Of a DNA stretch of 64,000 bases, positions 1 to 64,000 are shown in pieces. Each line of letters opens with the position of its first letter. The first letter of the stretch is position 1. Made by a program: the position numbers and the translations under genes. The notes under the pieces are model-generated. The model was not told where the DNA came from, did no database searches, and saw nothing but the letters and a program-made list of their open reading frames with translations. Origin of the DNA: Methyloversatilis sp. (GTDB lineage Bacteria > Pseudomonadota > Gammaproteobacteria > Burkholderiales > Rhodocyclaceae); the NCBI GenBank assembly GCA_016791045.1, contig JAEUNO010000019.1, positions 137,532-201,531 of the forward strand. The letters run 5' to 3'.

Positions 1-1
1 G

Positions 2-145
2 ACCCGGGTGGCGCACGGCATGCAGGGCATCCTGCGCATCACCGAACAGACCACGGTCGGCACCAAGCAGACCGCACTATCCATCGGACAGCTGGCCGAT
101 CTGGCGGCTGAACTCAAAGGCTCGGTCGCGGGCTTCAAGGTATGA
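2..145 (+). CDS. 3' end of a methyl-accepting chemotaxis protein (PilJ-like); 5' part lies outside the window
   Basis: Frame 2 reads ...TRVAHGMQGILRITEQTTVGTKQTALSIGQLADLAAELKGSVAGFKV-stop, a typical MCP signalling-domain C-terminus. Its TGA (143-145) overlaps the chpA ATG (ATGA), matching pilJ-chpA order in Pil-Chp clusters. Confidence 0.55.
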   Translation, partial: TRVAHGMQGILRITEQTTVGTKQTALSIGQLADLAAELKGSVAGFKV

Positions 146-3100
146 ACACGACGCCCTCCACCCATCAGGATCTGGGCCCGCTGATCTGGGTCCGCGGCGA
201 AATCGATCTGGCGCTCATCCGCGCGTCCGAAGCACTCGGCAACGAAGATCATCCGGCAGGCGCCGAGCCGCTCAAGTTCGCGCAGACCCATCTGCACCAG
301 GCGCGTGGCGCGCTGGCCATCGTCGGTCTCGATGGCCTGACCCATTTCTGCGACGCACTCGAACAGATGTTCGCCGACTGGCATGCCGGCCGTCTGGCCA
401 GCAGCCGGGGCGCCGCAGCGCTGGCCCAGCGCGCCATTGCGTCGGTGCGCGGTCACCTCGACGAACTGGTGGCCGGCGGCGTCGACCAGCCGATGCGGCT
501 GATGCCGCTGTATCGCGACCTGATGGCGCTGCGCGGCGAAACCGTGGTGGTGCCGTCCGAACTGTTCTTCCCCGATCTCACCCTGCGCCCGCCGACGCCG
601 GCCCAGCCGGCACCGCAACTGTCGCCACTCGACCGCGCGCGTGCGCTGCGTGCGGCGCGCAGCCAGTTCGAACGTGGTCTGCTGCGCTTTCTGCGCGACG
701 ATCGCGAAGGTCTGCCGCAGATGCGTCAGGCCATCGGTGCCATCGAACAGATGCAATCGGCACCGGCGACCCGCGCCTTCTGGTGGGTCTGCGGTGCGCT
801 GACCGACGGTCTGGCCCAGGGCGCCATCCGGGGCGATTTCTTCATCAAGCGGCTGTGCGCGCGCATGGACGTACAGATGCGCCGGCTGCTCGAAGGCTCG
901 CGCGGCGTGGCCGAACGGCTGATGCGCGATTCGCTGTACTTCATTGCGACCGCCGATCAGGTGACGCCGCATATCCGTCAGGTGCGGGATACCTACCAGC
1001 TCGACGCCCTGCTGGCGCCAAGTGACATCGCCGGGCACGATGACTTCGGATCGCTGCGCCCGGCGCTGGCCGCCCTGCGCGAATCACTCGGTCAGGGCAA
1101 GGACGCATGGACCCGTTTTTCGTCGGGTGCAGCGGTCGGCCTGCCGCAGTTCCATGAACAATGCGAAGCCATGGTCGCTGCGGCAGCCCGCGTCGGCCAG
1201 CCGGATCTGGCGCGCCTGGCCGCCGCGCTGCTCGACCTTGGGCAGTGGCTGCGCCGCGATCCGCTGCAGCACACCGAAAACCTGGCGATGGAAGTCGCCA
1301 CCGCACTGCTGGTGATGGACGCACTGGTCGAACAGTTCAGCCGCGCGCAGAGCGAAGACCTGCCGAGCCAGGTCGACACGCTGATCGACCGTCTCGCGCG
1401 GGCGCGCCGCGGCGAGACGCTGCCGGCGATGCAGATCCCGCTGTTCGACGAAATGTCGCGCCGCGCGCAGGAACGTCTGTTCATGGGTCAGGTGGCGCGC
1501 GAAATCATGGCCAGCCTGGCCGATGTCGAACAGCAACTCGATGGCTATTTCCGTGACCCGTCTCGCGCAGCCGAACTGACGTCGCTGGCCGGCCCGCTGA
1601 AGCAGATCGACGGCGCCCTGAACATGCTGGGGCAGGACGCCGCCGTGTCGCTGGTGCGTCGCGCCGCGGCACAGATCGCCGACATGGCGAAGCCGGAGCA
1701 CGAAATCGTCGACGGCGAGTTCGAAGCGCTGGCGCACCAGCTGTCCGGTCTCGGCTTCTTCGTCGACAAGCTGCAGTACGGCCCGGCCGACCTCGATCTC
1801 ATCCTGAATCCGCGCAGTGCGGCACAGGATGCCGCCGACTCGGGCAACGGCGCCAGCGTCGAATCCGAACTGGCCCAGCGGCGCGAACAGGCGGCGCAAC
1901 TGCTCGACCGGCTGTCGCACGGCGGCGCCGACGCGCGTACGCGCGATGAATTGCGCCAGGCGCTGGAAACCATCCGGCAGGACGCCAAGCTGCTCGCCGA
2001 CGAAAAGCTCGAGCAGCGGGCCACCGAAGCACTGGCCGCGCTCAAGGCGGGTGAAGCGGTACCCGATGCCGCCATCGCCGACGCGGTGCAGGGCATCGGC
2101 CAGACGCCGATCGAGTCGCTCGCGCCGTCGGCCGACACGGTGCGTCTGGCCGAAGCCAGCCAGGAGGATTTCGACGCCGAACTGCTCGAAATCTTCATCG
2201 AGGAAGCGCGCGAAGTGCTGGAGACCATGGCGTCGAGCACCGACGCCGCCCGGCTGCAGCCGCACAGCCAGGACCTGCTGACCACGCTGCGGCGCGGCTT
2301 CCACACGCTCAAGGGCAGCGGCCGCATGGTCGGCCTGCGCGATCTGGGCGAAGCGGCGTTTGCGGTCGAGCAGGTCATGAACCGCTGGCTGGGCAGCGAG
2401 CGCGACGGCACACCGGAACTGTTCGATCTGCTGGACGGTGCACGAATGCTGTTCGCCGGCTGGGTCGACCGCCTGGCGCAGGGCGATACCCGTTCGCCGG
2501 AGCACGACTGGCTGCAGCCGGCCTGCGACGCGATACAGACACACGACGGCGAGCCCGCTGCCGCGCCGGCCCCCGCAACACCGGCTGAAGACACGGTATC
2601 CGACGTTGCCGTCGCAGGCGGCGATCTCGACCTGGACATCGATTTCGATTTCGATCTGGAGGCGGACACGCCGGCCGCCGAACCGGTGGCCGCCGGCGCC
2701 TTCGAGCCCGACGCCGGCCTCGATTCGGTGACCAACATCGTCGCGCTGGACGCACCGCTTGACGCCACGGGCGGCGATGTCGACCTCGAACTCGATTTCG
2801 ACCTCGAGGCACCGGGCGTCGAACTGACGCTGCCGGAAAGCACGATAGACATCACGTCCGACATCGACGCCGAAGAGCGCGCACTCGATGCCGGCGCCGA
2901 CCGCACGCTGTTCGACCTGTTCCTCGCCGAGGCGCGTGGCCATGTCGCCACGCTGCGGCGCGAACTGACGCGACTGCACATCAATCCGTCGCTACGCCCG
3001 AGCCAGGACAGCCTGCTCGCCGCGCATACGCTGGGCGGCATTTCGCTCACCGTCAATCAGGACGACATCAGCGCGCTGGCGCGCGCGCTCGAACATGCGC

Positions 3101-5817
3101 TGCTGCGTTGCGAAGCGCGCGGCGAGGCACCGCAAGCCGACCAGTCCGCGCTGCTCAACAGCGCCGCCAGCACGCTGGAAGCTCAGATCGCCGCCATCGG
3201 CGGCGGTGCGATCGCGACCCCTGCGCCCGAACTGATCGCCCGGCTCGATGCGCTGTTTGGCATCGCCCCCGTGGTCCCGGAGACGGTCGAGCTGCAGGTG
3301 CTCGAACTGCCGGACATGGACATCACCCCGGTTGGCAACGTCACCGAAGTGCTGGCAGAAGCGCCCGAACCGCAGCAACCGGAAGCGATCGAAATTGCGG
3401 ACGAAGCGCCTGTCCCGGACGAACCCGGGCCGGACGTCATCGTGGACCACCTGCCGGCGGTGACCGCATTCGAGAAGGTCACGTTGCCCGACGAGTATGT
3501 GCTGGCCGGGGCGGCCGGCAATGACGCACAGCCGTTCGAACTGGCACGCCTGCCGGCGGCGCGCGCCGCCGTGCCGGCAGACAGCGTGCAGGCATCCGTG
3601 GTGCCGGATGAAATCGACCATCAGCTGCTGCCGATCTTCATCGAGGAAGCGCACGACCTGCTGCGGGAAATCGGCAGCGAACTGCGCAGCTGGCGAGACA
3701 ACGCCGACGCGCTGAGCGCGTCGGACGCTTTGCGCAGGCAGATGCATACACTCAAGGGCAGTGCCCGCATGGCCGGCGTGATGCGCTTCGGCGATCTGGT
3801 GCACAGCATGGAAACGCTGATCGAGCAGCCGTGCGCGCCCGACGATCGCACCTTGCTGCTCGACGAACTCGATCTCGGCTACGACCGCTGCGAGGAACTG
3901 GTGGCGAAGCTGGAACGCGGCGAAGCCCTGGTGCCGGAAGCCGTGGCGACCGAGGATGCGGCGGCCCAGACGCCTGCGGCCGAAGACGATGCCGGCGTGC
4001 CGCGCGAGCGGCCGTCGGTACGCGTGCGTTCCGACATGGTCGACCGCTTCGTCAACGAAGCCGGTGAAATGAGCATCGCGCGCACCCGCATCGAGGGCGA
4101 ACTGCGCTCGCTGCGCGGCTCGCTGAATGACCTGACGGAAAACGTGCAGCGCCTGCGCAGCCAGCTGCGCGAGATCGAGATCCAGGCCGAGAGCCAGATG
4201 CAGTCGCGGATGGCCGCGGCCGAGGCGCAGCACGAACAGTTCGACCCGCTCGAAATGGATCGCTTCACGCGCTTCCAGGAACTGTCGCGCATGATGGCCG
4301 AAAGCCTGTCCGACGTGACCACGGTGCAGTACAACCTGGTGCGCAACCTCGATGCGGCGGATACCGCCATCCAGTCGCAGGCGCGGCTGAACCGCGACCT
4401 GTCGCAGGCGCTGATGTCAGTGCGCATGGTGCCGTTCTCGACGCTGGAAGACCGGCTGTACCGGGTGGCCCGCCAGTCGGCCAAGGAAACCGGCAAGAAG
4501 GTCAATCTGGAACTGAACAACACGCGCATCGAACTCGACCGCGAAGTGCTGGAAAAGATGACCGGCCCGATCGAGCACCTGCTGCGCAATGCGGTGGCTC
4601 ACGGCATCGAGCCGCGTGCGACACGCGAAGCGGCGGGCAAGTCGGAAACCGGTGAAATCGTCATCTCGCTGACCCAGCAGACCAACGAAGTCGTCATCGA
4701 ACTGGTCGACGACGGCGGTGGCCTGGCGTTCGAACGCATCCGCGCACGCGCCATCGAACGCGGCCTGCTCGGCGCGGACGAGGAGGCGGACGAACGCCGG
4801 CTGACCGGTCTCATCTTCGAGCCGGGCTTCTCGACCGCCGAACAGCTGTCGGAACTGGCCGGCCGGGGTGTCGGCATGGACGTGGTGAAGAGCGCCACGA
4901 CCGCCCTCGGCGGCCGTATCGAAACCACGTCGGAAGCCGGTCGCGGCACGCGTTTCAGGCTGTCGCTGCCGATGACGCTGGCGGTGACCCAGTCACTGCT
5001 GGTGAGCAGCGGCGGCAAGACCTACGCCATTCCGTCGTCGATGGTGAAGCACGCCCGCGAGCTGAGCGACGACGAAGCGGTTGCACTCCGTCTGGCCGGT
5101 GGCCAGGACTGGATGGACCACCACTACACCTATCATTACCTGCCCCGTCTGCTCGGCAATGCCGATGCCCAGCCGGGCACCGGCACCTGGCTGCTGCTGC
5201 TCGGCGCCGGCAACGAACTGATGGCGCTCGAGGCAGACGGACTGCGCGGCAACCAGGAAGTAGTGGTGAAGCCGGTCGGACCGCAACTGTCGCGACTGGC
5301 CGGCATCGCCGGCGCCACCGTGCTGGCGGATGGCGAAGTCACGCTCATCATCAACCCGGTGTCGCTGGCGTCGCGCATCGGTCGCATGGCCGACCGACCC
5401 GACATCGTGCGCGCCGTGCCGGAAGTGCCGGAAGCCCTGCCGCCGCTGATCATGGTGGTGGACGACTCGCTGACCGTGCGCAAGGTGAGCAGCCGGCTGC
5501 TCGAACGCGAGGGTTACCGCGTCATCACGGCGAAGGATGGTGTCGATGCGCTGGAAAAGATGGCCGACAAGCTGCCGGCGGTGATGCTGGTCGATATCGA
5601 AATGCCGCGCATGGACGGCTTCGAGCTGACGTTGAAGGTGCGCGCTGACGAACGCACGCGCGACATTCCCATCGTGATGATCACCTCGCGCATCGCCGAA
5701 AAGCATCAAGCCTATGCACGCGAGATCGGCGTGAACGAATATCTCGGCAAGCCCTACGACGAAACGCACCTGCTGCGGCGGGTGGCGGACTTCACCGGCG
5801 GCAGCGGCCGTAGATGA
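142..5817 (+). CDS. chpA: ChpA/PilL-type hybrid chemosensory histidine kinase (multi-Hpt, HATPase, CheW-like, C-terminal receiver) of the type IV pilus Pil-Chp pathway
   Basis: 1891-aa ORF. Canonical Hpt motifs FHTLKGSGRMVGL (His codon 2302-2304) and MHTLKGSARMAGV (His codon 3745-3747), plus a degenerate Hpt-like segment (AHTLGGISLTV). Kinase boxes HLLRNAVAHGIE, DDGGGL and GRGVGMDVV; CheW-like segment; receiver IMVVDDS...MLVDIEMPRMDG...LGKP. Confidence 0.9.
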   Translation: MNTTPSTHQDLGPLIWVRGEIDLALIRASEALGNEDHPAGAEPLKFAQTHLHQARGALAIVGLDGLTHFCDALEQMFADWHAGRLASSRGAAALAQRAIASVRGHLDELVAGGVDQPMRLMPLYRDLMALRGETVVVPSELFFPDLTLRPPTPAQPAPQLSPLDRARALRAARSQFERGLLRFLRDDREGLPQMRQAIGAIEQMQSAPATRAFWWVCGALTDGLAQGAIRGDFFIKRLCARMDVQMRRLLEGSRGVAERLMRDSLYFIATADQVTPHIRQVRDTYQLDALLAPSDIAGHDDFGSLRPALAALRESLGQGKDAWTRFSSGAAVGLPQFHEQCEAMVAAAARVGQPDLARLAAALLDLGQWLRRDPLQHTENLAMEVATALLVMDALVEQFSRAQSEDLPSQVDTLIDRLARARRGETLPAMQIPLFDEMSRRAQERLFMGQVAREIMASLADVEQQLDGYFRDPSRAAELTSLAGPLKQIDGALNMLGQDAAVSLVRRAAAQIADMAKPEHEIVDGEFEALAHQLSGLGFFVDKLQYGPADLDLILNPRSAAQDAADSGNGASVESELAQRREQAAQLLDRLSHGGADARTRDELRQALETIRQDAKLLADEKLEQRATEALAALKAGEAVPDAAIADAVQGIGQTPIESLAPSADTVRLAEASQEDFDAELLEIFIEEAREVLETMASSTDAARLQPHSQDLLTTLRRGFHTLKGSGRMVGLRDLGEAAFAVEQVMNRWLGSERDGTPELFDLLDGARMLFAGWVDRLAQGDTRSPEHDWLQPACDAIQTHDGEPAAAPAPATPAEDTVSDVAVAGGDLDLDIDFDFDLEADTPAAEPVAAGAFEPDAGLDSVTNIVALDAPLDATGGDVDLELDFDLEAPGVELTLPESTIDITSDIDAEERALDAGADRTLFDLFLAEARGHVATLRRELTRLHINPSLRPSQDSLLAAHTLGGISLTVNQDDISALARALEHALLRCEARGEAPQADQSALLNSAASTLEAQIAAIGGGAIATPAPELIARLDALFGIAPVVPETVELQVLELPDMDITPVGNVTEVLAEAPEPQQPEAIEIADEAPVPDEPGPDVIVDHLPAVTAFEKVTLPDEYVLAGAAGNDAQPFELARLPAARAAVPADSVQASVVPDEIDHQLLPIFIEEAHDLLREIGSELRSWRDNADALSASDALRRQMHTLKGSARMAGVMRFGDLVHSMETLIEQPCAPDDRTLLLDELDLGYDRCEELVAKLERGEALVPEAVATEDAAAQTPAAEDDAGVPRERPSVRVRSDMVDRFVNEAGEMSIARTRIEGELRSLRGSLNDLTENVQRLRSQLREIEIQAESQMQSRMAAAEAQHEQFDPLEMDRFTRFQELSRMMAESLSDVTTVQYNLVRNLDAADTAIQSQARLNRDLSQALMSVRMVPFSTLEDRLYRVARQSAKETGKKVNLELNNTRIELDREVLEKMTGPIEHLLRNAVAHGIEPRATREAAGKSETGEIVISLTQQTNEVVIELVDDGGGLAFERIRARAIERGLLGADEEADERRLTGLIFEPGFSTAEQLSELAGRGVGMDVVKSATTALGGRIETTSEAGRGTRFRLSLPMTLAVTQSLLVSSGGKTYAIPSSMVKHARELSDDEAVALRLAGGQDWMDHHYTYHYLPRLLGNADAQPGTGTWLLLLGAGNELMALEADGLRGNQEVVVKPVGPQLSRLAGIAGATVLADGEVTLIINPVSLASRIGRMADRPDIVRAVPEVPEALPPLIMVVDDSLTVRKVSSRLLEREGYRVITAKDGVDALEKMADKLPAVMLVDIEMPRMDGFELTLKVRADERTRDIPIVMITSRIAEKHQAYAREIGVNEYLGKPYDETHLLRRVADFTGGSGRR

Positions 5818-5848
5818 AACCCGGGGACGCCCTGCGCCCCCGGGTTTC
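5816..5848. terminator. Bidirectional terminator-like hairpin between convergent chpA and phaC
   Basis: Perfect 11-bp inverted repeat GAAACCCGGGG (5816-5826) / CCCCGGGTTTC (5838-5848) with an 11-nt loop. Overlaps the chpA stop codon. Only short A/T runs in the arms. Confidence 0.5.
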
Positions 5849-5857
5849 AGGCCCGCA

Positions 5858-7690
5858 TCAACCCTTCACCGTGTCCAGACGCAGCTTGGCGTAACGGCCC
5901 GGCGCATCTTCGATCACCTTCAGCTTGCCCTTGGCCGGGTCGCGCGCCGGCACCATGTCGGCGTCGAGCGCGGTCACCCACTGCTGCCAGTCGGTCCACC
6001 ATGAACCGGTGTGTTGCGTGCAGCCCTCCAGCCAAGCGTCGGCGTCGGCTGCCAGCTTCGGCGAGGCATTGGTCCAGTACCCGTACTTGTTGGCTGCCGG
6101 CGGATTGACGATGCCGGCGATGTGGCCGGAGCCGCCGAGCACGAAGCGGGTCGGGCCCGACAGCAGCGTGGCGCCGGTGTAGGTGCTCTTCCACGGCGCG
6201 ATGTGGTCTTCGATGGCCGAAATGAAATACACCGGCTGCTTGATCTTGCGGATGTCGATCGGCTCACCGAGCACCGTGATGCCACCCGGCTCGCGCAGCT
6301 TGTTGTGGATGTACATCTGGCGCAGGTAGTAGCTGTGCATGCAGGCCGGCATGCGGGTCGAGTCGGAATTCCAGTACAGCAGGTCGAACGGGAAGGGCTC
6401 GCGACCCATCAGGTAGTTGTTCACGACGAACGACCAGATCAGGTCGTTCGAACGCAGCATGTTGAAGGTGCCGGCCATTTCCGACCCTTCGAGATAGCCG
6501 CGCGAGAACATCTTCTTTTCCAGCCCTTCGACCGCCTTCTCATCGATGAACACGCCCAGCTCGCCCGGTTCGGAGAAGTCGATCAGCGTGGTGAAGAAGG
6601 TCGCGCTGGCGATCCGCTTGTCCTTCTTCGCCGACAGATAGGCCAGCGTGGTGGCCAGCAGCGTGCCGCCGAGGCAGTAGCCGGCCGCATTCACTTCGGT
6701 TTCGCCGGTCTGCTTCGTGATCAGGTCGAGTGCGGCCAGCGGGCCCTGTTCCACATAGTCCTCGAAAGTCAGCTGCGACAGCTTTTCGTCCGGATTGACC
6801 CAGGAGATCACGAAGACGGTGTGGCCCTGGTCGGTCGCCCACTTGATGTAGCTGTTCGAGTCACGCAGATCGAGGATGTAGTACTTGTTGATCCAGGGCG
6901 GCACGATGAGCAGCGGGCGCTTGAACTGCTGTTCGGTCGTCGGGTTGAACTGCAGCAGCTGCATCAATGCGTTCTCGCCCACCACCTTGCCCTGCGTGGT
7001 GGCCACGTTGCGGCCCAGTTCGAACGCCGTGGTGTCGGTCATGCGCACGCGCAGCTGGCCATCACCGTCCTCGATGTCGCGCAGCAGGTTGTTGAAACCC
7101 TTCAGCAGGTTCTGGCCGTGGCTGCGCACGGTTTCGCGCAGCACTTCGGGGTTGGTCAGCGCGAAATTGCTCGGACTGAATGCGTTGATGGTCTGGCGGG
7201 TGAAGAAATTGACCTTCTGCAGCGTGTGTTCGTCCATGCCTTCGACGTTGCTCACCACGTCATGGATGTGGCGCGCCGAAATCAGGTAGCTCTGCTTGAA
7301 GAAATCGAACAGGAAGTGGCTCTGCCACTCCTCGCCGCGAAAGCGGTTGTCGCCCTTGACCGGGGTGACCACCGGGGCGGCATCGACACCCATGAATTTC
7401 AGCATCGATTGCTGCCAGAGCGTGTAGTAGTCCCACACCAGCCCCATCTGCGCCTGCGCCAGCTTGTACGGGTTGGACAGCAGATGCGACGTCATGTCCA
7501 TGAAGGCCTGGGCGATGCCCAGTTCGTCGGCCGGCGGCGTGATGCCGCGCTTGAGCTGTCGCTGCACGTGGTCACCGAGCAGCTTGGACGCACGTTCGGC
7601 AACCTGGGCATAGGTCTTGGCGACTTCTGCCGGATCGGGCAGGGACGACGCCTCGGGCTGTGTGGTGTCTTTGGTGGCTGGTTTATTCAT
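5858..7690 (-). CDS. phaC: Class I poly(3-hydroxyalkanoate) synthase
   Basis: 610 aa. Lipase-box GYCLGG, PPWINKYYILDL and a PhaC N-terminal region. SD GGGGGAG lies upstream of the ATG. Confidence 0.93.
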   Translation of the reverse strand: MNKPATKDTTQPEASSLPDPAEVAKTYAQVAERASKLLGDHVQRQLKRGITPPADELGIAQAFMDMTSHLLSNPYKLAQAQMGLVWDYYTLWQQSMLKFMGVDAAPVVTPVKGDNRFRGEEWQSHFLFDFFKQSYLISARHIHDVVSNVEGMDEHTLQKVNFFTRQTINAFSPSNFALTNPEVLRETVRSHGQNLLKGFNNLLRDIEDGDGQLRVRMTDTTAFELGRNVATTQGKVVGENALMQLLQFNPTTEQQFKRPLLIVPPWINKYYILDLRDSNSYIKWATDQGHTVFVISWVNPDEKLSQLTFEDYVEQGPLAALDLITKQTGETEVNAAGYCLGGTLLATTLAYLSAKKDKRIASATFFTTLIDFSEPGELGVFIDEKAVEGLEKKMFSRGYLEGSEMAGTFNMLRSNDLIWSFVVNNYLMGREPFPFDLLYWNSDSTRMPACMHSYYLRQMYIHNKLREPGGITVLGEPIDIRKIKQPVYFISAIEDHIAPWKSTYTGATLLSGPTRFVLGGSGHIAGIVNPPAANKYGYWTNASPKLAADADAWLEGCTQHTGSWWTDWQQWVTALDADMVPARDPAKGKLKVIEDAPGRYAKLRLDTVKG

Positions 7691-7714
7691 GGCTCTGGCT
7701 CCCCCGGAAACTGG

Positions 7715-8761
7715 TTATGGCTGGGTGTAACGAAGCACGCCGTCCTGCTTCGGCAGGCGGCGCAGGCGACCCGTCTGCCACAGGTGGTTGAGGTGGGCAA
7801 TCACCTCTCCCATGGCAAAGCGGGTCTGAAAACTGTCGAGTTCGCGCTTGAACAGCGATGGCAGCAGCGCCGCCGCGGTCTGCGGTTCGGCACACAGGCT
7901 CACGATCAGGGCGAGGCGTTCAGCATGGTGCGCCTGAAGCGCATCCACGCGTGCGGCGATACCGACATACGGATCGCCGTGCGCCGGCAGCACCACGGTG
8001 TGGTCGGGCAGCGCGCGAAAAAGTTCGATCGAATCGAGGTACTGGCCGACCGCATCCACCTCCGGCTCGTAGGCCAGCGTGGGCGTATTGGGCGAAATGC
8101 GCGGCAACAGCATGTCACCGGCGATCAGAACCGGATCGTTGGCACGATGAAAGGACAGATGCTCGGGCGAGTGACCGTAACCCGCGATGGCGGTCCAGTC
8201 GTCACCGCCGATGCGCAGGGTTTCGCCGGGCAGGATGCGCCGCATCGCCACCGGCAGTTCGCCGACGACCTGCCGGTAACGCCCGCTTTCGCTGCGCATG
8301 GCATCGGTGTGTCCGGCAGCCAGGCCGTGCAGCACGAAAAAATCCGCCATCAGATTCCGGTCCGACGCCGGTACGGTGCCGAACCAGGCCTGCGCCGTCA
8401 TGTATTCGCCGAGCGACATCCAGATGCGAGCACCGGTCTGCTTCGCGAGCCACTCGCCCAGACCGAAATGGTCAGGGTGGCAGTGCGTGATCAGGATGCG
8501 CCGCACCGGGCGACCGGCGAGGTCGCCGGTCAGGGCGGCCGTCCAGTTGGCGCGTGTCGCGTCGTCGGGAAAACCTGCGTCCACCAGGGTCCAGCATGGT
8601 CCGTTGTCGACGCCGTCCCCCGCCTCATCCTCGATCGCCCACAGATTCACATGGCCGGGTGCGAAAGCGACCGGCATGCGCAACCAGTGGACGCCGCGCG
8701 CCACCTGCACCATGCAGCCGGGCGGAGGAGCGATCGCGGGATGAGCTTCGAGAGCAGACAC
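7715..8761 (-). CDS. MBL-fold metallo-hydrolase (start uncertain: GTG 8761 or ATG 8713)
   Basis: HxHxDH motif ITHCHPDHFG and GYGHSPEH. The track ORF runs to 9172, but the extension crosses a lower-GC, non-coding-looking stretch and collides with the divergent gene at 8978. Only 24 nt separate it from phaC, so probably co-transcribed. Confidence 0.8.
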   Translation of the reverse strand: MSALEAHPAIAPPPGCMVQVARGVHWLRMPVAFAPGHVNLWAIEDEAGDGVDNGPCWTLVDAGFPDDATRANWTAALTGDLAGRPVRRILITHCHPDHFGLGEWLAKQTGARIWMSLGEYMTAQAWFGTVPASDRNLMADFFVLHGLAAGHTDAMRSESGRYRQVVGELPVAMRRILPGETLRIGGDDWTAIAGYGHSPEHLSFHRANDPVLIAGDMLLPRISPNTPTLAYEPEVDAVGQYLDSIELFRALPDHTVVLPAHGDPYVGIAARVDALQAHHAERLALIVSLCAEPQTAAALLPSLFKRELDSFQTRFAMGEVIAHLNHLWQTGRLRRLPKQDGVLRYTQP

Positions 8762-8977
8762 GATGGGCAGCGCAGTCCAAGGCGTTGAATTCCTTGAATG
8801 GTAACCCGAAACGGCCGTGCATTGTGCAGTGCAATATCGAACCTGCTCCCGGAACGCGGCGGCAGGCCTGCCAGGGTCTGTTGTCATTAAACTGCGGGCC
8901 AGGGCGCGGAACACCGGCGGCCGGTCGGCATTAGAGATCTGCGGGTCACCCGATGACCCGAGTATCCGGAGGAAACA

Positions 8978-9304
8978 ATGCGGAAAACGATGTGTGCGCT
9001 GCTGCTCGCGCTGTGCGGCCCGATGGCGTGGGCCGAGGACGAAGACCCGACGAAGTTCGTCACCTTCAGCCAGGATTTCGCCGGCAACTGCGTGTCGCGC
9101 AATTCGGTGCAGCTGCTGGTGGCGAACAGCCATCCGACGCGCACGGTCATGGTGTGGCTCGACCGCTTTCACATGAATGTGGGCACCGGCGACCGCTCGA
9201 AGACGGAAATGAAGCCGGGCGCCGAGCCGGTCCCGCTGGGCTGCTCGCGCACGCTCGACGGGCCGCAGGAGTGGCGTATCGCCCGGGCCAAGTTTCTCGA
9301 CTGA
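8978..9304 (+). CDS. Small secreted protein of unknown function
   Basis: 108 aa. SD GGAGGAAACA precedes the ATG. Signal-peptide-like MRKTMCALLLALCGPMAWAED. High GC3. Confidence 0.55.
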   Translation: MRKTMCALLLALCGPMAWAEDEDPTKFVTFSQDFAGNCVSRNSVQLLVANSHPTRTVMVWLDRFHMNVGTGDRSKTEMKPGAEPVPLGCSRTLDGPQEWRIARAKFLD

Positions 9305-9422
9305 GATCCGATCCGGAGCCGGAAAACTTTGCGCACCGCAAGGCTCGCCCTGCGCAGGGCGGCCCAGGCCGGGGCATACTCGCCGGTGCCGGCTTTCTCC
9401 AACCTGAATTTCGTACTGTCCG

Positions 9423-9992
9423 ATGCGCGTCTGTGTGTTCTGCGGCTCCCGCGAGGGTGACCGCCCCCTCTATCGCGACGCCGCCGCCGAACTGGGCACG
9501 CTCATCGCGCGCGCCGGCCACGGCGTGGTCTATGGCGGCGGCAATATCGGTCTGATGGGCATCATCGCGGACGCGGCACTGGCGGCCGGTGGAGAGGTGA
9601 TCGGCGTCATTCCGCGTCACCTGCTCGATCGCGAAGTCGCCCATGGCGATCTGAGCACGCTGCACGTGGTGGGCAGCATGCACGAGCGCAAGGCACTGAT
9701 GGCGGAACTGGCTGACGTCTTCGTCGCGGCACCCGGCGGCTTTGGCACGCTGGACGAACTGTGCGAAATTCTCACCTGGGCGCAGCTCGGATTGCATCGC
9801 AAACCGTGCGGCCTGCTCAATACCGCGGGCTATTTCGACCCGCTGCTCGCGATGTTCGATCACGCGGTGCGCGAGGGTTTTCTGAGCGCCGCGCACCGTC
9901 AGCTCATGCCGTCCGAACAGCACGCGCAGCGTCTGCTCGACCGCCTGCTGTCCGCCGTCGTTTCCGGGGAGAATTCGCTGCATGAAGCCTGA
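9423..9992 (+). CDS. LOG family protein (cytokinin riboside 5'-monophosphate phosphoribohydrolase-like, TIGR00730 type)
   Basis: 189 aa. Motifs VVYGGGNIGLMG and PGGFGTLDELCEILTWAQLGLHRKP. Confidence 0.88.
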   Translation: MRVCVFCGSREGDRPLYRDAAAELGTLIARAGHGVVYGGGNIGLMGIIADAALAAGGEVIGVIPRHLLDREVAHGDLSTLHVVGSMHERKALMAELADVFVAAPGGFGTLDELCEILTWAQLGLHRKPCGLLNTAGYFDPLLAMFDHAVREGFLSAAHRQLMPSEQHAQRLLDRLLSAVVSGENSLHEA

Positions 9993-10359
9993 TCTGACGC
10001 GCCTGCTGTTCGCCTGTGCCTGCGCAAGCCTGCCCGCCGCCAGCAGCGCCGAGAGCCCGCAGGTGCGACCGGTCGACCTGGTGCATGCGGTACCGCTGCT
10101 GACCGAAAGCGGTCGCGCCGGCTACAGCCGTTTCCTGCGTATCGGGATCCGCCCGCGCGCTTTTGCGCTGAACATGAACGGCGACTGGGCCTGGAATGCC
10201 GGCGAAGGCGCAGTGACCGACGCACTGGCGCGCTGCGAGGCGCACGGCCTGCCCTGCCAGCTGTACGCCGTGGATGAGGAGGTCGTGATGCCCGGCTTCG
10301 AACTGGGCGCACCGCTGCGAGCGCTCGGCGGCCCGCTGGTACAGGGAGACCCGCAGTGA
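9982..10359 (+). CDS. Secreted hypothetical protein (resembles DUF4189-type Cys-containing domain)
   Basis: 125 aa. Signal peptide MKPDLTRLLFACACASLPAASSAES. C-terminal ALARCEAHGLPCQLYAVD. Overlaps the LOG end by 11 nt and the next gene by GTGA. Confidence 0.55.
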   Translation: MKPDLTRLLFACACASLPAASSAESPQVRPVDLVHAVPLLTESGRAGYSRFLRIGIRPRAFALNMNGDWAWNAGEGAVTDALARCEAHGLPCQLYAVDEEVVMPGFELGAPLRALGGPLVQGDPQ

Positions 10360-11150
10360 CGCGCAACGCCGACGCGCTGGCGCTGACCGAGGTCGATGCC
10401 GGCATCGGCATCGTCACGCTGAATCGCCCGCACGCGCACAACCTGCTCGACGCCTCGCTCGCGGAGTCGCTGATCGGCGCCATCGACGATCTGGTCGCTC
10501 AGCCTGCCGTGCGCACCATCGTGCTGTCGGCACTGGGCGACAGCTTCAGCATCGGTTCAGATCCGCTCGAACTCGACCGCAGCGGCCTGATCGCCGTCGA
10601 ACCGGCGCTGGCGGCGCGACTGCTGCGCAGCGTGGCCGAATGCCCGCGACCCGTGGTGGCGCGCGTACAGGGCCCCGCCTATGGGCTGGGCGCCGGCCTG
10701 ATCGCCGCGTGCGACGTTGCCATCGCCAGTTTCGATGCCGAGTTTTCGTTCGACAGCGTCCATCTCGGTCGCGTACCGGCCGTCATCGCGCCGTACGTGA
10801 TCGCCGCCATCGGGCCGCAGCGCGCGCGCCGTTACTTCCTGACCGGCGAGCGCTTTTCGGCATCCGAGGCCTACCGCATCGGCCTGCTGTCGGAGCTGGC
10901 CGCATCGGCCGAACAGCTTGACGATGCGATCGGCGAAGTGGTGGATGCGCTGCTGCTCGGCGGACCGCGAGCGCAGCAGCAGGTCAAGTCCCTGGTGCGT
11001 GCGCTCGGCCGGCCGCGGGTGGACGAGAAGACGCTCGATCAGGCGGTGGACATCGAGCACCGGCTCGATGCCGGTGCAGAGGCGCAGGAAGGTCTGGACG
11101 CGCTGTTCGGGCGGCGTCATCCCGGCTGGGTGCCGGCTGGCAGTTCGTGA
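10356..11150 (+). CDS. Enoyl-CoA hydratase/isomerase family protein (methylglutaconyl-CoA hydratase-like)
   Basis: 264 aa, GTG start. Crotonase motifs IVTLNRPHAHNLLD and VQGPAYGLGAGLIAACDVAIAS. Coupled to the HMG-CoA lyase gene. Confidence 0.85.
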   Translation: MTRNADALALTEVDAGIGIVTLNRPHAHNLLDASLAESLIGAIDDLVAQPAVRTIVLSALGDSFSIGSDPLELDRSGLIAVEPALAARLLRSVAECPRPVVARVQGPAYGLGAGLIAACDVAIASFDAEFSFDSVHLGRVPAVIAPYVIAAIGPQRARRYFLTGERFSASEAYRIGLLSELAASAEQLDDAIGEVVDALLLGGPRAQQQVKSLVRALGRPRVDEKTLDQAVDIEHRLDAGAEAQEGLDALFGRRHPGWVPAGSS

Positions 11151-12061
11151 TGGAGACGCTGCCCGCTGCCGTGCGCATCGTCGAGGTCGGTCCGCGCGAC
11201 GGCCTGCAGAACGAAGCGGTCGCGCTGGATGTCGAGCGTCGGCTCGCACTGATCGGCCGGCTGTCGGACGCCGGTCTGCGCGACATTGAAGCCGGTGCCT
11301 TCGTATCGCCGCGTCGCGTGCCCAATATGGCCGGCAGCGGCGAACTGATGCAGCAGCTAGACCGTCGGCCGGGTGTCAGCTACCCCTGCCTGGTGCCCAA
11401 CGAAACCGGCCTCGATGCCGCGCTGGAGGCGGGCTGCACCGACATCGCGATCTTTGCCGCCGTGTCGGAAACCTTCTCGCAACGCAACACCGGCTGCAGC
11501 ATCACCGAATCGATGGACCGCCTGGCGCGTGTGGCGGTGCGTGCGCACGAAGCGGGTCTGCGGGTGCGCGGCTACCTGTCGTGCGTCCTGGGTTGCCCGT
11601 ACGAAGGCGCCGTCAGCGATGAAACCGTTGCCACGCTGTCGGCCGAGCTGATTGCCATGGGCTGTCACGAAGTGAGCCTCGGCGACACGACCGGCGTCGG
11701 CAGCCCGTTCCGGGTGCGCGCGCTGATCGAACGCGTGGCGCGACGCGTGCCGCCGCGGCAGCTCGCCGGTCATTTCCACGACACCTGGGGCATGGCGGCG
11801 GCGAATGTCTTCGCAGCCGCACTGGCAGGCGTGACCGTGTTCGACGCTTCGGTCGGCGGACTGGGCGGCTGCCCGTTCGCGCCGGGCGCGACCGGAAACG
11901 TTGCGACCGAAGACCTTGTCTATCTGTTCGATGATGCGGGCGTGCACACCGGCATCGATCTGAGGAAACTGGTGGATGTGGCGTACTGGATCAGCGCGCA
12001 ACTCGACCGCCCGGTCGCGTCGCGCGTGGCCCGTGCCTTCAACTCAAGACGACCCACATGA
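11147..12061 (+). CDS. Hydroxymethylglutaryl-CoA lyase
   Basis: 304 aa. Motifs VEVGPRDGLQNE, HFHDTWGMAAANV and GLGGCPFAPGATGNVATEDLVY. Confidence 0.9.
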   Translation: MMETLPAAVRIVEVGPRDGLQNEAVALDVERRLALIGRLSDAGLRDIEAGAFVSPRRVPNMAGSGELMQQLDRRPGVSYPCLVPNETGLDAALEAGCTDIAIFAAVSETFSQRNTGCSITESMDRLARVAVRAHEAGLRVRGYLSCVLGCPYEGAVSDETVATLSAELIAMGCHEVSLGDTTGVGSPFRVRALIERVARRVPPRQLAGHFHDTWGMAAANVFAAALAGVTVFDASVGGLGGCPFAPGATGNVATEDLVYLFDDAGVHTGIDLRKLVDVAYWISAQLDRPVASRVARAFNSRRPT

Positions 12062-12252
12062 TTGCTTCACCCTGTACCGGCGTTTGCCAGCTTGATCCCG
12101 CCACGGCGCTCTGCCTGGGCTGCCTGCGCTCGCGCGATGAAATCGCCTGCTGGGGCTCGACAACCGACAACCAGCGCCTGCAGATCCTGGCCAACATCGG
12201 TCGGCGCGAAGCGGCCGGGCACCTGCGGATCACACCGACGGATGGCCCGTGA
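12058..12252 (+). CDS. DUF1289 domain-containing protein
   Basis: 64 aa. SPCTGVCQLDPATALCLGCLRSRDEIACW Cys pattern. ATGA overlap with the lyase stop. Confidence 0.8.
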   Translation: MIASPCTGVCQLDPATALCLGCLRSRDEIACWGSTTDNQRLQILANIGRREAAGHLRITPTDGP

Positions 12253-12257
12253 GCGAT

Positions 12258-12440
12258 TCAACCCGATTTCAGTTTGCGCGGGCTGACAGCCGGCGCTGCC
12301 GGTGCCGGCTCGGCGGGCGCGGGATACTCGCGGGCCAGCGGATCACTCTGCACCGGTTCGGTGCGCGGCCCCGCACGATCCGCATCCCGTTCGGAACGCC
12401 GCCTGTTGGCCTGACTGCGCTGAAGTCTGAGGTATCGCAT
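12258..12440 (-). CDS. Possible small Arg-rich protein (60 aa), unknown function
   Basis: ATG 12440 is preceded by AAGGAG (complement of 12447-12452) at 6-nt spacing. Product MRYLRLQRSQANRRRSERD... is low-complexity and GC3 is lower than in neighbours, so coding status is uncertain. Confidence 0.3.
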   Translation of the reverse strand: MRYLRLQRSQANRRRSERDADRAGPRTEPVQSDPLAREYPAPAEPAPAAPAVSPRKLKSG

Positions 12441-12697
12441 GCCGGGCTCCTTCGATGTGGAAGTGCAGCGGGCGGAAATCCGGACACGGTGTGGCGACAC
12501 GTCAGACCTTGCAGAAAATCGCCTGTGACGCCCCTGTCTGGATCATCATGGACGGCCGGTGGCGGACGGTCGAACAAGGGGTCCGGCGCAGGCCCGAACT
12601 TCAAGCGTAGATTGCGGCCGGTCAGAGTCAAGCATGTTGCATGCATGAACATCCATTTGCAGGGTGAATCAAGGTGAATGAATTGCGGCGCGGCGCC

Positions 12698-13546
12698 ATG
12701 CGCCTCGTACTGATCAGCGGCATGTCCGGTTCCGGCAAGAGCGTGGCGCTCAATGTGCTGGAAGATGGCGGCTTCTTCTGTGTCGACAACCTGCCGGCGC
12801 CGCTGCTGCCGCAGCTGGTCGGACATCTGCGCGAGGCCGGCTACACCCGGGTTGCCATCGCCGTGGACGTGCGTTCGGGCAAGAGCATGGAAGCGTTGCC
12901 GCCGATGATGGGGGTGCTGCGCAACGGCACCCAGTTGCAGACGCTGTTTCTCGACGCGCGCGACGCCACGCTGATCGCGCGCTTTTCCGAAACACGCCGC
13001 CGCCATCCGCTGGGCGACGACCAGACCTCGCTCGGCGAGGCGATCCGGCGCGAACGCGAGCTGCTGGCGCCGATCGTCGAACTGGGTCATCGCATCGACA
13101 CCAGTGACCTGCAGGCCTCGGTATTGCGCAAGTGGGTGCGCGATGTCGTCGAAGTCGACGAAGCGACCGGGCTGACGTTGATGTTCGAGTCGTTCGGCTT
13201 CAAGCACGGCATCCCGCTCGACGCCGATCTGGTGTTCGACGTGCGCTGCCTGCCCAATCCGTATTACGACGTCGTGCTGCGACCGCAGAGCGGGCAGGAC
13301 AAGCCGGTGATCGATTTCCTGGAAGGTCACGCAGAGGTGATCCGCATGCGCGACGACATCGCGCGCTTCGTGCGCGACTGGCTGCCCTGCTATGTGAAGG
13401 ACAGCCGCAGCTATCTCACCGTGGCCATCGGCTGCACCGGCGGTCAGCATCGCTCCGTGTATATGGCGCAGTGGCTGGCCGAGCACTTCCGCAGCGCGGC
13501 GCGCGTACTGGTGCGCCACCGCTCGCTGGCTTCGGCTCATAAATGA
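12698..13546 (+). CDS. rapZ: RNase adapter protein RapZ (P-loop NTPase YhbJ family)
   Basis: MRLVLISGMSGSGKSVALNVLEDGGFFCVDNLP and IAIGCTGGQHRSVY. The ATG at 12698 aligns with the usual RapZ N-terminus; an in-frame GTG at 12674 is an alternative start. Confidence 0.9.
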   Translation: MRLVLISGMSGSGKSVALNVLEDGGFFCVDNLPAPLLPQLVGHLREAGYTRVAIAVDVRSGKSMEALPPMMGVLRNGTQLQTLFLDARDATLIARFSETRRRHPLGDDQTSLGEAIRRERELLAPIVELGHRIDTSDLQASVLRKWVRDVVEVDEATGLTLMFESFGFKHGIPLDADLVFDVRCLPNPYYDVVLRPQSGQDKPVIDFLEGHAEVIRMRDDIARFVRDWLPCYVKDSRSYLTVAIGCTGGQHRSVYMAQWLAEHFRSAARVLVRHRSLASAHK

Positions 13547-13917
13547 AGGCAGTGCGGCCAGGCGACTGGCTGGTCATCGCCGCCGGCCTGCTCGCCACCG
13601 CGGCGACTGCGGCCGCGCAATGGGGCCGCAGCGCACCGGCCCTGGCACAGGTCAGGCTGGACGGGCGCATCGTGGCCGAACTGCCGCTGACCGGCACGCA
13701 TCGCGTCGCCCTGGACGGCGCCCTCGCCGCGCTTGGCCAGACGGTGATCGAAGTCGAACCCGGCCGGGCGCGCATCGCCGCCGACCCGGGCCCGCGTCAG
13801 TACTGCGTGCACCAGGGCTGGCTGACCCGCACCGGCAGCGTCGCGGTGTGCGCGCCCAGCCACATATCGCTGCAGCTGGTCGGCCCGGACGGTGCGCATG
13901 ACACGGTGGCATTCTGA
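13543..13917 (+). CDS. NusG domain II-containing protein
   Basis: 124 aa. N-terminal TM/signal anchor, then YCVHQGWLTRTGSVAVCAPSHISLQLVG, typical of NusG_II proteins that pair with Gx transporters. ATGA overlap with rapZ. Confidence 0.75.
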   Translation: MKAVRPGDWLVIAAGLLATAATAAAQWGRSAPALAQVRLDGRIVAELPLTGTHRVALDGALAALGQTVIEVEPGRARIAADPGPRQYCVHQGWLTRTGSVAVCAPSHISLQLVGPDGAHDTVAF

Positions 13918-14438
13918 TGTCGCCAGCCGCCCCGACGCTGCAGGTCGAGCCCAGCGCACGCGACCGCCGGCTGGCGCGTTACGCGGCGGCTGCAATCGCC
14001 GCGTCACTGGTCGAAGCGGCGATTCCGAGTCCGCTGCCGGGCGTCAAGCCCGGTCTGGCGAACATCGTCATCCTGATCGTGCTGGCGCGCCACGGCTGGC
14101 GCGACGCGGCCTGGGTAAGCGTGCTGCGGGTGGTCGCCGGCAGCCTGCTCGCCGGCCAGTTCCTCGCGCCCGGCTTCTTTCTGGCGGGCGCCGGCGCGCT
14201 GGCCAGTCTGGCGGTACTGGGCGCGCTGCAGGCGGTGTCCTGGCGCTGGCTCGGCCCGGTCGGCCGCTCGGTCGCCGCGGCGTTCGCCCATATCGGCGCG
14301 CAACTTCTGCTGGCGCGCCTGTGGCTGGTGCCGCATGACGGCCTGTTCAATCTGGCGCCGGTGTTCTTCGGCGCCGCGCTGCTGTTCGGCATCCTCAACG
14401 GCATCGTCGCCGCGCGGCTGATGCAGGAGAAAGCATGA
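13917..14438 (+). CDS. Gx transporter family protein (heptaprenyl diphosphate synthase component I-like membrane protein)
   Basis: 173 aa, polytopic hydrophobic. [16 protein letters not shown] motif. TGATG overlap upstream and ATGA overlap downstream. Confidence 0.75.
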
Positions 14439-15070
14439 TGCGTACGTTCCCCGCTGCACCGCCGACCGTCCTCGTCGCGCTGACCGGCGCCTCCGGCATG
14501 CCGTACGGCCTGCGCCTGATCGAATGCCTGCTCGGCGCCGGCTGCAAGGTGTGGCTGGTCTATTCGCAAGTGGCGCAGATCGTGGCCCGGCAGGAGATGG
14601 ATCTGCTGCTGCCAGCCAATCCTGCGCAGGCCGCACGCGAACTGTCCGGGCGTTTCAATGCGCCGCCCGGCCTGCTCGAAGTGTTCGGCCGCGAGGACTG
14701 GAACTGCCCGCCGGCCTCCGGTTCGAACCCGCCCGACGCCATGGTGGTGTGCCCGTGCTCGATGGGTACGCTGGCGGCGATCGCCCACGGCCTGGCGTCG
14801 AGCCTGATCGAGCGCGCCGCCGACGTGGTGATGAAGGAACGCCGGCAGCTCATCCTGGTGCCGCGTGAAACGCCCTTTTCCACACTGCACCTGGAGAACA
14901 TGCTGAGCCTGTCGCGCAACGGCGCGGTCATCCTGCCGCCGTCGCCCGGCTTCTATCATCAGCCCCGGGGCATCGACGACCTGGTCGATTTCGTCGTGGC
15001 GCGCGTGCTCGATCAGCTGCGTGTGCCGCACGATCTGGTGCCGCGCTGGGGCGACGCGCCAACGGAGTGA
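14435..15070 (+). CDS. ubiX: Flavin prenyltransferase UbiX
   Basis: 211 aa. Motifs [18 protein letters not shown] and [15 protein letters not shown]. Confidence 0.92.
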
Positions 15071-15172
15071 AGCGCCCGGGGCGCTGTCACACGCCTGACA
15101 TGGAAATGAAACAAGCTGCAGGGCTTGTTCGGTTGCCCCCAGTCGGCGACCGGGCACCACGGGAGCGAGCAT

Positions 15173-15514
15173 ATGAAAATGGACAGCCAGACGCTGGATG
15201 GCGACATCACCCTGATCCGGCTGGACGGCCGGCTCGACATCGAAGGCGCGCAGACGCTGGACCAGCCCTTCACCTATCTGACCAGCACGCACCCGGCGAA
15301 GATCGCGGTCGACCTGTCGGACGTCAGTTTCGTCGCCTCGATCGGCATCCGGACGCTGCTTTCCGGCGCGCGCGGCCAGGCCTCGCGCGGCGGCAGACTG
15401 GTGCTGTTCGGTGCCCAGCCGATGGTGCTGCGTGTGCTGCAGACCGCCGGTGTCGACCAGTTGCTCACCTTGTGTACCGATCTCGACACGGCGCGCGCGG
15501 CGCTCGACGCCTGA
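15173..15514 (+). CDS. STAS-domain anti-sigma-factor antagonist-like protein
   Basis: 113 aa from ATG 15173 (SD GGGAG). LIRLDGRLDIEGAQTLDQ...DLSDVSFVASIGIRTLL, with the conserved phospho-acceptor Ser context (SFVASIG). Confidence 0.8.
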   Translation: MKMDSQTLDGDITLIRLDGRLDIEGAQTLDQPFTYLTSTHPAKIAVDLSDVSFVASIGIRTLLSGARGQASRGGRLVLFGAQPMVLRVLQTAGVDQLLTLCTDLDTARAALDA

Positions 15515-15544
15515 GCCCGCTCGGCATGCCTGCACGGGGCGCCG

Positions 15545-17308
15545 ATGCATAGCGCCCATGCGCGCCGCAGCCTGCGGCTGATCAACGACAGCGGCGCGAT
15601 TTCCGCCGCCAGCGCCTGGCTGCGCACGCTGGGCGACAGTTTCGAGCTGGGCAGCGAACTCACGTTCCGGCTCGATCTGTGCGTGTCGGAGCTGGTGGCC
15701 AACATCGTCAGCTACGCCTTCGAGGACGAGGCGCCGCACACGCTGGCACTCGATCTCATCCTCGAACCGCAGTCGGTCAAGCTGGTCATTGCCGACGATG
15801 GCTGCGAATTCGACCCGCTCGCGCTGCCCGATCCGGTCGCTCCGGCCACGCTGGAAGAGGCGAGCGTGGGCGGTCTCGGCGTGCATCTGGTGCGCCAGTT
15901 TGCCGATCAGGTCAGCTACGAGCGCGTCGGCGCGCGCAACCAGCTGACGCTCGCATGGACCCGACCCGGCCGCGCCGGACCGGCGCAGGGTCGGGCACCG
16001 ATCCGCCGCGGCATCGAACGCCGGCGCCGCCCGGCCCCAGCCTTCCCGCTGACCGCCGGCGATGGCGCGCGCATTGCCGCGGATCGGCGCAGCGGTAGCG
16101 AACGGCGGGCACTCGGTTTCATTTCCCGCATCGAACTGTTCCGCGAAGTGCCGTACGCCCTGATCGAAGGTCTGCTCGCGCACTGCCCGCAGCGCGATTA
16201 CCCCGACGAGTACGTCGTGCTGGCGCCCGGCGTATCGAACGAGCACGTGGCGCTGGTGCTGACCGGCCGGCTGCGCGTGCATCTGGATACGCCGCAGGGC
16301 GGCGATTACAGCGTGATCGCGGCGGGCGAGTGTGCCGGCGAACTGTCCATCATCGACGGCGAACCCGCCTCGGCCTGGGTGGTGGCCGAGCCCGGCACCC
16401 GTCTGCTGCTGATCGACGCCCACCAGTTCTTTTCCGATCTGCTGCCGCTGCCGCGCGTCGCGCGCAATCTGCTCGGCATGATGGCGGCGCGCATGCGCAA
16501 GACGAATCAGCAGGTGATCGACCGCGTACGAAACTCCATGCTGCTCGACCGGCTGCAGTCGGAAATGCGCACCGCGCAGGAAATCCAGACCGGCATGCTG
16601 CCGATGCGCTCGCCGCTGTTCCCCGAGCACTTCGAAATCGAGTGCGAAGCGAGCATCCAGCAGGCGCGCGAAGTGGGCGGCGATTTTTTCGATGCCTTCT
16701 TCATCGACGAGAAGCGCCTGTTCGTTGCCATCGGCGACGTGTGCGGCAAGGGCATGCCGGCCGCGCTGCTGATGATGCGCACGCTGACCACGCTGCGCTC
16801 GGAAGCGGGCCGCAAGCAGGGCCAGAAGGGCCATCTCGAACGGGTGATGGAACGCATCAACCGCAAGCTGGCGCTGAACAACGACCGCCTGCTGTTCGCC
16901 AGCCTGTTCATCGGCCTGCTGGACACCGGCAACGGCAGCTTCCGCTTTGCCAATGCCGGCCACATGCGGCCGGTCATCGCGCGCCAGGGCGAACCGGCTT
17001 CGCTGCTCAAGGTACCGCGCAACCCGATCGCCGGCATCGATCCGGCGATCGACTATGCGCTCGGCGAAACCCGGCTGGCGCGCGGCGACCTGCTGCTGCT
17101 GTATACCGATGGCGTGACCGAGGCGGAGAACGAAGCCGCCGAGCAATTCGGCGAAGCGCGCCTGCTCGCCGCCGTCACCGGCGCAGCGCGCGGCAGCGCA
17201 CTGCAGACCATAGGCGCGGTGCGCGACGCCACGCGCGCATTCTGCGGCGCGCACGCCCAGGCCGACGACATCACGCTGCTGGCGCTGCGCTTTCTCGGAC
17301 AGCCCTGA
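15545..17308 (+). CDS. Fusion protein: RsbW-like Ser kinase (HATPase_c_2), cyclic-nucleotide-binding domain and PP2C/SpoIIE phosphatase (SypE-like architecture)
   Basis: 587 aa. N-terminal CVSELVANIVSYAF...ADDGCEFDP...GGLGVHLVRQFAD. Central cNMP-binding segment (nt ~16117-16470) FISRIELFREVP...GECAGELSIIDGEPASAWVVA. C-terminal GGDFFDAF...GDVCGKGMPAALLM...NAGHMRP...LYTDGVTEA...DDITLLAL. Confidence 0.85.
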   Translation: MHSAHARRSLRLINDSGAISAASAWLRTLGDSFELGSELTFRLDLCVSELVANIVSYAFEDEAPHTLALDLILEPQSVKLVIADDGCEFDPLALPDPVAPATLEEASVGGLGVHLVRQFADQVSYERVGARNQLTLAWTRPGRAGPAQGRAPIRRGIERRRRPAPAFPLTAGDGARIAADRRSGSERRALGFISRIELFREVPYALIEGLLAHCPQRDYPDEYVVLAPGVSNEHVALVLTGRLRVHLDTPQGGDYSVIAAGECAGELSIIDGEPASAWVVAEPGTRLLLIDAHQFFSDLLPLPRVARNLLGMMAARMRKTNQQVIDRVRNSMLLDRLQSEMRTAQEIQTGMLPMRSPLFPEHFEIECEASIQQAREVGGDFFDAFFIDEKRLFVAIGDVCGKGMPAALLMMRTLTTLRSEAGRKQGQKGHLERVMERINRKLALNNDRLLFASLFIGLLDTGNGSFRFANAGHMRPVIARQGEPASLLKVPRNPIAGIDPAIDYALGETRLARGDLLLLYTDGVTEAENEAAEQFGEARLLAAVTGAARGSALQTIGAVRDATRAFCGAHAQADDITLLALRFLGQP

Positions 17309-17317
17309 AGGTCGCCG

Positions 17318-17357
17318 CTGTAACCGTCGTGTCGCCGCTGCGTCATATCGCCTGAAC
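17318..17357 (+). promoter_or_regulatory. Candidate Pho-box-like phased repeats upstream of olsB
   Basis: CTGTAAC-cgtc-GTGTCGC-cgct-GCGTCAT-atcg-CCTGAAC. These are 7-nt units with 11-bp periodicity, matching the CTGTCAT consensus at 5/7, 4/7 and 5/7 for the first three. A TATCGT -10-like hexamer lies about 10 nt downstream. Confidence 0.3.
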
Positions 17358-17402
17358 ACTGCGCACCTATCGTGAAGATGACCCTTCACGGAGACCGCCT
17401 GC

Positions 17403-18161
17403 ATGCTTCAGGTCGATACCGCACGCGAGCGGCGTGCCCAGCGCAATCTCAGCGTCACGCTGGCCAATTGCGAATCCGAAATCCTCGCGGCGCAGAAACT
17501 GCGCTGGCGCGTATTTGCCGAGGAACTCGGCGCGCGCCTCGACACGCCGACGCACGGCGTGGACAGCGACCGCTTCGATCCGCACTGCGACCACCTCATC
17601 GTGCGCGATGACGACAACGGCCGCATCGTCGGCTGCTACCGCATCCTGGCGCCCGACGCGGCACGTCGCACCGGCGGCTACTACTCGGAAACCGAATTCG
17701 ACCTCGGGCGGCTCGATCACCTGCGCTCGCAGATCGTCGAGATCGGCCGCTCCTGCATCGACCCGGACTACCGCAGCAACGCCGCGGTGATCGCGCTGCT
17801 GTGGTCCGGCCTCGCGCGCTATCTGCTCGACGGCGGCTACCAGTACCTGATCGGCTGCGCCAGCATCAGCATGGCTGACGGCGGTCACAACGCGGCAGCG
17901 ATCTTCAACAGCCTGAGCGAGCGCATGGCGCCGCCCGAGTACCGCGTGTTCCCCAAGGTACGCCTGCCGCTGGAACGACTGACACCGCATCCGGCCTGCG
18001 TCGTGCCGCCGCTGGTCAAGGGCTACCTGCGCGCCGGTGCCGACGTGTGCGGCGAACCGGCCTGGGACCCGGACTTCAATACGGCCGATCTGCCGCTGCT
18101 GCTCACCCTGTCGCGGCTCGATGCGCGCTATGCCAGGCACTTCGTGCAGCGCGCTGCCTGA
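17403..18161 (+). CDS. olsB: Ornithine-acyl-ACP N-acyltransferase (GNAT/hemolysin-like, lyso-ornithine lipid synthase)
   Basis: 252 aa. AQKLRWRVFAEELGARL, DRFDPHCDHLIVRD and GRIVGCYRIL. Followed by an OlsA-type acyltransferase gene. Confidence 0.85.
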   Translation: MLQVDTARERRAQRNLSVTLANCESEILAAQKLRWRVFAEELGARLDTPTHGVDSDRFDPHCDHLIVRDDDNGRIVGCYRILAPDAARRTGGYYSETEFDLGRLDHLRSQIVEIGRSCIDPDYRSNAAVIALLWSGLARYLLDGGYQYLIGCASISMADGGHNAAAIFNSLSERMAPPEYRVFPKVRLPLERLTPHPACVVPPLVKGYLRAGADVCGEPAWDPDFNTADLPLLLTLSRLDARYARHFVQRAA

Positions 18162-18221
18162 GCCGGGCACCGTCGTCGAACCATCGGGCAAGCCATCAGG
18201 CAGAATGCGAGGACACGCGCC

Positions 18222-19091
18222 ATGTCACTGATCGATATCTCGGCCGACTTTTTCGACGCATCCGCCTTGACCTTCGAAAGCCCGCCCGCCCGTCAGCCCG
18301 TCAGCAACGCCTCCGACCGCGGCCTGCGCGCCGGGCTGCGCATGAGCTGGCGCATTTCACGTCTCGCCGTGCATCTGGCCGACGGCTGCGCACGCGTGGC
18401 GCTGATCTATCCGCTGGTGTCGGCGCGCACGCAACGCAAGATCAAGGCGCAGTGGTCACGCCGCCTGCTGCGCGTGCTCGGCGTCGACCTGCAGGCCGGC
18501 GGACCTTTGCCGCGTCCGGGCCAGTTGCTGGTGAGCAATCACATTTCGTGGGTGGACGTGTTCGTCATCAATGCGATTTCGCCGCTCGGCTTCGTCTGCA
18601 AGGACGAAATCCGCAGCTGGCCGGTACTGGGCTGGCTGGTCGCGCGCAACGAAACGGTGTTCATCCGGCGCACCAGCCGCAACTCCGCGGCAGAGGTGCG
18701 CAACACGCTGGTCAGCGCGTTGAGCTGCGGCCGCAGCGTCATGGTGTTTCCGGAAGGCACGACGACCGACGGGCGCAGCGTGCTGCCGTTTCGCGCCGCG
18801 ATGTTCCAGGCGGCGATCGACGCCGGCCGCGCGGTCAAGCCGGTCCGCCTGCGCTATCTGGACGCGCACGGCGAGCTGTCCGAAGCCGCCCTGTACATCG
18901 GCGACACCACCTTCTGGCAGTCGGTGTGCCGGCTCGCGCGCGCACCGCGCACCGTGGCACAGGTCGAATTGCTGCCGTCGCTGCCCACGCACGGCCATAC
19001 ACGCCAGCATCTGGCCCGCACCACGCACGCCACGGTGTCCGGCCTCGAAGTCCCGGGCGCTGACAGCGATCCGGCCGAACCCGCAAACTGA
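18222..19091 (+). CDS. olsA: Lyso-ornithine lipid O-acyltransferase (PlsC family)
   Basis: 289 aa. HX4D motif SNHISWVDVFVI and VFPEGTTTDG. Sits directly after olsB. Confidence 0.8.
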   Translation: MSLIDISADFFDASALTFESPPARQPVSNASDRGLRAGLRMSWRISRLAVHLADGCARVALIYPLVSARTQRKIKAQWSRRLLRVLGVDLQAGGPLPRPGQLLVSNHISWVDVFVINAISPLGFVCKDEIRSWPVLGWLVARNETVFIRRTSRNSAAEVRNTLVSALSCGRSVMVFPEGTTTDGRSVLPFRAAMFQAAIDAGRAVKPVRLRYLDAHGELSEAALYIGDTTFWQSVCRLARAPRTVAQVELLPSLPTHGHTRQHLARTTHATVSGLEVPGADSDPAEPAN

Positions 19092-19100
19092 CGCTCGGGC

Positions 19101-19121
19101 GGGCGCCGTGAGGCGGCGCCC
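19101..19121 (+). terminator. GC-only hairpin after olsA (terminator-like, no U-tract)
   Basis: GGGCGCCG (19101-19108) pairs with CGGCGCCC (19114-19121), 5-nt loop. Separates olsA from the TIR-CHAT gene. Confidence 0.3.
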
Positions 19122-19189
19122 GGTCTATACTCGGCTCGCCTGCCAGAACGGATGACCGGTCGGTCGTCGGGCAGCGCCGGAGCCAGCCG

Positions 19190-21835
19190 TTGAAGATCTT
19201 CCTGTCCTACGCGTCGGAAATCCGCACGCGTGCCGAAGGCGTGAATGCCGCGCTGCAAGCCGCCGGACACGACGTATTCTTCGACCGCGAAGACCTGCCG
19301 GCCGGTCTGAACTACGACGACCGCATCCGAAGTGCCATCGAAAGCAGCGACCTGTTTGTGTTCCTGCTGTCGCCGGCAGCGGTTGCCGAAGGCCACTACA
19401 CCCGCACCGAACTGAAGATCGCCCGCCGCCGCTGGCCGGACCCGGCCGGCCACGTGCTGCCGGTGATGGTGGACGCGACGCCGTTCAGCGCCCTGCCGCC
19501 CTACCTGGGTTCGGTCACCGTACTGGTGCCGGAAGGCAATCTGGCGGCCGAGGTCGTGCTGGCGGTGGCCGATATCGAGCGGCTGCCGTCCCCTGCGCCG
19601 GCCGACCCCGCGGACGCGGTCCCGCCCCCGCCCGACATGCCCGACGCCGCACCCACCTATGCCTCGCTGAAGGTGCGCTTTTCCTATGCCGAGGCCGGCC
19701 GCTACACGGTGGACATCAACAGCCCGCCGGCGGCCGACGGATTCAGCGGCGACTGTGCGATCGACGCACCGGCAATCGAGGACGCGATGCGCGGCGCACC
19801 GGTTGGCGACACCCTGCGGCGCCCCCCCGGCGCACTGGCCCACAATGGCCTGCCCACGGCCGCTCAGGCGCGCGACGCCGGCACCCTGCTGTACAAGGCC
19901 CTGTTCGGACCGACCCTGCGACCGGGCATCGAGAACAGCCTGCGCGGCATCGATCCTCAGCAGGGCAAGGGCCTGCGCTTCGTCATCGACACCACCGACA
20001 CGCCGGAACTGGGTCGCCTGCCCTGGGAATTCCTGTACAGCCCGGAGAAGGACGACTTCCTGTTCTCCGACCGGATGAAACCGGTGGTGCGCTGGCTCGA
20101 CGTCGACGAACCCACGCCGACGCTGAGCATTTCGCCGCCGCTGCGCGTGCTCATCGCATTCGCCGCTCCGGGCGGTCTGGCGCCCTTGAGCATCGGCGAC
20201 GAACTGGCGCGGCTCGACCAGGCGCTCGCGCCGCTGACCAAGCGCGGCCTGATCGGCATCACGCGGCTGGAGAACGCGACCCTCGAGCGGCTCGACGAAG
20301 CGCTGCTGACGGTGCGCCCGCACGTGCTGCATTTCATCGGTCACGGCGACTTCAACGGCGGCGACGGTCTGCTGCTGCTGGAAAGCGACACACCGGACCG
20401 CGCCCCGGACCCGCTGACCGGACGCCGGCTCGGCGTGCTGTTGCGCAATCATCTGGCCAATCTGCGGCTGGTGTTCCTGAACAGCTGCATGGGTGGCGCG
20501 GTATCGCCGGTCGACCCGTTCGGCGGCATCGCGCAGACGCTGATTCGGCGCGGCGTGCCGGCGGTGATCGCGATGCAGTTCGCGATTCCGGACAAGGCCG
20601 CGGTCGAACTGTCGCGCCACTTCTATCGCTACCTGGCCGCCGGCCAGCCGGTGGATGCCGCGCTCACGTCGGCACGCGCCTTCCTGTTCGCCCGCGGGCA
20701 CGAGGTCGAGTGGGGCGCACCGGCGTTGCATATGCGCTCGCCGGACGGACGGCTGTTCTCGATTGCCGCCCCCGCGGTTGTTCCAGCTGCCCCCGCCCCC
20801 GCCGTTGTTCCACCCGCCATCCCGGTGGCCCTGCCCGCCGCCGAACCGGAGGCGGCCGGCCGTCAGCCCGCCGCGCCAGCCCCCGCTGCGCCGACCGTCG
20901 CGCCCGGACGTGCGCCACCCGCGCCGGCCCCCGAGCCGGAGTCTGCACCCGCCGCGGCGACGGCACCGACCGCCGCACGTTCGTCCCGGATCCTGCTGTA
21001 CGGTGCGCTCGTCATGCTGGCGCTGCTGGCCATCGGCGTCGTACTGCTGACCTTCAGCGCGTCCGAAGATGCGCCCTCTTCCGGCGAGCTCGCCGGCACG
21101 GCGCCGGCGGCCCAACAGGCAGCCCAACCCGAAACAACAGAGAAGCGCGCCCGCCGCGCAGTGGCCCAGGCGATCGCGCAGCTGCAAGCCGGCAACGATG
21201 TCGCCGCGGCCGCCACACTGCAGGAACTGCTGCAGCGCGATCCGGGTGCGCTCGAACCGGCGTGGCTCGGTGCGGACGCACAGCGCCTGAGTGCGCTGCT
21301 GCGGGACGCCTCGCAGCGTGCCGCCGACCCGGCGCTGGCCATGCTGTTTGCGCAACTGTCCGGCTCGGTGGGCAATGTGGCCGCCAGTGCGGGTGAGCCG
21401 CCCGATGCCGCCGTCGGATCCGAGATCGAACCGGCCGCGGGCGCCTTCCAGGGCGAAGCGCTGTACACGGTGCGCCGCGGCGACACGCTGGAGGGCATCG
21501 CGAAGCGGCTGCTCGGTGACGCGCGGGAATGGACGTTCATTCTCGACCGGCACAATGCCGCCAGTACGGTTGTGCCCGGACTGCGTCTGATCAATGACCC
21601 GGATTTCCTGCTGGCCGGTGAGTATCTGGCCGTGCCGGTGACCGAAGACGACGCCGGCCTGCCCGGATGGCCTTACCACGTGCAGCCCGGCGATACCCTG
21701 TGGGGCATCGCAACTCGCATGTACGGCCAGGGTCGGCTCTGGCCGCGCATCGCGGACGCCAACGCCGACCGGGTGCCCGACCCCTCCCGTCTTCAGCCCG
21801 GCCTGCTGCTGTTCGTCCCCGCCCCTGCGCGCTGA
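19190..21835 (+). CDS. Single-pass membrane protein: N-terminal TIR domain, CHAT (caspase-like) domain, Pro/Ala linker, TM helix, two C-terminal LysM domains
   Basis: 881 aa. TTG start with SD GGAG (19179-19182) at 7-nt spacing. TIR: MKIFLSYAS...DVFFDRED...SDLFVFLLSP...TRTELKIA (candidate catalytic E74, nt 19409-19411). CHAT: VLHFIGHGDF (H385, nt 20342) and LVFLNSCMGG (C433, nt 20486). TM: ILLYGALVMLALLAIGVVLLTF (nt 20990-21055). LysM1 YTVRRGDTLEGIAKRLLGD (from nt 21464) and LysM2 YHVQPGDTLWGIATRMYGQGRLWPRIADAN (from nt 21674). Confidence 0.85.
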   Translation: MKIFLSYASEIRTRAEGVNAALQAAGHDVFFDREDLPAGLNYDDRIRSAIESSDLFVFLLSPAAVAEGHYTRTELKIARRRWPDPAGHVLPVMVDATPFSALPPYLGSVTVLVPEGNLAAEVVLAVADIERLPSPAPADPADAVPPPPDMPDAAPTYASLKVRFSYAEAGRYTVDINSPPAADGFSGDCAIDAPAIEDAMRGAPVGDTLRRPPGALAHNGLPTAAQARDAGTLLYKALFGPTLRPGIENSLRGIDPQQGKGLRFVIDTTDTPELGRLPWEFLYSPEKDDFLFSDRMKPVVRWLDVDEPTPTLSISPPLRVLIAFAAPGGLAPLSIGDELARLDQALAPLTKRGLIGITRLENATLERLDEALLTVRPHVLHFIGHGDFNGGDGLLLLESDTPDRAPDPLTGRRLGVLLRNHLANLRLVFLNSCMGGAVSPVDPFGGIAQTLIRRGVPAVIAMQFAIPDKAAVELSRHFYRYLAAGQPVDAALTSARAFLFARGHEVEWGAPALHMRSPDGRLFSIAAPAVVPAAPAPAVVPPAIPVALPAAEPEAAGRQPAAPAPAAPTVAPGRAPPAPAPEPESAPAAATAPTAARSSRILLYGALVMLALLAIGVVLLTFSASEDAPSSGELAGTAPAAQQAAQPETTEKRARRAVAQAIAQLQAGNDVAAAATLQELLQRDPGALEPAWLGADAQRLSALLRDASQRAADPALAMLFAQLSGSVGNVAASAGEPPDAAVGSEIEPAAGAFQGEALYTVRRGDTLEGIAKRLLGDAREWTFILDRHNAASTVVPGLRLINDPDFLLAGEYLAVPVTEDDAGLPGWPYHVQPGDTLWGIATRMYGQGRLWPRIADANADRVPDPSRLQPGLLLFVPAPAR

Positions 21836-21942
21836 GCCCGTCACCCCCCGTTGACCCCGATCAAGGGCCGGACACCGCGTGCGCGTACTGTGGAACTGAC
21901 GCGCAACATCCATGCTGCGCGCGGCTTTCAGGGGGGAAATTG

Positions 21943-22449
21943 ATGATCCAGTACGTCACGGGCGACATTCTGCTGAGCCAGGCTCAGGTCATTGCGCACG
22001 GTATCGCGCCGCAGGAACACTTTGACCACGGTCTCGCGCTGGCGCTGCGCGAACGCTGGCCGTCGATGGCGCGCGACTATCGACACGCGCAGCGCGGCCA
22101 GCATCTGGATGCCGGCACCGTATGGTCCTGGGCCGGCGTGGACAGCGACGGCAGCACGCGCACCATCCTCAATCTGCTGACACAGAAGATGGTGGGTGAG
22201 GGTCCGGCCGCACGACCCGGCAAGGCCACGCTGGAATCGGTCAACCATGCGCTGAAGGCGCTGGCGCGCTATGCCGGCTCCACCGGTGTCACCAGCATCG
22301 CACTGCCACGACTGGCCACGGGTGTCGGCGGGATGGACTGGGCGGACGTGAAGCCGCTGGTCGAACAGCATCTGAGCCCGCTGGGCGTTCCCGTCATCGT
22401 CTACGAGACCTATCACCCGGGCGTGGCTGCAAACGAACGACTGACCTAG
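21943..22449 (+). CDS. Stand-alone Macro domain protein (ADP-ribose binding/processing fold)
   Basis: 168 aa from ATG 21943 (G-rich SD GGGGGGAAA). MIQYVTGDILLSQAQVIAHGIAPQEHFDHGLALALRERWP...VTSIALPRLATGVGGMDW. The 5' extension of the track ORF (from 21667) overlaps the previous gene and looks non-coding. Confidence 0.85.
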   Translation: MIQYVTGDILLSQAQVIAHGIAPQEHFDHGLALALRERWPSMARDYRHAQRGQHLDAGTVWSWAGVDSDGSTRTILNLLTQKMVGEGPAARPGKATLESVNHALKALARYAGSTGVTSIALPRLATGVGGMDWADVKPLVEQHLSPLGVPVIVYETYHPGVAANERLT

Positions 22450-22504
22450 CGGAACGCCGGGGTCTGCTGGCTCGGGGATCTGTTGGCCGGGAGGTTTCCC
22501 CGCC

Positions 22505-24046
22505 CTAGAGCCGGTCGAGGTTGTCCAGCATCGCAGCCGCGCGGATGCGGAGTGCGCTGCGCTCCGCATCGCCGATGCGCTGCAGATTCTTCACCATCAG
22601 CGCGGTGCGCGGATTGCCGGCGAAGGCCGCCTCATGGCGATCGAGGAAATGCCAGTACAGCGTGGTGACCGGACAGGCGCGCTCGCCGGTGCGTTCGGTC
22701 GGCTTGTAGCGGCAGCCGTCGCAGTAATTGCTCATGCGCTGGATGTAGGCGCCGCTCGCCACATAAGGCTTGCTGGTGAAGCGGCCGCCATTGGCATAGA
22801 GGGTCATGCCGGCGACGTTCGGCAATTCCACCCACTCGACCGCATCGACATACACCGCCAGATACCAGTCCTCGACCTGCTGCGGTTCGATCTCCGCCAG
22901 CAGCGCGAACTGGCCGGTCACCATCAGCCGCTGGATGTGATGTGCGTAGCCATACTGCAGCGTCTGGCCGACGGCGGCGCGCATGCACTGCATGTGCGTG
23001 TCGCCGGTCCAGTACCAGCGAGGCAGTGCGCGCATGTGGCCGAAATGGTTGGCGGCGCGCAGACCGGGCATGTCGAGCCAGTACATGCCGCGGATGAATT
23101 CGCGCCAGCCCAGCACCTGGCGCACGAAGCCCTCGACCGACTGCAGGGGCAGCCGGTGCAGGCGCATCGCCTCGACCGCCGCCGCGATCACTTCGCGCGG
23201 GTTGATCAGCTTCAGGTTCAACGCCGCGCTGATGCGGGCGTGCCAGAGCCAGGGCTGGCCGGTCCACATCGCGTCCTGATGGTGACCGAACAGTTCGAGC
23301 CGGTGTTCGACGAAATCGGCGAGCGCGGCAAGGGCATCGGCGCGGGTGACCGGCCAGTCGAACGCTGCGGTGGAGCCGGGGTGATCGGCAAAGCACGATT
23401 CGACCAGATCGATCACGCCGCGCGTCACATCATCGGGCGCAAAGGCGAGCGGTGGCGGCACGAGACCCGGGCCGCGCTTGCCGAAACCTGCCCGATTGTC
23501 GGCGTCGAAATTCCAGCGCCCGCCCGCCGGCTCGCCGCCCTCCATCAGCACGGCGTGGCGTTCGCGCATGTGCCGGTAGAAGAACTCCATGCGCGGCTGC
23601 TTGTACTTGCGCGCCCAGTCGGCGAAACCCTGGCGCGACATCATGAAGTGCAGGTCGTCGCGCACATCGAGCGTCATTCCGCTGTCGGAACACCGCACAC
23701 GGATCGCCTGCTCCAGCCGCCACTCGCCCGGCTCGACCAGCACCAGCTTGCGCGGACGATGCTGCGCGAGGCGCGCCGCGAGGATGTCGACCAGCACCGC
23801 GTCGTCGTCGTCGCCCAACGCGCGGTAATCCACCGTCCAGCCGCGTGCGCGAAGGTCCTGCGCGAAGTGCCGCATGGCCGACAGGAACAGCGCGCTGCGC
23901 GCCTTGTGGCTCCAGACGTGGGTCGATTCGCCGGCCGCCTCGATCATCAGCACGGCATCGCACGCCGGATCGAAACCTTCGAAGGCGGCGGACTCCGCAT
24001 CGAGCTGGTCGCCCAGCACGAGTACCAGATGGCGCAGTTCAGCCAT
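22505..24046 (-). CDS. Cryptochrome/photolyase family protein of the Fe-S type (FeS-BCP, PhrB/CryB-like (6-4) photolyase)
   Basis: 513 aa. N-terminal LVLVLGDQLD. C-terminal Cys cluster YCDGCRYKP...ACP, as in Fe-S cluster-bearing bacterial (6-4) photolyases. Confidence 0.85.
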   Translation of the reverse strand: MAELRHLVLVLGDQLDAESAAFEGFDPACDAVLMIEAAGESTHVWSHKARSALFLSAMRHFAQDLRARGWTVDYRALGDDDDAVLVDILAARLAQHRPRKLVLVEPGEWRLEQAIRVRCSDSGMTLDVRDDLHFMMSRQGFADWARKYKQPRMEFFYRHMRERHAVLMEGGEPAGGRWNFDADNRAGFGKRGPGLVPPPLAFAPDDVTRGVIDLVESCFADHPGSTAAFDWPVTRADALAALADFVEHRLELFGHHQDAMWTGQPWLWHARISAALNLKLINPREVIAAAVEAMRLHRLPLQSVEGFVRQVLGWREFIRGMYWLDMPGLRAANHFGHMRALPRWYWTGDTHMQCMRAAVGQTLQYGYAHHIQRLMVTGQFALLAEIEPQQVEDWYLAVYVDAVEWVELPNVAGMTLYANGGRFTSKPYVASGAYIQRMSNYCDGCRYKPTERTGERACPVTTLYWHFLDRHEAAFAGNPRTALMVKNLQRIGDAERSALRIRAAAMLDNLDRL

Positions 24047-24197
24047 GCGGCACGCCCTTGCGACGGCAGGCGTCGGAACAGTACTTCACCTGCTCCCAGT
24101 TCTTCGCCCATGACTTGCGCCAGGTCATTTCGCGGCCGCAGGCGACGCACGGCCGGCTGGGCAGAGACTGCTTGTTGCCTTTGAAGTGCAGGGTCAT
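24039..24197 (-). CDS. DUF2256 domain-containing small zinc-ribbon-like protein (below the ORF-track length cutoff)
   Basis: Hand translation gives 52 aa: MTLHFKGNKQSLPSRPCVACGREMTWRKSWAKNWEQVKYCSDACRRKGVPHG. This shows the CxxCGR...WRK.W...W..V.YCS..CR signature. Its stop overlaps the photolyase ATG (ATGGCTGA). Confidence 0.8.
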   Translation of the reverse strand: MTLHFKGNKQSLPSRPCVACGREMTWRKSWAKNWEQVKYCSDACRRKGVPHG

Positions 24198-24379
24198 GGC
24201 GTGCCGGGAAGAACAGAACGAGACGAAGACCGGTTAAGCCCCGGCGGGTTTCACGACGCAGGGGATTTTTTGCCGTGTGCGGTCACCCACCCGGACGAAT
24301 TGCGGAAATCCGATACAAATCACAGCTCAAGCTCCAGCCTGAAAAGGCGTTAAAAATGCACGATACCCGCTGAGCGACG

Positions 24380-25498
24380 ATGAAGAACGCCCCCCTACCC
24401 GCCAACGAAGTAAAACGTCTGCACGCGCTGCACCGCCTCGACCTTCTGGATACGGAGCCGGAACCCGCGTTCGACGACGTGACGATGCTCGCGGCGCAGA
24501 TCTGCGGCACGCCGATCGCACTGGTGTCGCTGGTGGATGCCGAGCGGCAGTGGTTCAAGTCGCGTTGCGGACTGCAGGTGTGCGAAACATCGCGCGAGGT
24601 GTCGATGTGCGCGCATGCCTTCACCGAACCGGACGGTGTTCTCGTCGTGCCGGATGCAGCGCTCGACGAACGCTTCGCCGACAGCCCGCTGGTGGTCGGC
24701 GAACCATACATCCGCTTCTATGGCGGTGTGGTGCTGTGGTCGCCGGACCGGCTGCCGCTGGGCGCGCTGTGTGTGATCGACCATCGGCCGCGTACGCTGG
24801 ACGCGTCGCAGCAACGCGCACTGAAGGCACTCGCGCGACAGGCCGAGGCGCAGATGCATCTGCGGCTGCGCGTGCGCGAACTGCGCGAAACATCACTCGC
24901 GCTGCAGCGCCAGAAATCGCGCCTGATGCAGCAGCACCACGCACTGGAAGAGCGCTGCGAACAACTTGCGGTCGAGGCCCGCGTCGATGCGCTGACCGGG
25001 GTCGGCTCGCGGCGCGACGCGGACCATCGACTCGGCGATGAATTCCGCGTCGCTCTCACGCTGAACCTGCCGCTGTCGGTCGCACTGATCGATATCGACC
25101 GCTTCAAGCAGGTGAACGACACCTACGGCCACGCACGGGGCGACGAAATGCTGCGTCAGGTCGCACGAAAGCTGGCGTCGGAATTGCGCAGCGACGACTA
25201 TCTCGCGCGTTTCGGCGGAGAGGAATTCGTCGTCATGCTGCCCAACACGCCGGCCGAACTGGCGCGGAAGATTTCCGAGCGCCTGCGCCTTGCAGTCGAG
25301 ACAGGACCGTGGCAAGCGCCGGACGAACTGACGGTGAGCATCGGCTTCGCATGCGCCGACGCGCACGCGGACTCGATAGAAACCCTGGTCGCAGCAGCCG
25401 ACGCCGCGCTCTACCAGGCCAAAGGCAATGGCCGCAACCGGGTGGTGGCGGCAAATGACATGCCAGCCGGCCAGAGCCCACTTCGGGTCGTACGCTGA
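24380..25498 (+). CDS. GAF-domain diguanylate cyclase (GGDEF) with I-site
   Basis: 372 aa. GAF-like LDTEPEPAFDDVTMLAAQICGTPIALVSLVD, a coiled-coil segment, then RSDDYLARFGGEEF, an RxxD I-site five residues before GGEEF. Confidence 0.9.
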   Translation: MKNAPLPANEVKRLHALHRLDLLDTEPEPAFDDVTMLAAQICGTPIALVSLVDAERQWFKSRCGLQVCETSREVSMCAHAFTEPDGVLVVPDAALDERFADSPLVVGEPYIRFYGGVVLWSPDRLPLGALCVIDHRPRTLDASQQRALKALARQAEAQMHLRLRVRELRETSLALQRQKSRLMQQHHALEERCEQLAVEARVDALTGVGSRRDADHRLGDEFRVALTLNLPLSVALIDIDRFKQVNDTYGHARGDEMLRQVARKLASELRSDDYLARFGGEEFVVMLPNTPAELARKISERLRLAVETGPWQAPDELTVSIGFACADAHADSIETLVAAADAALYQAKGNGRNRVVAANDMPAGQSPLRVVR

Positions 25499-25502
25499 GC
25501 CC

Positions 25503-26525
25503 TCAATGCAGCCGTGCCTGCATGTCGGATGTGGCGGTCACGCTGCCATCCTGATCGACGCGCAGTGCGTGACGGATGCCCATGCGCACAGCCAGCGCCT
25601 GCCAGTGGTCGCGCCCGGCGATGAACAGCGGCTTGCTGTCGGCGTCCGAGCGGGCACCGGCACCGGGCGTCGCGGGAATCAGCACGGTCAGCGACTGCGT
25701 GTGGCGCACCGGCTGGCCATCGCGCGGATCGATCAGGTGGCACAGCCGCTCGCCGTCAAGTTCGAAGTAGCGCTGGTAGTCGCCCGAGGTACCGATGGCT
25801 TCGCCGTCGCGCAACTCGACGCTGGCCAGCGCCTCGGACTTGCGCGGATGCTGGATGCCGACGCGCCAGGGCTGGTCGCCCTTGCGACCGAGCGCCATCA
25901 CGTTGCCGCCGATATTGATCAATGCATTGCGCACACCGCGCGCGCGCAGCAGCGCCGCAGCACGGTCGAGCGCGTAACCCTTCGCGTAGCCGCCCAGGTC
26001 GAACTGCACGGCCGTGTTGCGGCTGATCAGGCGATGGCCGCCGGCCGGCCCGGCGCCGATGTCGACATCGGCCATGCGCGGTCGCGCCGCGATCAGCGCC
26101 GACAGCGTGGCCGCATCGGGCCGCCACGGCAGGAATTCGTCGGCATGGAACCCCCATGCGGCGATCAGCGCACCGGCAGCCGGATTGAACAGGTCTTCGC
26201 CGCGCAACGCCGTGGCCTTTGCGTCAGCGAGCAGCTGCGCCATTTCATCGTTGATGTCGGCCGGCGCGCCGGCCTTGATCGCCGCATTGATGCGCGTCAG
26301 TTCCGACGGCTGCCAGGCGTGCAGCAGGCGATGCAGGCGGTCGAATTCGCGCAGTACCTCGCCCAGCGCATCACGCGCCTGCGCGCGGTCGACGCCGTAG
26401 ACGACGACTTCGACCCGGGTACCGAACACGAAGGATTCCTGCCGCTCCACCGGCTCGCGCGCGCAGCCGGTGAGCAGCCCGCACAGCCACAGCAGCGCAA
26501 CGAAAGCGCTAGCGCGTTGCCGCAC
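25503..26525 (-). CDS. apbE: FAD:protein FMN transferase ApbE (lipoprotein)
   Basis: Lipobox signal (V)RQRASAFVALLWLCGLLTGC from GTG 26525. Motifs GGYAKGYALD and GTSGDYQRYF. The track ORF extension to 26789 is antisense-free read-through over the gshB 3' end. Overlaps gshB by 17 nt. Confidence 0.85.
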   Translation of the reverse strand: MRQRASAFVALLWLCGLLTGCAREPVERQESFVFGTRVEVVVYGVDRAQARDALGEVLREFDRLHRLLHAWQPSELTRINAAIKAGAPADINDEMAQLLADAKATALRGEDLFNPAAGALIAAWGFHADEFLPWRPDAATLSALIAARPRMADVDIGAGPAGGHRLISRNTAVQFDLGGYAKGYALDRAAALLRARGVRNALINIGGNVMALGRKGDQPWRVGIQHPRKSEALASVELRDGEAIGTSGDYQRYFELDGERLCHLIDPRDGQPVRHTQSLTVLIPATPGAGARSDADSKPLFIAGRDHWQALAVRMGIRHALRVDQDGSVTATSDMQARLH

Positions 26526-27453
26526 GTTCGAGCGCGTCGACGAACATCGCAGCGACATCGAAGCCGGTCTGTTCGGTGATTTCCACGAAGCAGGTCGGGC
26601 TGGTGACATTGATTTCGGTGAGCCGGTCGCCGATGACGTCCAGCCCGACCAGCAGCAGGCCGCGCGCGGCGAGCACCGGGCCGAGCGCGCGGGCGATCCG
26701 CCAGTCGGCTTCGGACAGCGGCTGCGCCACGCCGCGCCCGCCGACCGCCAGATTGCCGCGCGTCTCACCCGCCTTAGGGATGCGCGCAAGGCAGAACGGC
26801 ACCGGCTCGCCGTCGATCAGCAGGATGCGCTTGTCGCCCTGCGCGATGTCCGGGATGAAGCGCTGCGCCATCAGCGTGTCGCGGCCGTCGCCGGTCAGCG
26901 TTTCGATGATGACGTTGCGGTTCGGGTCATCGGCGCGCACGCGGAAGATGCGCGAGCCGCCCATGCCGTCGAGCGGTTTGAGGATGCTGTCGCGATGCAG
27001 GTCGATGAAGGCATTGATCGCCGCCACGTCGCGCGTCACCAGGGTCGGCGTGATCAGCTCGGGAAATTCGCAGATCGACACCTTCTCCGAGTGGTCACGC
27101 ACCGCGCGCGGATGGTTGAATACGCGCGCCCCGCCGGCGGCGGCACGTTCGAGCATCCAGGTGGCGGTGATGTACTCGAAATCGAACGGCGGGTCCTGAC
27201 GCATCAGCACGGCGTCGAATTCGCACAGCGCGCGCGTCTCGACACCGGCCGGGCTGTACCAGGGTTTGTCGCCCGGCGCGAGTTCGATGCGCAGGGCGCT
27301 CGCCGACAGCTCGCTGCCGGACAGGCTCAGCGCCTCGCGCTGCACGGTCCATATCCCGTGACCGCGCCGCGCCGCCTCGCGCATCATGGCAATGCTGGAA
27401 TCCTTGACCGGCTTGAGCGCGTCGAGCGGATCGACGATGAAGGCGAATTGCAT
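26509..27453 (-). CDS. gshB: Glutathione synthetase (prokaryotic ATP-grasp type)
   Basis: 314 aa. MQFAFIVDPLDALKPVKDSSIAMMREAARRGH and the C-terminal ATP-grasp segment LVGLDVIGDRLTEINVTSP. Confidence 0.93.
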   Translation of the reverse strand: MQFAFIVDPLDALKPVKDSSIAMMREAARRGHGIWTVQREALSLSGSELSASALRIELAPGDKPWYSPAGVETRALCEFDAVLMRQDPPFDFEYITATWMLERAAAGGARVFNHPRAVRDHSEKVSICEFPELITPTLVTRDVAAINAFIDLHRDSILKPLDGMGGSRIFRVRADDPNRNVIIETLTGDGRDTLMAQRFIPDIAQGDKRILLIDGEPVPFCLARIPKAGETRGNLAVGGRGVAQPLSEADWRIARALGPVLAARGLLLVGLDVIGDRLTEINVTSPTCFVEITEQTGFDVAAMFVDALERAATR

Positions 27454-27455
27454 GA

Positions 27456-28778
27456 TCAGCCGCGCTGTTCCGCTTCGACGGCTTCATCCCGGCCGTCGAG
27501 CGGCAGGCCGCGGTCGAGCTCGAGGCTGGCCGCCAGCAGCGCCAGACGCGCCACCACGCCATACGCGTAGAACCGGTTCGGCGGCGCATCCGGCTCGCAG
27601 CCTGGATCGGGCATCGTGCAGCAGGATTCGAACGCCAGCGGCTTGAAGTGCATGCCGGGCGCGTTCAGGTTCTCGTCGCGACCGCGCTCGGCATGCACGC
27701 GGTAGAAACCCCCGACGACATAGCGGTCCATCATGTACACCACCGGCTCGGCGACGCCGCCGTCCACGGTCTCGAAGGTGGGCACGCCTTCCTGGATCAG
27801 CACGGAGCTGACTTCCATGCCTTCCTTGATGACGGCCATCTTGTTGCGCTGCTTGCGGTTCAGACCGACGATTTCGGACGGATCGCGCACCGTCATGATG
27901 CCCATGCCGTAGGTGCCGGCATCCGCCTTCACGATGACGAAGGGGTCATGATCGATGCTGTGCTGGGCGTACTTGTCGCGGATGCGCGCCAGCAGCGCGC
28001 CGACCCGTGTTGCCAGACACTCTTCGCCGCTGCGCTCATGGAAGTTGATGTCGTGGCAGACATCGAACATCGGATCGATGAGCCAGGGGTCGATGCCCAT
28101 GACCGACGCAAAGCTGCGCGACACCTCGCTGTAGGCTTCGAAGTGCTGCGACTTGCGACGGGTCGTCCAGCCGGCATGCAGCGGCGGAATGACCGTCTGT
28201 TCGCGTACGTCCTTCAGTAGCGCCGGCACGCCGGCCGAGAGGTCGTTGTTGAGCAGGATGGCGCACGGATCAAAACCTTCGACGCCGATGCGCCGGCCGC
28301 CCGGCAGGCGGATCAGCGGTTCGAGCAGCAGACTCTGACCGTCGCCGAGGTCCAGCGTGGTCGGCTCGGTGATGTCCGGCAGCACGCTGCCGATGCGTAC
28401 GTGCAGCCCGGCCAGCTTGAGGATGTGCGCGAGCCGCGCCACATTGCGCAGGTAGAACAGGTTGCGGGTGTGATTTTCGGGCACCAGCAGGAGATTGCGC
28501 GCTTCCGGACACAGTTTTTCTATGGCCGTCATCGTCGCCTGCACGCACAGCGGCAGAAAGGCGGCGTTGAGGTTGTTGAAGCCGCCGGGAAACAGATTGG
28601 TATCGACCGGCGCCAGCTTGAAGCCGGCGTTGCGCAGATCGACCGACGCATAAAAGGGTGGCGAGTGCTCCAGCCACTGCGACCGGAACCATTGTTCGAT
28701 GTCGGTCTGGCGTTCCAGGAAACAGCGCTCCAGCGCGAGCAGCGGGCCGGTGAGCGCGGTGGTCAGATGAGGCACCAT
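27456..28778 (-). CDS. gshA: Glutamate-cysteine ligase (betaproteobacterial GshA type)
   Basis: 440 aa. [28 protein letters not shown]. Sits 2 nt upstream of gshB. Confidence 0.9.
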
Positions 28779-28940
28779 GGGCGTGGGCGGTCGCGATCCG
28801 CATTGAAATTCAGGCCGCGAATTGTACCCCCGCAGCCCCCCGTGTCACCTCCGGACCGCGCCGCCCCGGATGGCCGCCCGGTGCGCTCCGGTACAATCCC
28901 GCCTCTTGCGCATCCGCGCGTTCAACTTTCCGTGAGTGCC

Positions 28941-30563
28941 ATGCTGTCCGCTTCCAACATCACCATGCAGTTCGGTGCCAAGCCGCTGTTCGACAACGTC
29001 AGCATCAAGTTCGGCGGCGGCTTCCGCTACGGGCTGATCGGCGCCAATGGCGCCGGCAAGTCGACCTTCATGAAGATCCTCGCCGGCGTGCTCGAACCGA
29101 CCGCCGGCAACGTCGTGCTCGATCCGCACGAGCGCATGGCCTTCCTGCGTCAGGACCAGTTCGCCTTCGAAGACCTGCGGGTGATCGACGTGGTCATGAT
29201 GGGTCATGCGGAAATGTGGGCCTGCATGCAGGAAAAGGACGCCCTCTACGCGAACCCGGACGCGACCGAAGAGGACTACATGCGGGCCGCCGAACTCGAA
29301 GGCGAATTCGCCGAGTACGACGGCTACACCGCCGAGGCGCGCGCCGGCGAGTTGTTGCTCGGTGTCGGCATCCCGACCGAACAGCACACCGGACCGATGC
29401 GCGAAGTCGCGCCCGGCTGGAAGCTGCGCGTGCTGCTGTGCCAGGCACTGTTCGCCAACCCGGATGTGCTGCTGCTCGACGAACCGACCAACAACCTCGA
29501 CATCAACACCATCCGCTGGCTCGAGCATGTGCTGAACGAACGCAACAGCACGATGATCATCATCAGCCACGACCGTCACTTCCTGAACCAGGTGTGCACC
29601 CACATGGCGGATCTGGACTACGCGACCATCCGCGTCTACCCGGGCACCTGGGACGACTACATCGAGGCGTCCGCGCAGGCGCGCGAGAGGGTCGCCGCGG
29701 CGAACGCCAAGGCGAAGGAACGCGTGGCCGACCTGCAGAGCTTCGTGCGCCGCTTCTCGGCCAATGCCTCCAAGTCCAAGCAGGCCACGTCGCGCCTGAA
29801 GATGATCGACAAGATCAAGATCGAGGAATTCAAGCCCAGTTCGCGCCAGTACCCGTGGATACGTTTCGAATACGACCCGAAGGAAAAGCTGCACCGTCAG
29901 GCGGTCGAACTTGAGAACGTGGTGTTCGGCTACGAGGGCGGCCCGCAGATCCTGAAGGGCTTCACCGCCACCTTCGACGGCGGCGACCGCGTGGCCATCA
30001 TCGGCGAGAACGGCGTCGGCAAGACCACCTTCCTCAAGCTGCTGGTGGGCGAACTGACGCCTCAGCACGGCGCGATCAAGTGGGCGGAGAAGGCGAAGCT
30101 GGGCTACTTCGCGCAGGACCACTCGGCCGACTTCGACAGCGACCTGAATCTGACCGACTGGATCAGCGGCCATGTGCGCGAGGGCGGCTACGAGGGCGAC
30201 GACGCGATCACGCTGATCCGCGGCACGCTCGGCCGGCTGCTGTTCGGCGGCGAAGACGTCAAGAAGAAGGTGCGCGTGCTGTCCGGCGGCGAACAGGGGC
30301 GCATGATGTTCGGCCGGCTGATGCTGCAGCGGAAGAATGTGCTGCTGCTCGACGAGCCGACCAACCACATGGACATGGAATCGATCGAGTCGCTGAATGC
30401 CGGTCTGGACGCTTTCGAAGGCACGCTGTTCTTCGTGTCGCACGATCGCGCCTTCGTGTCGACGCTGGCCACGCGCGTGCTGGAGATGCGTGCGGACGGA
30501 CAGATCACCGATTACCGCGGCGGCTACGAGGAATACCTCGCCAGCCAGGGCATCGAAGATTGA
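28941..30563 (+). CDS. ybiT: ABC-F family ATPase YbiT
   Basis: 540 aa from ATG 28941. Near-colinear with E. coli YbiT as I recall it ([46 protein letters not shown]...). Two Walker A, signature and Walker B sets. The track ORF start at 28401 is an artefactual extension. Confidence 0.93.
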
Positions 30564-30569
30564 GATGAA

Positions 30570-30655
30570 GCCCCCACGCTCACTTCGTTCGCACAGGGTC
30601 GGCTTTGCTCAGCCGCCCCGTTCGGCAGGCGCGGCGCATGCGCCGCGAAACCCCT
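30570..30655. repeat. Intergenic 86-bp repeat, copy 1 (contains an 18-bp perfect palindrome)
   Basis: GCCCCCACGCTCACTTCGTTCGCACAGGGTCGGCTTTGCTCAGCCGCCCCGTTCGGCAGGCGCGGCGCATGCGCCGCGAAACCCCT. Palindrome CGCGGCGCATGCGCCGCG at 30630-30647. Confidence 0.9.
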
Positions 30656-30716
30656 GCCTCACCCCCGCCGAGGGGGCTGCGCTCGCCCTTGGGGCGGCCC
30701 TGCGGGCGGCGCAGAT

Positions 30717-30802
30717 GCCCCCACGCTCACTTCGTTCGCACAGGGCCGGCTTTGCTCAGCCGCCCCGTTCGGCAGGCGCGGCGCATGCGCCGCGAAACCC
30801 CT
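30717..30802. repeat. Intergenic 86-bp repeat, copy 2 (direct, 1 mismatch to copy 1)
   Basis: Identical to 30570-30655 except GGGTCGG versus GGGCCGG. Separated from copy 1 by a 61-nt GC-rich spacer. Confidence 0.9.
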
Positions 30803-30898
30803 TGGCACGAGGACCGGCATTGCGCAGCCGGTCCGTTCAGCCGGCGCGGGGCCGTTTCATGCGTTGTGAGTTGCGCAACGTGCGTTGGAACAACTGAG

Positions 30899-31753
30899 AT
30901 GTCCAGCAGCTGCCCGATCTGCGGCGATGCGCCCGGCCATCACTGGCTGTGGCGCGACGAGCGGCTGCGCATCATCGATGCGCGCGATGCCGACCATCCC
31001 GCATTCCTGCGCGTGATCTGGAATGCGCACGCGCGCGAAATGACCGACCTGGCCGAAGCCGATCGCCAGCACCTGATGGAGGTCGTGTGGCAGGTCGAGC
31101 GCGCCGTGCGCGAAATCGCCCAGCCGGACAAGATCAATCTGGGCAGCCTCGGCAACATGGTGCCGCACCTGCACTGGCACGTCATCGCCCGCTGGCCGGA
31201 CGACGCGCATTTTCCCGGCTCGGTCTGGAGCGCCAGGCAGCGGGAAAGCGCCGCCCGCCCGCGGATACCCGCTGCGCTGTGGCGGGCCACGCTGCTGGCT
31301 CGACTGGGATTGCCGGCGGTTGCCGTGCCGCCCGAGCTGATCGCGGCCTACGAAGCCACGGCGTATGCGGCAGACCTGCCCGGCGGGCCCGCCACGCTGC
31401 GCATCGGCACGCCCGAACCACTGCTCGACCACTGGCTGGCCGAGCACGGACAGTCGCGCTGGGCTGTGATTTCAGCTGCCAATCCGTGGTCTTCGCGCTG
31501 CGACAAGGAATCCAACCACGTCGCGCATGGCGCACTGCGCGCCCTGCTCGTGCAGCGTGGCCTGCCGGTGTGCGAAGCGATGAACTGGCCGGACGACGGC
31601 GTCGCCGGCTGGACCGAACCGGCGCTGCTGTGCGCCGGCCTCAGCCCGGAAGAAGCGATGCGGATCGGGGCGGCGTTCGGACAGAATGCCGTGCTGTGTG
31701 GCGAAGCGGGCGAATCGGCACAGATCATGTGGTGCGTACGCCGCAACATCTAG
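30899..31753 (+). CDS. HIT-family hydrolase fused to a DUF3293-like C-terminal domain
   Basis: 284 aa from ATG 30899. N-terminal CxxC (CPICGD) and histidine triad NMVPHLHWHVIARW. The C-terminal half (YEATAYAADLPG...WAVISAANPWS...GWTEPALLCAGLSPEEAMRIGAAFGQNAVL) resembles DUF3293. Confidence 0.8.
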   Translation: MSSSCPICGDAPGHHWLWRDERLRIIDARDADHPAFLRVIWNAHAREMTDLAEADRQHLMEVVWQVERAVREIAQPDKINLGSLGNMVPHLHWHVIARWPDDAHFPGSVWSARQRESAARPRIPAALWRATLLARLGLPAVAVPPELIAAYEATAYAADLPGGPATLRIGTPEPLLDHWLAEHGQSRWAVISAANPWSSRCDKESNHVAHGALRALLVQRGLPVCEAMNWPDDGVAGWTEPALLCAGLSPEEAMRIGAAFGQNAVLCGEAGESAQIMWCVRRNI

Positions 31754-31881
31754 ATCCGTTCGCATGTGATGCGTGCGTCACAGGGCTGCTGGGCGGAGTG
31801 TGCAGCCGGCGCGTGATGTACGAGTGACGCACCAACAACGCCGACGCTTCAACTCCGGGCCCGGCGGAAGCCGGGGCCGGG

Positions 31882-32628
31882 TCAGCAGCTGATGCCGCCG
31901 TCGACCGTCAGCGTCTGACCGGTGATGAAGCCGGCTTCCTCGCTCAGCAGAAACATCACCAGCGGAGACACGTCGTGCACCGTGCCCAGCCTGCCGAGCG
32001 GAGTGCGGTTGATGATCTGCGCGCGCTGGCGCTGCTCCAGCCCGGCCGACATGTCGGTCTCCAGATAGCCGGGTGCGACCGAATTGACCGTGATCTGTCG
32101 ACGTCCGACCTCACGCGCCAGCGCACGGGTGAGTCCGTCCAGCCCCGCCTTGGATGCCGAATACGCCGCCAGGCCGGTGTATCCGCGCGAGCCGATGATG
32201 GAACTGATGTTGATGATCCGTCCGCCACGCCGTGCGCCCAGCATGTGGCGCAGCGCCAGCCGGCTCATGCGCAGCGAACCGAGCAGATTGACCTCGATGA
32301 TGCGCGTGCTGTCGACGTTCGGCAGCGTGGCCAGAATGCCGTCCTGCGCCACCGCAGCGTTGTTGATCAGGGCATGCACCGTGCGCGGCCCCGCCCATTC
32401 GATGACCGCTGCGAAGAAGGCCGCCTCTTCGGCTTCGTCACCGATCGCCGCCGGAACCCAGAGCAGACTGGACGAGCCGTGCTGCTCGATCAGCGCCTGC
32501 AGTTCCGGCGTCGGGTGGCGGCTGCATGTCGCGACGGCATATCCCGCCTCGAACAGCCGATGAATGATGGCAAGCCCCAGACCGCGGCTGCCGCCGGTGA
32601 TCACGACGCACTTCTGTTGCTGATTCAT
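31882..32628 (-). CDS. SDR-family oxidoreductase (FabG-like 3-oxoacyl reductase)
   Basis: 248 aa. TGGSRGLGLAI (TGxxxGxG) and YSASKAG (YxxxK). ATGA-type 4-nt overlap with the upstream adenylating enzyme gene. Confidence 0.88.
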   Translation of the reverse strand: MNQQQKCVVITGGSRGLGLAIIHRLFEAGYAVATCSRHPTPELQALIEQHGSSSLLWVPAAIGDEAEEAAFFAAVIEWAGPRTVHALINNAAVAQDGILATLPNVDSTRIIEVNLLGSLRMSRLALRHMLGARRGGRIINISSIIGSRGYTGLAAYSASKAGLDGLTRALAREVGRRQITVNSVAPGYLETDMSAGLEQRQRAQIINRTPLGRLGTVHDVSPLVMFLLSEEAGFITGQTLTVDGGISC

Positions 32629-33929
32629 TGGACCCTCTGTTTCTTTCCGCTCGCCGACACGACGATCCGGTCTTTCACGGTCAGCACGCGCGGTACCTTG
32701 AAGGCCGGCAGGCGCGAACGCGCATGCCGCTGGATATCAGCACGCGTCGCGTCGACGTTCAAGGACGAATCACTCAGAACGACCTCGGCCACGACGAGCT
32801 GACCGGTAATCGGATTGCTCTTGCCGAAGACGCGTGCTTCGGCAACGCCGGCGCACTCGAGCAGTACCGCCTCGACCTCTTCGGGGAACACCTTGGCGCC
32901 TCCCACATTGATGACGCTGTCGATGCGCCCCATGAACAGCGTCCGATCGGCGCGCACTTCGACCAGATCGCCGGTACTGAGCCATTCGCCGTCACCTACC
33001 GGAGACGGCGGCCCGCCGGAAAGGTAGCCCTGCATCATCCGCGGGCTGCGCACTTCAAGCATGTCACCGTTCAGCCGCAGCTCGATGCCGTCAGTCACCT
33101 GGCCAAGCCAGCCCGCCGGGAACCCGGCCTGACCATCCCGGACCGCGAACAGCGCGCCCGCCTCGGTGGACGCGTAGATATGCGCAATGCCGGCGGAGGG
33201 ATACACCGCGGAAATCCGGTCCAGCGTTGCCTGATCGACCGTCTCACCTCCGAGGGTGACCTGCTTCAGCGGCAATTCAGCCGCGCGACCGCCCAATGCG
33301 AGCAGAAAGCCGCGCCAGAACGTCGGTGTGCCGCTGATGTGCGTGGGGCGGGCATCCAGCGCCACCCGCGCAAGGTCGGGCACCGTGGCATGGGTGCATG
33401 CGGCAAGTGTTCCCCCGGAAACGAGCGCGGTCAGCAGCACCTGCATGCCGGCGAAGCTGGCAGGGTGATAGGTCAGCAGCCAGACCGCATCTGTGGCGCC
33501 GCTCTTCGGCGGCCGGATGCGTCCCAGCAGGCGGTCGAGGCTGTGACGGGCCGCCTTGGGCTGTCCTGTCGTGCCGGAAGTGGTCAGTACCAGATGGAAA
33601 CCGGTGTCCAGCCTGCGCGCGGATGGCAGAGGCCGGATGGCCAGGGCATCGTCGAACCGCGCAGCAACGTCCCAGTGTGCCCACAGCGACGAATCATCGG
33701 GAAGACTGTCACGCAGCAGCAGCAATTCGCAACCGATCGACTGACAGGCGATCATGGTCGCCACGATGTCGCGTACGCGTGCGCTCGCGAGCGCAACGCG
33801 GCACCCTGCGAACGGAGCAAGGTCTTCGGTCAGGCGCCGCGCAAGTCGGGCAATCGTGTCCGCTTCGTGCAGCTCTCCGTCCTGCCGGATTCGTAGCAGA
33901 TCCGGCGACATGGATATCTGCGCAGACAC
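32625..33929 (-). CDS. Short class I adenylate-forming enzyme (AMP-dependent synthetase/ligase)
   Basis: 434 aa. TSGTTGQPKA, YASTEAG, STGDLV, GRIDSVINVGGAKVFPEEVE and the C-terminal SGKKQR. Confidence 0.85.
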   Translation of the reverse strand: MSAQISMSPDLLRIRQDGELHEADTIARLARRLTEDLAPFAGCRVALASARVRDIVATMIACQSIGCELLLLRDSLPDDSSLWAHWDVAARFDDALAIRPLPSARRLDTGFHLVLTTSGTTGQPKAARHSLDRLLGRIRPPKSGATDAVWLLTYHPASFAGMQVLLTALVSGGTLAACTHATVPDLARVALDARPTHISGTPTFWRGFLLALGGRAAELPLKQVTLGGETVDQATLDRISAVYPSAGIAHIYASTEAGALFAVRDGQAGFPAGWLGQVTDGIELRLNGDMLEVRSPRMMQGYLSGGPPSPVGDGEWLSTGDLVEVRADRTLFMGRIDSVINVGGAKVFPEEVEAVLLECAGVAEARVFGKSNPITGQLVVAEVVLSDSSLNVDATRADIQRHARSRLPAFKVPRVLTVKDRIVVSASGKKQRVQ

Positions 33930-33931
33930 TG

Positions 33932-34177
33932 TCAGTCGATGTAGAGAGCCGCCAGCTCGTCCACGGTGCGGAACTCGATGAAACCACTCTGGAAGGGATC
34001 CTTTCCGAATGTGGCTTCGAGCTGCACCACCAGCGTCGCGAGGTCGAGTGAATCGATCGATATCGGCCCGCCCAGCAATCGGGTGTCGCCAGCGATTTCG
34101 GGCAGTGCCTCGCCCCTCTCGAGGAGGATGTTTCCCACGAGGTCGATAATCGTCGATCTAACCTGGTCGATATTCAT
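33932..34177 (-). CDS. Acyl carrier protein
   Basis: 81 aa. Phosphopantetheine attachment motif GGPISIDSLDLATLVVQLE. Sits 2 nt upstream of the ligase gene. Confidence 0.85.
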   Translation of the reverse strand: MNIDQVRSTIIDLVGNILLERGEALPEIAGDTRLLGGPISIDSLDLATLVVQLEATFGKDPFQSGFIEFRTVDELAALYID

Positions 34178-34300
34178 GATGTGTTCTTGGTGAAGACAAG
34201 GCGGGGAAACGCGTCTTGAAAGCGTGCAGTAAGCATCAGCGCCCAGCAGATTGCGGAGTTGGGCGGTGCGGCTAAATATATTATCGGCAGTTCAAGCGCG

Positions 34301-35272
34301 ATGCCGCGCCGCCCGCCAATTTCCAGCACGATGATGCCAACTCTTTCCGGATTCGATGCCGCAAGCCTGTGCGAAAGCCTGCGGGCTCGACTCGAGCAGG
34401 ACTTCCCGCAGATCATCGAGCAGTGCCCGCCGGATGACTACATCGCTGCGCTGGATTCCATCGAGGGCTATGGCGGTTATCGGGAATTCGGCAACGAAGC
34501 GACGCGGATCGCCGGCCGGATCGAGCAGCTCGCGGGTCTGCCGGGCATCGAGCTCTATCATCGGTTCGTCCTTGCGCGACTGATGTCACGGTTCGAACGG
34601 GACGGCATCCGGCATGCATTGCCTGCTTCCGTGAAGGATCAGTACCTGATCGAATTCCAGCGCATCGCGAAATTCATGACCGTTGCCCGGCCGGGCACCT
34701 ACCTGCCCCGGAACGATGGCTTCTGCAAGGACCTCGCGATATGCCGCGGCAAACTGCTGCCCTGCGGCGCACAGCTGGTGGATGTGCGATCCGGTGTTCC
34801 GCGGCGCATTCTCGGCGGCGGAGGCCTGGGCCAGGCCATGGCCGGTGCGCATTTCTTCGGCATGCGCACCGGCGGCTTCAGACCCTTTTACGAAATGCAC
34901 CTCGATCCACGCGCGATGTCCCAGTTTTCGCCCACCGGCTGGGATGCGTGTTACCTCCGCATTGCCGAACTTCTTGAACTGAACCCCGAGATCCGCGGCG
35001 TGTTCGGCAGCAGCTGGTGGTTCGACCCCGAAGTGGAGCGGAACAGCCCCACCATCGCCTGGCTGCGGCGTCGCCCGCTGGATGGGGGCGCACGAGTCTT
35101 TCGCGCCGGATCCGGTGAATCAGCCGTCAACGATGCGCTGAAGTTCTCGCCGCAACGCAAGGCGCTTTACGACGCAGGCCGCTATGAACCCACGATCTGG
35201 TCGATGGTCTGGGCGCGCAGCGATCTTCTGGCGTGGGCGAAGTCGGTCCGCAACCCGATTCAGGGACGCTGA
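34301..35272 (+). CDS. Hypothetical protein, no family recognised (start uncertain: 34301, 34331 or TTG 34259)
   Basis: About 323 aa with good GC3. An AT-rich promoter-like TAAATATATTAT (34273-34284) lies inside the longest ORF version, so I prefer ATG 34301. The conserved-looking C-terminal GVFGSSWWFDPEVERNSPTIAWLR is not assignable by eye. Confidence 0.6.
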   Translation: MPRRPPISSTMMPTLSGFDAASLCESLRARLEQDFPQIIEQCPPDDYIAALDSIEGYGGYREFGNEATRIAGRIEQLAGLPGIELYHRFVLARLMSRFERDGIRHALPASVKDQYLIEFQRIAKFMTVARPGTYLPRNDGFCKDLAICRGKLLPCGAQLVDVRSGVPRRILGGGGLGQAMAGAHFFGMRTGGFRPFYEMHLDPRAMSQFSPTGWDACYLRIAELLELNPEIRGVFGSSWWFDPEVERNSPTIAWLRRRPLDGGARVFRAGSGESAVNDALKFSPQRKALYDAGRYEPTIWSMVWARSDLLAWAKSVRNPIQGR

Positions 35273-35273
35273 C

Positions 35274-36317
35274 TTGAGCACGCGCCAGCGGGTACTGGGA
35301 GCGTGCCGCACACTCGGACTGTTCGCACTTGCGCGCAGACTGACGTCCGGCGGACTGCGCATCTTCTGCTATCACGGCATTTCGCTCGACGACGAGCACG
35401 CATTCCAACCCAAGCTCTTCATGCGGGCCGACACGTTTCGCAGCCGGATGGAGCTGCTGGCAAGCCAGGGTTACGTCGTGATGACGCTGGACGATGCACT
35501 TGCAGCACTCGATCAGAATCGCCTTCCGCCATTTGCGACGGTCATCACCTTCGATGACGGGTGGCTGGGGACCGGGACGCAGGCAGCCCCCATTCTCGCG
35601 CAACTCGGATTTTCTTCGACGCTGTACGTCACGACACACGAAGTGGTCGAGGAGGTACCGGTTCTGAGCGTCGCACTGGCCTACCTGCTGTGGCGCGGTC
35701 GCACCGGCCGGATCGATCTTGGCACATGGTTTCCGGACGAGCCGACACATTCCCTGTCATCGGCGCTGCAACGCGAACAGCTAGCGGAACGCCTGAAATT
35801 GCGACTGAGGAATGAGGCGCGAAGCGGCGTGTTGGCGGCGCTGGAACGGATCGCCGGCCAGGTGGGGGTCGACTGGCCGCTGTTTGAACGTTCATCGATG
35901 ATGCGCCTGATGACCTCCAGCCAGCTTGCATCGCTTGAAGAGCAGGGGATGTCACTTGAACTTCACACCCACACCCATCGCATGCCGTCAGACGAGCGCG
36001 CAGCCGTGGAAGACGAGATAAGAAAGAACCGCGATGTGCTCGTGCCCATCGCGAAGCGGGAACTGTGCCATTTCTGCTATCCGAGCGGCGAATACGATCC
36101 GCGACATTTCGAATGGTTGCGCGCACTGGGCATTCGCAGCGCGACCACCTGCAAGGCAGGATTCACCTACCGGAACACCGAACGCATGGCGCTTCCGCGT
36201 TTCCTCGACGGTCAGAACATCTCGACCGTCGAGTTCGAAGCCGAACTGTCGGGCTTTCTCGAAATCATGCGCAGGCTGCGCGGGCTGATCGCGTCCCGGG
36301 CGGCCCCGGCCCACTGA
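35274..36317 (+). CDS. Polysaccharide deacetylase (NodB-homology) family protein
   Basis: TTG 35274 lies 1 nt after the preceding stop. NodB motifs VITFDDGWLGT and HTHTHRMP. Confidence 0.8.
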   Translation: MSTRQRVLGACRTLGLFALARRLTSGGLRIFCYHGISLDDEHAFQPKLFMRADTFRSRMELLASQGYVVMTLDDALAALDQNRLPPFATVITFDDGWLGTGTQAAPILAQLGFSSTLYVTTHEVVEEVPVLSVALAYLLWRGRTGRIDLGTWFPDEPTHSLSSALQREQLAERLKLRLRNEARSGVLAALERIAGQVGVDWPLFERSSMMRLMTSSQLASLEEQGMSLELHTHTHRMPSDERAAVEDEIRKNRDVLVPIAKRELCHFCYPSGEYDPRHFEWLRALGIRSATTCKAGFTYRNTERMALPRFLDGQNISTVEFEAELSGFLEIMRRLRGLIASRAAPAH

Positions 36318-36333
36318 CCGGGGCTATGGACAG

Positions 36334-36744
36334 TCAATACCCTTTGGGGCTGTAGCTGGGCCCGCTGTCCGGTGTCTCCGCAGGACGGGTGCGGGCGACG
36401 TGCCAGGTGCCGCCCAGACCGTCGCCGCTGGCCTGTCCGGGTTTCACATCGCCGGCGAAGTAGTACAGCGGCTTGCCGCGATGCGCCCATTGCAGGCTGC
36501 CATCGTCGCGGCGCAACAGCGGGAAGGCCGGTTTCGCCGAGGCATCGGGCGGCGCGGCATACGGCGGCCACTGCACGGCACACTCATCCTTGCAGGCGCT
36601 TGCGCCCGCGCTGTCGCGATCGAACGTGTACAGCACCCGGCCGGCCGGGTCGGTCAGCCGTCCGTCTGCGCCCTCGACCGGCTGCGCCAGCGCTGTCGGG
36701 CTGCTCGCCAAAATGACGATGCACAGCATGCCTCTCGATAACAT
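36334..36744 (-). CDS. Secreted COG4315-type protein (repeat with Yx(FWY)xxD motif)
   Basis: 136 aa. Signal MLSRGMLCIVILASSPTALAQP. Duplicated GRVLYTFDRD / GKPLYYFAGD motifs and ECAVQWPP. Confidence 0.8.
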   Translation of the reverse strand: MLSRGMLCIVILASSPTALAQPVEGADGRLTDPAGRVLYTFDRDSAGASACKDECAVQWPPYAAPPDASAKPAFPLLRRDDGSLQWAHRGKPLYYFAGDVKPGQASGDGLGGTWHVARTRPAETPDSGPSYSPKGY

Positions 36745-36768
36745 GTCGATCTCCCGGTCAGTGACTGG

Positions 36769-36790
36769 GCGCAGGCACGCGTGCCTGCGC
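36769..36790. repeat. 22-bp perfect palindrome in a divergent promoter region
   Basis: GCGCAGGCACGCGTGCCTGCGC equals its own reverse complement. Lies between the lipoprotein gene (start 36744) and the first PilZ-motif gene (start 36902). Confidence 0.9.
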
Positions 36791-36901
36791 GGGTTGCGAT
36801 GCCGCGATCGGTCAAAAAAAGCGCGCGATCAACGCGGGTGCGCGCACGCAAACAGCGGCACGCACATAGAATCAGGTATCGGTATCCGCTGCAAGATCGC
36901 A

Positions 36902-38452
36902 ATGCACCCGTTCGCCCTGCCTGCCACCGCACTGACGCACCCGCCCGAGCTCGCCACGGCCCGGGCGGCGCGCGACTGGCTGCTGCAGCTCGACGGCACT
37001 CAGCCGCTGAATGCGCAGGCCAGCCTGCTCGGCCAGATCAACCTGCTGAACCGGTATCGCATGACCGCGGGCGAGCGATTGCGCGTGATCGAAGAGTTGC
37101 GCGATGCCGTGCTGCACGCGCAAGCCGGCGCGTCGAGCCGCTTTGCAGGGCGGCCGCTGCCGCTGTCGGGCGGCGAGCGCGCCGCCTTCGATGCCAATCA
37201 GGCGATGTGGGATGCGCTGGCGACATCGTACCTGCATTGCCTCGCCGCCGCGCTCGATGGCGACGGTGGCGTCGCCGGGCAGGTCGGACTGATCGCACAC
37301 CGCGCGCTGAGCGCGCTGTCGCAGATGCAGCTCGACGCACTGCGCGCCGCCCATCTGCCGCCGTCCGGCTACTGGCGGCGCACGCATGCCTGCTACGAGG
37401 CGGCGGAAAAGCTCGGGGCGGCCGAACGCAAGATCCAGGACGACACGCTGAACGACGAACGCCCCACCAGCGTGCGCGCCGCCTATGTGCTGTGCGTGCT
37501 GATGCACACCGCCAGCCCGTTCGGCCTGACGCACCGCCAGCTGCGCATGCTGCACCGCTGGCTCGGCAAGTGGTCGGGCAAGGTGGCACTGCTCGACAGC
37601 GCGATCCACCAGTGTGCGCTGCCGCCACTGATGCTCGACCTGTCGAGCGATGAGGCGATCGCGCGTGCCGCACAGCGTGAGAGCTCGCTGCGCTGGCTGG
37701 TGCTGGACGAGTTTTCGCACGGCATCCGCAAACGCCTGGGATTGCTTGCGCAGGGTGAAACGCCGGTCGCGCTGCGTCTGGGCGACGAGCTGAGCCCGGC
37801 CCAGGCAGACCGGCTGCTGCGCCATCTGCATACGCACTGCTGCCGCGGCGGCCTGACGCGTGCCGAACCCAGGCGGCCGCTGCAGCAGAACGCATCGGTC
37901 GTGGTCGGCATGCTGGCCGTGCAGCAGTTTCTTGGCGGCGGCACCCCGGCGCTCGACGCCGTGCAATCGGCCGGTCCGCCGGTCACCACTGCCACCGGGT
38001 ATCTGGTGGAGGACTGGCGCATCCTTGATGACAGTGCCACTGGTCTGCGGCTGGGTCGTCGCATCGGCGGCGACGGCATGCGCGTCAGCAACGGCATGCT
38101 GCTGGCGGTACGGCCGGACAATGCCCCGCAGTTCATGCTTGCCCACATCTGCTGGGTCATGGCAAACGGCATCGAACTGCAGATCGGCATCAGCCTGCTT
38201 GCCGGCACGCCCCAGCCGGTCGGACTCGCCCGCGCGCCCGACGGCCAGGGCGAACATCAGGGACACGGGCTGCTGATGCCTGCGGTCGAGCGCATCGGCC
38301 AGCCGGAATGCGTCGCGCTGCCCTCAGGCTGGTATCGCAAGTCACGCGACATCCTGCTGTCAGGTGATGCAGGCCGGCGGCGTGTACGGCTGGTTGAATC
38401 GCTGGAACGCGGCGCCGATTTCGACCTCGCCCGCATCGAGCCGGCAGCATGA
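36902..38452 (+). CDS. Large uncharacterised protein with a C-terminal PilZ-like module (paralogue 1)
   Basis: 516 aa from ATG 36902. RAEPRR (RxxxR, nt 37859-37873) followed by the beta-strand-like VVVGM. ILDDSATGLRL (DxSxxG, nt 38027-38044). The track ORF start at 36473 is an extension. Confidence 0.7.
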   Translation: MHPFALPATALTHPPELATARAARDWLLQLDGTQPLNAQASLLGQINLLNRYRMTAGERLRVIEELRDAVLHAQAGASSRFAGRPLPLSGGERAAFDANQAMWDALATSYLHCLAAALDGDGGVAGQVGLIAHRALSALSQMQLDALRAAHLPPSGYWRRTHACYEAAEKLGAAERKIQDDTLNDERPTSVRAAYVLCVLMHTASPFGLTHRQLRMLHRWLGKWSGKVALLDSAIHQCALPPLMLDLSSDEAIARAAQRESSLRWLVLDEFSHGIRKRLGLLAQGETPVALRLGDELSPAQADRLLRHLHTHCCRGGLTRAEPRRPLQQNASVVVGMLAVQQFLGGGTPALDAVQSAGPPVTTATGYLVEDWRILDDSATGLRLGRRIGGDGMRVSNGMLLAVRPDNAPQFMLAHICWVMANGIELQIGISLLAGTPQPVGLARAPDGQGEHQGHGLLMPAVERIGQPECVALPSGWYRKSRDILLSGDAGRRRVRLVESLERGADFDLARIEPAA

Positions 38453-40062
38453 CCGACGTTCCACCTCTGCCCGGCACGCTGAATTACCGCGACGCTCGCC
38501 AGTGCAAGGCATTGATCGCGGAATTGCCGCTGACCAATGTGCCGCGGGTACGCGATACGCTGACCCGGATGCTGTACGGCCTGCGGCAGACGCCACCGCG
38601 CAGTCCGGATTACCTCGACGTGCTCGAAGCCATGCGCGCACCGCTGCATTTCCTGCAGGAAAGCCTGGCGGTGCGCTACGGCAGCCGGCCGGTGATTCCG
38701 GGCGGCGCCGAAGACCCGGTGCTGCGCCAGGTCGTTGCCCTGTGGCTGGGCATGGCGCAGGCGTATGCGCAGGCGGCCGAGCAGACCGGCGTGCACCCGC
38801 TGTCCGATACGCAACTTGCGCTGGTCTGCCAGCGCTGCGTGCTGTATGCCGGCCGGGCGGTGATCGAATATTTCCGGGCCCGGCGGACCATCCCGCGCGG
38901 CATGTGGCTCGAACTGCACGGCTACTTCAGCACGGCCGACGAATGGGGATTCGCGACGCAGCCGGTGGCCGACAGCCTGAAGGAAGGCGGCTATCCCCAG
39001 AGCGCAGCCGAGTCCTACTGCTGCGTGCTGCTGATCGACCTGTCCAACCCGTATGGCCGCAGCCCGCGCGAGTTCGAATGGGTCTGCCGCTGGGCCGACC
39101 AGTACGCGAGCCTGACCGAAATCATGCCGGTGTTCGGCGGCACCGACGCCAAGACCTATGCCATCGACCTGAATCGCGACAACGGCGCCAAGCCGCTGGA
39201 GGTCTTCCCCCGTACGCCATCGCTGCGCCGGCTCGGTTCGGCCCGGCTGGCCAGCGAGATCGAGCGCGTCGTGGCGGGGCTCAAACAGGGTCTGTCACCG
39301 GAACATCTCGGTCTGGGCGCCGATTGCCATCCTGTTTCGGCAGGCCGCCTGCTGTTGCTGCTTTACAAGCCGTGGTGCCACGCGGCCAATCCGCGCCGCT
39401 TCCAGCGGCGGGTCGGCGCGGGCGACATCGATATCGCACTCGGCTTCGAAGCCATGCACTTCCTGATCAGCGGCAGCGAGTTCGTGCAGCCACCACCGGC
39501 ACGCATCTACAGCCACAGCGACTTCATCGATATCGCCACCTTCGGCGAACGCGCCCACGATGGCGCCGGTCTGGCGGTCAGGCAGGCCAGCGCGCGGGCC
39601 CACTATCCGACCCAGCGCTGGGCCATGCTCGACCACAGCGTGATGGGTTATCGCCTGCGCGCGCCACCGGACACCGGCCCGGTCGAGCACGCACAGATCG
39701 TTGCCGTGTTCGGCCCGGACGCAGAGCACTGGCGACTCGCGCGCGTGTCCTGGTTGATGGTCGAAGCCGACGCCCGCCTGCTGGTCGGACTGCATGTGCT
39801 GCCCGGCACGCCACGTGCCATTGCGATACGGCCTAAGGCCGAAGAGGGCGCGCCGGCCGAGCGCTTCGTTCGCGCCTTCCTGCTGCCGTCCGTACAGGTG
39901 ATGGGCGAGGAGGCGACACTGGTCCTGCCGCGCGGCTGGTTCCAGCAGGACCGTACGCTGGAAATCTATCTGAACGACAACTTGCTCGGCGTGACGCTTA
40001 CGCGGCTGAATACCTTCGGCATCAACTACGAACGGGTGGCCTTCAGCGAACTGACTAAGTAG
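38449..40062 (+). CDS. Large uncharacterised protein with a C-terminal PilZ-like module (paralogue 2)
   Basis: 537 aa. ATGA overlap with paralogue 1. RRFQRR (nt 39394-39411) followed by DIDIALGF. MLDHSVMGYRL (DxSxxG, nt 39631-39648). Same overall layout as the upstream gene. Confidence 0.7.
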   Translation: MTDVPPLPGTLNYRDARQCKALIAELPLTNVPRVRDTLTRMLYGLRQTPPRSPDYLDVLEAMRAPLHFLQESLAVRYGSRPVIPGGAEDPVLRQVVALWLGMAQAYAQAAEQTGVHPLSDTQLALVCQRCVLYAGRAVIEYFRARRTIPRGMWLELHGYFSTADEWGFATQPVADSLKEGGYPQSAAESYCCVLLIDLSNPYGRSPREFEWVCRWADQYASLTEIMPVFGGTDAKTYAIDLNRDNGAKPLEVFPRTPSLRRLGSARLASEIERVVAGLKQGLSPEHLGLGADCHPVSAGRLLLLLYKPWCHAANPRRFQRRVGAGDIDIALGFEAMHFLISGSEFVQPPPARIYSHSDFIDIATFGERAHDGAGLAVRQASARAHYPTQRWAMLDHSVMGYRLRAPPDTGPVEHAQIVAVFGPDAEHWRLARVSWLMVEADARLLVGLHVLPGTPRAIAIRPKAEEGAPAERFVRAFLLPSVQVMGEEATLVLPRGWFQQDRTLEIYLNDNLLGVTLTRLNTFGINYERVAFSELTK

Positions 40063-40090
40063 CTGGCTGGGAGGTGGCTGTGGGAGCGGC

Positions 40091-40150
40091 GGCCTCGCCG
40101 CGATCAGTGCCGCGATGGTCGCACTGCAGAATGCGGATCGCGGCGAGGGC
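40091..40150. repeat. REP-like extragenic palindromic element
   Basis: GGCCTCGCCGCGATC (40091-40105) pairs with GATCGCGGCGAGGGC (40136-40150), 14 of 15 positions. Preceded by CTGTGGGAGCGGC, reminiscent of pseudomonad-type REP heads. Lies between convergent genes. Confidence 0.6.
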
Positions 40151-40234
40151 GTTGCGGGGTTTCGCCGAACATCGGCCTCGGCCCGCATGGCCGACCGCCG
40201 ATGCGGGATCTGCCGTGGCTGATCCCTGCAAAAC

Positions 40235-41554
40235 CTAGGCGGCCACCGCCTGCGCCGGCCTCAGTGTGCGCCGGGCCGGAAAGCGAACGGTGAAGCAGCT
40301 GCCCTTGCCCGGTTCGCTGACGACATTCAGCGTCGCCTGATGGCGCTCGAGCACATGCTTGACGATGGCAAGGCCCAGGCCGGTGCCGCCGGTTTCGCGC
40401 GACCGACCGCGATCGACGCGGTAAAAGCGCTCGGTCAGGCGCGGAATGTGCTGCGCGTCGATGCCGATCCCGTTGTCTTCGACCGAAAACACGCCGCAGC
40501 CGTCGACCACCGTCCAGCCCAGTCGCACCCGACCGCCGTCCGGCGTGTAGCGCACCGCGTTGCTGGCCAGATTGCCAAGCGCGCTGCGCAAGTCGCGCGC
40601 GCAGCCGGTGAGCGCGCCCGGCGGGCTGTCCAGTTCGAGCAGCACCTCGTGCCGCCCGCCTGACAGCGCACGTGTTTCGATCATCACGATATCGAGCAGA
40701 TTGCGCATGTCGACCGCCTCTTCCGGCATCGGCGCATCGGTTTCCAGCGCCGACAGCGTCAGCAGGTCGTCAACCAGGCGCTGCATGCGCACCGACTGCT
40801 GCTGCGCCATCGCAATGAAAGACAGCGCCTGCTCGTGCGGCAGTTCGGGCAGCGCGTCCTCCAGCGTTTCGAGGAAACCGTGAATCACCGTCAACGGCGT
40901 CTTCATTTCGTGGGACACATTGGCAACGAAATCGCGCCGCATCGTTTCGAGCTTTTCGAGTTGCGTGATGTCGCGCGACAGCAGCAGCTTCTGCTCGTCG
41001 CCGAAGGCCACCACCCGGATCTGCAGCGTACGGCCCGGCTGGCGCGGCGAAGGCATCGACAGCGGCTCGGCATACTCACCCGATTGCAGGTACCCGGCGA
41101 ACTCCGGCTGACGCAGCAGGTTCAGCAGCGGACTGCCGATATCGCGTTGCCCGTCGAGTCCGAGATGCTGCTCGGCCATCGGATTGAGCCACTCGATCAC
41201 CTCGTCGCGCGACATGATCAACGTGCCGTCCGGCATTGCACGGCTGGCTTCGCGCATGCGCTCGAGCCGGCTGCGCAGGTCTTCGCGCAACTGTCGAGCG
41301 TTGCGCTCGCGCCTCGCCAGCTTGGCGAACAGGAATTCCCACTGACCGGCGCCATCGGGCAGCGCGGTATCGACAGTCGAGTTGAGCCAGTGGTCGAAGC
41401 GGCCGATTTCGTACTGGTCGCGCAGGCTCCCCGCCAGCAGCAGCGCCACCGCCAGCGCCAAACCGAACACGAGCGACCCGGCGATCAACCCGGTCAGCAC
41501 GCAGGCGCCGACCAGCAGTGCACGCAGCAGGACGCGAAACCAGAACTCACGCAT
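40235..41554 (-). CDS. phoR: Phosphate regulon sensor histidine kinase PhoR
   Basis: 439 aa. N-terminal TM pair, PAS-like segment, H-box FVANVSHEMKTPLT, and GTGLGLAIVKH. Confidence 0.92.
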   Translation of the reverse strand: MREFWFRVLLRALLVGACVLTGLIAGSLVFGLALAVALLLAGSLRDQYEIGRFDHWLNSTVDTALPDGAGQWEFLFAKLARRERNARQLREDLRSRLERMREASRAMPDGTLIMSRDEVIEWLNPMAEQHLGLDGQRDIGSPLLNLLRQPEFAGYLQSGEYAEPLSMPSPRQPGRTLQIRVVAFGDEQKLLLSRDITQLEKLETMRRDFVANVSHEMKTPLTVIHGFLETLEDALPELPHEQALSFIAMAQQQSVRMQRLVDDLLTLSALETDAPMPEEAVDMRNLLDIVMIETRALSGGRHEVLLELDSPPGALTGCARDLRSALGNLASNAVRYTPDGGRVRLGWTVVDGCGVFSVEDNGIGIDAQHIPRLTERFYRVDRGRSRETGGTGLGLAIVKHVLERHQATLNVVSEPGKGSCFTVRFPARRTLRPAQAVAA

Positions 41555-41590
41555 GGCGGGATGATCCGTTCATTTGCGGATTATCGCGCG

Positions 41591-42280
41591 CTATTCCTTC
41601 TGGCAGGACAGTCTGTAGCCGCTGCCGCGCACGGTCTGGATCAGCGCGTCATGGCCGCTCGCTTCAAGCACGCTGCGCAGGCGACGGATATGGACATCGA
41701 CGGTACGCTCCTCGACGAACACGTGATCGCCCCACACGCTGTCGAGCAGCTGGGCACGCGAATGCACACGCTCGGCGTGCGTCATGAAGAAGTGGAGCAG
41801 GCGGAATTCGGTCGGGCCCAGCATGACGGCCGCGCCGCGCGCCGTGACACGATGGGTCGCGGGGTCGAGGCGCAACCCTTCGATCTCGACCGGGTCTTCG
41901 GTGGCCTGCGGCTTCTGGCGGCGCAGCACCGCCTTGATGCGGGCAGCCAGTTCGCGCGGCGAAAAAGGCTTGGTGACGTAATCATCGGCACCGGTTTCCA
42001 GTCCGGTCACCTTGGACTGTTCGTCACCGCGCGCGGTCAGCATGATGATGGGCACACCGCGCGTACGTTCATCGCTGCGCAACCTGCGTGCAAGATCAAT
42101 GCCGCTTTGCCCGGGCAACATCCAGTCGAGCAGCACCAGATCGGGCAGTTCGGCCTGCATCAGCCGCAGCGCGGTTTCGGCGTCGAGCGCGCGCAGCGGA
42201 TCGTGGCCGGTGCGCGTGAGGGTCACGCTGATCAGTTCCTGAATGGACGGTTCGTCCTCGACAACGAGTATGCGGGCCAT
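41591..42280 (-). CDS. phoB: Phosphate regulon response regulator PhoB
   Basis: 229 aa. ILVVEDEPSIQELI, DLVLLDWMLPGQSG, and an OmpR-type winged-helix C-terminus. Confidence 0.95.
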   Translation of the reverse strand: MARILVVEDEPSIQELISVTLTRTGHDPLRALDAETALRLMQAELPDLVLLDWMLPGQSGIDLARRLRSDERTRGVPIIMLTARGDEQSKVTGLETGADDYVTKPFSPRELAARIKAVLRRQKPQATEDPVEIEGLRLDPATHRVTARGAAVMLGPTEFRLLHFFMTHAERVHSRAQLLDSVWGDHVFVEERTVDVHIRRLRSVLEASGHDALIQTVRGSGYRLSCQKE

Positions 42281-42321
42281 GACGATGAAGGTCGTTCCGG
42301 TGATGGATCGCTGCGAAGTCT

Positions 42322-42350
42322 ATTTCAGTACGATGACGATTTAGTGACAG
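42322..42350 (-). promoter_or_regulatory. Pho box upstream of phoB (autoregulation)
   Basis: The minus strand reads CTGTCAC-TAAA-TCGTCAT-CGTA-CTGAAAT, 7-nt repeats in 11-bp phase (consensus CTGTCAT). A TAGACT -10-like hexamer lies 10 nt after the second repeat. Confidence 0.55.
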
Positions 42351-42424
42351 CACCGGCCGGCTGCATGCGCGTCTGCAGGGCGGTGCGGGCGGACGCGCGG
42401 TATCATCATGATCCTTCGCATCGA

Positions 42425-42874
42425 ATGCAGAACATCATGGCCGGTCTGGACAAGGACACCCCGATTCCCACGGAAATAAAAGTGCAGCAGAAATCGAAGC
42501 TGATGGACGTCAGTTTCGACAACGGCCGGCACTTCAGCTTCAGCTTCGAGTTTCTTCGCGTGTGCTCGCCATCGGCCGAGGTGCGTGGCCACGGTCCGGG
42601 TCAGGAAACGCTGCAGGTCGGCAAGCGCGACATCGACATCACGCGCGTCGAGCCGGTCGGCTCCTATGCGGTGAAGCCGGTGTTTTCCGACGGCCACGAC
42701 AGCGGTATCTACTCCTGGGACTATCTGTATCTGCTGGGCGAGAACCAGGAAGCACTGTGGTCCGACTATCTGGCCCGCCTCGATGCGGCCGGCGCCAGCC
42801 GCGACCCCGCGCTGACGCCGCCGCCCGCAGCCAAGGGCGGTTGCGGCACCGGCGGTTGCGGCCACTCTCACTGA
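42425..42874 (+). CDS. DUF971 (gamma-butyrobetaine hydroxylase-like N-terminal domain) protein
   Basis: [18 protein letters not shown]...[25 protein letters not shown]. Start is ATG 42425 or 42437. The track ORF from 40835 is an antisense extension over phoRB. Usual position upstream of ubiE. Confidence 0.8.
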
Positions 42875-42881
42875 GCGAAGC

Positions 42882-43619
42882 ATGAGCGAACCGTCCACCG
42901 ATTTCGGATTCGAGCGCGTCGCCGAAGCGGCGAAGGCGAAGCGCGTCTCCAGCGTGTTTTCGTCCGTCGCGCGGCGTTACGACATCATGAACGACCTGAT
43001 GTCCGGCGGCCTGCACCGCAGCTGGAAGGCCTTCGCCATCCAGATGGCCGGCGTGCGTCCGGGCCAGCGCGTGCTCGACGTGGCCGCCGGCACCGGAGAC
43101 CTGACCATTGCACATGCCAGGCGTGCCGGCGAAACCGGCGAGGTATGGCACACAGACATCAATCCGGACATGCTGCGCGAAGGCCGTGACCGGCTCACGA
43201 ATGCCGGCCTGCTGCTGCCCAGCCTGCTGTGTGACGCCGAGAAGCTGCCATTCCCGGACAACCATTTCGATTGCGTCACGGTTGCCTTCGGTCTGCGCAA
43301 CATGACGCACAAGGATCGCGCGCTGGCCGAGTTCCGGCGCGTGCTCAAGCCGGGCGGCCGCGCGCTGGTGCTGGAGTTTTCGCGCGTTGCCAAGCCGCTG
43401 GAGAAGGTGTACGACCTGTATTCGTTCAAGGTCCTGCCCTGGCTGGGCCGGCAGGTGGCGAAGGACGAAGCCAGCTACCGCTATCTGGCCGAATCGATCC
43501 GCATGCACCCCGACCAGGACACACTGGCGGGAATGATGCGCGACGCCGGTCTGGGCCGGGTCGAATACTTCAACCTGAATGCCGGTGTGGTCGCGCTGCA
43601 CCGGGGCTTCAAGCTCTGA
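42882..43619 (+). CDS. ubiE: Ubiquinone/menaquinone biosynthesis C-methyltransferase UbiE
   Basis: 245 aa. [17 protein letters not shown] and SAM motif [11 protein letters not shown]. Confidence 0.95.
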
Positions 43620-43762
43620 ACGCCTGCACGCCCGCCGCCACCCGTCGTGAATGAACAGAACCTTCCGCATAGTCCGCGGTCTGTTAGTGTGCTAATTTTT
43701 TGGGCGATGGTCCGGAAGCCGGAACGCTGCCGTTTTCACGCCTTACCCGAGGAGACAACAGA

Positions 43763-44659
43763 ATGAAGAAGTTCCTGCTGATGCTTTTTGCCACCGTCGT
43801 CGGCTTCGGCGGCATGACCTACGAAGCCGAAGCCAAGCGGCTCGGCGGCAGCAAGTCGTTCGGATCGCAGCGCGATTCGTCGGTGATGAAGCGCGACGCC
43901 ACCCCGGCGCCGGCACAGAACACATCGTCGGCGACGCAGCAGTCGGGTGCCGCCGCCGCTGGCGCCGCAGCACAGCCTGCCAAGCGTTCGTGGATGGGTC
44001 CGCTGGCCGGTCTGGCCGCCGGTATCGGTCTGGCCGCACTGGCGTCGCACCTCGGGTTCGGTGAAGAACTCGCGTCCTTCATGATGATTGCGCTGCTGGT
44101 CGTCGGCGCGCTGGTGTTGTGGCGCATGTTCGCCCGACGCAGGTCGGCCGCTCCGCAGCAGGGCATGCAGTACGCGGGGGCAGCCGCCGGACGCCCGGCC
44201 TACGCGCCGCCGCAGGCTCAGCCCTTCGACGCACCCGCCGCCGGATCCGCCGCAGCGACCGCAGCGGCAACCGCGCCGGCGCACATTCCCGCCGATTTCG
44301 ATATGGCCGGTTTCCTGCGCCAGGCCAAGCTGAACTTCGTGCGCCTCCAGGCCGCAAACGACGCCGGCGATGTCGAAGACATCCGCAGCTTCACGACGCC
44401 GGAAGTGTTCGCCGAGATTCGCATGCAGATCCAGGAGCGCGGCAGCGAGCCGCAATCCACCGATGTGGTGCAGGTCGAGGCCGTGCTGCTCGATGTCAGC
44501 ACCGAGGACACGCAGTACGTCGCCAGCGTGCGCTTCTACGGCCTGATCCGCGAACAGGCGGATGCGTCGCCGGAATCGTTCGACGAAGTGTGGCACCTGT
44601 CCAAGCCGGTATCGGGCGACCGCGGCTGGCTCATCGCCGGCATCCAGCAGATGGAATGA
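43763..44659 (+). CDS. Tim44-like domain protein
   Basis: ATG 43763 with SD GGAGA. Signal/anchor MKKFLLMLFATVVGFGG, a second TM segment, and a C-terminal Tim44-like fold (FDMAGFLRQAKLNFVRLQAANDAGDVEDIRSFTTPEVF). Confidence 0.85.
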   Translation: MKKFLLMLFATVVGFGGMTYEAEAKRLGGSKSFGSQRDSSVMKRDATPAPAQNTSSATQQSGAAAAGAAAQPAKRSWMGPLAGLAAGIGLAALASHLGFGEELASFMMIALLVVGALVLWRMFARRRSAAPQQGMQYAGAAAGRPAYAPPQAQPFDAPAAGSAAATAAATAPAHIPADFDMAGFLRQAKLNFVRLQAANDAGDVEDIRSFTTPEVFAEIRMQIQERGSEPQSTDVVQVEAVLLDVSTEDTQYVASVRFYGLIREQADASPESFDEVWHLSKPVSGDRGWLIAGIQQME

Positions 44660-44665
44660 GCGGGG

Positions 44666-45259
44666 ATGAGCACGCTGCTCGCTGCGACCGCACTGAAGGT
44701 GCTGAATCACCTGCTGGCCCAGACGCCGGGCGCGCAGGAGAGATTGTCTGCACATGCCGGCCGTCACGCGCGGCTGGCGGTCGGAGAGGTCGCTGTGGCG
44801 TTTGCCATCGCACCTGATGGCACGTTGGCCGTGTCGGCGGAAAGCACTCCGTCCGTCACGCTGCGTCTGCCCGGGGATGCGCTGCTGCGCCTGCCGCACC
44901 AGGGTGAGGGCGTACTGCGCGAGGCGCGCATCGAAGGCGACGCTGCACTGGCGGAAACACTCGGACAGGTGCTGCGTTCGCTGCGCTGGGATGCCGCCGA
45001 AGACCTCAGCCGCGTGGTCGGCGATGTGGCGGCCGAGCGCATGGTCGGCGGCGCCCGCTCGATGTTGTCCGCCGGCGGCGATCTGGCGAACCGGTTCGCC
45101 AGCGCAGGTTCCGAATACGTCGCCGACGAAGCGCAGATGTTGATTCGCCCGGCGGCGTCCGCGGCGTTCGCGTCGGATGTGGACACCCTGCGGGATGATT
45201 ATTCCCGTCTGCAGAAGCGCATCGAGCTGCTCGAACGCAGCGCTCAGGCAAAGGACTGA
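44666..45259 (+). CDS. ubiJ: Ubiquinone biosynthesis accessory factor UbiJ (SCP2-like)
   Basis: 197 aa. LNHLLAQTPGAQERLSAHAGRHARL N-terminus, position after ubiE and the Tim44-like gene, and a C-terminal amphipathic helix. Confidence 0.75.
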   Translation: MSTLLAATALKVLNHLLAQTPGAQERLSAHAGRHARLAVGEVAVAFAIAPDGTLAVSAESTPSVTLRLPGDALLRLPHQGEGVLREARIEGDAALAETLGQVLRSLRWDAAEDLSRVVGDVAAERMVGGARSMLSAGGDLANRFASAGSEYVADEAQMLIRPAASAAFASDVDTLRDDYSRLQKRIELLERSAQAKD

Positions 45260-46734
45260 GCACGCCACCACGAGGAAAACGCCGCCCGCTGTACGGGTGA
45301 CATCCGCACGCCGCAACGGGTGCGGCGCCACATGACGTCTTCGGCATCGGTTGCCCACTCGTGTGCGGCACACCAGCGCGCCTCAGCCTCGAACAGGCCC
45401 CCGCCGAAATCGCGGCCCGGGTCGCCGGTGCCGCGGGTGTACTCCCCGATCAGCCGGGCAGTCAGTGTCCCGTGACGACGCCACAGCGCGTCAATCCAGT
45501 CCGTCGGGAGGATGCCGGCCTCCCGGTGCAGCGTGGCGAGCGCTGCCGAACCGGCGGAGCCGGACCCGGGGAGGTCCCGGTCAGCGGTCGATGACCGGGT
45601 GGCGTGGCCGAGCGGGCCATTCAGCAGATCAACGGCCGTCTCGGCAAGTCGTCTGTAAGTCGTGAGCTTTCCGCCCTGCACGGTGAGCCAGGCGCGCTGG
45701 CCATCCGGTGTGTCCAGCGACAGTCGATACTCCCGGCTCGCCGTACGGGCATCCCGTCCATCCCCACCGATCAGCGGTCTCATGCCGCTGAACGCCCACT
45801 GGATGTCATCGGTGTGCAGGCGCCGCCCGAAGGCGCGCTGGATTGCCGACAGCAGGTATTCGAGTTCTGCGGCGGTTGCACCTGATGCGGACGGAGAATC
45901 GAGCGCCGTTTCGGTCGTACCGACCAGATGCGAATGCGTGTCCCATGGAATGACGAACACCACGCGCCGATCGGGCTGTTGCAGCAGCCAGGCATCGTCA
46001 CCCGCGTGCATCCGTGGCAGCAGAATGTGCGTGCCCTGCACCAGCCGCACCGGCGGCGGTGGCGCACCGCGCAGTCTTTCCACTTCTGCCACCCACGGTC
46101 CGGCGACGTTGACCACGCAGCGCGCGTGAATGTCGCGCCTCCCGGCGCGTCCAGCCAGCGTGCATCGCCAGCCCCCCGCCGGATCGGGGCTCGCCGTGAC
46201 CAGCGCATGCCGGGGCAACACCTCCGCGCCATGGGTACGGGCATCCATCAGATTGGTCAGTGTCAGGCGGGCGTCGTCGACCCAGAGGTCGAAGTAGGCG
46301 TGGGCGCCGGAAACCGGCCGACCGAGTTGGCGAAGCAGAGGAAAGTCCGGCGGCAGCCGTTGCGAAGCCGGCAGACTGTGACGACCGGCAAGCAGGTCGT
46401 ACAGCCTCAGGCCGATTGCGAGCATCCAGGCTGGACGTTCGCCGGTGTGCGGCACGATGAAGCGCTGCGGACGAACCAGATGGGCCGCAATGCGCCCGAG
46501 AATTTCGCGCTCGCGCAGGGATTCGCGCACCAGCCCGAACGCTGCCTGCTCCAGATAGCGGATGCCGCCATGGATCAGCTTCGTGGACGCCGACGAGGTG
46601 GCACCGGCAATATCGCCACGGTCGCAGACGACGACCGACAAACCCCGCAACGCGGCGTCGCGCGCAATGCCGGCACCATTGATGCCGGCACCGACGATCA
46701 GCAGATCATGCGATGGCGAAGCCATGGTCGGCAT
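45244..46734 (-). CDS. glpD: FAD-dependent glycerol-3-phosphate dehydrogenase
   Basis: 496 aa. LLIVGAGINGAGIARDAALRGL...ATSSASTKLIHGGIRYLEQ. Confidence 0.9.
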   Translation of the reverse strand: MPTMASPSHDLLIVGAGINGAGIARDAALRGLSVVVCDRGDIAGATSSASTKLIHGGIRYLEQAAFGLVRESLREREILGRIAAHLVRPQRFIVPHTGERPAWMLAIGLRLYDLLAGRHSLPASQRLPPDFPLLRQLGRPVSGAHAYFDLWVDDARLTLTNLMDARTHGAEVLPRHALVTASPDPAGGWRCTLAGRAGRRDIHARCVVNVAGPWVAEVERLRGAPPPPVRLVQGTHILLPRMHAGDDAWLLQQPDRRVVFVIPWDTHSHLVGTTETALDSPSASGATAAELEYLLSAIQRAFGRRLHTDDIQWAFSGMRPLIGGDGRDARTASREYRLSLDTPDGQRAWLTVQGGKLTTYRRLAETAVDLLNGPLGHATRSSTADRDLPGSGSAGSAALATLHREAGILPTDWIDALWRRHGTLTARLIGEYTRGTGDPGRDFGGGLFEAEARWCAAHEWATDAEDVMWRRTRCGVRMSPVQRAAFSSWWRAQSFA

Positions 46735-46763
46735 TCTGCGCCAGATCAGACGGCTGCCTGAAA

Positions 46764-46790
46764 CGAAAAAGGCAGACCAAAGTCTGCCTT
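46764..46790 (-). terminator. Rho-independent terminator after atpC
   Basis: On the minus strand, GGCAGAC-TTTG-GTCTGCC (46771-46788) is followed by TTTTTCG. Confidence 0.75.
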
Positions 46791-46816
46791 TCCCGTGTCA
46801 TGCACTGCCGGAGCGC

Positions 46817-47239
46817 TCAGTGGCGCTTGCGCAGCTTCTGGATCGCCGCGAGTTGGGCGACGGCAGAAGCGAGTTCCGCCTGCGCAGCCGCGTAATCCAT
46901 CGAGGCGTTGCGGTTCGACAGCGCCTCTTCGGCCTGGCGCTTGGCGTCGAGCGCCTTGGCTTCGTCGAGATCGGAGCCGCGGATCGCGGTATCCGCCAGC
47001 ACGGTCACCAGACCCGGCTGCACTTCGAGCAGGCCGCCGGCCACGAACACGAACTCTTCGGCGTCCTGGTTCGGCAGCTTGATGCGCACTTCGCCCGGGC
47101 GGATGCGCGTGATCAGCGGCGTATGACCGGGCAGGATGCCCAGTTCGCCGCTTTCGCCCGGCAGCACGACGAATTCGGCGAGCCCGGAGAAAATCTTCTC
47201 TTCCGCGCTGACCACGTCGACATGTACGGTCTTGGACAT
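46817..47239 (-). CDS. atpC: F1 ATP synthase epsilon subunit
   Basis: 140 aa. [13 protein letters not shown]...LPGHTPLIT. Last gene of the atp operon. Confidence 0.93.
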
Positions 47240-47304
47240 AAGTACTCCGTGAATGCTGCCCGTGTGCGGCAGCGGGCGAACCCGTTACCGCACACGCCGG
47301 TGCA

Positions 47305-48711
<1,407 letters not shown>

Positions 48712-48743
48712 CTATCCCCAATACAAAAAATCATTGTGCGCGA

Positions 48744-49613
48744 TCAGACTGCAGCGGCGCCGCCGACGATTTCGGACAGCTCCTTCGTGATCGCCGCCTG
48801 GCGGGTCTTGTTATAGACCAGCTGCAATTCGCCGATGACATTGCCCGCATTGTCGGAGGCCGCCTTCATGGCCACCATGCGCGCGCTCTGTTCGGACGCC
48901 ATGTTCTCGGCCACTGACTGATACACCAGCGCCTCGACGTAACGGACGAGCAGTTCGTCAATCACCACCTGCGGGTCCGGCTCGTACAGGTAATCCCACG
49001 TGCCCTGCGGCGTACCGAGGCGATCACCGGTCAGCGGCAGAAGTTGTTCCATCACCGGCTCCTGCTTCATCGTGTTGATGAAGCGGGTGAATGACAGATA
49101 CACCGCGTCGAGCTCGCCGGCCTGGAAGGCGTCGATCATCACCTTGACGGTGCCGATCAGCTTTTCCAGATGCGGCGTGTCGCCCATCTGCGTCGCCTGC
49201 GACACCACCTTGGCGCCCATGCGCTGCATGAAACCCAGACCCTTGTTGCCGATGGCGGCAACGCGGATTTCGGTCGAGCCCTTCGCTTCCCATTCCTTCA
49301 TCGAATTCAGGGCAAGGCGCAGCACATTGGTGTTCATGCCGCCGCACAGACCCTTGTCGGTCGTGACGACGATGATGCCGACGCGCTTGACTTCGCCGAC
49401 GGTCGCCAGGAACGGATGCTTGTACTCGCTGGCGGTGGCGGCGGACAGATTGGCGGCAAGACGACGGATCGTGTCGGCGTAGGGACGGGCAGCCCGCATC
49501 CTGTCCTGCGCCTTGCGCATCTTCGATGCAGCCACCATCTCCATCGCCTTGGTGATCTTCTTCGTGTTTTGCACGCTCTTGATCTTGGTACGGATTTCTT
49601 TTCCGCTGGCCAT
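48744..49613 (-). CDS. atpG: F1 ATP synthase gamma subunit
   Basis: 289 aa. [36 protein letters not shown]. Confidence 0.95.
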
Positions 49614-49634
49614 GGTTATCTCCGGTCCGCGCGC

Positions 49635-51176
49635 TTACGCCCAGCTCTTCTTGAACTCGGCCACCGCGGCAGCGAGCGCCTTTTCCGATTCGCCATCGAG
49701 ATCCTTGGTGGTCTCGATCTTGTTCATCAGATCAGGGGTCTTCTGCTGCAGGTACTGGTGCAGGGCCGATTCAAAAGCGAGCACGCGCGGCACTTCGACG
49801 TCGTCGAAGTAGCCGTTGTTGGCGGCGTACAGCGACACACCCATCTGGGCGACGGACAGCGGCGAGTACTGCGGCTGCTTCATCAGTTCCATCACGCGGC
49901 GGCCACGCTCGAGCTGCTTGCGGGTCGCTTCGTCGAGGTCGGATGCAAACTGCGCGAAAGCGGCCAGTTCGCGGTACTGGGCCAGCGCCAGACGCACACC
50001 GCCACCCAGCTTCTTGATGATCTTGGTCTGGGCTGCACCACCGACGCGGGACACCGACACGCCCGCGTTGATGGCGGGGCGGATACCGGCGTTGAACAGG
50101 TCGGTTTCCAGGAAGATCTGGCCGTCGGTAATCGAAATCACGTTCGTCGGAACGAAGGCGGACACGTCGCCGGCCTGCGTTTCGATGATGGGCAGCGCGG
50201 TCAGCGAACCGGTCTTGCCCTTCACTTCACCGTTGGTGAACTTCTCGACGAATTCCGGATTCACGCGGGCGGCGCGCTCGAGCAGACGGCTGTGCAGGTA
50301 GAACACGTCGCCCGGGTAGGCTTCGCGACCCGGCGGACGGCGCAGCAGCAGCGAAATCTGACGGTAGGCGACGGCTTGCTTCGACAAGTCGTCATAGACG
50401 ATCAGCGCATCTTCGCCGCGATCGCGGAAGTATTCGCCCATCGTGCAGCCGGCATACGGTGCGAGGAACTGCATCGCTGCGGAATCGGATGCCGTGGCGG
50501 CAACGACGATGGTGTAGGCCATCGCGCCGTACTCTTCCAGCTTGCGCACCACGTTGGCGATGGTCGAGGCCTTCTGGCCGACCGCCACGTAGATGCAGGT
50601 CATGTTCTGACCCTTCTGGTTGATGATGGCGTCGATCGCAACCGCGGTCTTGCCGGTCTGGCGGTCGCCGATGATCAGCTCACGCTGGCCGCGGCCGACC
50701 GGCACCATCGAGTCGATCGACTTCAGGCCGGTCTGCACCGGCTGCGAAACCGATTGACGTGCGATCACGCCCGGGGCGACCTTTTCGACCTTGTCGGTCA
50801 GCTTGGCATCGATCGTGCCCTTGCCGTCGATCGGCTGGCCGAGCGAATTGACCACGCGGCCGATCAGTTCCGGGCCGACCGGCACTTCCAGGATGCGGCC
50901 CGTGCACTTGACGGTCTGACCTTCGGAAATGTGTTCGTAGTCACCGAGCACCACCGCGCCGACGGAGTCGCGCTCGAGGTTCAGCGCGAGACCGAACGTG
51001 TTGCCTTCGAATTCCAGCATTTCACCCTGCTGCACGTCATCCAGACCATGCACGCGCACGATGCCGTCGGTCACCGAAACCACGGTGCCTTCGGTGCGCG
51101 CCTGCGCGGTCAGGTGCAGGTTCTGGATCCGGCTCTTGATCAGGTCGCTGATTTCAGACGGATTGAGGTTCATCAA
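49635..51176 (-). CDS. atpA: F1 ATP synthase alpha subunit
   Basis: 513 aa. Walker A GDRQTGKT and canonical alpha-subunit sequence throughout. Confidence 0.97.
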
Positions 51177-51183
51177 AAAACTC

Positions 51184-51720
51184 CTAGTTCTGTAGCGCAG
51201 TGGCCATGGCGGCGAGCTTGCCGCGGACCGAGGCGTCGATCACTTCATCACCGACCGCAACCTTCACACCGCCGATCAATTCCGGATCGATGCTCACCCG
51301 TGCCTCGAGGCGACGGCCGAAACGCGGTTCCAGATCGGCCAGCAGACGCGCCACGGTGGCGTCGTCCATCGGAAAGGCCGAACTGACGTAGGCCACGGCG
51401 TTGAGCTCGTGATCGTTCTTCAGGCTGACAAACTGCTCGCACACTTCGGGCAGCAGCGACAGCCTGTTGTTCTGGGCCAGTACGCGCACGAAGCTGCGGT
51501 GCTCGTCGGTCAGTTCGCCCGGTACCGCGGCGAGGAACAGGAAGCCGCGATCCACGGACGTGCGGGTGGGATCTGACAACAGCTGACGAACGGCCGGGTC
51601 GGACGCTGCTGCCGCCATGCAGCCCAGCGCATCGGCCCAGGCAGACAGCGCACCGGCTTCCCGGGCGAGCTGGAAAGCCGCTTCGGCGTACGGTCGAGCG
51701 ATGGTGACGTTCTCTGCCAT
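51184..51720 (-). CDS. atpH: F1 ATP synthase delta subunit
   Basis: 178 aa. [15 protein letters not shown]-terminus (OSCP family). Operon position. Confidence 0.9.
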
Positions 51721-51724
51721 GGTG

Positions 51725-52198
51725 TCAGCTCAATTCCTGTTTCAGGTTGGAGAGCAGATCGGCGTGGGTTTGAGCGTTGATTTCGCGGCGCAGGATGCGT
51801 TCGGCGCCAGCGACTGCAAGCGCTGCCACCTGATCGCGCAATGCGTCCTTGGCCTTCTGGGCAGCGGCACCGGCTTCGGTGGTTGCGGCTTCGCGGGCGG
51901 CGGCGATGATGCGATTGGCTTCCGCACGGGCATCCTCGACCAGCTTGCCGGCCTGCTTTTCAGCGCCTGCGCGGAGCTCGGCGGCAGATTCGCGCGCGGA
52001 GCGCAGCTCTTCCATCGAGCGCTTCTCGGCATTGGCCAGATCGGCCTTTGCCTTGTCCGCAGCAGCCAGTCCGTCAGCGACCTTCTTCGCACGCTCGTCG
52101 AGTGCCTTGACGATGGGCGGCCATACGAAATTCTTCGTAAACCACACGAACGACAGGAACACCACGAGCTGGATGATGAGCGTTGCGTTCAGATTCAC
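51725..52198 (-). CDS. atpF: F0 ATP synthase subunit b
   Basis: 157 aa. N-terminal TM helix, then a long charged helix ([21 protein letters not shown]...). Confidence 0.9.
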
Positions 52199-52243
52199 GG
52201 CAACTTTCCCTTCAATGAGTCGGTGTTGGGGCGGTTGCCTGTC

Positions 52244-52489
<246 letters not shown>

Positions 52490-52535
52490 TTAATGATAAG
52501 AATAGAAAAACAACAACAACCTGATGAACTGCAAA

Positions 52536-53417
52536 TCAGTGACCGTCATGCGCCTGGCCGATGTACACCAGCGTCAGCATCATGAAAATGAATGCCTGCA
52601 GCGTGATCACCAGGATGTGAAAGATCGCCCAGGACAGACCGGCAACGAAGTGGCCGGCGGCGAGCAGGATGCTCGGTGCGTTCATGCCGGTCCATGCGCC
52701 ACCCATCAGCGCGATCAGCATGAAAATGAGTTCGCCGGCAAACATGTTGCCGAACAGTCGCATGCCGTGCGACACGGTCTTTGCGAGGAATTCGATGACG
52801 TTCATCGCGAAGTTGAACGGCGCCAGCAGGATGTGGTTGCCGAACGGCGCCGAAATCAGCTCGTGGAACCAGCCACCGGCACCCTTGATCTTCACGTTGT
52901 AGTACAGGCACAGCAGCAGGACGGCGATCGACATCCCCATCGTTGCGTTGATGTCGGCGGTCGGCACGACACGCATGTACGCATGGTGCGGATCGTGGCC
53001 CGCTGCGGCATAGACACCTTCCCAGATGCGCGGCAGCAGATCGACCGGCAGCAGGTCCATCGCGTTCATGAAGAAGATCCAGACAAACACGGTCAGCGCG
53101 AGTGGCGCCACGAAGCGGCGTGATTCTTCGCTGTGGATCATGCCCTTGGCCTGATCGGCGACCATTTCAACGAGGATTTCGACGGCGGCCTGGAACCGGC
53201 CCGGAACGCCCGACGTGGCCTTGGCGGCGGCGCGGTGCAACAGGAACACCGTCAGCAGGCCGAGCACGATCGAATAGAACAGCGTGTCGACGTTGTACAA
53301 CCCGAAATCAATCAGGTTGGCCTGCATCTCGCCGGAATTGTTCAGGAACGTGAGGTGGTGGGCGATGTACTCGCCCGCGGTGGGAGCGGCGTGCGTCAGT
53401 TCGGTTCCGGATGCCAT
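52536..53417 (-). CDS. atpB: F0 ATP synthase subunit a
   Basis: Start taken at ATG 53417 (MASGTELTH...), 1 nt after the atpI stop. HGMRLFGNMFAGE with the essential Arg context. Confidence 0.92.
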   Translation of the reverse strand: MASGTELTHAAPTAGEYIAHHLTFLNNSGEMQANLIDFGLYNVDTLFYSIVLGLLTVFLLHRAAAKATSGVPGRFQAAVEILVEMVADQAKGMIHSEESRRFVAPLALTVFVWIFFMNAMDLLPVDLLPRIWEGVYAAAGHDPHHAYMRVVPTADINATMGMSIAVLLLCLYYNVKIKGAGGWFHELISAPFGNHILLAPFNFAMNVIEFLAKTVSHGMRLFGNMFAGELIFMLIALMGGAWTGMNAPSILLAAGHFVAGLSWAIFHILVITLQAFIFMMLTLVYIGQAHDGH

Positions 53418-53418
53418 G

Positions 53419-53769
53419 TCAGTGTTTGAGCAAGAAAGCAAAAAAACCAGCCTGCAGCGCGACGGCCAGACCTCCGACAAACCAGCCCCACATGAGGTCC
53501 GGCACGAGGTAAAGGCTCAACGCCAGCAGTCCAATCGTCGAGAGGATCTTGATCGCCTCGCCGAAGAAGAATTCGAGCGGATATGCGTTGCCGGACGCCG
53601 AGGCAACTCTCGTCAGACGGTTCAACCTGAGGGCGAACAGCAGTGACGGGAGCGCGTAGCTCAAACCGCCCAGCAGCACGGACAACCCTGCAAGCGTCCC
53701 ACCGAACAAAAGCGCACAACCGGTAGTGACCAGAATCAGCGAAAGCTGCAGCATGACCGCCTTCAGCAT
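53419..53769 (-). CDS. atpI: ATP synthase protein I
   Basis: 116-aa hydrophobic protein, first in the operon. Usual position and size. Confidence 0.75.
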   Translation of the reverse strand: MLKAVMLQLSLILVTTGCALLFGGTLAGLSVLLGGLSYALPSLLFALRLNRLTRVASASGNAYPLEFFFGEAIKILSTIGLLALSLYLVPDLMWGWFVGGLAVALQAGFFAFLLKH

Positions 53770-53911
53770 GCCTGCTCTTTCCGTTGCACAGCGACTTTCC
53801 GGCCCACTGCGCGAACCTGTCCGATCAACTACGTCAGCGTCGCTTGCGCGACATCCCCATCTGCATTGCAGCGGCGCACATGGAACTTATGCGCCACACA
53901 CAAAGTCCGCG

Positions 53912-53940
53912 ATGATACATGAGCTTACAAGACCGGTCAA
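53912..53940 (-). promoter_or_regulatory. Sigma-70-like promoter for the atp operon
   Basis: The minus strand reads TTGACC (complement of 53935-53940), a 17-nt spacer, then TATCAT (complement of 53912-53917). Lies about 140 nt upstream of atpI. Confidence 0.5.
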
Positions 53941-54006
53941 TTGAAGCGGCGCGCAGATTCAGGGTCGCCGCGCGCGCTGCACGTTGCGCCGCAACATGGT
54001 CCGGGC

Positions 54007-54042
54007 TTGACGCGACGCGCCAATTAGTCGATATTTTTCGAC
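54007..54042 (+). promoter_or_regulatory. Sigma-70-like promoter plus inverted repeat (candidate ArsR operator) abutting the arsR-family ATG
   Basis: TTGACG (54007-54012), a 17-nt spacer, then GATATT (54030-35). Inverted repeat GTCGA-TATTTT-TCGAC (54027-54042). ATG at 54043 with no SD, implying a leaderless or near-leaderless mRNA. Confidence 0.45.
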
Positions 54043-54354
54043 ATGAAAAACGCGTACCGATCGGACATCCCGCCGGAGTGGCTGCACCTGTCGCAGGTCT
54101 TTGCGGCGCTGGGCGATGAAGAACGCCAGCGCATCCTGCTGCTGTTCGAGCCGGGCGCCCGGCTGAACGCCAGCGACATCGCCCGCGCTTCGACATTGAG
54201 CCGCACGACCGTGTCGCACCACCTGAAGCTGCTGTGCGACGCCGGCATCCTCGAACGGTCGCGACACGGCCGCGAGGTCCATTTCCGGCTCTGTGCCGCA
54301 ACATTGATCGGCCACCTGACGAGCGTGATCGACTATCTGGAAGATCACCGATGA
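54043..54354 (+). CDS. ArsR/SmtB-family transcriptional regulator
   Basis: 103 aa. LSQVFAALGDEERQRILLLF...ASDIARASTLSRTTVSHHLKLLCDAGIL winged-HTH. Confidence 0.85.
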   Translation: MKNAYRSDIPPEWLHLSQVFAALGDEERQRILLLFEPGARLNASDIARASTLSRTTVSHHLKLLCDAGILERSRHGREVHFRLCAATLIGHLTSVIDYLEDHR

Positions 54355-55574
54355 CCACCGCCGCCACGCTGTGCCGTTCGCCATCGACGGGCGCGTCGTT
54401 CCCGACCTTCGACGGACTCGATGTCGCGGCGCTCGCCGATCGCGTCGGCAGCACACCGTTCTTCGCCTACGACGCCGCGGCGATCGAATGGCGCATCGAC
54501 ACGCTGCGCGCGCAGCTGCCCGCGGACGCGCTGCTCTGTTATGCGGTGAAAGCCAATCCGCTGCCGGCGTTGCTGCGCCGGCTGGCACCACGGCTGGATG
54601 GCGCCGACGTCAGCTCCGGCGAGGAGATACGGCGCGCACTGGCGGCCGGTTTCGACGGTGCGCAACTGGGTTTCACCGGTCCGGGCAAAAGCGATGCGGA
54701 CCTGACGCTTGCGGTGCGCCAGGGCGTGCGCCTGTGCGCGGAATCGATCGGGGAGATCGGTCGCATCGCGCGCATCGCGGCACGCGTAGACCTGCCGGCG
54801 CGGGTGGCACTGCGCGTCAATCCGGATGTTGCCGTGTCCGGCACGCAGGTGCGCATGAACGAGGCGGGTGTATTCGGCATCGACAGCAGCCAGCTTCCGG
54901 CGGCACTGCGCGCAGTGCGCGACCACCGACTCGTATTCGCAGGCTTCCACTACTACTGCGCGTCGCGCATGCTCGACGCCGATGCAGTGATCGCGCTGCA
55001 TGCGTTCTGCACGGCCGACGCGCTGCGTGCCGCCGATGACGCCGGGCTGACGCTCGAATGGCTCAATCTGGGTGGCGGCTTCGGCATCCCGGCCAGTGCG
55101 GACGAGGCACCGCTCGACATGGCTGCGGTCACCGCGCACCTGCACCACGTCGACGCACGGCTGAAGGCAGCGCATCCGGCTGCGCGCCTCGCGCTCGAAC
55201 CGGGTCGTTACCTGGTCGGCGAGGCCGGCATCTACGTCTGTCGCATCCTCGACCGGAAGACGGTGCGCGGACGCACCTGGCTGGTGGCTGACGGCGGCGC
55301 CCATCACCACCTGCACGCCACCCTGCAGCCCGATCGTACGCACGCCGCCAATCTTCCGATGACGCTGCTGCAGGCCGTACCGGACACCGGGGCGGAATGC
55401 GTCAGCATCGCCGGGCCGCTATGCGCGCCCTTCGATGTGCTGGCACGCGACATCACGCTGCCGGTCGCGCAACCGGGCGACCTGCTCGTGGTGTTCCAGT
55501 CCGGCGCGTATGGCGCGAGCGCGAGCCCGGTGAATTTCCTGGGTCATCCGCCGGCCGCGGAGATCGTGCTGTGA
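54351..55574 (+). CDS. PLP-dependent decarboxylase, Orn/DAP/Arg decarboxylase (fold-type III) family
   Basis: 407 aa from ATG 54351 (ATGA overlap with arsR). PLP-Lys context CYAVKANP, GGGFGIP, LEPGRYLVGEAG, and C-terminal GPLCAPFD...FQSGAYGAS. Confidence 0.88.
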   Translation: MTTAATLCRSPSTGASFPTFDGLDVAALADRVGSTPFFAYDAAAIEWRIDTLRAQLPADALLCYAVKANPLPALLRRLAPRLDGADVSSGEEIRRALAAGFDGAQLGFTGPGKSDADLTLAVRQGVRLCAESIGEIGRIARIAARVDLPARVALRVNPDVAVSGTQVRMNEAGVFGIDSSQLPAALRAVRDHRLVFAGFHYYCASRMLDADAVIALHAFCTADALRAADDAGLTLEWLNLGGGFGIPASADEAPLDMAAVTAHLHHVDARLKAAHPAARLALEPGRYLVGEAGIYVCRILDRKTVRGRTWLVADGGAHHHLHATLQPDRTHAANLPMTLLQAVPDTGAECVSIAGPLCAPFDVLARDITLPVAQPGDLLVVFQSGAYGASASPVNFLGHPPAAEIVL

Positions 55575-57193
55575 CGCCCGGCGCGCGCCACCTGCTTACA
55601 CTGGGCCTGATGATGACTTCCGCGCACCCAGCCCTGCCCGCGTCCGACGCCTTGTCCGGCGGACGACTCGGTCTGCATGACGCGACCGGTTTTCGCGCCG
55701 TCAGGGGCGTCTGCTCAGGATGCGCAGCAGCGCCGCAGGCACTGTGGTACTTCCAGGACGACTGGATCGCCGTGCCCCAGCCACCGGCGAGCGGATTCGA
55801 TCCCGCGCTGGCTGCGCAGGACGATGTGCGCACCTGGGCGCAGGCGCAGGACACGCGCGCCGAAGCGACGCATCCGCCGCTGATCTGGATCGGCTCGCCC
55901 CATGTCCTGACCGGCGCGCGCCTGACTGCCGACGGCACCCGGCTCGACTTCGGCGACAGCGGCGGCGACAGCGGGAGCCTCGCCCTTTCGCTGGTGCCGC
56001 AGCTGGCGTCGAACGTGTCCTGGTTCAACGCCGACAGCGTGAGGTGGCTGCAGGGCCAGCCGCTGACCTTGCGCGGAGAGGCGAGTGCCGGCGGCTTCAC
56101 CGCACGCACCCTCTGGCCGCACGGTTTCGACATCGACCTCACCGCATTGCGCGCCGACCCGCTGCGCGACGGCGAAACGCTGGCCACGCTGGTGCGTGCC
56201 CACGAGGGCGGTGCGCGCCAGCCACCATCGGTGCGCCTGCTGTGGGAACGCACGCCCGGCGCGGCGCGCGCAGCCGGCGGCAAGCCGGTGCTGGCGCTGG
56301 TGCTCAATGGCGCCCAGGGCGACGATGACGAAGCGCACGGCGGTCATTTCGCCCTGGCCACCGGCGTACTCGGCGAACACGGCCAGTGGAACGACTGGCT
56401 GGTGAACAATTTCTACAACCTCGATGCCTGGAGCGAAAAGGGCATCGTGGCCGCCACGCTGCCGATGGACGCCTACCTGACCGATCTCAACGCAGGTCAG
56501 TCCTGGTACCGACCTTCCGCGGTGCTGGTCGCCGTGCTGAGCGAGCCGCGCGCCGCCGCACGCGTGCAGCAGGGCCTGGACCGCGTGTTCAGCCACTTCT
56601 ACCGGCACGACTTCAGCTACCGCCACGCCACCGCCAATTGCGCCGGCATCAGTCTCGACACGCTGCGTTCTCTCGGCTGGGCGGTGCCGCAGCTGGGCCC
56701 GACATCGAAACTGAAGGCCTGGCTCGGCCTGCCCTGGATGGCGCTCAAGGAGCGGAGCCTGGCCAGCGGCCTGCAGGCCTTCGACTACATGAGCGCGGAA
56801 CGCAGCGGCCTGTTTCCGTTCGTCGCCTTCAATGTCGCCGGCAGCGATCTGCTCGGCCGGCTGACTGCCGGCAAGGCGGCCGGACAGGGCCTCGAGCGGC
56901 TGCTGGCCGACGACGTCGAGGCGCTGCTGTACATCCACGTCCCGCAGATCCCGTCGTCGCGTGCCTTCGGCAGCGCGCCGGTCACGTCCTATGACGAGTA
57001 CGCCGCGCGGGTGCCGGCCGAGCGCTCGCAATGGATCGTCCGTCCGGCCCCGCCGCGGCCCTTCCCCGACGCGCTGCGCGACGCATCGGCGCCGAAGGAG
57101 CCCCCGCCGGCGTCGCGCCGCGCGCTCATCGTCTGGCTGGTGGCGCTCGGCGCGGTCGCGCTGTGGCTGCTGAGCCGGCTGTTCCGCCGCTGA
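55571..57193 (+). CDS. Uncharacterised protein with a C-terminal membrane anchor (start GTG 55571 or ATG 55610)
   Basis: About 530-540 aa. GTGA overlap with the decarboxylase stop. Motifs EAHGGHFALATGV and YRHATANCAGISLDTLRSLG. C-terminal TM helix ALIVWLVALGAVALWLLSRLF. No family confidently recognised. Confidence 0.65.
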   Translation: MTPGARHLLTLGLMMTSAHPALPASDALSGGRLGLHDATGFRAVRGVCSGCAAAPQALWYFQDDWIAVPQPPASGFDPALAAQDDVRTWAQAQDTRAEATHPPLIWIGSPHVLTGARLTADGTRLDFGDSGGDSGSLALSLVPQLASNVSWFNADSVRWLQGQPLTLRGEASAGGFTARTLWPHGFDIDLTALRADPLRDGETLATLVRAHEGGARQPPSVRLLWERTPGAARAAGGKPVLALVLNGAQGDDDEAHGGHFALATGVLGEHGQWNDWLVNNFYNLDAWSEKGIVAATLPMDAYLTDLNAGQSWYRPSAVLVAVLSEPRAAARVQQGLDRVFSHFYRHDFSYRHATANCAGISLDTLRSLGWAVPQLGPTSKLKAWLGLPWMALKERSLASGLQAFDYMSAERSGLFPFVAFNVAGSDLLGRLTAGKAAGQGLERLLADDVEALLYIHVPQIPSSRAFGSAPVTSYDEYAARVPAERSQWIVRPAPPRPFPDALRDASAPKEPPPASRRALIVWLVALGAVALWLLSRLFRR

Positions 57194-57205
57194 CCGGGGC
57201 CCCGC

Positions 57206-59080
57206 ATGAGTTCTCAATTCCACCTGTTGAAGGAAGGCCGCTTCCGGCCCTTCTTCCTGACCCAGCTGCTGGGCGCGCTGAACGACAACGTCTTCAAGAC
57301 CGCATTGATCACGCTGCTCACCTTCCGGGCCGGCAGCATCACCGACCTGTCGCCCGGGCTGCTCGCCACCGTGCTGCCGGGCGTGTTCATCCTGCCCTTC
57401 TTCCTGTTTTCGGCCACTTGCGGCCAGCTCGCCGACAAGTACGACCGCGCCATGCTGGCCCGCCTGAGCAAGCTGCTGGAAATCGTCGTCATGGCGCTCG
57501 GCGCCTGGGGCTTCATCGCCGGCAATCTGCCGGCGCTGGTGCTGGCACTGTTCCTGATGGGCACGCAGTCGACGCTGTTCGGGCCGGTCAAGTACGCCTA
57601 CCTGCCACAGCATCTCGCGGACGGCGAACTGGTCGGCGGCAACGGGCTGGTCGAATCGGGCACTTTCGTCGCCATTCTCGGCGGACAGATCCTCGGCGCC
57701 TGGCTGGTCGGCAACACCTCGGCCGGCGCGATTGCACTGGTCGTGCTCGCGCTGGCCGTGATCGGCTGGTGGACCAGTCGCGGTATCCCGCTGTCGCCGG
57801 CGCCGGAACCGGCGATGCGAATCGACTGGAACCCGCTCAGCGCCACGCGCGACACGCTGCGCTTTGCCACCGGCAACCGAACGGTGTGGCTTTCGCTGCT
57901 CGGCGTGTCGTGGTTCTGGTTCTACGGCGCGACGCTGCTGGCGCAGTTCCCGGTCTATGCCGCCGAGGTGCTGGGCGGCGGCGAAGGCGTGTTCATCGTG
58001 CTGCTGGCGGTGTTCTCGATCGGCGTGGGAGCGGGGTCACTGGCGTGCGAAAGATTGTCCGGCGGCAAGGTGGAAATCGGTCTGGTGCCGTTCGGTGCCA
58101 TCGGCCTGACGCTGTTCGGCATCGATCTGTTCTTCGCCACGCCGGCCGCACCGGCCGCGTACGACGGCAGCGCGGCGGGCTTCCTGCAGCAGGCCGCGCA
58201 CTGGCGCCTGCTGATCGACATCGCGTTGATCGGCACCGCCGGCGGCATCTACATCGTGCCGCTGTATGCGTTGATCCAGAGCCGCTGCGAGAAGCATCAT
58301 GTCGCACGCGTCATCGCCGCCAACAACATCCTCAATGCGGGTTTCATGGTGGTGTCGGCGCTGGTCAGCCTGCTGCTGTTCCGCGCCGGCCTCGATATTC
58401 CGCAGCTGTTTCTGGTGACCGCATTGTTCAATGCCGTGGTCGCCCTCTACATCTACACGCTGGTGCCCGAGTTCCTGATGCGCTTCATCGTGTGGATATT
58501 GATCCACACGGTGTACCGGCTCGACACGCGTGATCTGGAACGCATCCCGGACGAAGGGCCGGCCGTCGTCGTGTGCAACCATGTGAGCTTCGTCGACGCA
58601 CTGGTCATCACGGCCGCGTGCCGGCGACCGATCCGCTTCGTCATGGACCACCGCATCTTCCGCACGCCCATCCTGAGCTTCGTGTTCCGCACCAATCGCT
58701 GCATTCCGATCGCCCCGGCAAGGGAAGACCCGGCGCTGCTCGAACGCGCGTACGACGACATCGCCGCGGCGCTCGAAGCCGGTGACCTGGTGGGCCTGTT
58801 CCCGGAAGGACGCATCACCGATACCGGCGAGCTGTACCCGTTCAAGCCGGGCATCACGCGCATCGTGGGGCGCACGCCGGTGCCGGTGATTCCACTCGCG
58901 CTGCGAGGCCTGTGGGGCAGTTTCTTCTCGCGCAAGGACGGGCCGGCAATGCGCCGGGTGCCGCGGCGCGGTCCGTTCAGCCGCATCGAACTGGTGGCCG
59001 GTGACGCCGTCGCGCCGGATGCCGCGACACCGGCGGCGCTGCAGGCCATCGTCGCCGGGCTGCGCGGCGAACGGCAATGA
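57206..59080 (+). CDS. Fusion of an MFS lysophospholipid transporter (LplT-like) and a PlsC-family acyltransferase
   Basis: 624 aa. N-terminal FRPFFLTQLLGALNDNVFKTALITLLTF with about 12 TM segments. C-terminal HX4D CNHVSFVDALVI and LFPEGRITDTG. Confidence 0.88.
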   Translation: MSSQFHLLKEGRFRPFFLTQLLGALNDNVFKTALITLLTFRAGSITDLSPGLLATVLPGVFILPFFLFSATCGQLADKYDRAMLARLSKLLEIVVMALGAWGFIAGNLPALVLALFLMGTQSTLFGPVKYAYLPQHLADGELVGGNGLVESGTFVAILGGQILGAWLVGNTSAGAIALVVLALAVIGWWTSRGIPLSPAPEPAMRIDWNPLSATRDTLRFATGNRTVWLSLLGVSWFWFYGATLLAQFPVYAAEVLGGGEGVFIVLLAVFSIGVGAGSLACERLSGGKVEIGLVPFGAIGLTLFGIDLFFATPAAPAAYDGSAAGFLQQAAHWRLLIDIALIGTAGGIYIVPLYALIQSRCEKHHVARVIAANNILNAGFMVVSALVSLLLFRAGLDIPQLFLVTALFNAVVALYIYTLVPEFLMRFIVWILIHTVYRLDTRDLERIPDEGPAVVVCNHVSFVDALVITAACRRPIRFVMDHRIFRTPILSFVFRTNRCIPIAPAREDPALLERAYDDIAAALEAGDLVGLFPEGRITDTGELYPFKPGITRIVGRTPVPVIPLALRGLWGSFFSRKDGPAMRRVPRRGPFSRIELVAGDAVAPDAATPAALQAIVAGLRGERQ

Positions 59081-59090
59081 AGTGCCGGCG

Positions 59091-61850
59091 ATGCTGACCG
59101 TAATCCTGTGTCTGCTCGGCCTGATTGCTGGCGCTGCACATGGCGGGCTCGAAAGCGCTCTCGGCGGCGCGGTCGGCCTTGCCGCCGGCCTGTGGATCAG
59201 TGCCCGCAGCGCACAGCGGGAACGCGATCTGACGCAGAAACTGCGCGAGCTCGATGACAAGTCACGCTGGCTGTACGACGCGCTGACCGCATTGCAGCGC
59301 GAGCGCAGCGCTGCGCCGCCGGTCGGGGCCGCGTCGCCGGACAGTGTGGTCACGGACGCGCCCGTCATCGATCCTGCGGCCGCGCCGATCGTTTCGCCGA
59401 TGCCGCCGACCGTCAGCGCACAGGCCGCCCCGCTCGATGCGCTGCATGCACCCGGGGTGCGCATCGCAGCAGTCGCCGGGGGCATGGACCCGGCCGCGCC
59501 CGAATCCCGCAGCCCGTCCGCCAGCCCCTCCGCCAGCCCATCGTGGTCGGCCCTGTGGGCGCGCCTGATGGGTGCCAATCCGCTGGCGCGCATCGGCGTC
59601 GTCGTGCTGTTCTTCGGCGTCGCGTCGGCGCTGCGGCTGGCCGCGCAGGCCGGCCTGCTGCCGCCCCAACTTCGCCTGGCCGGCGCGCTGGCGGTCGGGC
59701 TGGTCATGATCCTCGCCGGCTGGCGCATGACCGGCGACGGGCCGCGCCGCATGTTCGCGCTGGCGGTGCAGGGCGGCGGCTTTGCGCTGCTCTATCTGGC
59801 AGTCTATTTCGCACTGGCGGGCTACGGCTTCATCGGGGCGGCGCCGGCCTTCGGACTGTTCGCCGCGCTGGGTGCCGCCTGCGCGCTGATGGCCGCGCGC
59901 CAGTTGGCGCAAAGCCTGGCGCTGCTCGGCCTGTCCGGCGCCTTTGTGGCACCGCTGCTCGCCACCACCGGGCAGGGCGACCAGAACGTGCTGCTGTCCT
60001 ACACCCTGCTGCTCGACATCTTCATCATCGCGCTGTCCTGGCGCCACGCCTGGCGCGCCCTGATCCTCGCCGGCTTTCTGTTCACCTTCATGGTCGGCAC
60101 CGGCTGGGGACTGCGCAGCTACACGCCGGACGACTATCTCGCGGTACAGGGCTTCCTGATCGCGTTCTTCCTGCTGTTCAGCGCCACCCGGGTCGCGCTG
60201 ACGGTCGCACGTGCGCCGGGTGTAGCGGGCAAGGAATCGGGCTGGAACGCCGGCAGCCTGCTGTTCGGCCCGCCGCTGGCGGCCGGCGTGCTGCAGAGTG
60301 CGCTGATGCAACCGTTCGAGTATGGCGACGCACTCAGTGCGGTTGCCGCCGGCCTGTACTACCTCGGGCTGGCCTGGCTGCTGCGGGCGCGCGCGCCGGA
60401 TGCGTCACCGGCCTTCCGTGCGCACGCCGGCATCGGCGCGGCGCTGCTGACGCTGGCCGTGCCGCTGGCGCTCGACCTGCAGATGACCGCTGCGGTCTAT
60501 GCCGTCGAGGGAGCGGCCGCGCTGTGGTACGGCTGCGTGCGCGGATCCAGGCTCACGCTGTGGGCTGGCGCGGCACTGCAGGGGCTGGCCGGCCTGTGGC
60601 TGGTCGCCGCGCTGCCTGAGCTGACGCTGGCCTGGCCGCTGGTCAATGGCCGCACGCTGGGCTGCCTGCTGATGGCCGGTGCGGCACTCGCATCAGTGCG
60701 CGTACTGCGCGTCACGGCGGCAACCGGTGACGGACTGCCGCAGGCACTGACCGTCTGGCTCGCCGGCTGGTGGCTGTTCGGCGGCCTGGCCGACATCGAT
60801 GATTTCGCGCCGTCGGCGCTGCAGCCGGCACTGGCGCTGCTGTTTGCGATGGCCAGCGCCGCCTTGGCCGAACATCAGGGACGTCGCCGCAACTTCGTCA
60901 CCGCACGCGCACTCGCCGCACTGTCGCTGCCGGTGCTGTGGGCGGGCAGCCTGGTCGGCTGGGACATGCAGCACCACCTGCTGTTCGGCGCGATGGCGCT
61001 CGCGCTGCCACTCGCCTGGGCCACCCATCTGTGGATCCTGCGCCGGCAGGACGAAGACAGGACCGGCCTGTTCAGCGGTTCCCGCCATGTCGCGACGGCC
61101 TGGACGCTGCTGCTGTCGGTCGGCGTCGAAGCCGGCGGCTGGCTGGACACGTGGCTGCCCGGGCAGGACCTGTGGCGCTGGCTCGCCTGGATCACGGTCT
61201 GGCTGGTGGCAGGCATCGTGCTGCAGCGCGCCCTGGCCGACGATCGCGACGAATGGCCCTGGAGCGCGCAGCGCGACCGCTACGAAGGCTACGTGCTGCG
61301 ACCGGTCGCCGCGCTGCTCCTGCTGTCGGTCGCGGCACTGCAGCTGGCGCACGATGGCGGTTCGGCGGTGCGCTACCTGCCGCTCGCCTCGGCGCTCGAT
61401 ATGGTCAGCCTCGCCGCGCTGCTGTGGCTGGCACGCGATCGGTCACCGCGCCCGCTTCGGCTGCCGCTCCAGCGGCCGCTGACCGGCGCCGTCGGTCTGC
61501 TGTGGGTGTCGGCGCTGGCGGCGCGCAGCGTGCATCATCTGGCCGGGGTGGCCTGGTCGGCCGATGCCATGTTCCAATCCACGCTGCTGCAGGCCGCGCT
61601 GTCGCTGACATGGACGCTGACCGCACTCGGACTGATGATCCACGCCACCCGCAGCGGTGCGCGTACCCTGTGGTTCGCCGGTTTCGCGCTGCTCGCCGCG
61701 GTGGGTGTCAAATTGCTGATGGTCGATCTGGCCGGCGCGGGCACCGTCGAATGGACCGCCTCCCTGCTCGGGATCGGCGCACTCATCCTGATTGCCAGCT
61801 ACGTCGCGCCGGTGCCGCCTGCCACCGATCCCGAAGGAGCCACACCTTGA
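59091..61850 (+). CDS. DUF2339-type large polytopic membrane protein
   Basis: About 919 aa from ATG 59091. N-terminal TM segment plus coiled-coil (RERDLTQKLRELDDKSRWLYDALTALQRE), a Pro/Ala linker, then about 20 hydrophobic helices. Confidence 0.8.
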   Translation: MLTVILCLLGLIAGAAHGGLESALGGAVGLAAGLWISARSAQRERDLTQKLRELDDKSRWLYDALTALQRERSAAPPVGAASPDSVVTDAPVIDPAAAPIVSPMPPTVSAQAAPLDALHAPGVRIAAVAGGMDPAAPESRSPSASPSASPSWSALWARLMGANPLARIGVVVLFFGVASALRLAAQAGLLPPQLRLAGALAVGLVMILAGWRMTGDGPRRMFALAVQGGGFALLYLAVYFALAGYGFIGAAPAFGLFAALGAACALMAARQLAQSLALLGLSGAFVAPLLATTGQGDQNVLLSYTLLLDIFIIALSWRHAWRALILAGFLFTFMVGTGWGLRSYTPDDYLAVQGFLIAFFLLFSATRVALTVARAPGVAGKESGWNAGSLLFGPPLAAGVLQSALMQPFEYGDALSAVAAGLYYLGLAWLLRARAPDASPAFRAHAGIGAALLTLAVPLALDLQMTAAVYAVEGAAALWYGCVRGSRLTLWAGAALQGLAGLWLVAALPELTLAWPLVNGRTLGCLLMAGAALASVRVLRVTAATGDGLPQALTVWLAGWWLFGGLADIDDFAPSALQPALALLFAMASAALAEHQGRRRNFVTARALAALSLPVLWAGSLVGWDMQHHLLFGAMALALPLAWATHLWILRRQDEDRTGLFSGSRHVATAWTLLLSVGVEAGGWLDTWLPGQDLWRWLAWITVWLVAGIVLQRALADDRDEWPWSAQRDRYEGYVLRPVAALLLLSVAALQLAHDGGSAVRYLPLASALDMVSLAALLWLARDRSPRPLRLPLQRPLTGAVGLLWVSALAARSVHHLAGVAWSADAMFQSTLLQAALSLTWTLTALGLMIHATRSGARTLWFAGFALLAAVGVKLLMVDLAGAGTVEWTASLLGIGALILIASYVAPVPPATDPEGATP

Positions 61851-62377
61851 ATACACGATTGACCGCCGCACTCACCCTTGCCCTGTGCGCCTTCGGCAGC
61901 GCACACGCCGCCGACATCAAGCCCGGCCTGTGGGAATTCAAATCGAAGCTGGCGATGCCGGGCATGCCCGACATGTCGGCGCAGATGGAAATGATGCAGC
62001 AGCAGATGAAGAACCTGCCGCCGGAGGCACGCGCCATGATGGAGAAGCAGATGGCCGCCCAGGGCGTTGCGATGGGCAACGGCGGCGCGCTGCAGGTGTG
62101 CATCACGCCGGAGGATGCCAAGGGCGCGAACGTCTATACCGGCAAGACCGACGGCGACTGCCGCTACACGAACGTCACCAACAGCGCGACCCGGGTCAAG
62201 GGCACCATCACCTGCACGAAACCGAAGGCCAGTGGCGATTTCGAAGCCATCATCGACAGCCCGACGCATTTCACGTCGAAGGTGAACATGCAGTCGGCCG
62301 AAGGCGCGATGACGGCCGACACCGACGCGCGCTGGCTGGCCGCCGACTGCGGCAAGATCAAGCCGACGGCGCGTTGA
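61847..62377 (+). CDS. DUF3617-like secreted protein/lipoprotein
   Basis: TTG 61847 preceded by GAAGGAG (61833-61839) at 7-nt spacing. Signal (M)NTRLTAALTLALCAFGSAHAADIKPGLWEF. Met-rich MPGMPDMSAQMEMMQQQM. Overlaps the DUF2339 stop by 4 nt. Confidence 0.75.
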   Translation: MNTRLTAALTLALCAFGSAHAADIKPGLWEFKSKLAMPGMPDMSAQMEMMQQQMKNLPPEARAMMEKQMAAQGVAMGNGGALQVCITPEDAKGANVYTGKTDGDCRYTNVTNSATRVKGTITCTKPKASGDFEAIIDSPTHFTSKVNMQSAEGAMTADTDARWLAADCGKIKPTAR

Positions 62378-62588
62378 TCCCCGGCTGGCGCCGGATCTTC
62401 AGCCTCGGCCGGACGCGCCATGTCTGCGGGCGCCATCGGGGAACCGGCGTGCGCCGATGGCCTCGAAGCTGACGCAGACCCTTGAATTCACGTATCGTCC
62501 GCGCTTCGACTTCCGGTGCCGGCGCTGACCGCACCGACTTGTGCACCTTCCCCCTCCGCATGCTGCCGGCGCGCGGCCAGACCTGAAG

Positions 62589-63521
62589 ATGGCTTTACAC
62601 CGCCGACGACATCCTTCCACGCTCGGCTTCGACGCGTTCGACATGGCCTGGGAGACGAACCCGCCAGGCGTCGTCTACCTGACCCTGCGCGTGCGCCGCA
62701 GCGTGCTGTTCGCGCTGGCGGTGGCGCTGTGCCTTCATCTGGCGCTGCTCGGCTGGATCCTGCACAAGGACAGCATGCCCGAGCTGCCGCTGACCGGTAC
62801 GCCGAGCGAAACCATCAGCGCCCGCCTGGTCCAGCCGGAAGCCCCGCGCCCGCGCGCCGAACCGCAACCGCCCGCGGTGCAACCGGCGCCTGTTCCGCCG
62901 CCGCCGACCCGTCAGGTCGAGCGACCCAAGCGCGACCGCAAGCCCGCGCCGGTCAAACCGCAACCTGAAGTGCTGCGTGCGCCGGTGCCCGACCCGGCCC
63001 CGGCCCCGCCACCGCCGGCGCCGACCCGGCCGAAACTCGACGACGAACCGACCGACATGGCGTCATACGTCAATCGGCAGCGCGAACGACGGCAGGCGGC
63101 CGAAGCTTCGGAAGGGCGAGAAACGGCTGCCGGCATTGCACGCGAGCGCGTGCCCAGCGCGGACGAGATCGCCATGGCGAACATCAAGCGCAACCTGCAG
63201 TCGGGCACCAGCGGCGTGTTCCAGATCACCCGCAAGGGCGTGCGCACGGCGTCATTCGTGTTCCGCGGCTGGACCACCGACGCGGTCAACGCACGCCGTG
63301 AGTACATCGAGGTCGATGCCGGTGTCGGCGGCGACATCGAGCGTGCACTGGTCAAGCGCATGATCGAACTGATCCGCCGCTACTACCAGGGCAACTTCAA
63401 CTGGGAATCGCGCGTGCTCGGCCGCACCGTCGTACTGTCGGCGGCACCCGAAAACAATGCCCAGCTGGAGGATTTCCTGATCCGCGAGTTCTTCCGCAGC
63501 GGCTACAGCTATCCGCCCTGA
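62589..63521 (+). CDS. Membrane-anchored protein with a TonB-like Pro-rich spacer and an unknown C-terminal domain (start 62589 or 62643)
   Basis: TM helix VLFALAVALCLHLALLGWIL, Pro-rich PEAPRPRAEPQPPAVQPAPVPPPP...PAPAPPPPAP, and a C-terminal approximately 110-aa domain (VFQITRKGVRTASFVFRGW...). Confidence 0.55.
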   Translation: MALHRRRHPSTLGFDAFDMAWETNPPGVVYLTLRVRRSVLFALAVALCLHLALLGWILHKDSMPELPLTGTPSETISARLVQPEAPRPRAEPQPPAVQPAPVPPPPTRQVERPKRDRKPAPVKPQPEVLRAPVPDPAPAPPPPAPTRPKLDDEPTDMASYVNRQRERRQAAEASEGRETAAGIARERVPSADEIAMANIKRNLQSGTSGVFQITRKGVRTASFVFRGWTTDAVNARREYIEVDAGVGGDIERALVKRMIELIRRYYQGNFNWESRVLGRTVVLSAAPENNAQLEDFLIREFFRSGYSYPP

Positions 63522-63794
63522 CGGGTCGCCAGCCGTCACGCAAGCCGATGCATTGCAGGCAAGCGGAACCGGACAGCAATCGGCGCGGCAGGCGGTGAAC
63601 CCCGCGCGGGCCGAGACAGACTGTGCGACGCGAGAGCTTGCGTCTGGAACTGCCATCACAGCCACGATGCACGCAACCTTTGTGCGCTGGCAGACGGACA
63701 GCCCGGTGGCAACCCGCTACGGTCGGCATCGGCGTGCCGGCGATATGCCTGCGCGCCGTGTCAATCCGACTTCACCTGCACCCGGACTTCCTAC

Positions 63795-63869
63795 ATGAAC
63801 AGCATTGTCTATATCGTCGGCGCCGTCGTCATCGTTCTCGCCGTCCTGTCCTTCTTCGGCTTCCGCTGA
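63795..63869 (+). CDS. Possible 24-aa hydrophobic peptide
   Basis: Hand translation MNSIVYIVGAVVIVLAVLSFFGFR-stop. No clear SD. Followed 5 nt later by a 12-bp perfect hairpin. Preceded by about 270 nt without a convincing ORF. Confidence 0.3.
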   Translation: MNSIVYIVGAVVIVLAVLSFFGFR

Positions 63870-63874
63870 CCCGC

Positions 63875-63904
63875 CCGGACGCCTGAAAAAAGTCAGGCGT
63901 CCGG
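63875..63904. terminator. Strong hairpin between convergent genes (terminator-like)
   Basis: CCGGACGCCTGA (63875-63886) pairs perfectly with TCAGGCGTCCGG (63893-63904), A-rich 6-nt loop. The right arm contains the stop codon of the minus-strand partial gene. Confidence 0.6.
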
Positions 63905-64000
63905 CGTCTTCACCTGCGCAAGAAAGAAACGCAGCATTTCGCGCGTGGCATCCGGGCCGCCGGTATCCGTATATGAGCCGGCCGCCTGTCCGCCCGACCA
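63893..64000 (-). CDS. 3' end of an unidentified gene (partial; possibly an esterase/PHB-depolymerase-family C-terminus)
   Basis: The minus strand reads ...WSGGQAAGSYTDTGGPDATREMLRFFLAQVKTPDA-stop with high GC3. Too short for a secure family call. Confidence 0.4.
   Translation of the reverse strand, partial: WSGGQAAGSYTDTGGPDATREMLRFFLAQVKTPDA

Follow-up and report, generated by a model that had tools for sequence, protein, structure and literature searches.

What might a single bacterial protein do that joins a TIR domain and a CHAT domain, through one transmembrane (TM) helix, to a pair of LysM domains? This question is raised by an open reading frame (ORF) at positions 19190..21835 of the 64,000-nucleotide stretch of Methyloversatilis sp. 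DNA analyzed here (the window); the ORF and all of the features described below are on the + strand. Both NAD-cleaving TIR domains and caspase-like CHAT protease domains are known from regulated cell death. No description of the TIR-CHAT-TM-LysM wiring was found in the literature searched, in agreement with the first-pass annotation of this DNA, which knew of no characterized system built in this way. The 881-aa product looks like an uncharacterized, putative outside-in alarm receptor.

The ORF starts with a TTG codon, with GGAG 8-11 nt upstream, and this start was also chosen by the gene callers in 10 related contigs. Its GC content at the three codon positions (0.76/0.53/0.83) is typical of real genes in a 67% GC window. 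The Pfam matches of the protein, to TIR_2, CHAT, and LysM, are all well over their cut-offs. The AlphaFold2 (AF2) model, with a mean pLDDT of 81.9, delimits the TIR domain at aa 1-131, a small beta subdomain at aa 156-199, CHAT at aa 224-525, a disordered Pro/Ala-rich linker at aa 535-600, the TM helix at aa 600-623, a helical bundle at aa 650-734, and LysM folds at aa 758-814 and 825-877. This architecture is not a product of chance, because the same three-domain arrangement recurs in over 100 independent clusters defined at 90% identity. Pfam, hydropathy, and AF2 uphold the first-pass annotation on the ORF, the order of the domains, and the presence of one TM helix. The positions that it gave were also all correct, namely a candidate catalytic Glu (E74, nt 19409-19411), a CHAT His and Cys (H385, nt 20342; C433, nt 20486), a hydrophobic helix (nt 20990-21055, which is aa 601-622), and two LysM repeats, which begin at aa ~758 and ~825-829.

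The TIR domain (aa 1-131; 19190..19582), predicted to be cytoplasmic, matches TIR_2 (PF13676) over aa 3-97 (E 2.5e-19; 70.4 bits against a gathering cut-off of 28). Its model, with pLDDT values mostly above 90, retrieved AbTir (7uxu) in Foldseek with a TM-score of 0.80 and an rmsd of 2.8 over 131 columns, with further matches to the TIR domains of SARM1 and SPARTA. E74 (19409..19411), the candidate catalytic Glu in a Y70-x-x-x-E74 context, is found in the AF2 model in the helix after the strand at aa 55-60, and the catalytic Glu is expected in the helix after strand C. Both E74 and Y70 are retained in 105/106 of the aligned full-length homologs on which all conservation counts are based. It should be noted that the candidate equivalence of E74 with SARM1 E642 and PsTIR E79 is one of motif and position only, and that the sequence alignments of this TIR domain to SARM1 end at aa 65-67, short of E74.

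The CHAT domain (aa 224-525; 19859..20764) matches PF12770 over aa 229-497 (E 5.9e-32; 111.7 bits against a gathering cut-off of 24), and the 106 homologs have a mean identity of 72% to the window protein over aa 229-516. The closest solved CHAT, by profile (1.8e-18) as well as by fold (E 1e-12), is the SAVED-CHAT protein of a Haliangium type III-B CRISPR/CBASS hybrid (8tl0); Foldseek also returned Craspase Csx29, DdvA (E 5.8e-8), and separases. H385 (20342..20344; HFIGHGDF) and C433 (20486..20488; FLNSCMG) are each retained in 106/106 homologs and align to positions 355 and 402 of the 8tl0 chain. Given a 20-residue offset between chain and protein numbering (the offset that maps C422 also gives H375), these positions are H375 and C422 of SAVED-CHAT, a mutationally proven dyad whose mutation abolishes activity. 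The catalytic dyad proposed in the first-pass annotation is supported. Ahead of the CHAT core, the small beta subdomain (aa 156-199; 19655..19786) has strands at aa 156-166, 172-177, and 185-189 in the AF2 model. It is kept with CHAT in distant relatives, as tblastn matches in other phyla begin at aa ~153-157. A low-confidence loop at aa 207-217 (19808..19840) carries a nearly invariant R210-R211 pair; any pseudo-substrate or cleavage role for this loop would be speculative.

CHAT is followed by a disordered, Pro/Ala-rich tether (aa 526-600; 20765..20989), a flexible stretch of ~75 aa that separates it from the TM helix. Ala or Pro accounts for 51 of the 84 residues at aa 517-600, the pLDDT of the tether is below 50, and its length differs among homologs. 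Outside the Pro/Ala linker, only the TM helix (aa 601-622; 20990..21055) yields a strongly hydrophobic 19-mer; its Kyte-Doolittle value is 2.81, and the highest value in the rest of the protein is 1.75. Its flanks have a net charge of +2 on the N-side and -3 on the C-side (family means +2.3 and -1.3), and the N flank is the more positive one in 104/106 homologs, so that the N-in/C-out topology first proposed for this protein extends to the family. No signal peptide or other strongly hydrophobic segment was found across the homologs. The LysM side is thus predicted from sequence to be periplasmic and the TIR domain cytoplasmic, as is CHAT because it lies ahead of the TM helix.

The predicted periplasmic part begins with a spacer and the helical bundle (aa 623-757, helices at aa 650-734; 21056..21460). 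The bundle is the most variable module and is present one to three times in homologs; its TPR-like Foldseek matches were not significant. LysM 1 (aa 758-814; 21461..21631) contains a long insert, and LysM 2 (aa 825-877; 21662..21820; Pfam match at aa 829-877) is of the YgaU/Kbp type. PF01476 matches in two stretches (E 1.8e-12; 47.4 bits against a gathering cut-off of 20.9), and both domains adopt beta-alpha-alpha-beta folds in both structure models. The closest sequence relative is the Kbp/YgaU LysM (for LysM 2, profile match to Kbp 7pvc, 6.9e-12). Kbp/YgaU acts in K+ sensing. The window LysM domains, being of the YgaU/Kbp and phage-tail-X types, belong to kinds with documented roles beyond peptidoglycan binding, which weakens the original equation of LysM with peptidoglycan sensing. 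The modeled LysM domains form a packed pair, which best matches the ectodomains of plant LysM receptor kinases (AtCERK1 4eby, E 5e-4, 134 columns, rmsd 3.6), which lends some support to the receptor analogy drawn in the first-pass annotation.

The family is found, under generic names only, in Rhodocyclales, where its distribution is patchy, in several Gammaproteobacteria, and in a few other MAGs. Throughout, its members keep the helical module and the two LysM domains. The N part of the Methylomonas protein is 78-79% identical to those of Propionivibrio and Cognatazoarcus, while that of Methyloversatilis is only ~60% identical, identities that indicate horizontal transfer of the family across classes. 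Variants have gained extra modules on both sides of the membrane; one (L020) has an added cyclase, FHA, and FGE-sulfatase, and another (P0120) has DUF4062 and Big_2. The C-terminal module was not seen on other effector types in the best 150 representatives, and no full-length copies were found on plasmids or phages. The nearest CHAT clade (L027-L078) is 34-44% identical over aa ~153-530, the region to which its match to the window protein is confined. Many of its members have one TM helix 20-70 aa after CHAT and then an FGE-sulfatase or beta-propeller domain, and others have NACHT/WD40 domains. Five proteins of ~430 aa (L038, L039, L041, L042, and L044) have a TM helix and almost no ectodomain. 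TIR and LysM are absent from the 25 most frequent Pfam families of the 50 nearest CHAT relatives, and these CHAT-TM and CHAT-NACHT-WD40 proteins are uncharacterized as well.

Comparison of the window DNA with five Methyloversatilis genomes (L001-L004 closest, L019 more distant) revealed a mosaic gene. Identity among strains is 95-100% in the flanks, TIR, and CHAT, while the extracytoplasmic half exists as discrete alleles of 97, 91, 80, and 46% identity; discrete allele classes are also seen among strains with identical OlsB. The recombining, hypervariable cassette (20750..21900) comprises the linker, the TM helix, the ectodomain, and a 3' intergenic stretch. DNA identity upstream of it is mostly 0.83-0.99 for L001-L004; inside, it is 0.41-0.91 for L001-L003 and 0.39-0.72 for L019, with a minimum of 0.82 for L004; past the cassette, at nt 21950, it is back to ~0.93 for L001-L004. 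Against L003, for example, amino acid identity is 98.5% for TIR, 98.0% for CHAT, 34.8% for the helical part, and 59.8% for LysM. The dS values are 3-5 times higher inside the cassette (0.9-1.3) than outside (0.26-0.30), which shows that alleles have been replaced and have not drifted only. The TIR and CHAT half is under strong purifying selection (dN/dS 0.02-0.13, versus 0.14-0.58 in the periplasmic modules). The two halves have also been exchanged by recombination across the family: P0027 and P0061 have N halves 98.7% and C halves 62.6% identical, and P0027 and P0032 have N halves 87% and C halves 99.7% identical. The first-pass annotation had proposed that the state of the peptidoglycan gates the protein. 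This gained no support; the whole extracytoplasmic half varies, above all the helical module, and variability between such close strains points to a variable ligand or antagonist and not to invariant peptidoglycan. It is important to note that, with ectodomain dN/dS below 1, no arms race need be invoked, since recombination together with relaxed constraint could account for the variability.

The gene does not lie in a defense island. The neighbors in the window are OlsA and a Macro-domain gene (168 aa, DarG/TARG1-like by profile; 21943..22449), whose product lacks TM helices. The Macro gene follows the TIR-CHAT-LysM gene in all Methyloversatilis loci and is absent in every other lineage. The linkage is therefore limited to that genus, and the Macro protein is a possible genus-specific accessory. 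Five lineage contexts have no conserved partner gene in common, which means that the protein must be able to act alone. No defense genes or island were found around the gene, either in the window or in five other lineage contexts, and the neighbors are housekeeping genes; integrase and IS91 fragments are nearby only in Methylomonas. Typical defense genes are often variably present. This gene is in 10/10 contigs with identical OlsB, and each of the five Methyloversatilis species genomes that were recovered also has it; its composition and GC content are native. PADLOC gave domain-level matches only, to SAVED_CHAT, SAVED_TIR, and ThsB, and no whole-system match in its 2023 release, which predates type IV Thoeris. 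The gene is thus fixed in its genus and not part of a defense island. Neither is it a core gene in conserved synteny with division or peptidoglycan genes; synteny is restricted to within lineages, and the housekeeping neighbors are unrelated to those functions.

Type IV Thoeris also combines a TIR domain, catalytically active in that system (PsTIR E79; the candidate E74 here), with a caspase-fold Cys protease, ThsE, and abortive infection there depends on both activities (Rousset et al., bioRxiv 10.1101/2024.10.24.620036). That system is a two-gene cytoplasmic operon with a diffusible N7-cADPR signal, whereas the window protein has both domains in one ORF, a CHAT-clade protease, a membrane anchor, a periplasmic LysM ectodomain, and no identifiable N7-cADPR sensor domain. 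The two-gene operon of type IV Thoeris is absent here, the neighbors being OlsA and Macro. Thoeris types I-III were rejected since there were only weak partial ThsB matches (PADLOC, E 6.6e-5 to 0.02) and no SIR2, SLOG, or Macro-TM effector, the adjacent Macro protein lacking TM helices. The SAVED_CHAT match is confined to the CHAT part of the model (positions 101-301 of 498). In the AF2 model, the stretch between aa 132 and 223 is too short to hold a SAVED domain, and no cyclic-oligonucleotide synthase was found near the gene; the window protein differs from SAVED-CHAT in being membrane-bound, with TIR and LysM and without SAVED, and a CBASS or type III CRISPR SAVED-CHAT system was excluded. 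DdvA of Myxococcus xanthus (PDB 8rot, PMC11506125) is also single-pass, with a CHAT fold and an envelope-to-anti-phage link. However, its TPR-CHAT part is periplasmic (the reversed topology), it has an incomplete active site, it acts by releasing an ECF sigma factor, and it lacks TIR and LysM. A DdvA-type anti-sigma factor was ruled out, the window protein having a TIR domain and not a zinc-binding anti-sigma domain at its N-terminus and a cytoplasmic CHAT.

We tentatively favor, at somewhat less than an even chance, a self-contained single-pass transmembrane receptor-effector for conflict or stress, in which events at the ectodomain would cluster and activate TIR and CHAT. The LysM pair would hold the ectodomain on the peptidoglycan layer, and the helical module, or the added FGE-sulfatase or Ig-like domain in variants, would meet a variable periplasmic ligand such as a phage protein for entry or lysis, a toxin from a competitor, or fragments released from the wall. 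Binding of the ligand, or lost tethering, would then cluster the molecules in the membrane. In TIR NADases, oligomerization forms a composite active site, and activation of SAVED-CHAT by oligomerization is documented; clustering could likewise join TIR domains into a composite NADase site and CHAT domains into an active protease. As output, NAD+ would be cleaved and/or an ADPR-derived signal made, and cytoplasmic targets would be proteolyzed, so that the affected cell would stop growing or die. The TIR product may activate CHAT in cis (compare type IV Thoeris), or the two may be parallel effectors. This reading is favored by the architecture and topology, the invariant catalytic residues, the immune-protease and NADase-TIR structural relatives, the TIR-to-caspase-like precedent of type IV Thoeris, and the partnerless gene. 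It is also favored by the ectodomain cassette, the N/C exchange, the cross-class transfer, the accreted modules, the CERK1-like LysM pair, and the CHAT relatives with a TM helix and a C-terminal domain. Against it are the lack of a defense island or whole-system PADLOC match, the native composition, the fixation in the genus, the lack of plasmid or phage copies, the ectodomain dN/dS below 1, the YgaU-type LysM roles, and the C-terminal module not being found with other effector types.

A rather unlikely alternative is an envelope-coupled regulatory protease with a housekeeping or developmental role, like HetF of Anabaena, and no part in cell death or immunity. CHAT would cleave one or a few specific cytoplasmic regulators, the helical and LysM part would target it to sites of wall synthesis or division, and TIR would tune activity via NAD+ or serve as an interaction module. 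HetF, CHAT(1-555)-TM-TPR, shares the plan of an N-terminal cytoplasmic CHAT, one TM helix, and a C-terminal helical region; it is a divisome protease found at midcell and septa that binds FtsI and has functional ties to the machinery of peptidoglycan synthesis (PMC8406250), and it cleaves a specific substrate, PatU3 (PMC9457339). Among NCBIfam models, the CHAT part also matches HetF best (NF045509, E 4.4e-21), but at 74.9 bits against an equivalog cut-off of 1200, which rules out an orthologue. While genus fixation among housekeeping genes, native GC, and purifying selection on TIR and CHAT would suit such a role, HetF is a developmental and division factor without TIR or LysM, and the window family is mosaic, patchy in Rhodocyclales, and transferred across classes. 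Cassettes of 46-97% identity in near-identical strains would be unexpected for an anchor to invariant peptidoglycan, and the neighbors are neither division nor peptidoglycan genes. To our knowledge, catalytically intact bacterial TIR domains are almost always parts of conflict systems.

A conflict effector with cytoplasmic sensing, in which the ectodomain is only a membrane or wall anchor, seems comparably improbable. The TIR domain, the beta subdomain, or the R210-R211 loop would be the sensor, for a trigger such as a phage protein or a nucleotide, and the tether would limit the site of protease and NADase action or keep the two apart until triggering. The variability would then stem from relaxed constraint, or from escape from inhibitors in the periplasm or from phages to which the ectodomain serves as a receptor. 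Sensing is cytoplasmic in most known TIR and CHAT systems, and the ectodomain dN/dS does not exceed 1. The relatives with almost no ectodomain, and the conserved beta subdomain and nearly invariant arginines between TIR and CHAT, point the same way. On the other hand, a TM helix alone would suffice as an anchor, yet LysM and the helical module are retained and extra ligand-binding domains such as FGE-sulfatase and Big_2 accreted, and the ectodomain dS shows allele replacement beyond drift. Least probable is a TIR domain that is a non-enzymatic, homotypic adaptor recruiting another TIR protein, with CHAT the sole catalytic output. TIR adaptors are well known in animals, and a candidate partner of 327 aa (TIR_2, Pro linker, TM helix, ectodomain) is encoded 1.3-4.8 kb downstream in 6 Zoogloeaceae loci. 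No such TIR-TM protein was found in the window, however, or conserved outside that one lineage, and the near-complete retention of E74 in its Y-x-x-x-E context and the closeness of the TIR fold to the NADases AbTir and SARM1 argue for an enzyme.

The favored receptor-effector would follow the same logic of a glycan-binding or repeat ectodomain, one TM helix, and a cytoplasmic signaling domain switched on by ligand-induced association as the plant LysM receptor kinases (CERK1, NFP, LYK3) and Toll-like receptors (TLRs). CERK1-type receptors have three LysM domains, whereas the window protein has two, with no disulphide-locked array demonstrated, and the known receptors signal through a kinase or adaptor where an NADase and a protease are predicted here. 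The resemblance is functional and architectural and does not imply common descent of the whole receptor. The TIR domain of the window protein is on the cytoplasmic side, as it is in TLRs.

The TIR-CHAT-LysM ORF (19190..21835, + strand) begins with TTG, ends with TGA, and encodes 881 aa. A GGAG motif lies 8-11 nt 5' of the start, and the codon-position GC content (0.76/0.53/0.83) is as in genuine genes of this 67% GC window. The Pfam matches to TIR_2 (aa 3-97, E 2.5e-19), CHAT (aa 229-497, E 5.9e-32), and LysM (two stretches, E 1.8e-12) were all far over the gathering scores. In an AlphaFold2 model of the full protein, with 75 homologs as input (mean pLDDT 81.9), the TIR domain spans aa 1-131 and is followed by a small beta subdomain at aa 156-199 and the CHAT domain at aa 224-525. 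A disordered Pro/Ala tether (aa 535-600) then leads into the TM helix (aa 600-623), beyond which lie a helical bundle (aa 650-734) and two LysM folds. The positions that the first-pass annotation had given for E74, H385, C433, the TM segment (nt 20990-21055), and the starts of the two LysM domains were all correct. In the stretch from the beta subdomain to the CHAT core, the model has a loop of low confidence (aa 207-217; window 19808-19840), with the family consensus G-x-A-R-R and an almost invariant R210-R211 pair. As pure speculation, an Arg-directed protease could use this loop as a pseudo-substrate or for self-cleavage.

We identified the gene as a mosaic with an exchangeable outer half, which is a new finding of this analysis. 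The window was compared with five Methyloversatilis genomes by sliding-window DNA identity. For the four closest genomes (L001-L004), identity was mostly 0.83-0.99 over the flanks, TIR, and CHAT, while it was lower throughout for the more distant L019. At nt about 20750, which is the end of CHAT, identity fell to 0.41-0.91 in L001-L003, and it was back to about 0.93 at nt 21950; in L004, the dip went no lower than 0.82. Against L003, amino acid identity was 98.5% for TIR (dS 0.30), 98.0% for CHAT (dS 0.26), 34.8% for the helical module (dS 1.29), and 59.8% for LysM (dS 0.89). The dN/dS values were 0.02-0.13 in the two cytoplasmic domains (TIR and CHAT), compared with 0.14-0.58 in the periplasmic modules. 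In strains with N-terminal parts that are 95-100% identical, the outer halves form discrete classes of 97-100%, 91%, 80%, and 46% identity. The outer half has undergone allele replacement and not faster drift alone. The mosaicism of N and C halves holds family-wide; the homolog P0027 shares 98.7% identity with P0061 over the N half and 62.6% over the C half, whereas with P0032 it shares 87% and 99.7%, respectively.

The modules themselves also vary. The helical unit is present in one to three copies (1-3) among homologs. In P0120, a metagenomic protein of 873 aa, DUF4062, which we take to be a TIR-like domain, replaces TIR_2, and Big_2 and Ig-like domains are found with a single LysM outside the membrane. 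A 1672-aa variant from a gammaproteobacterial MAG (L020 8001-13016) has a single TM at aa 1072, preceded by TIR, CHAT, a class III nucleotide cyclase, FHA, and an acidic linker, and followed by a helical unit, an FGE-sulfatase domain, and two LysM domains. Peptidoglycan damage, which the first-pass annotation had put forward, may be the trigger, but the differences between strains in the outer half speak for recognition or evasion of something more variable than peptidoglycan. Natural ectodomain alleles on cytoplasmic halves that are 95-100% identical constitute a ready-made specificity experiment.

The predicted cytoplasmic enzyme domains are, by comparison, strongly conserved. In the alignment of 106 full-length family members, E74 is kept in 105 and the H385/C433 dyad in all 106 (106/106). 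Mean identity to the query over these members is 66% for TIR, 72% for CHAT, 25-28% for the linker, TM, and helical part, and 44% for LysM. A PDB profile search placed the CHAT domain next to SAVED-CHAT (8tl0, 1.8e-18). The query His and Cys align to 8tl0 chain positions 355 and 402, which, with a constant offset of 20, correspond to SAVED-CHAT H375 and C422, the dyad whose mutation abolishes activity. Foldseek likewise retrieved 8tl0 (E 1e-12) for CHAT, then Craspase Csx29, DdvA, and separases, and for TIR it retrieved AbTir (7uxu, TM 0.80), SARM1, and SPARTA. From motif, position, and invariance only, E74 is a candidate counterpart of the catalytic Glu of SARM1 or PsTIR. It should be noted that the phmmer and hhalign alignments with SARM1 end at aa 65-67, short of E74, the candidate counterpart of SARM1 E642, because SARM1 carries an insert after strand C.

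The first-pass annotation had also proposed a single TM with N-in/C-out orientation, and the predictions agree. The segment at aa 601-622 (Kyte-Doolittle 2.81) is the sole strongly hydrophobic window outside the Pro/Ala linker, with flanks of +2 on the N side and -3 on the C side. In 104/106 members, the N flank exceeds the C flank in positive charge (means +2.3 vs -1.3), and neither a signal peptide nor a second hydrophobic segment was found in any of the 106. A cytoplasmic N-terminus and a single TM together strongly predict a periplasmic location for both the LysM pair and the helical module.

When the C-terminal 286 aa were modeled separately (mean pLDDT 84.7), the two LysM domains packed together. 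The best PDB matches of this model are the ectodomains of plant LysM receptor kinases, namely AtCERK1 (4eby, E 5e-4), then CERK6, NFP, LYS11, and LYK3; fungal Ecp6 matches as well. The helical bundle had no significant Foldseek match, with TPR-like matches at E above 0.5 only. The LysM sequences belong to the YgaU/Kbp and phage-tail-X type. Since some YgaU/Kbp-type LysM members do not bind peptidoglycan, we infer wall binding here and describe the pair as putatively wall-binding. When a profile built from the TM, helical, and LysM module was run against 1.84 billion representatives, it yielded 94,515 matches, mostly tandem YgaU-type LysM. The few full-module matches were family fragments, LysM-only proteins, and the anti-sigma-like P0207, and among them, in this LysM-dominated search, no fusion of the outer module to other effectors was seen. 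In P0207 (495 aa, metagenomic), a zf-HC2-like anti-sigma N-terminus (H-x3-C-x2-C) is followed by a TM and by YgaU-type LysM domains, three in number; the protein is an independent case of such domains on the outer side of a transmembrane signaling protein.

A search of 5.8 billion proteins gave 344 matches, among which the TIR_2, CHAT, and LysM architecture accounts for >100 clusters at 90% identity. The family is found in Methyloversatilis (84-99% identity to the window protein), in Azoarcus, Denitromonas, Nitrogeniibacter, Cognatazoarcus, and Propionivibrio, in Methylomonas, Thiodiazotropha, and Chromatiales, and in a few MAGs labeled Chloroflexota or Binatia. The source names are generic only ("CHAT domain-containing protein", "TIR domain protein", "YgaU"), and no bacterial protein combining CHAT, TIR, and LysM is described in the literature searched. 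Over the N-terminal half, the Methylomonas protein shares 78-79% identity with its Propionivibrio and Cognatazoarcus homologs and only about 60% with that of Methyloversatilis, which itself belongs to Rhodocyclales; on this sequence evidence, the family has moved between classes. Carriage on mobile elements was rejected, as no full-length copy was present among 72,556 plasmids or 50,697 phages. Members lacking TIR (P0019, P0106, P0113, P0116, and P0117) were set aside because they start within conserved regions and look like truncated gene calls. In one MAG member (L026 8001-9567), a 1-nt frameshift breaks the reading frame at aa 344/345, reflecting a pseudogene or an assembly error.

The next-nearest CHAT relatives comprise 50 loci (L027-L078) from many phyla, with matches covering aa about 153-530, and in many of them CHAT is followed at a distance of 20-70 aa by a single hydrophobic segment. 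The domains that accompany CHAT are FGE-sulfatase (8), NACHT (6), PD40/SGL propellers (5), and WD40 (3). The frequency of a TM and a C-terminal domain after CHAT points to a wider, apparently undescribed class of single-pass CHAT-TM proteins, of which the TIR-CHAT-LysM family is the TIR- and LysM-bearing branch. In these relatives, FGE-sulfatase or a beta-propeller is often C-terminal to the TM, others carry NACHT or WD40, and several are only about 430 aa long, with CHAT, a TM, and little else.

To our knowledge, nearly all characterized bacterial systems with TIR and caspase-like components sense infection inside the cell, and they split sensing, signaling, and killing over several proteins. 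Here, two apparently intact enzyme domains inside the cell are connected by a long flexible tether and one TM to an outer part that is wall-binding in type and swapped between strains, with no conserved partner gene. TIR NADases form their active site by self-association. SAVED-CHAT is switched on by oligomerization, and in type IV Thoeris a TIR product activates a caspase-like protease (10.1101/2024.10.24.620036). We favor, at a little under an even chance, a mechanism in which an ectodomain event would change the clustering of the protein in the membrane, and altered clustering would switch on NAD+ cleavage or signaling plus proteolysis within the same cell. By analogy, the protein would act much as type IV Thoeris and SAVED-CHAT do, in a fused and membrane-anchored form; it is a member of neither, as type IV Thoeris consists of two genes, and SAVED-CHAT has a SAVED domain that this one-gene system lacks. 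A more specific and rather doubtful extension is that the family represents bacterial pattern-recognition-type receptors with a LysM-held, swappable specificity cassette. A periplasmic intruder (for example, a protein for phage entry or lysis, a toxin from a competitor, or a wall fragment) would then cause clustering and directly activate the TIR NADase and caspase-like protease of the same polypeptide. If true, this would amount to a single-protein counterpart of TLR or LysM-receptor signaling, fused to its own death effectors, and a rare instance of outside-in immune sensing in bacteria. The receptor logic would be, by analogy, that of TLRs and LysM receptor kinases, and two enzymes under a periplasmic, wall-bound, strain-variable ectodomain would mean that bacteria share it with animals and plants.

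The function of the protein is wholly inferred, and its genomic context is housekeeping-like. An envelope-coupled regulatory protease resembling HetF is an unlikely alternative. HetF is a CHAT-TM-TPR protein that binds FtsI (PMC8406250) and has the same topology; however, the protein studied here scores 74.9 bits against the HetF model, with a cut-off of 1200, and hence is not a member. Nor does it belong with DdvA, whose topology is reversed (PMC11506125). Were it a HetF-like housekeeping protease, envelope-coupled CHAT proteolysis would extend beyond cyanobacteria, and bacterial TIR domains would gain a non-immune role. Domain shuffling of this kind is well known in bacterial conflict proteins. 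A conflict effector whose ectodomain serves as an anchor only has a similarly low probability. That the TIR domain is an adaptor only is quite improbable, given how consistently its candidate Glu is kept. The architecture and its cassette-like ectodomain are striking and directly testable. With one gene, three point mutants, and natural allele swaps, this compact system would allow the study of how induced proximity at the membrane activates TIR and caspase-fold enzymes.

No defense island surrounds the gene in the window, and no Rfam or tRNA match was found there. The 5' neighbors encode OlsB-like and OlsA-like acyltransferases of the ornithine-lipid type, and a Macro gene of 168 aa lies on the other side; further out come RapZ, a STAS/PP2C partner-switching pair, a photolyase-related gene, GshA, GshB, and other housekeeping genes. 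A foreign origin in this genome was rejected, as GC and skew of the region are native. The gene order is the same in five Methyloversatilis species genomes, and the TIR-CHAT-LysM gene is present in 10/10 contigs encoding an identical OlsB protein. Outside the genus (Denitromonas, Propionivibrio, Methylomonas, and two metagenomic lineages), the neighbors are wholly different. An all-against-all comparison of ORFs within 6 kb at 27 loci found no conserved partner gene and only lineage-restricted synteny blocks; there is therefore no universal partner. On the same grounds, the Macro gene, OlsBA, and the Zoogloeaceae 381-aa and TIR-TM genes were rejected as general system parts.

The Macro gene (21943-22449, + strand) directly follows the TIR-CHAT-LysM gene; its true start is the ATG at 21943, although the ORF listing extends it to 21667. 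The product is DarG/TARG1/SCO6735-like (NCBIfam DarG 1.9e-21, under its cut-off; PDB 5e3b, 7e-9) and could trim ADP-ribose products of the TIR domain. The two genes are linked only in Methyloversatilis. In Zoogloeaceae, a 381-aa protein without a Pfam match is always encoded after the family gene (L079 12910-14055, + strand). A 327-aa protein (L079 17540-18523, - strand), composed of TIR_2, a Pro linker, a TM, and a C-terminal region of ~130 aa predicted outside the membrane, is encoded 1.3-4.8 kb downstream and retained even with a different intervening gene (L014); it may be a second membrane-anchored TIR partner. These neighbors also occur at L007, L009-L012, L014, and L022.

Three window ORFs of 659, 537, and 598 aa (36473-40062 and 55397-57193, + strand) have gene-like codon GC and no Pfam match at E 1e-5. 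Upstream of the OlsBA genes, the STAS-domain gene (about 15211-15552) adjoins a gene (15545-17308, + strand) for a 587-aa protein with HATPase_c_2 (RsbW-like), cNMP-binding, and SpoIIE/PP2C domains, and the two look like a cyclic-nucleotide-controlled partner-switching module. A GAF-GGDEF gene (24380-25498, + strand) is present in the window, L003, and L004 and missing in the otherwise syntenic L001, L002, L085, and L086, a presence/absence polymorphism 2.5 kb from the TIR-CHAT-LysM gene.
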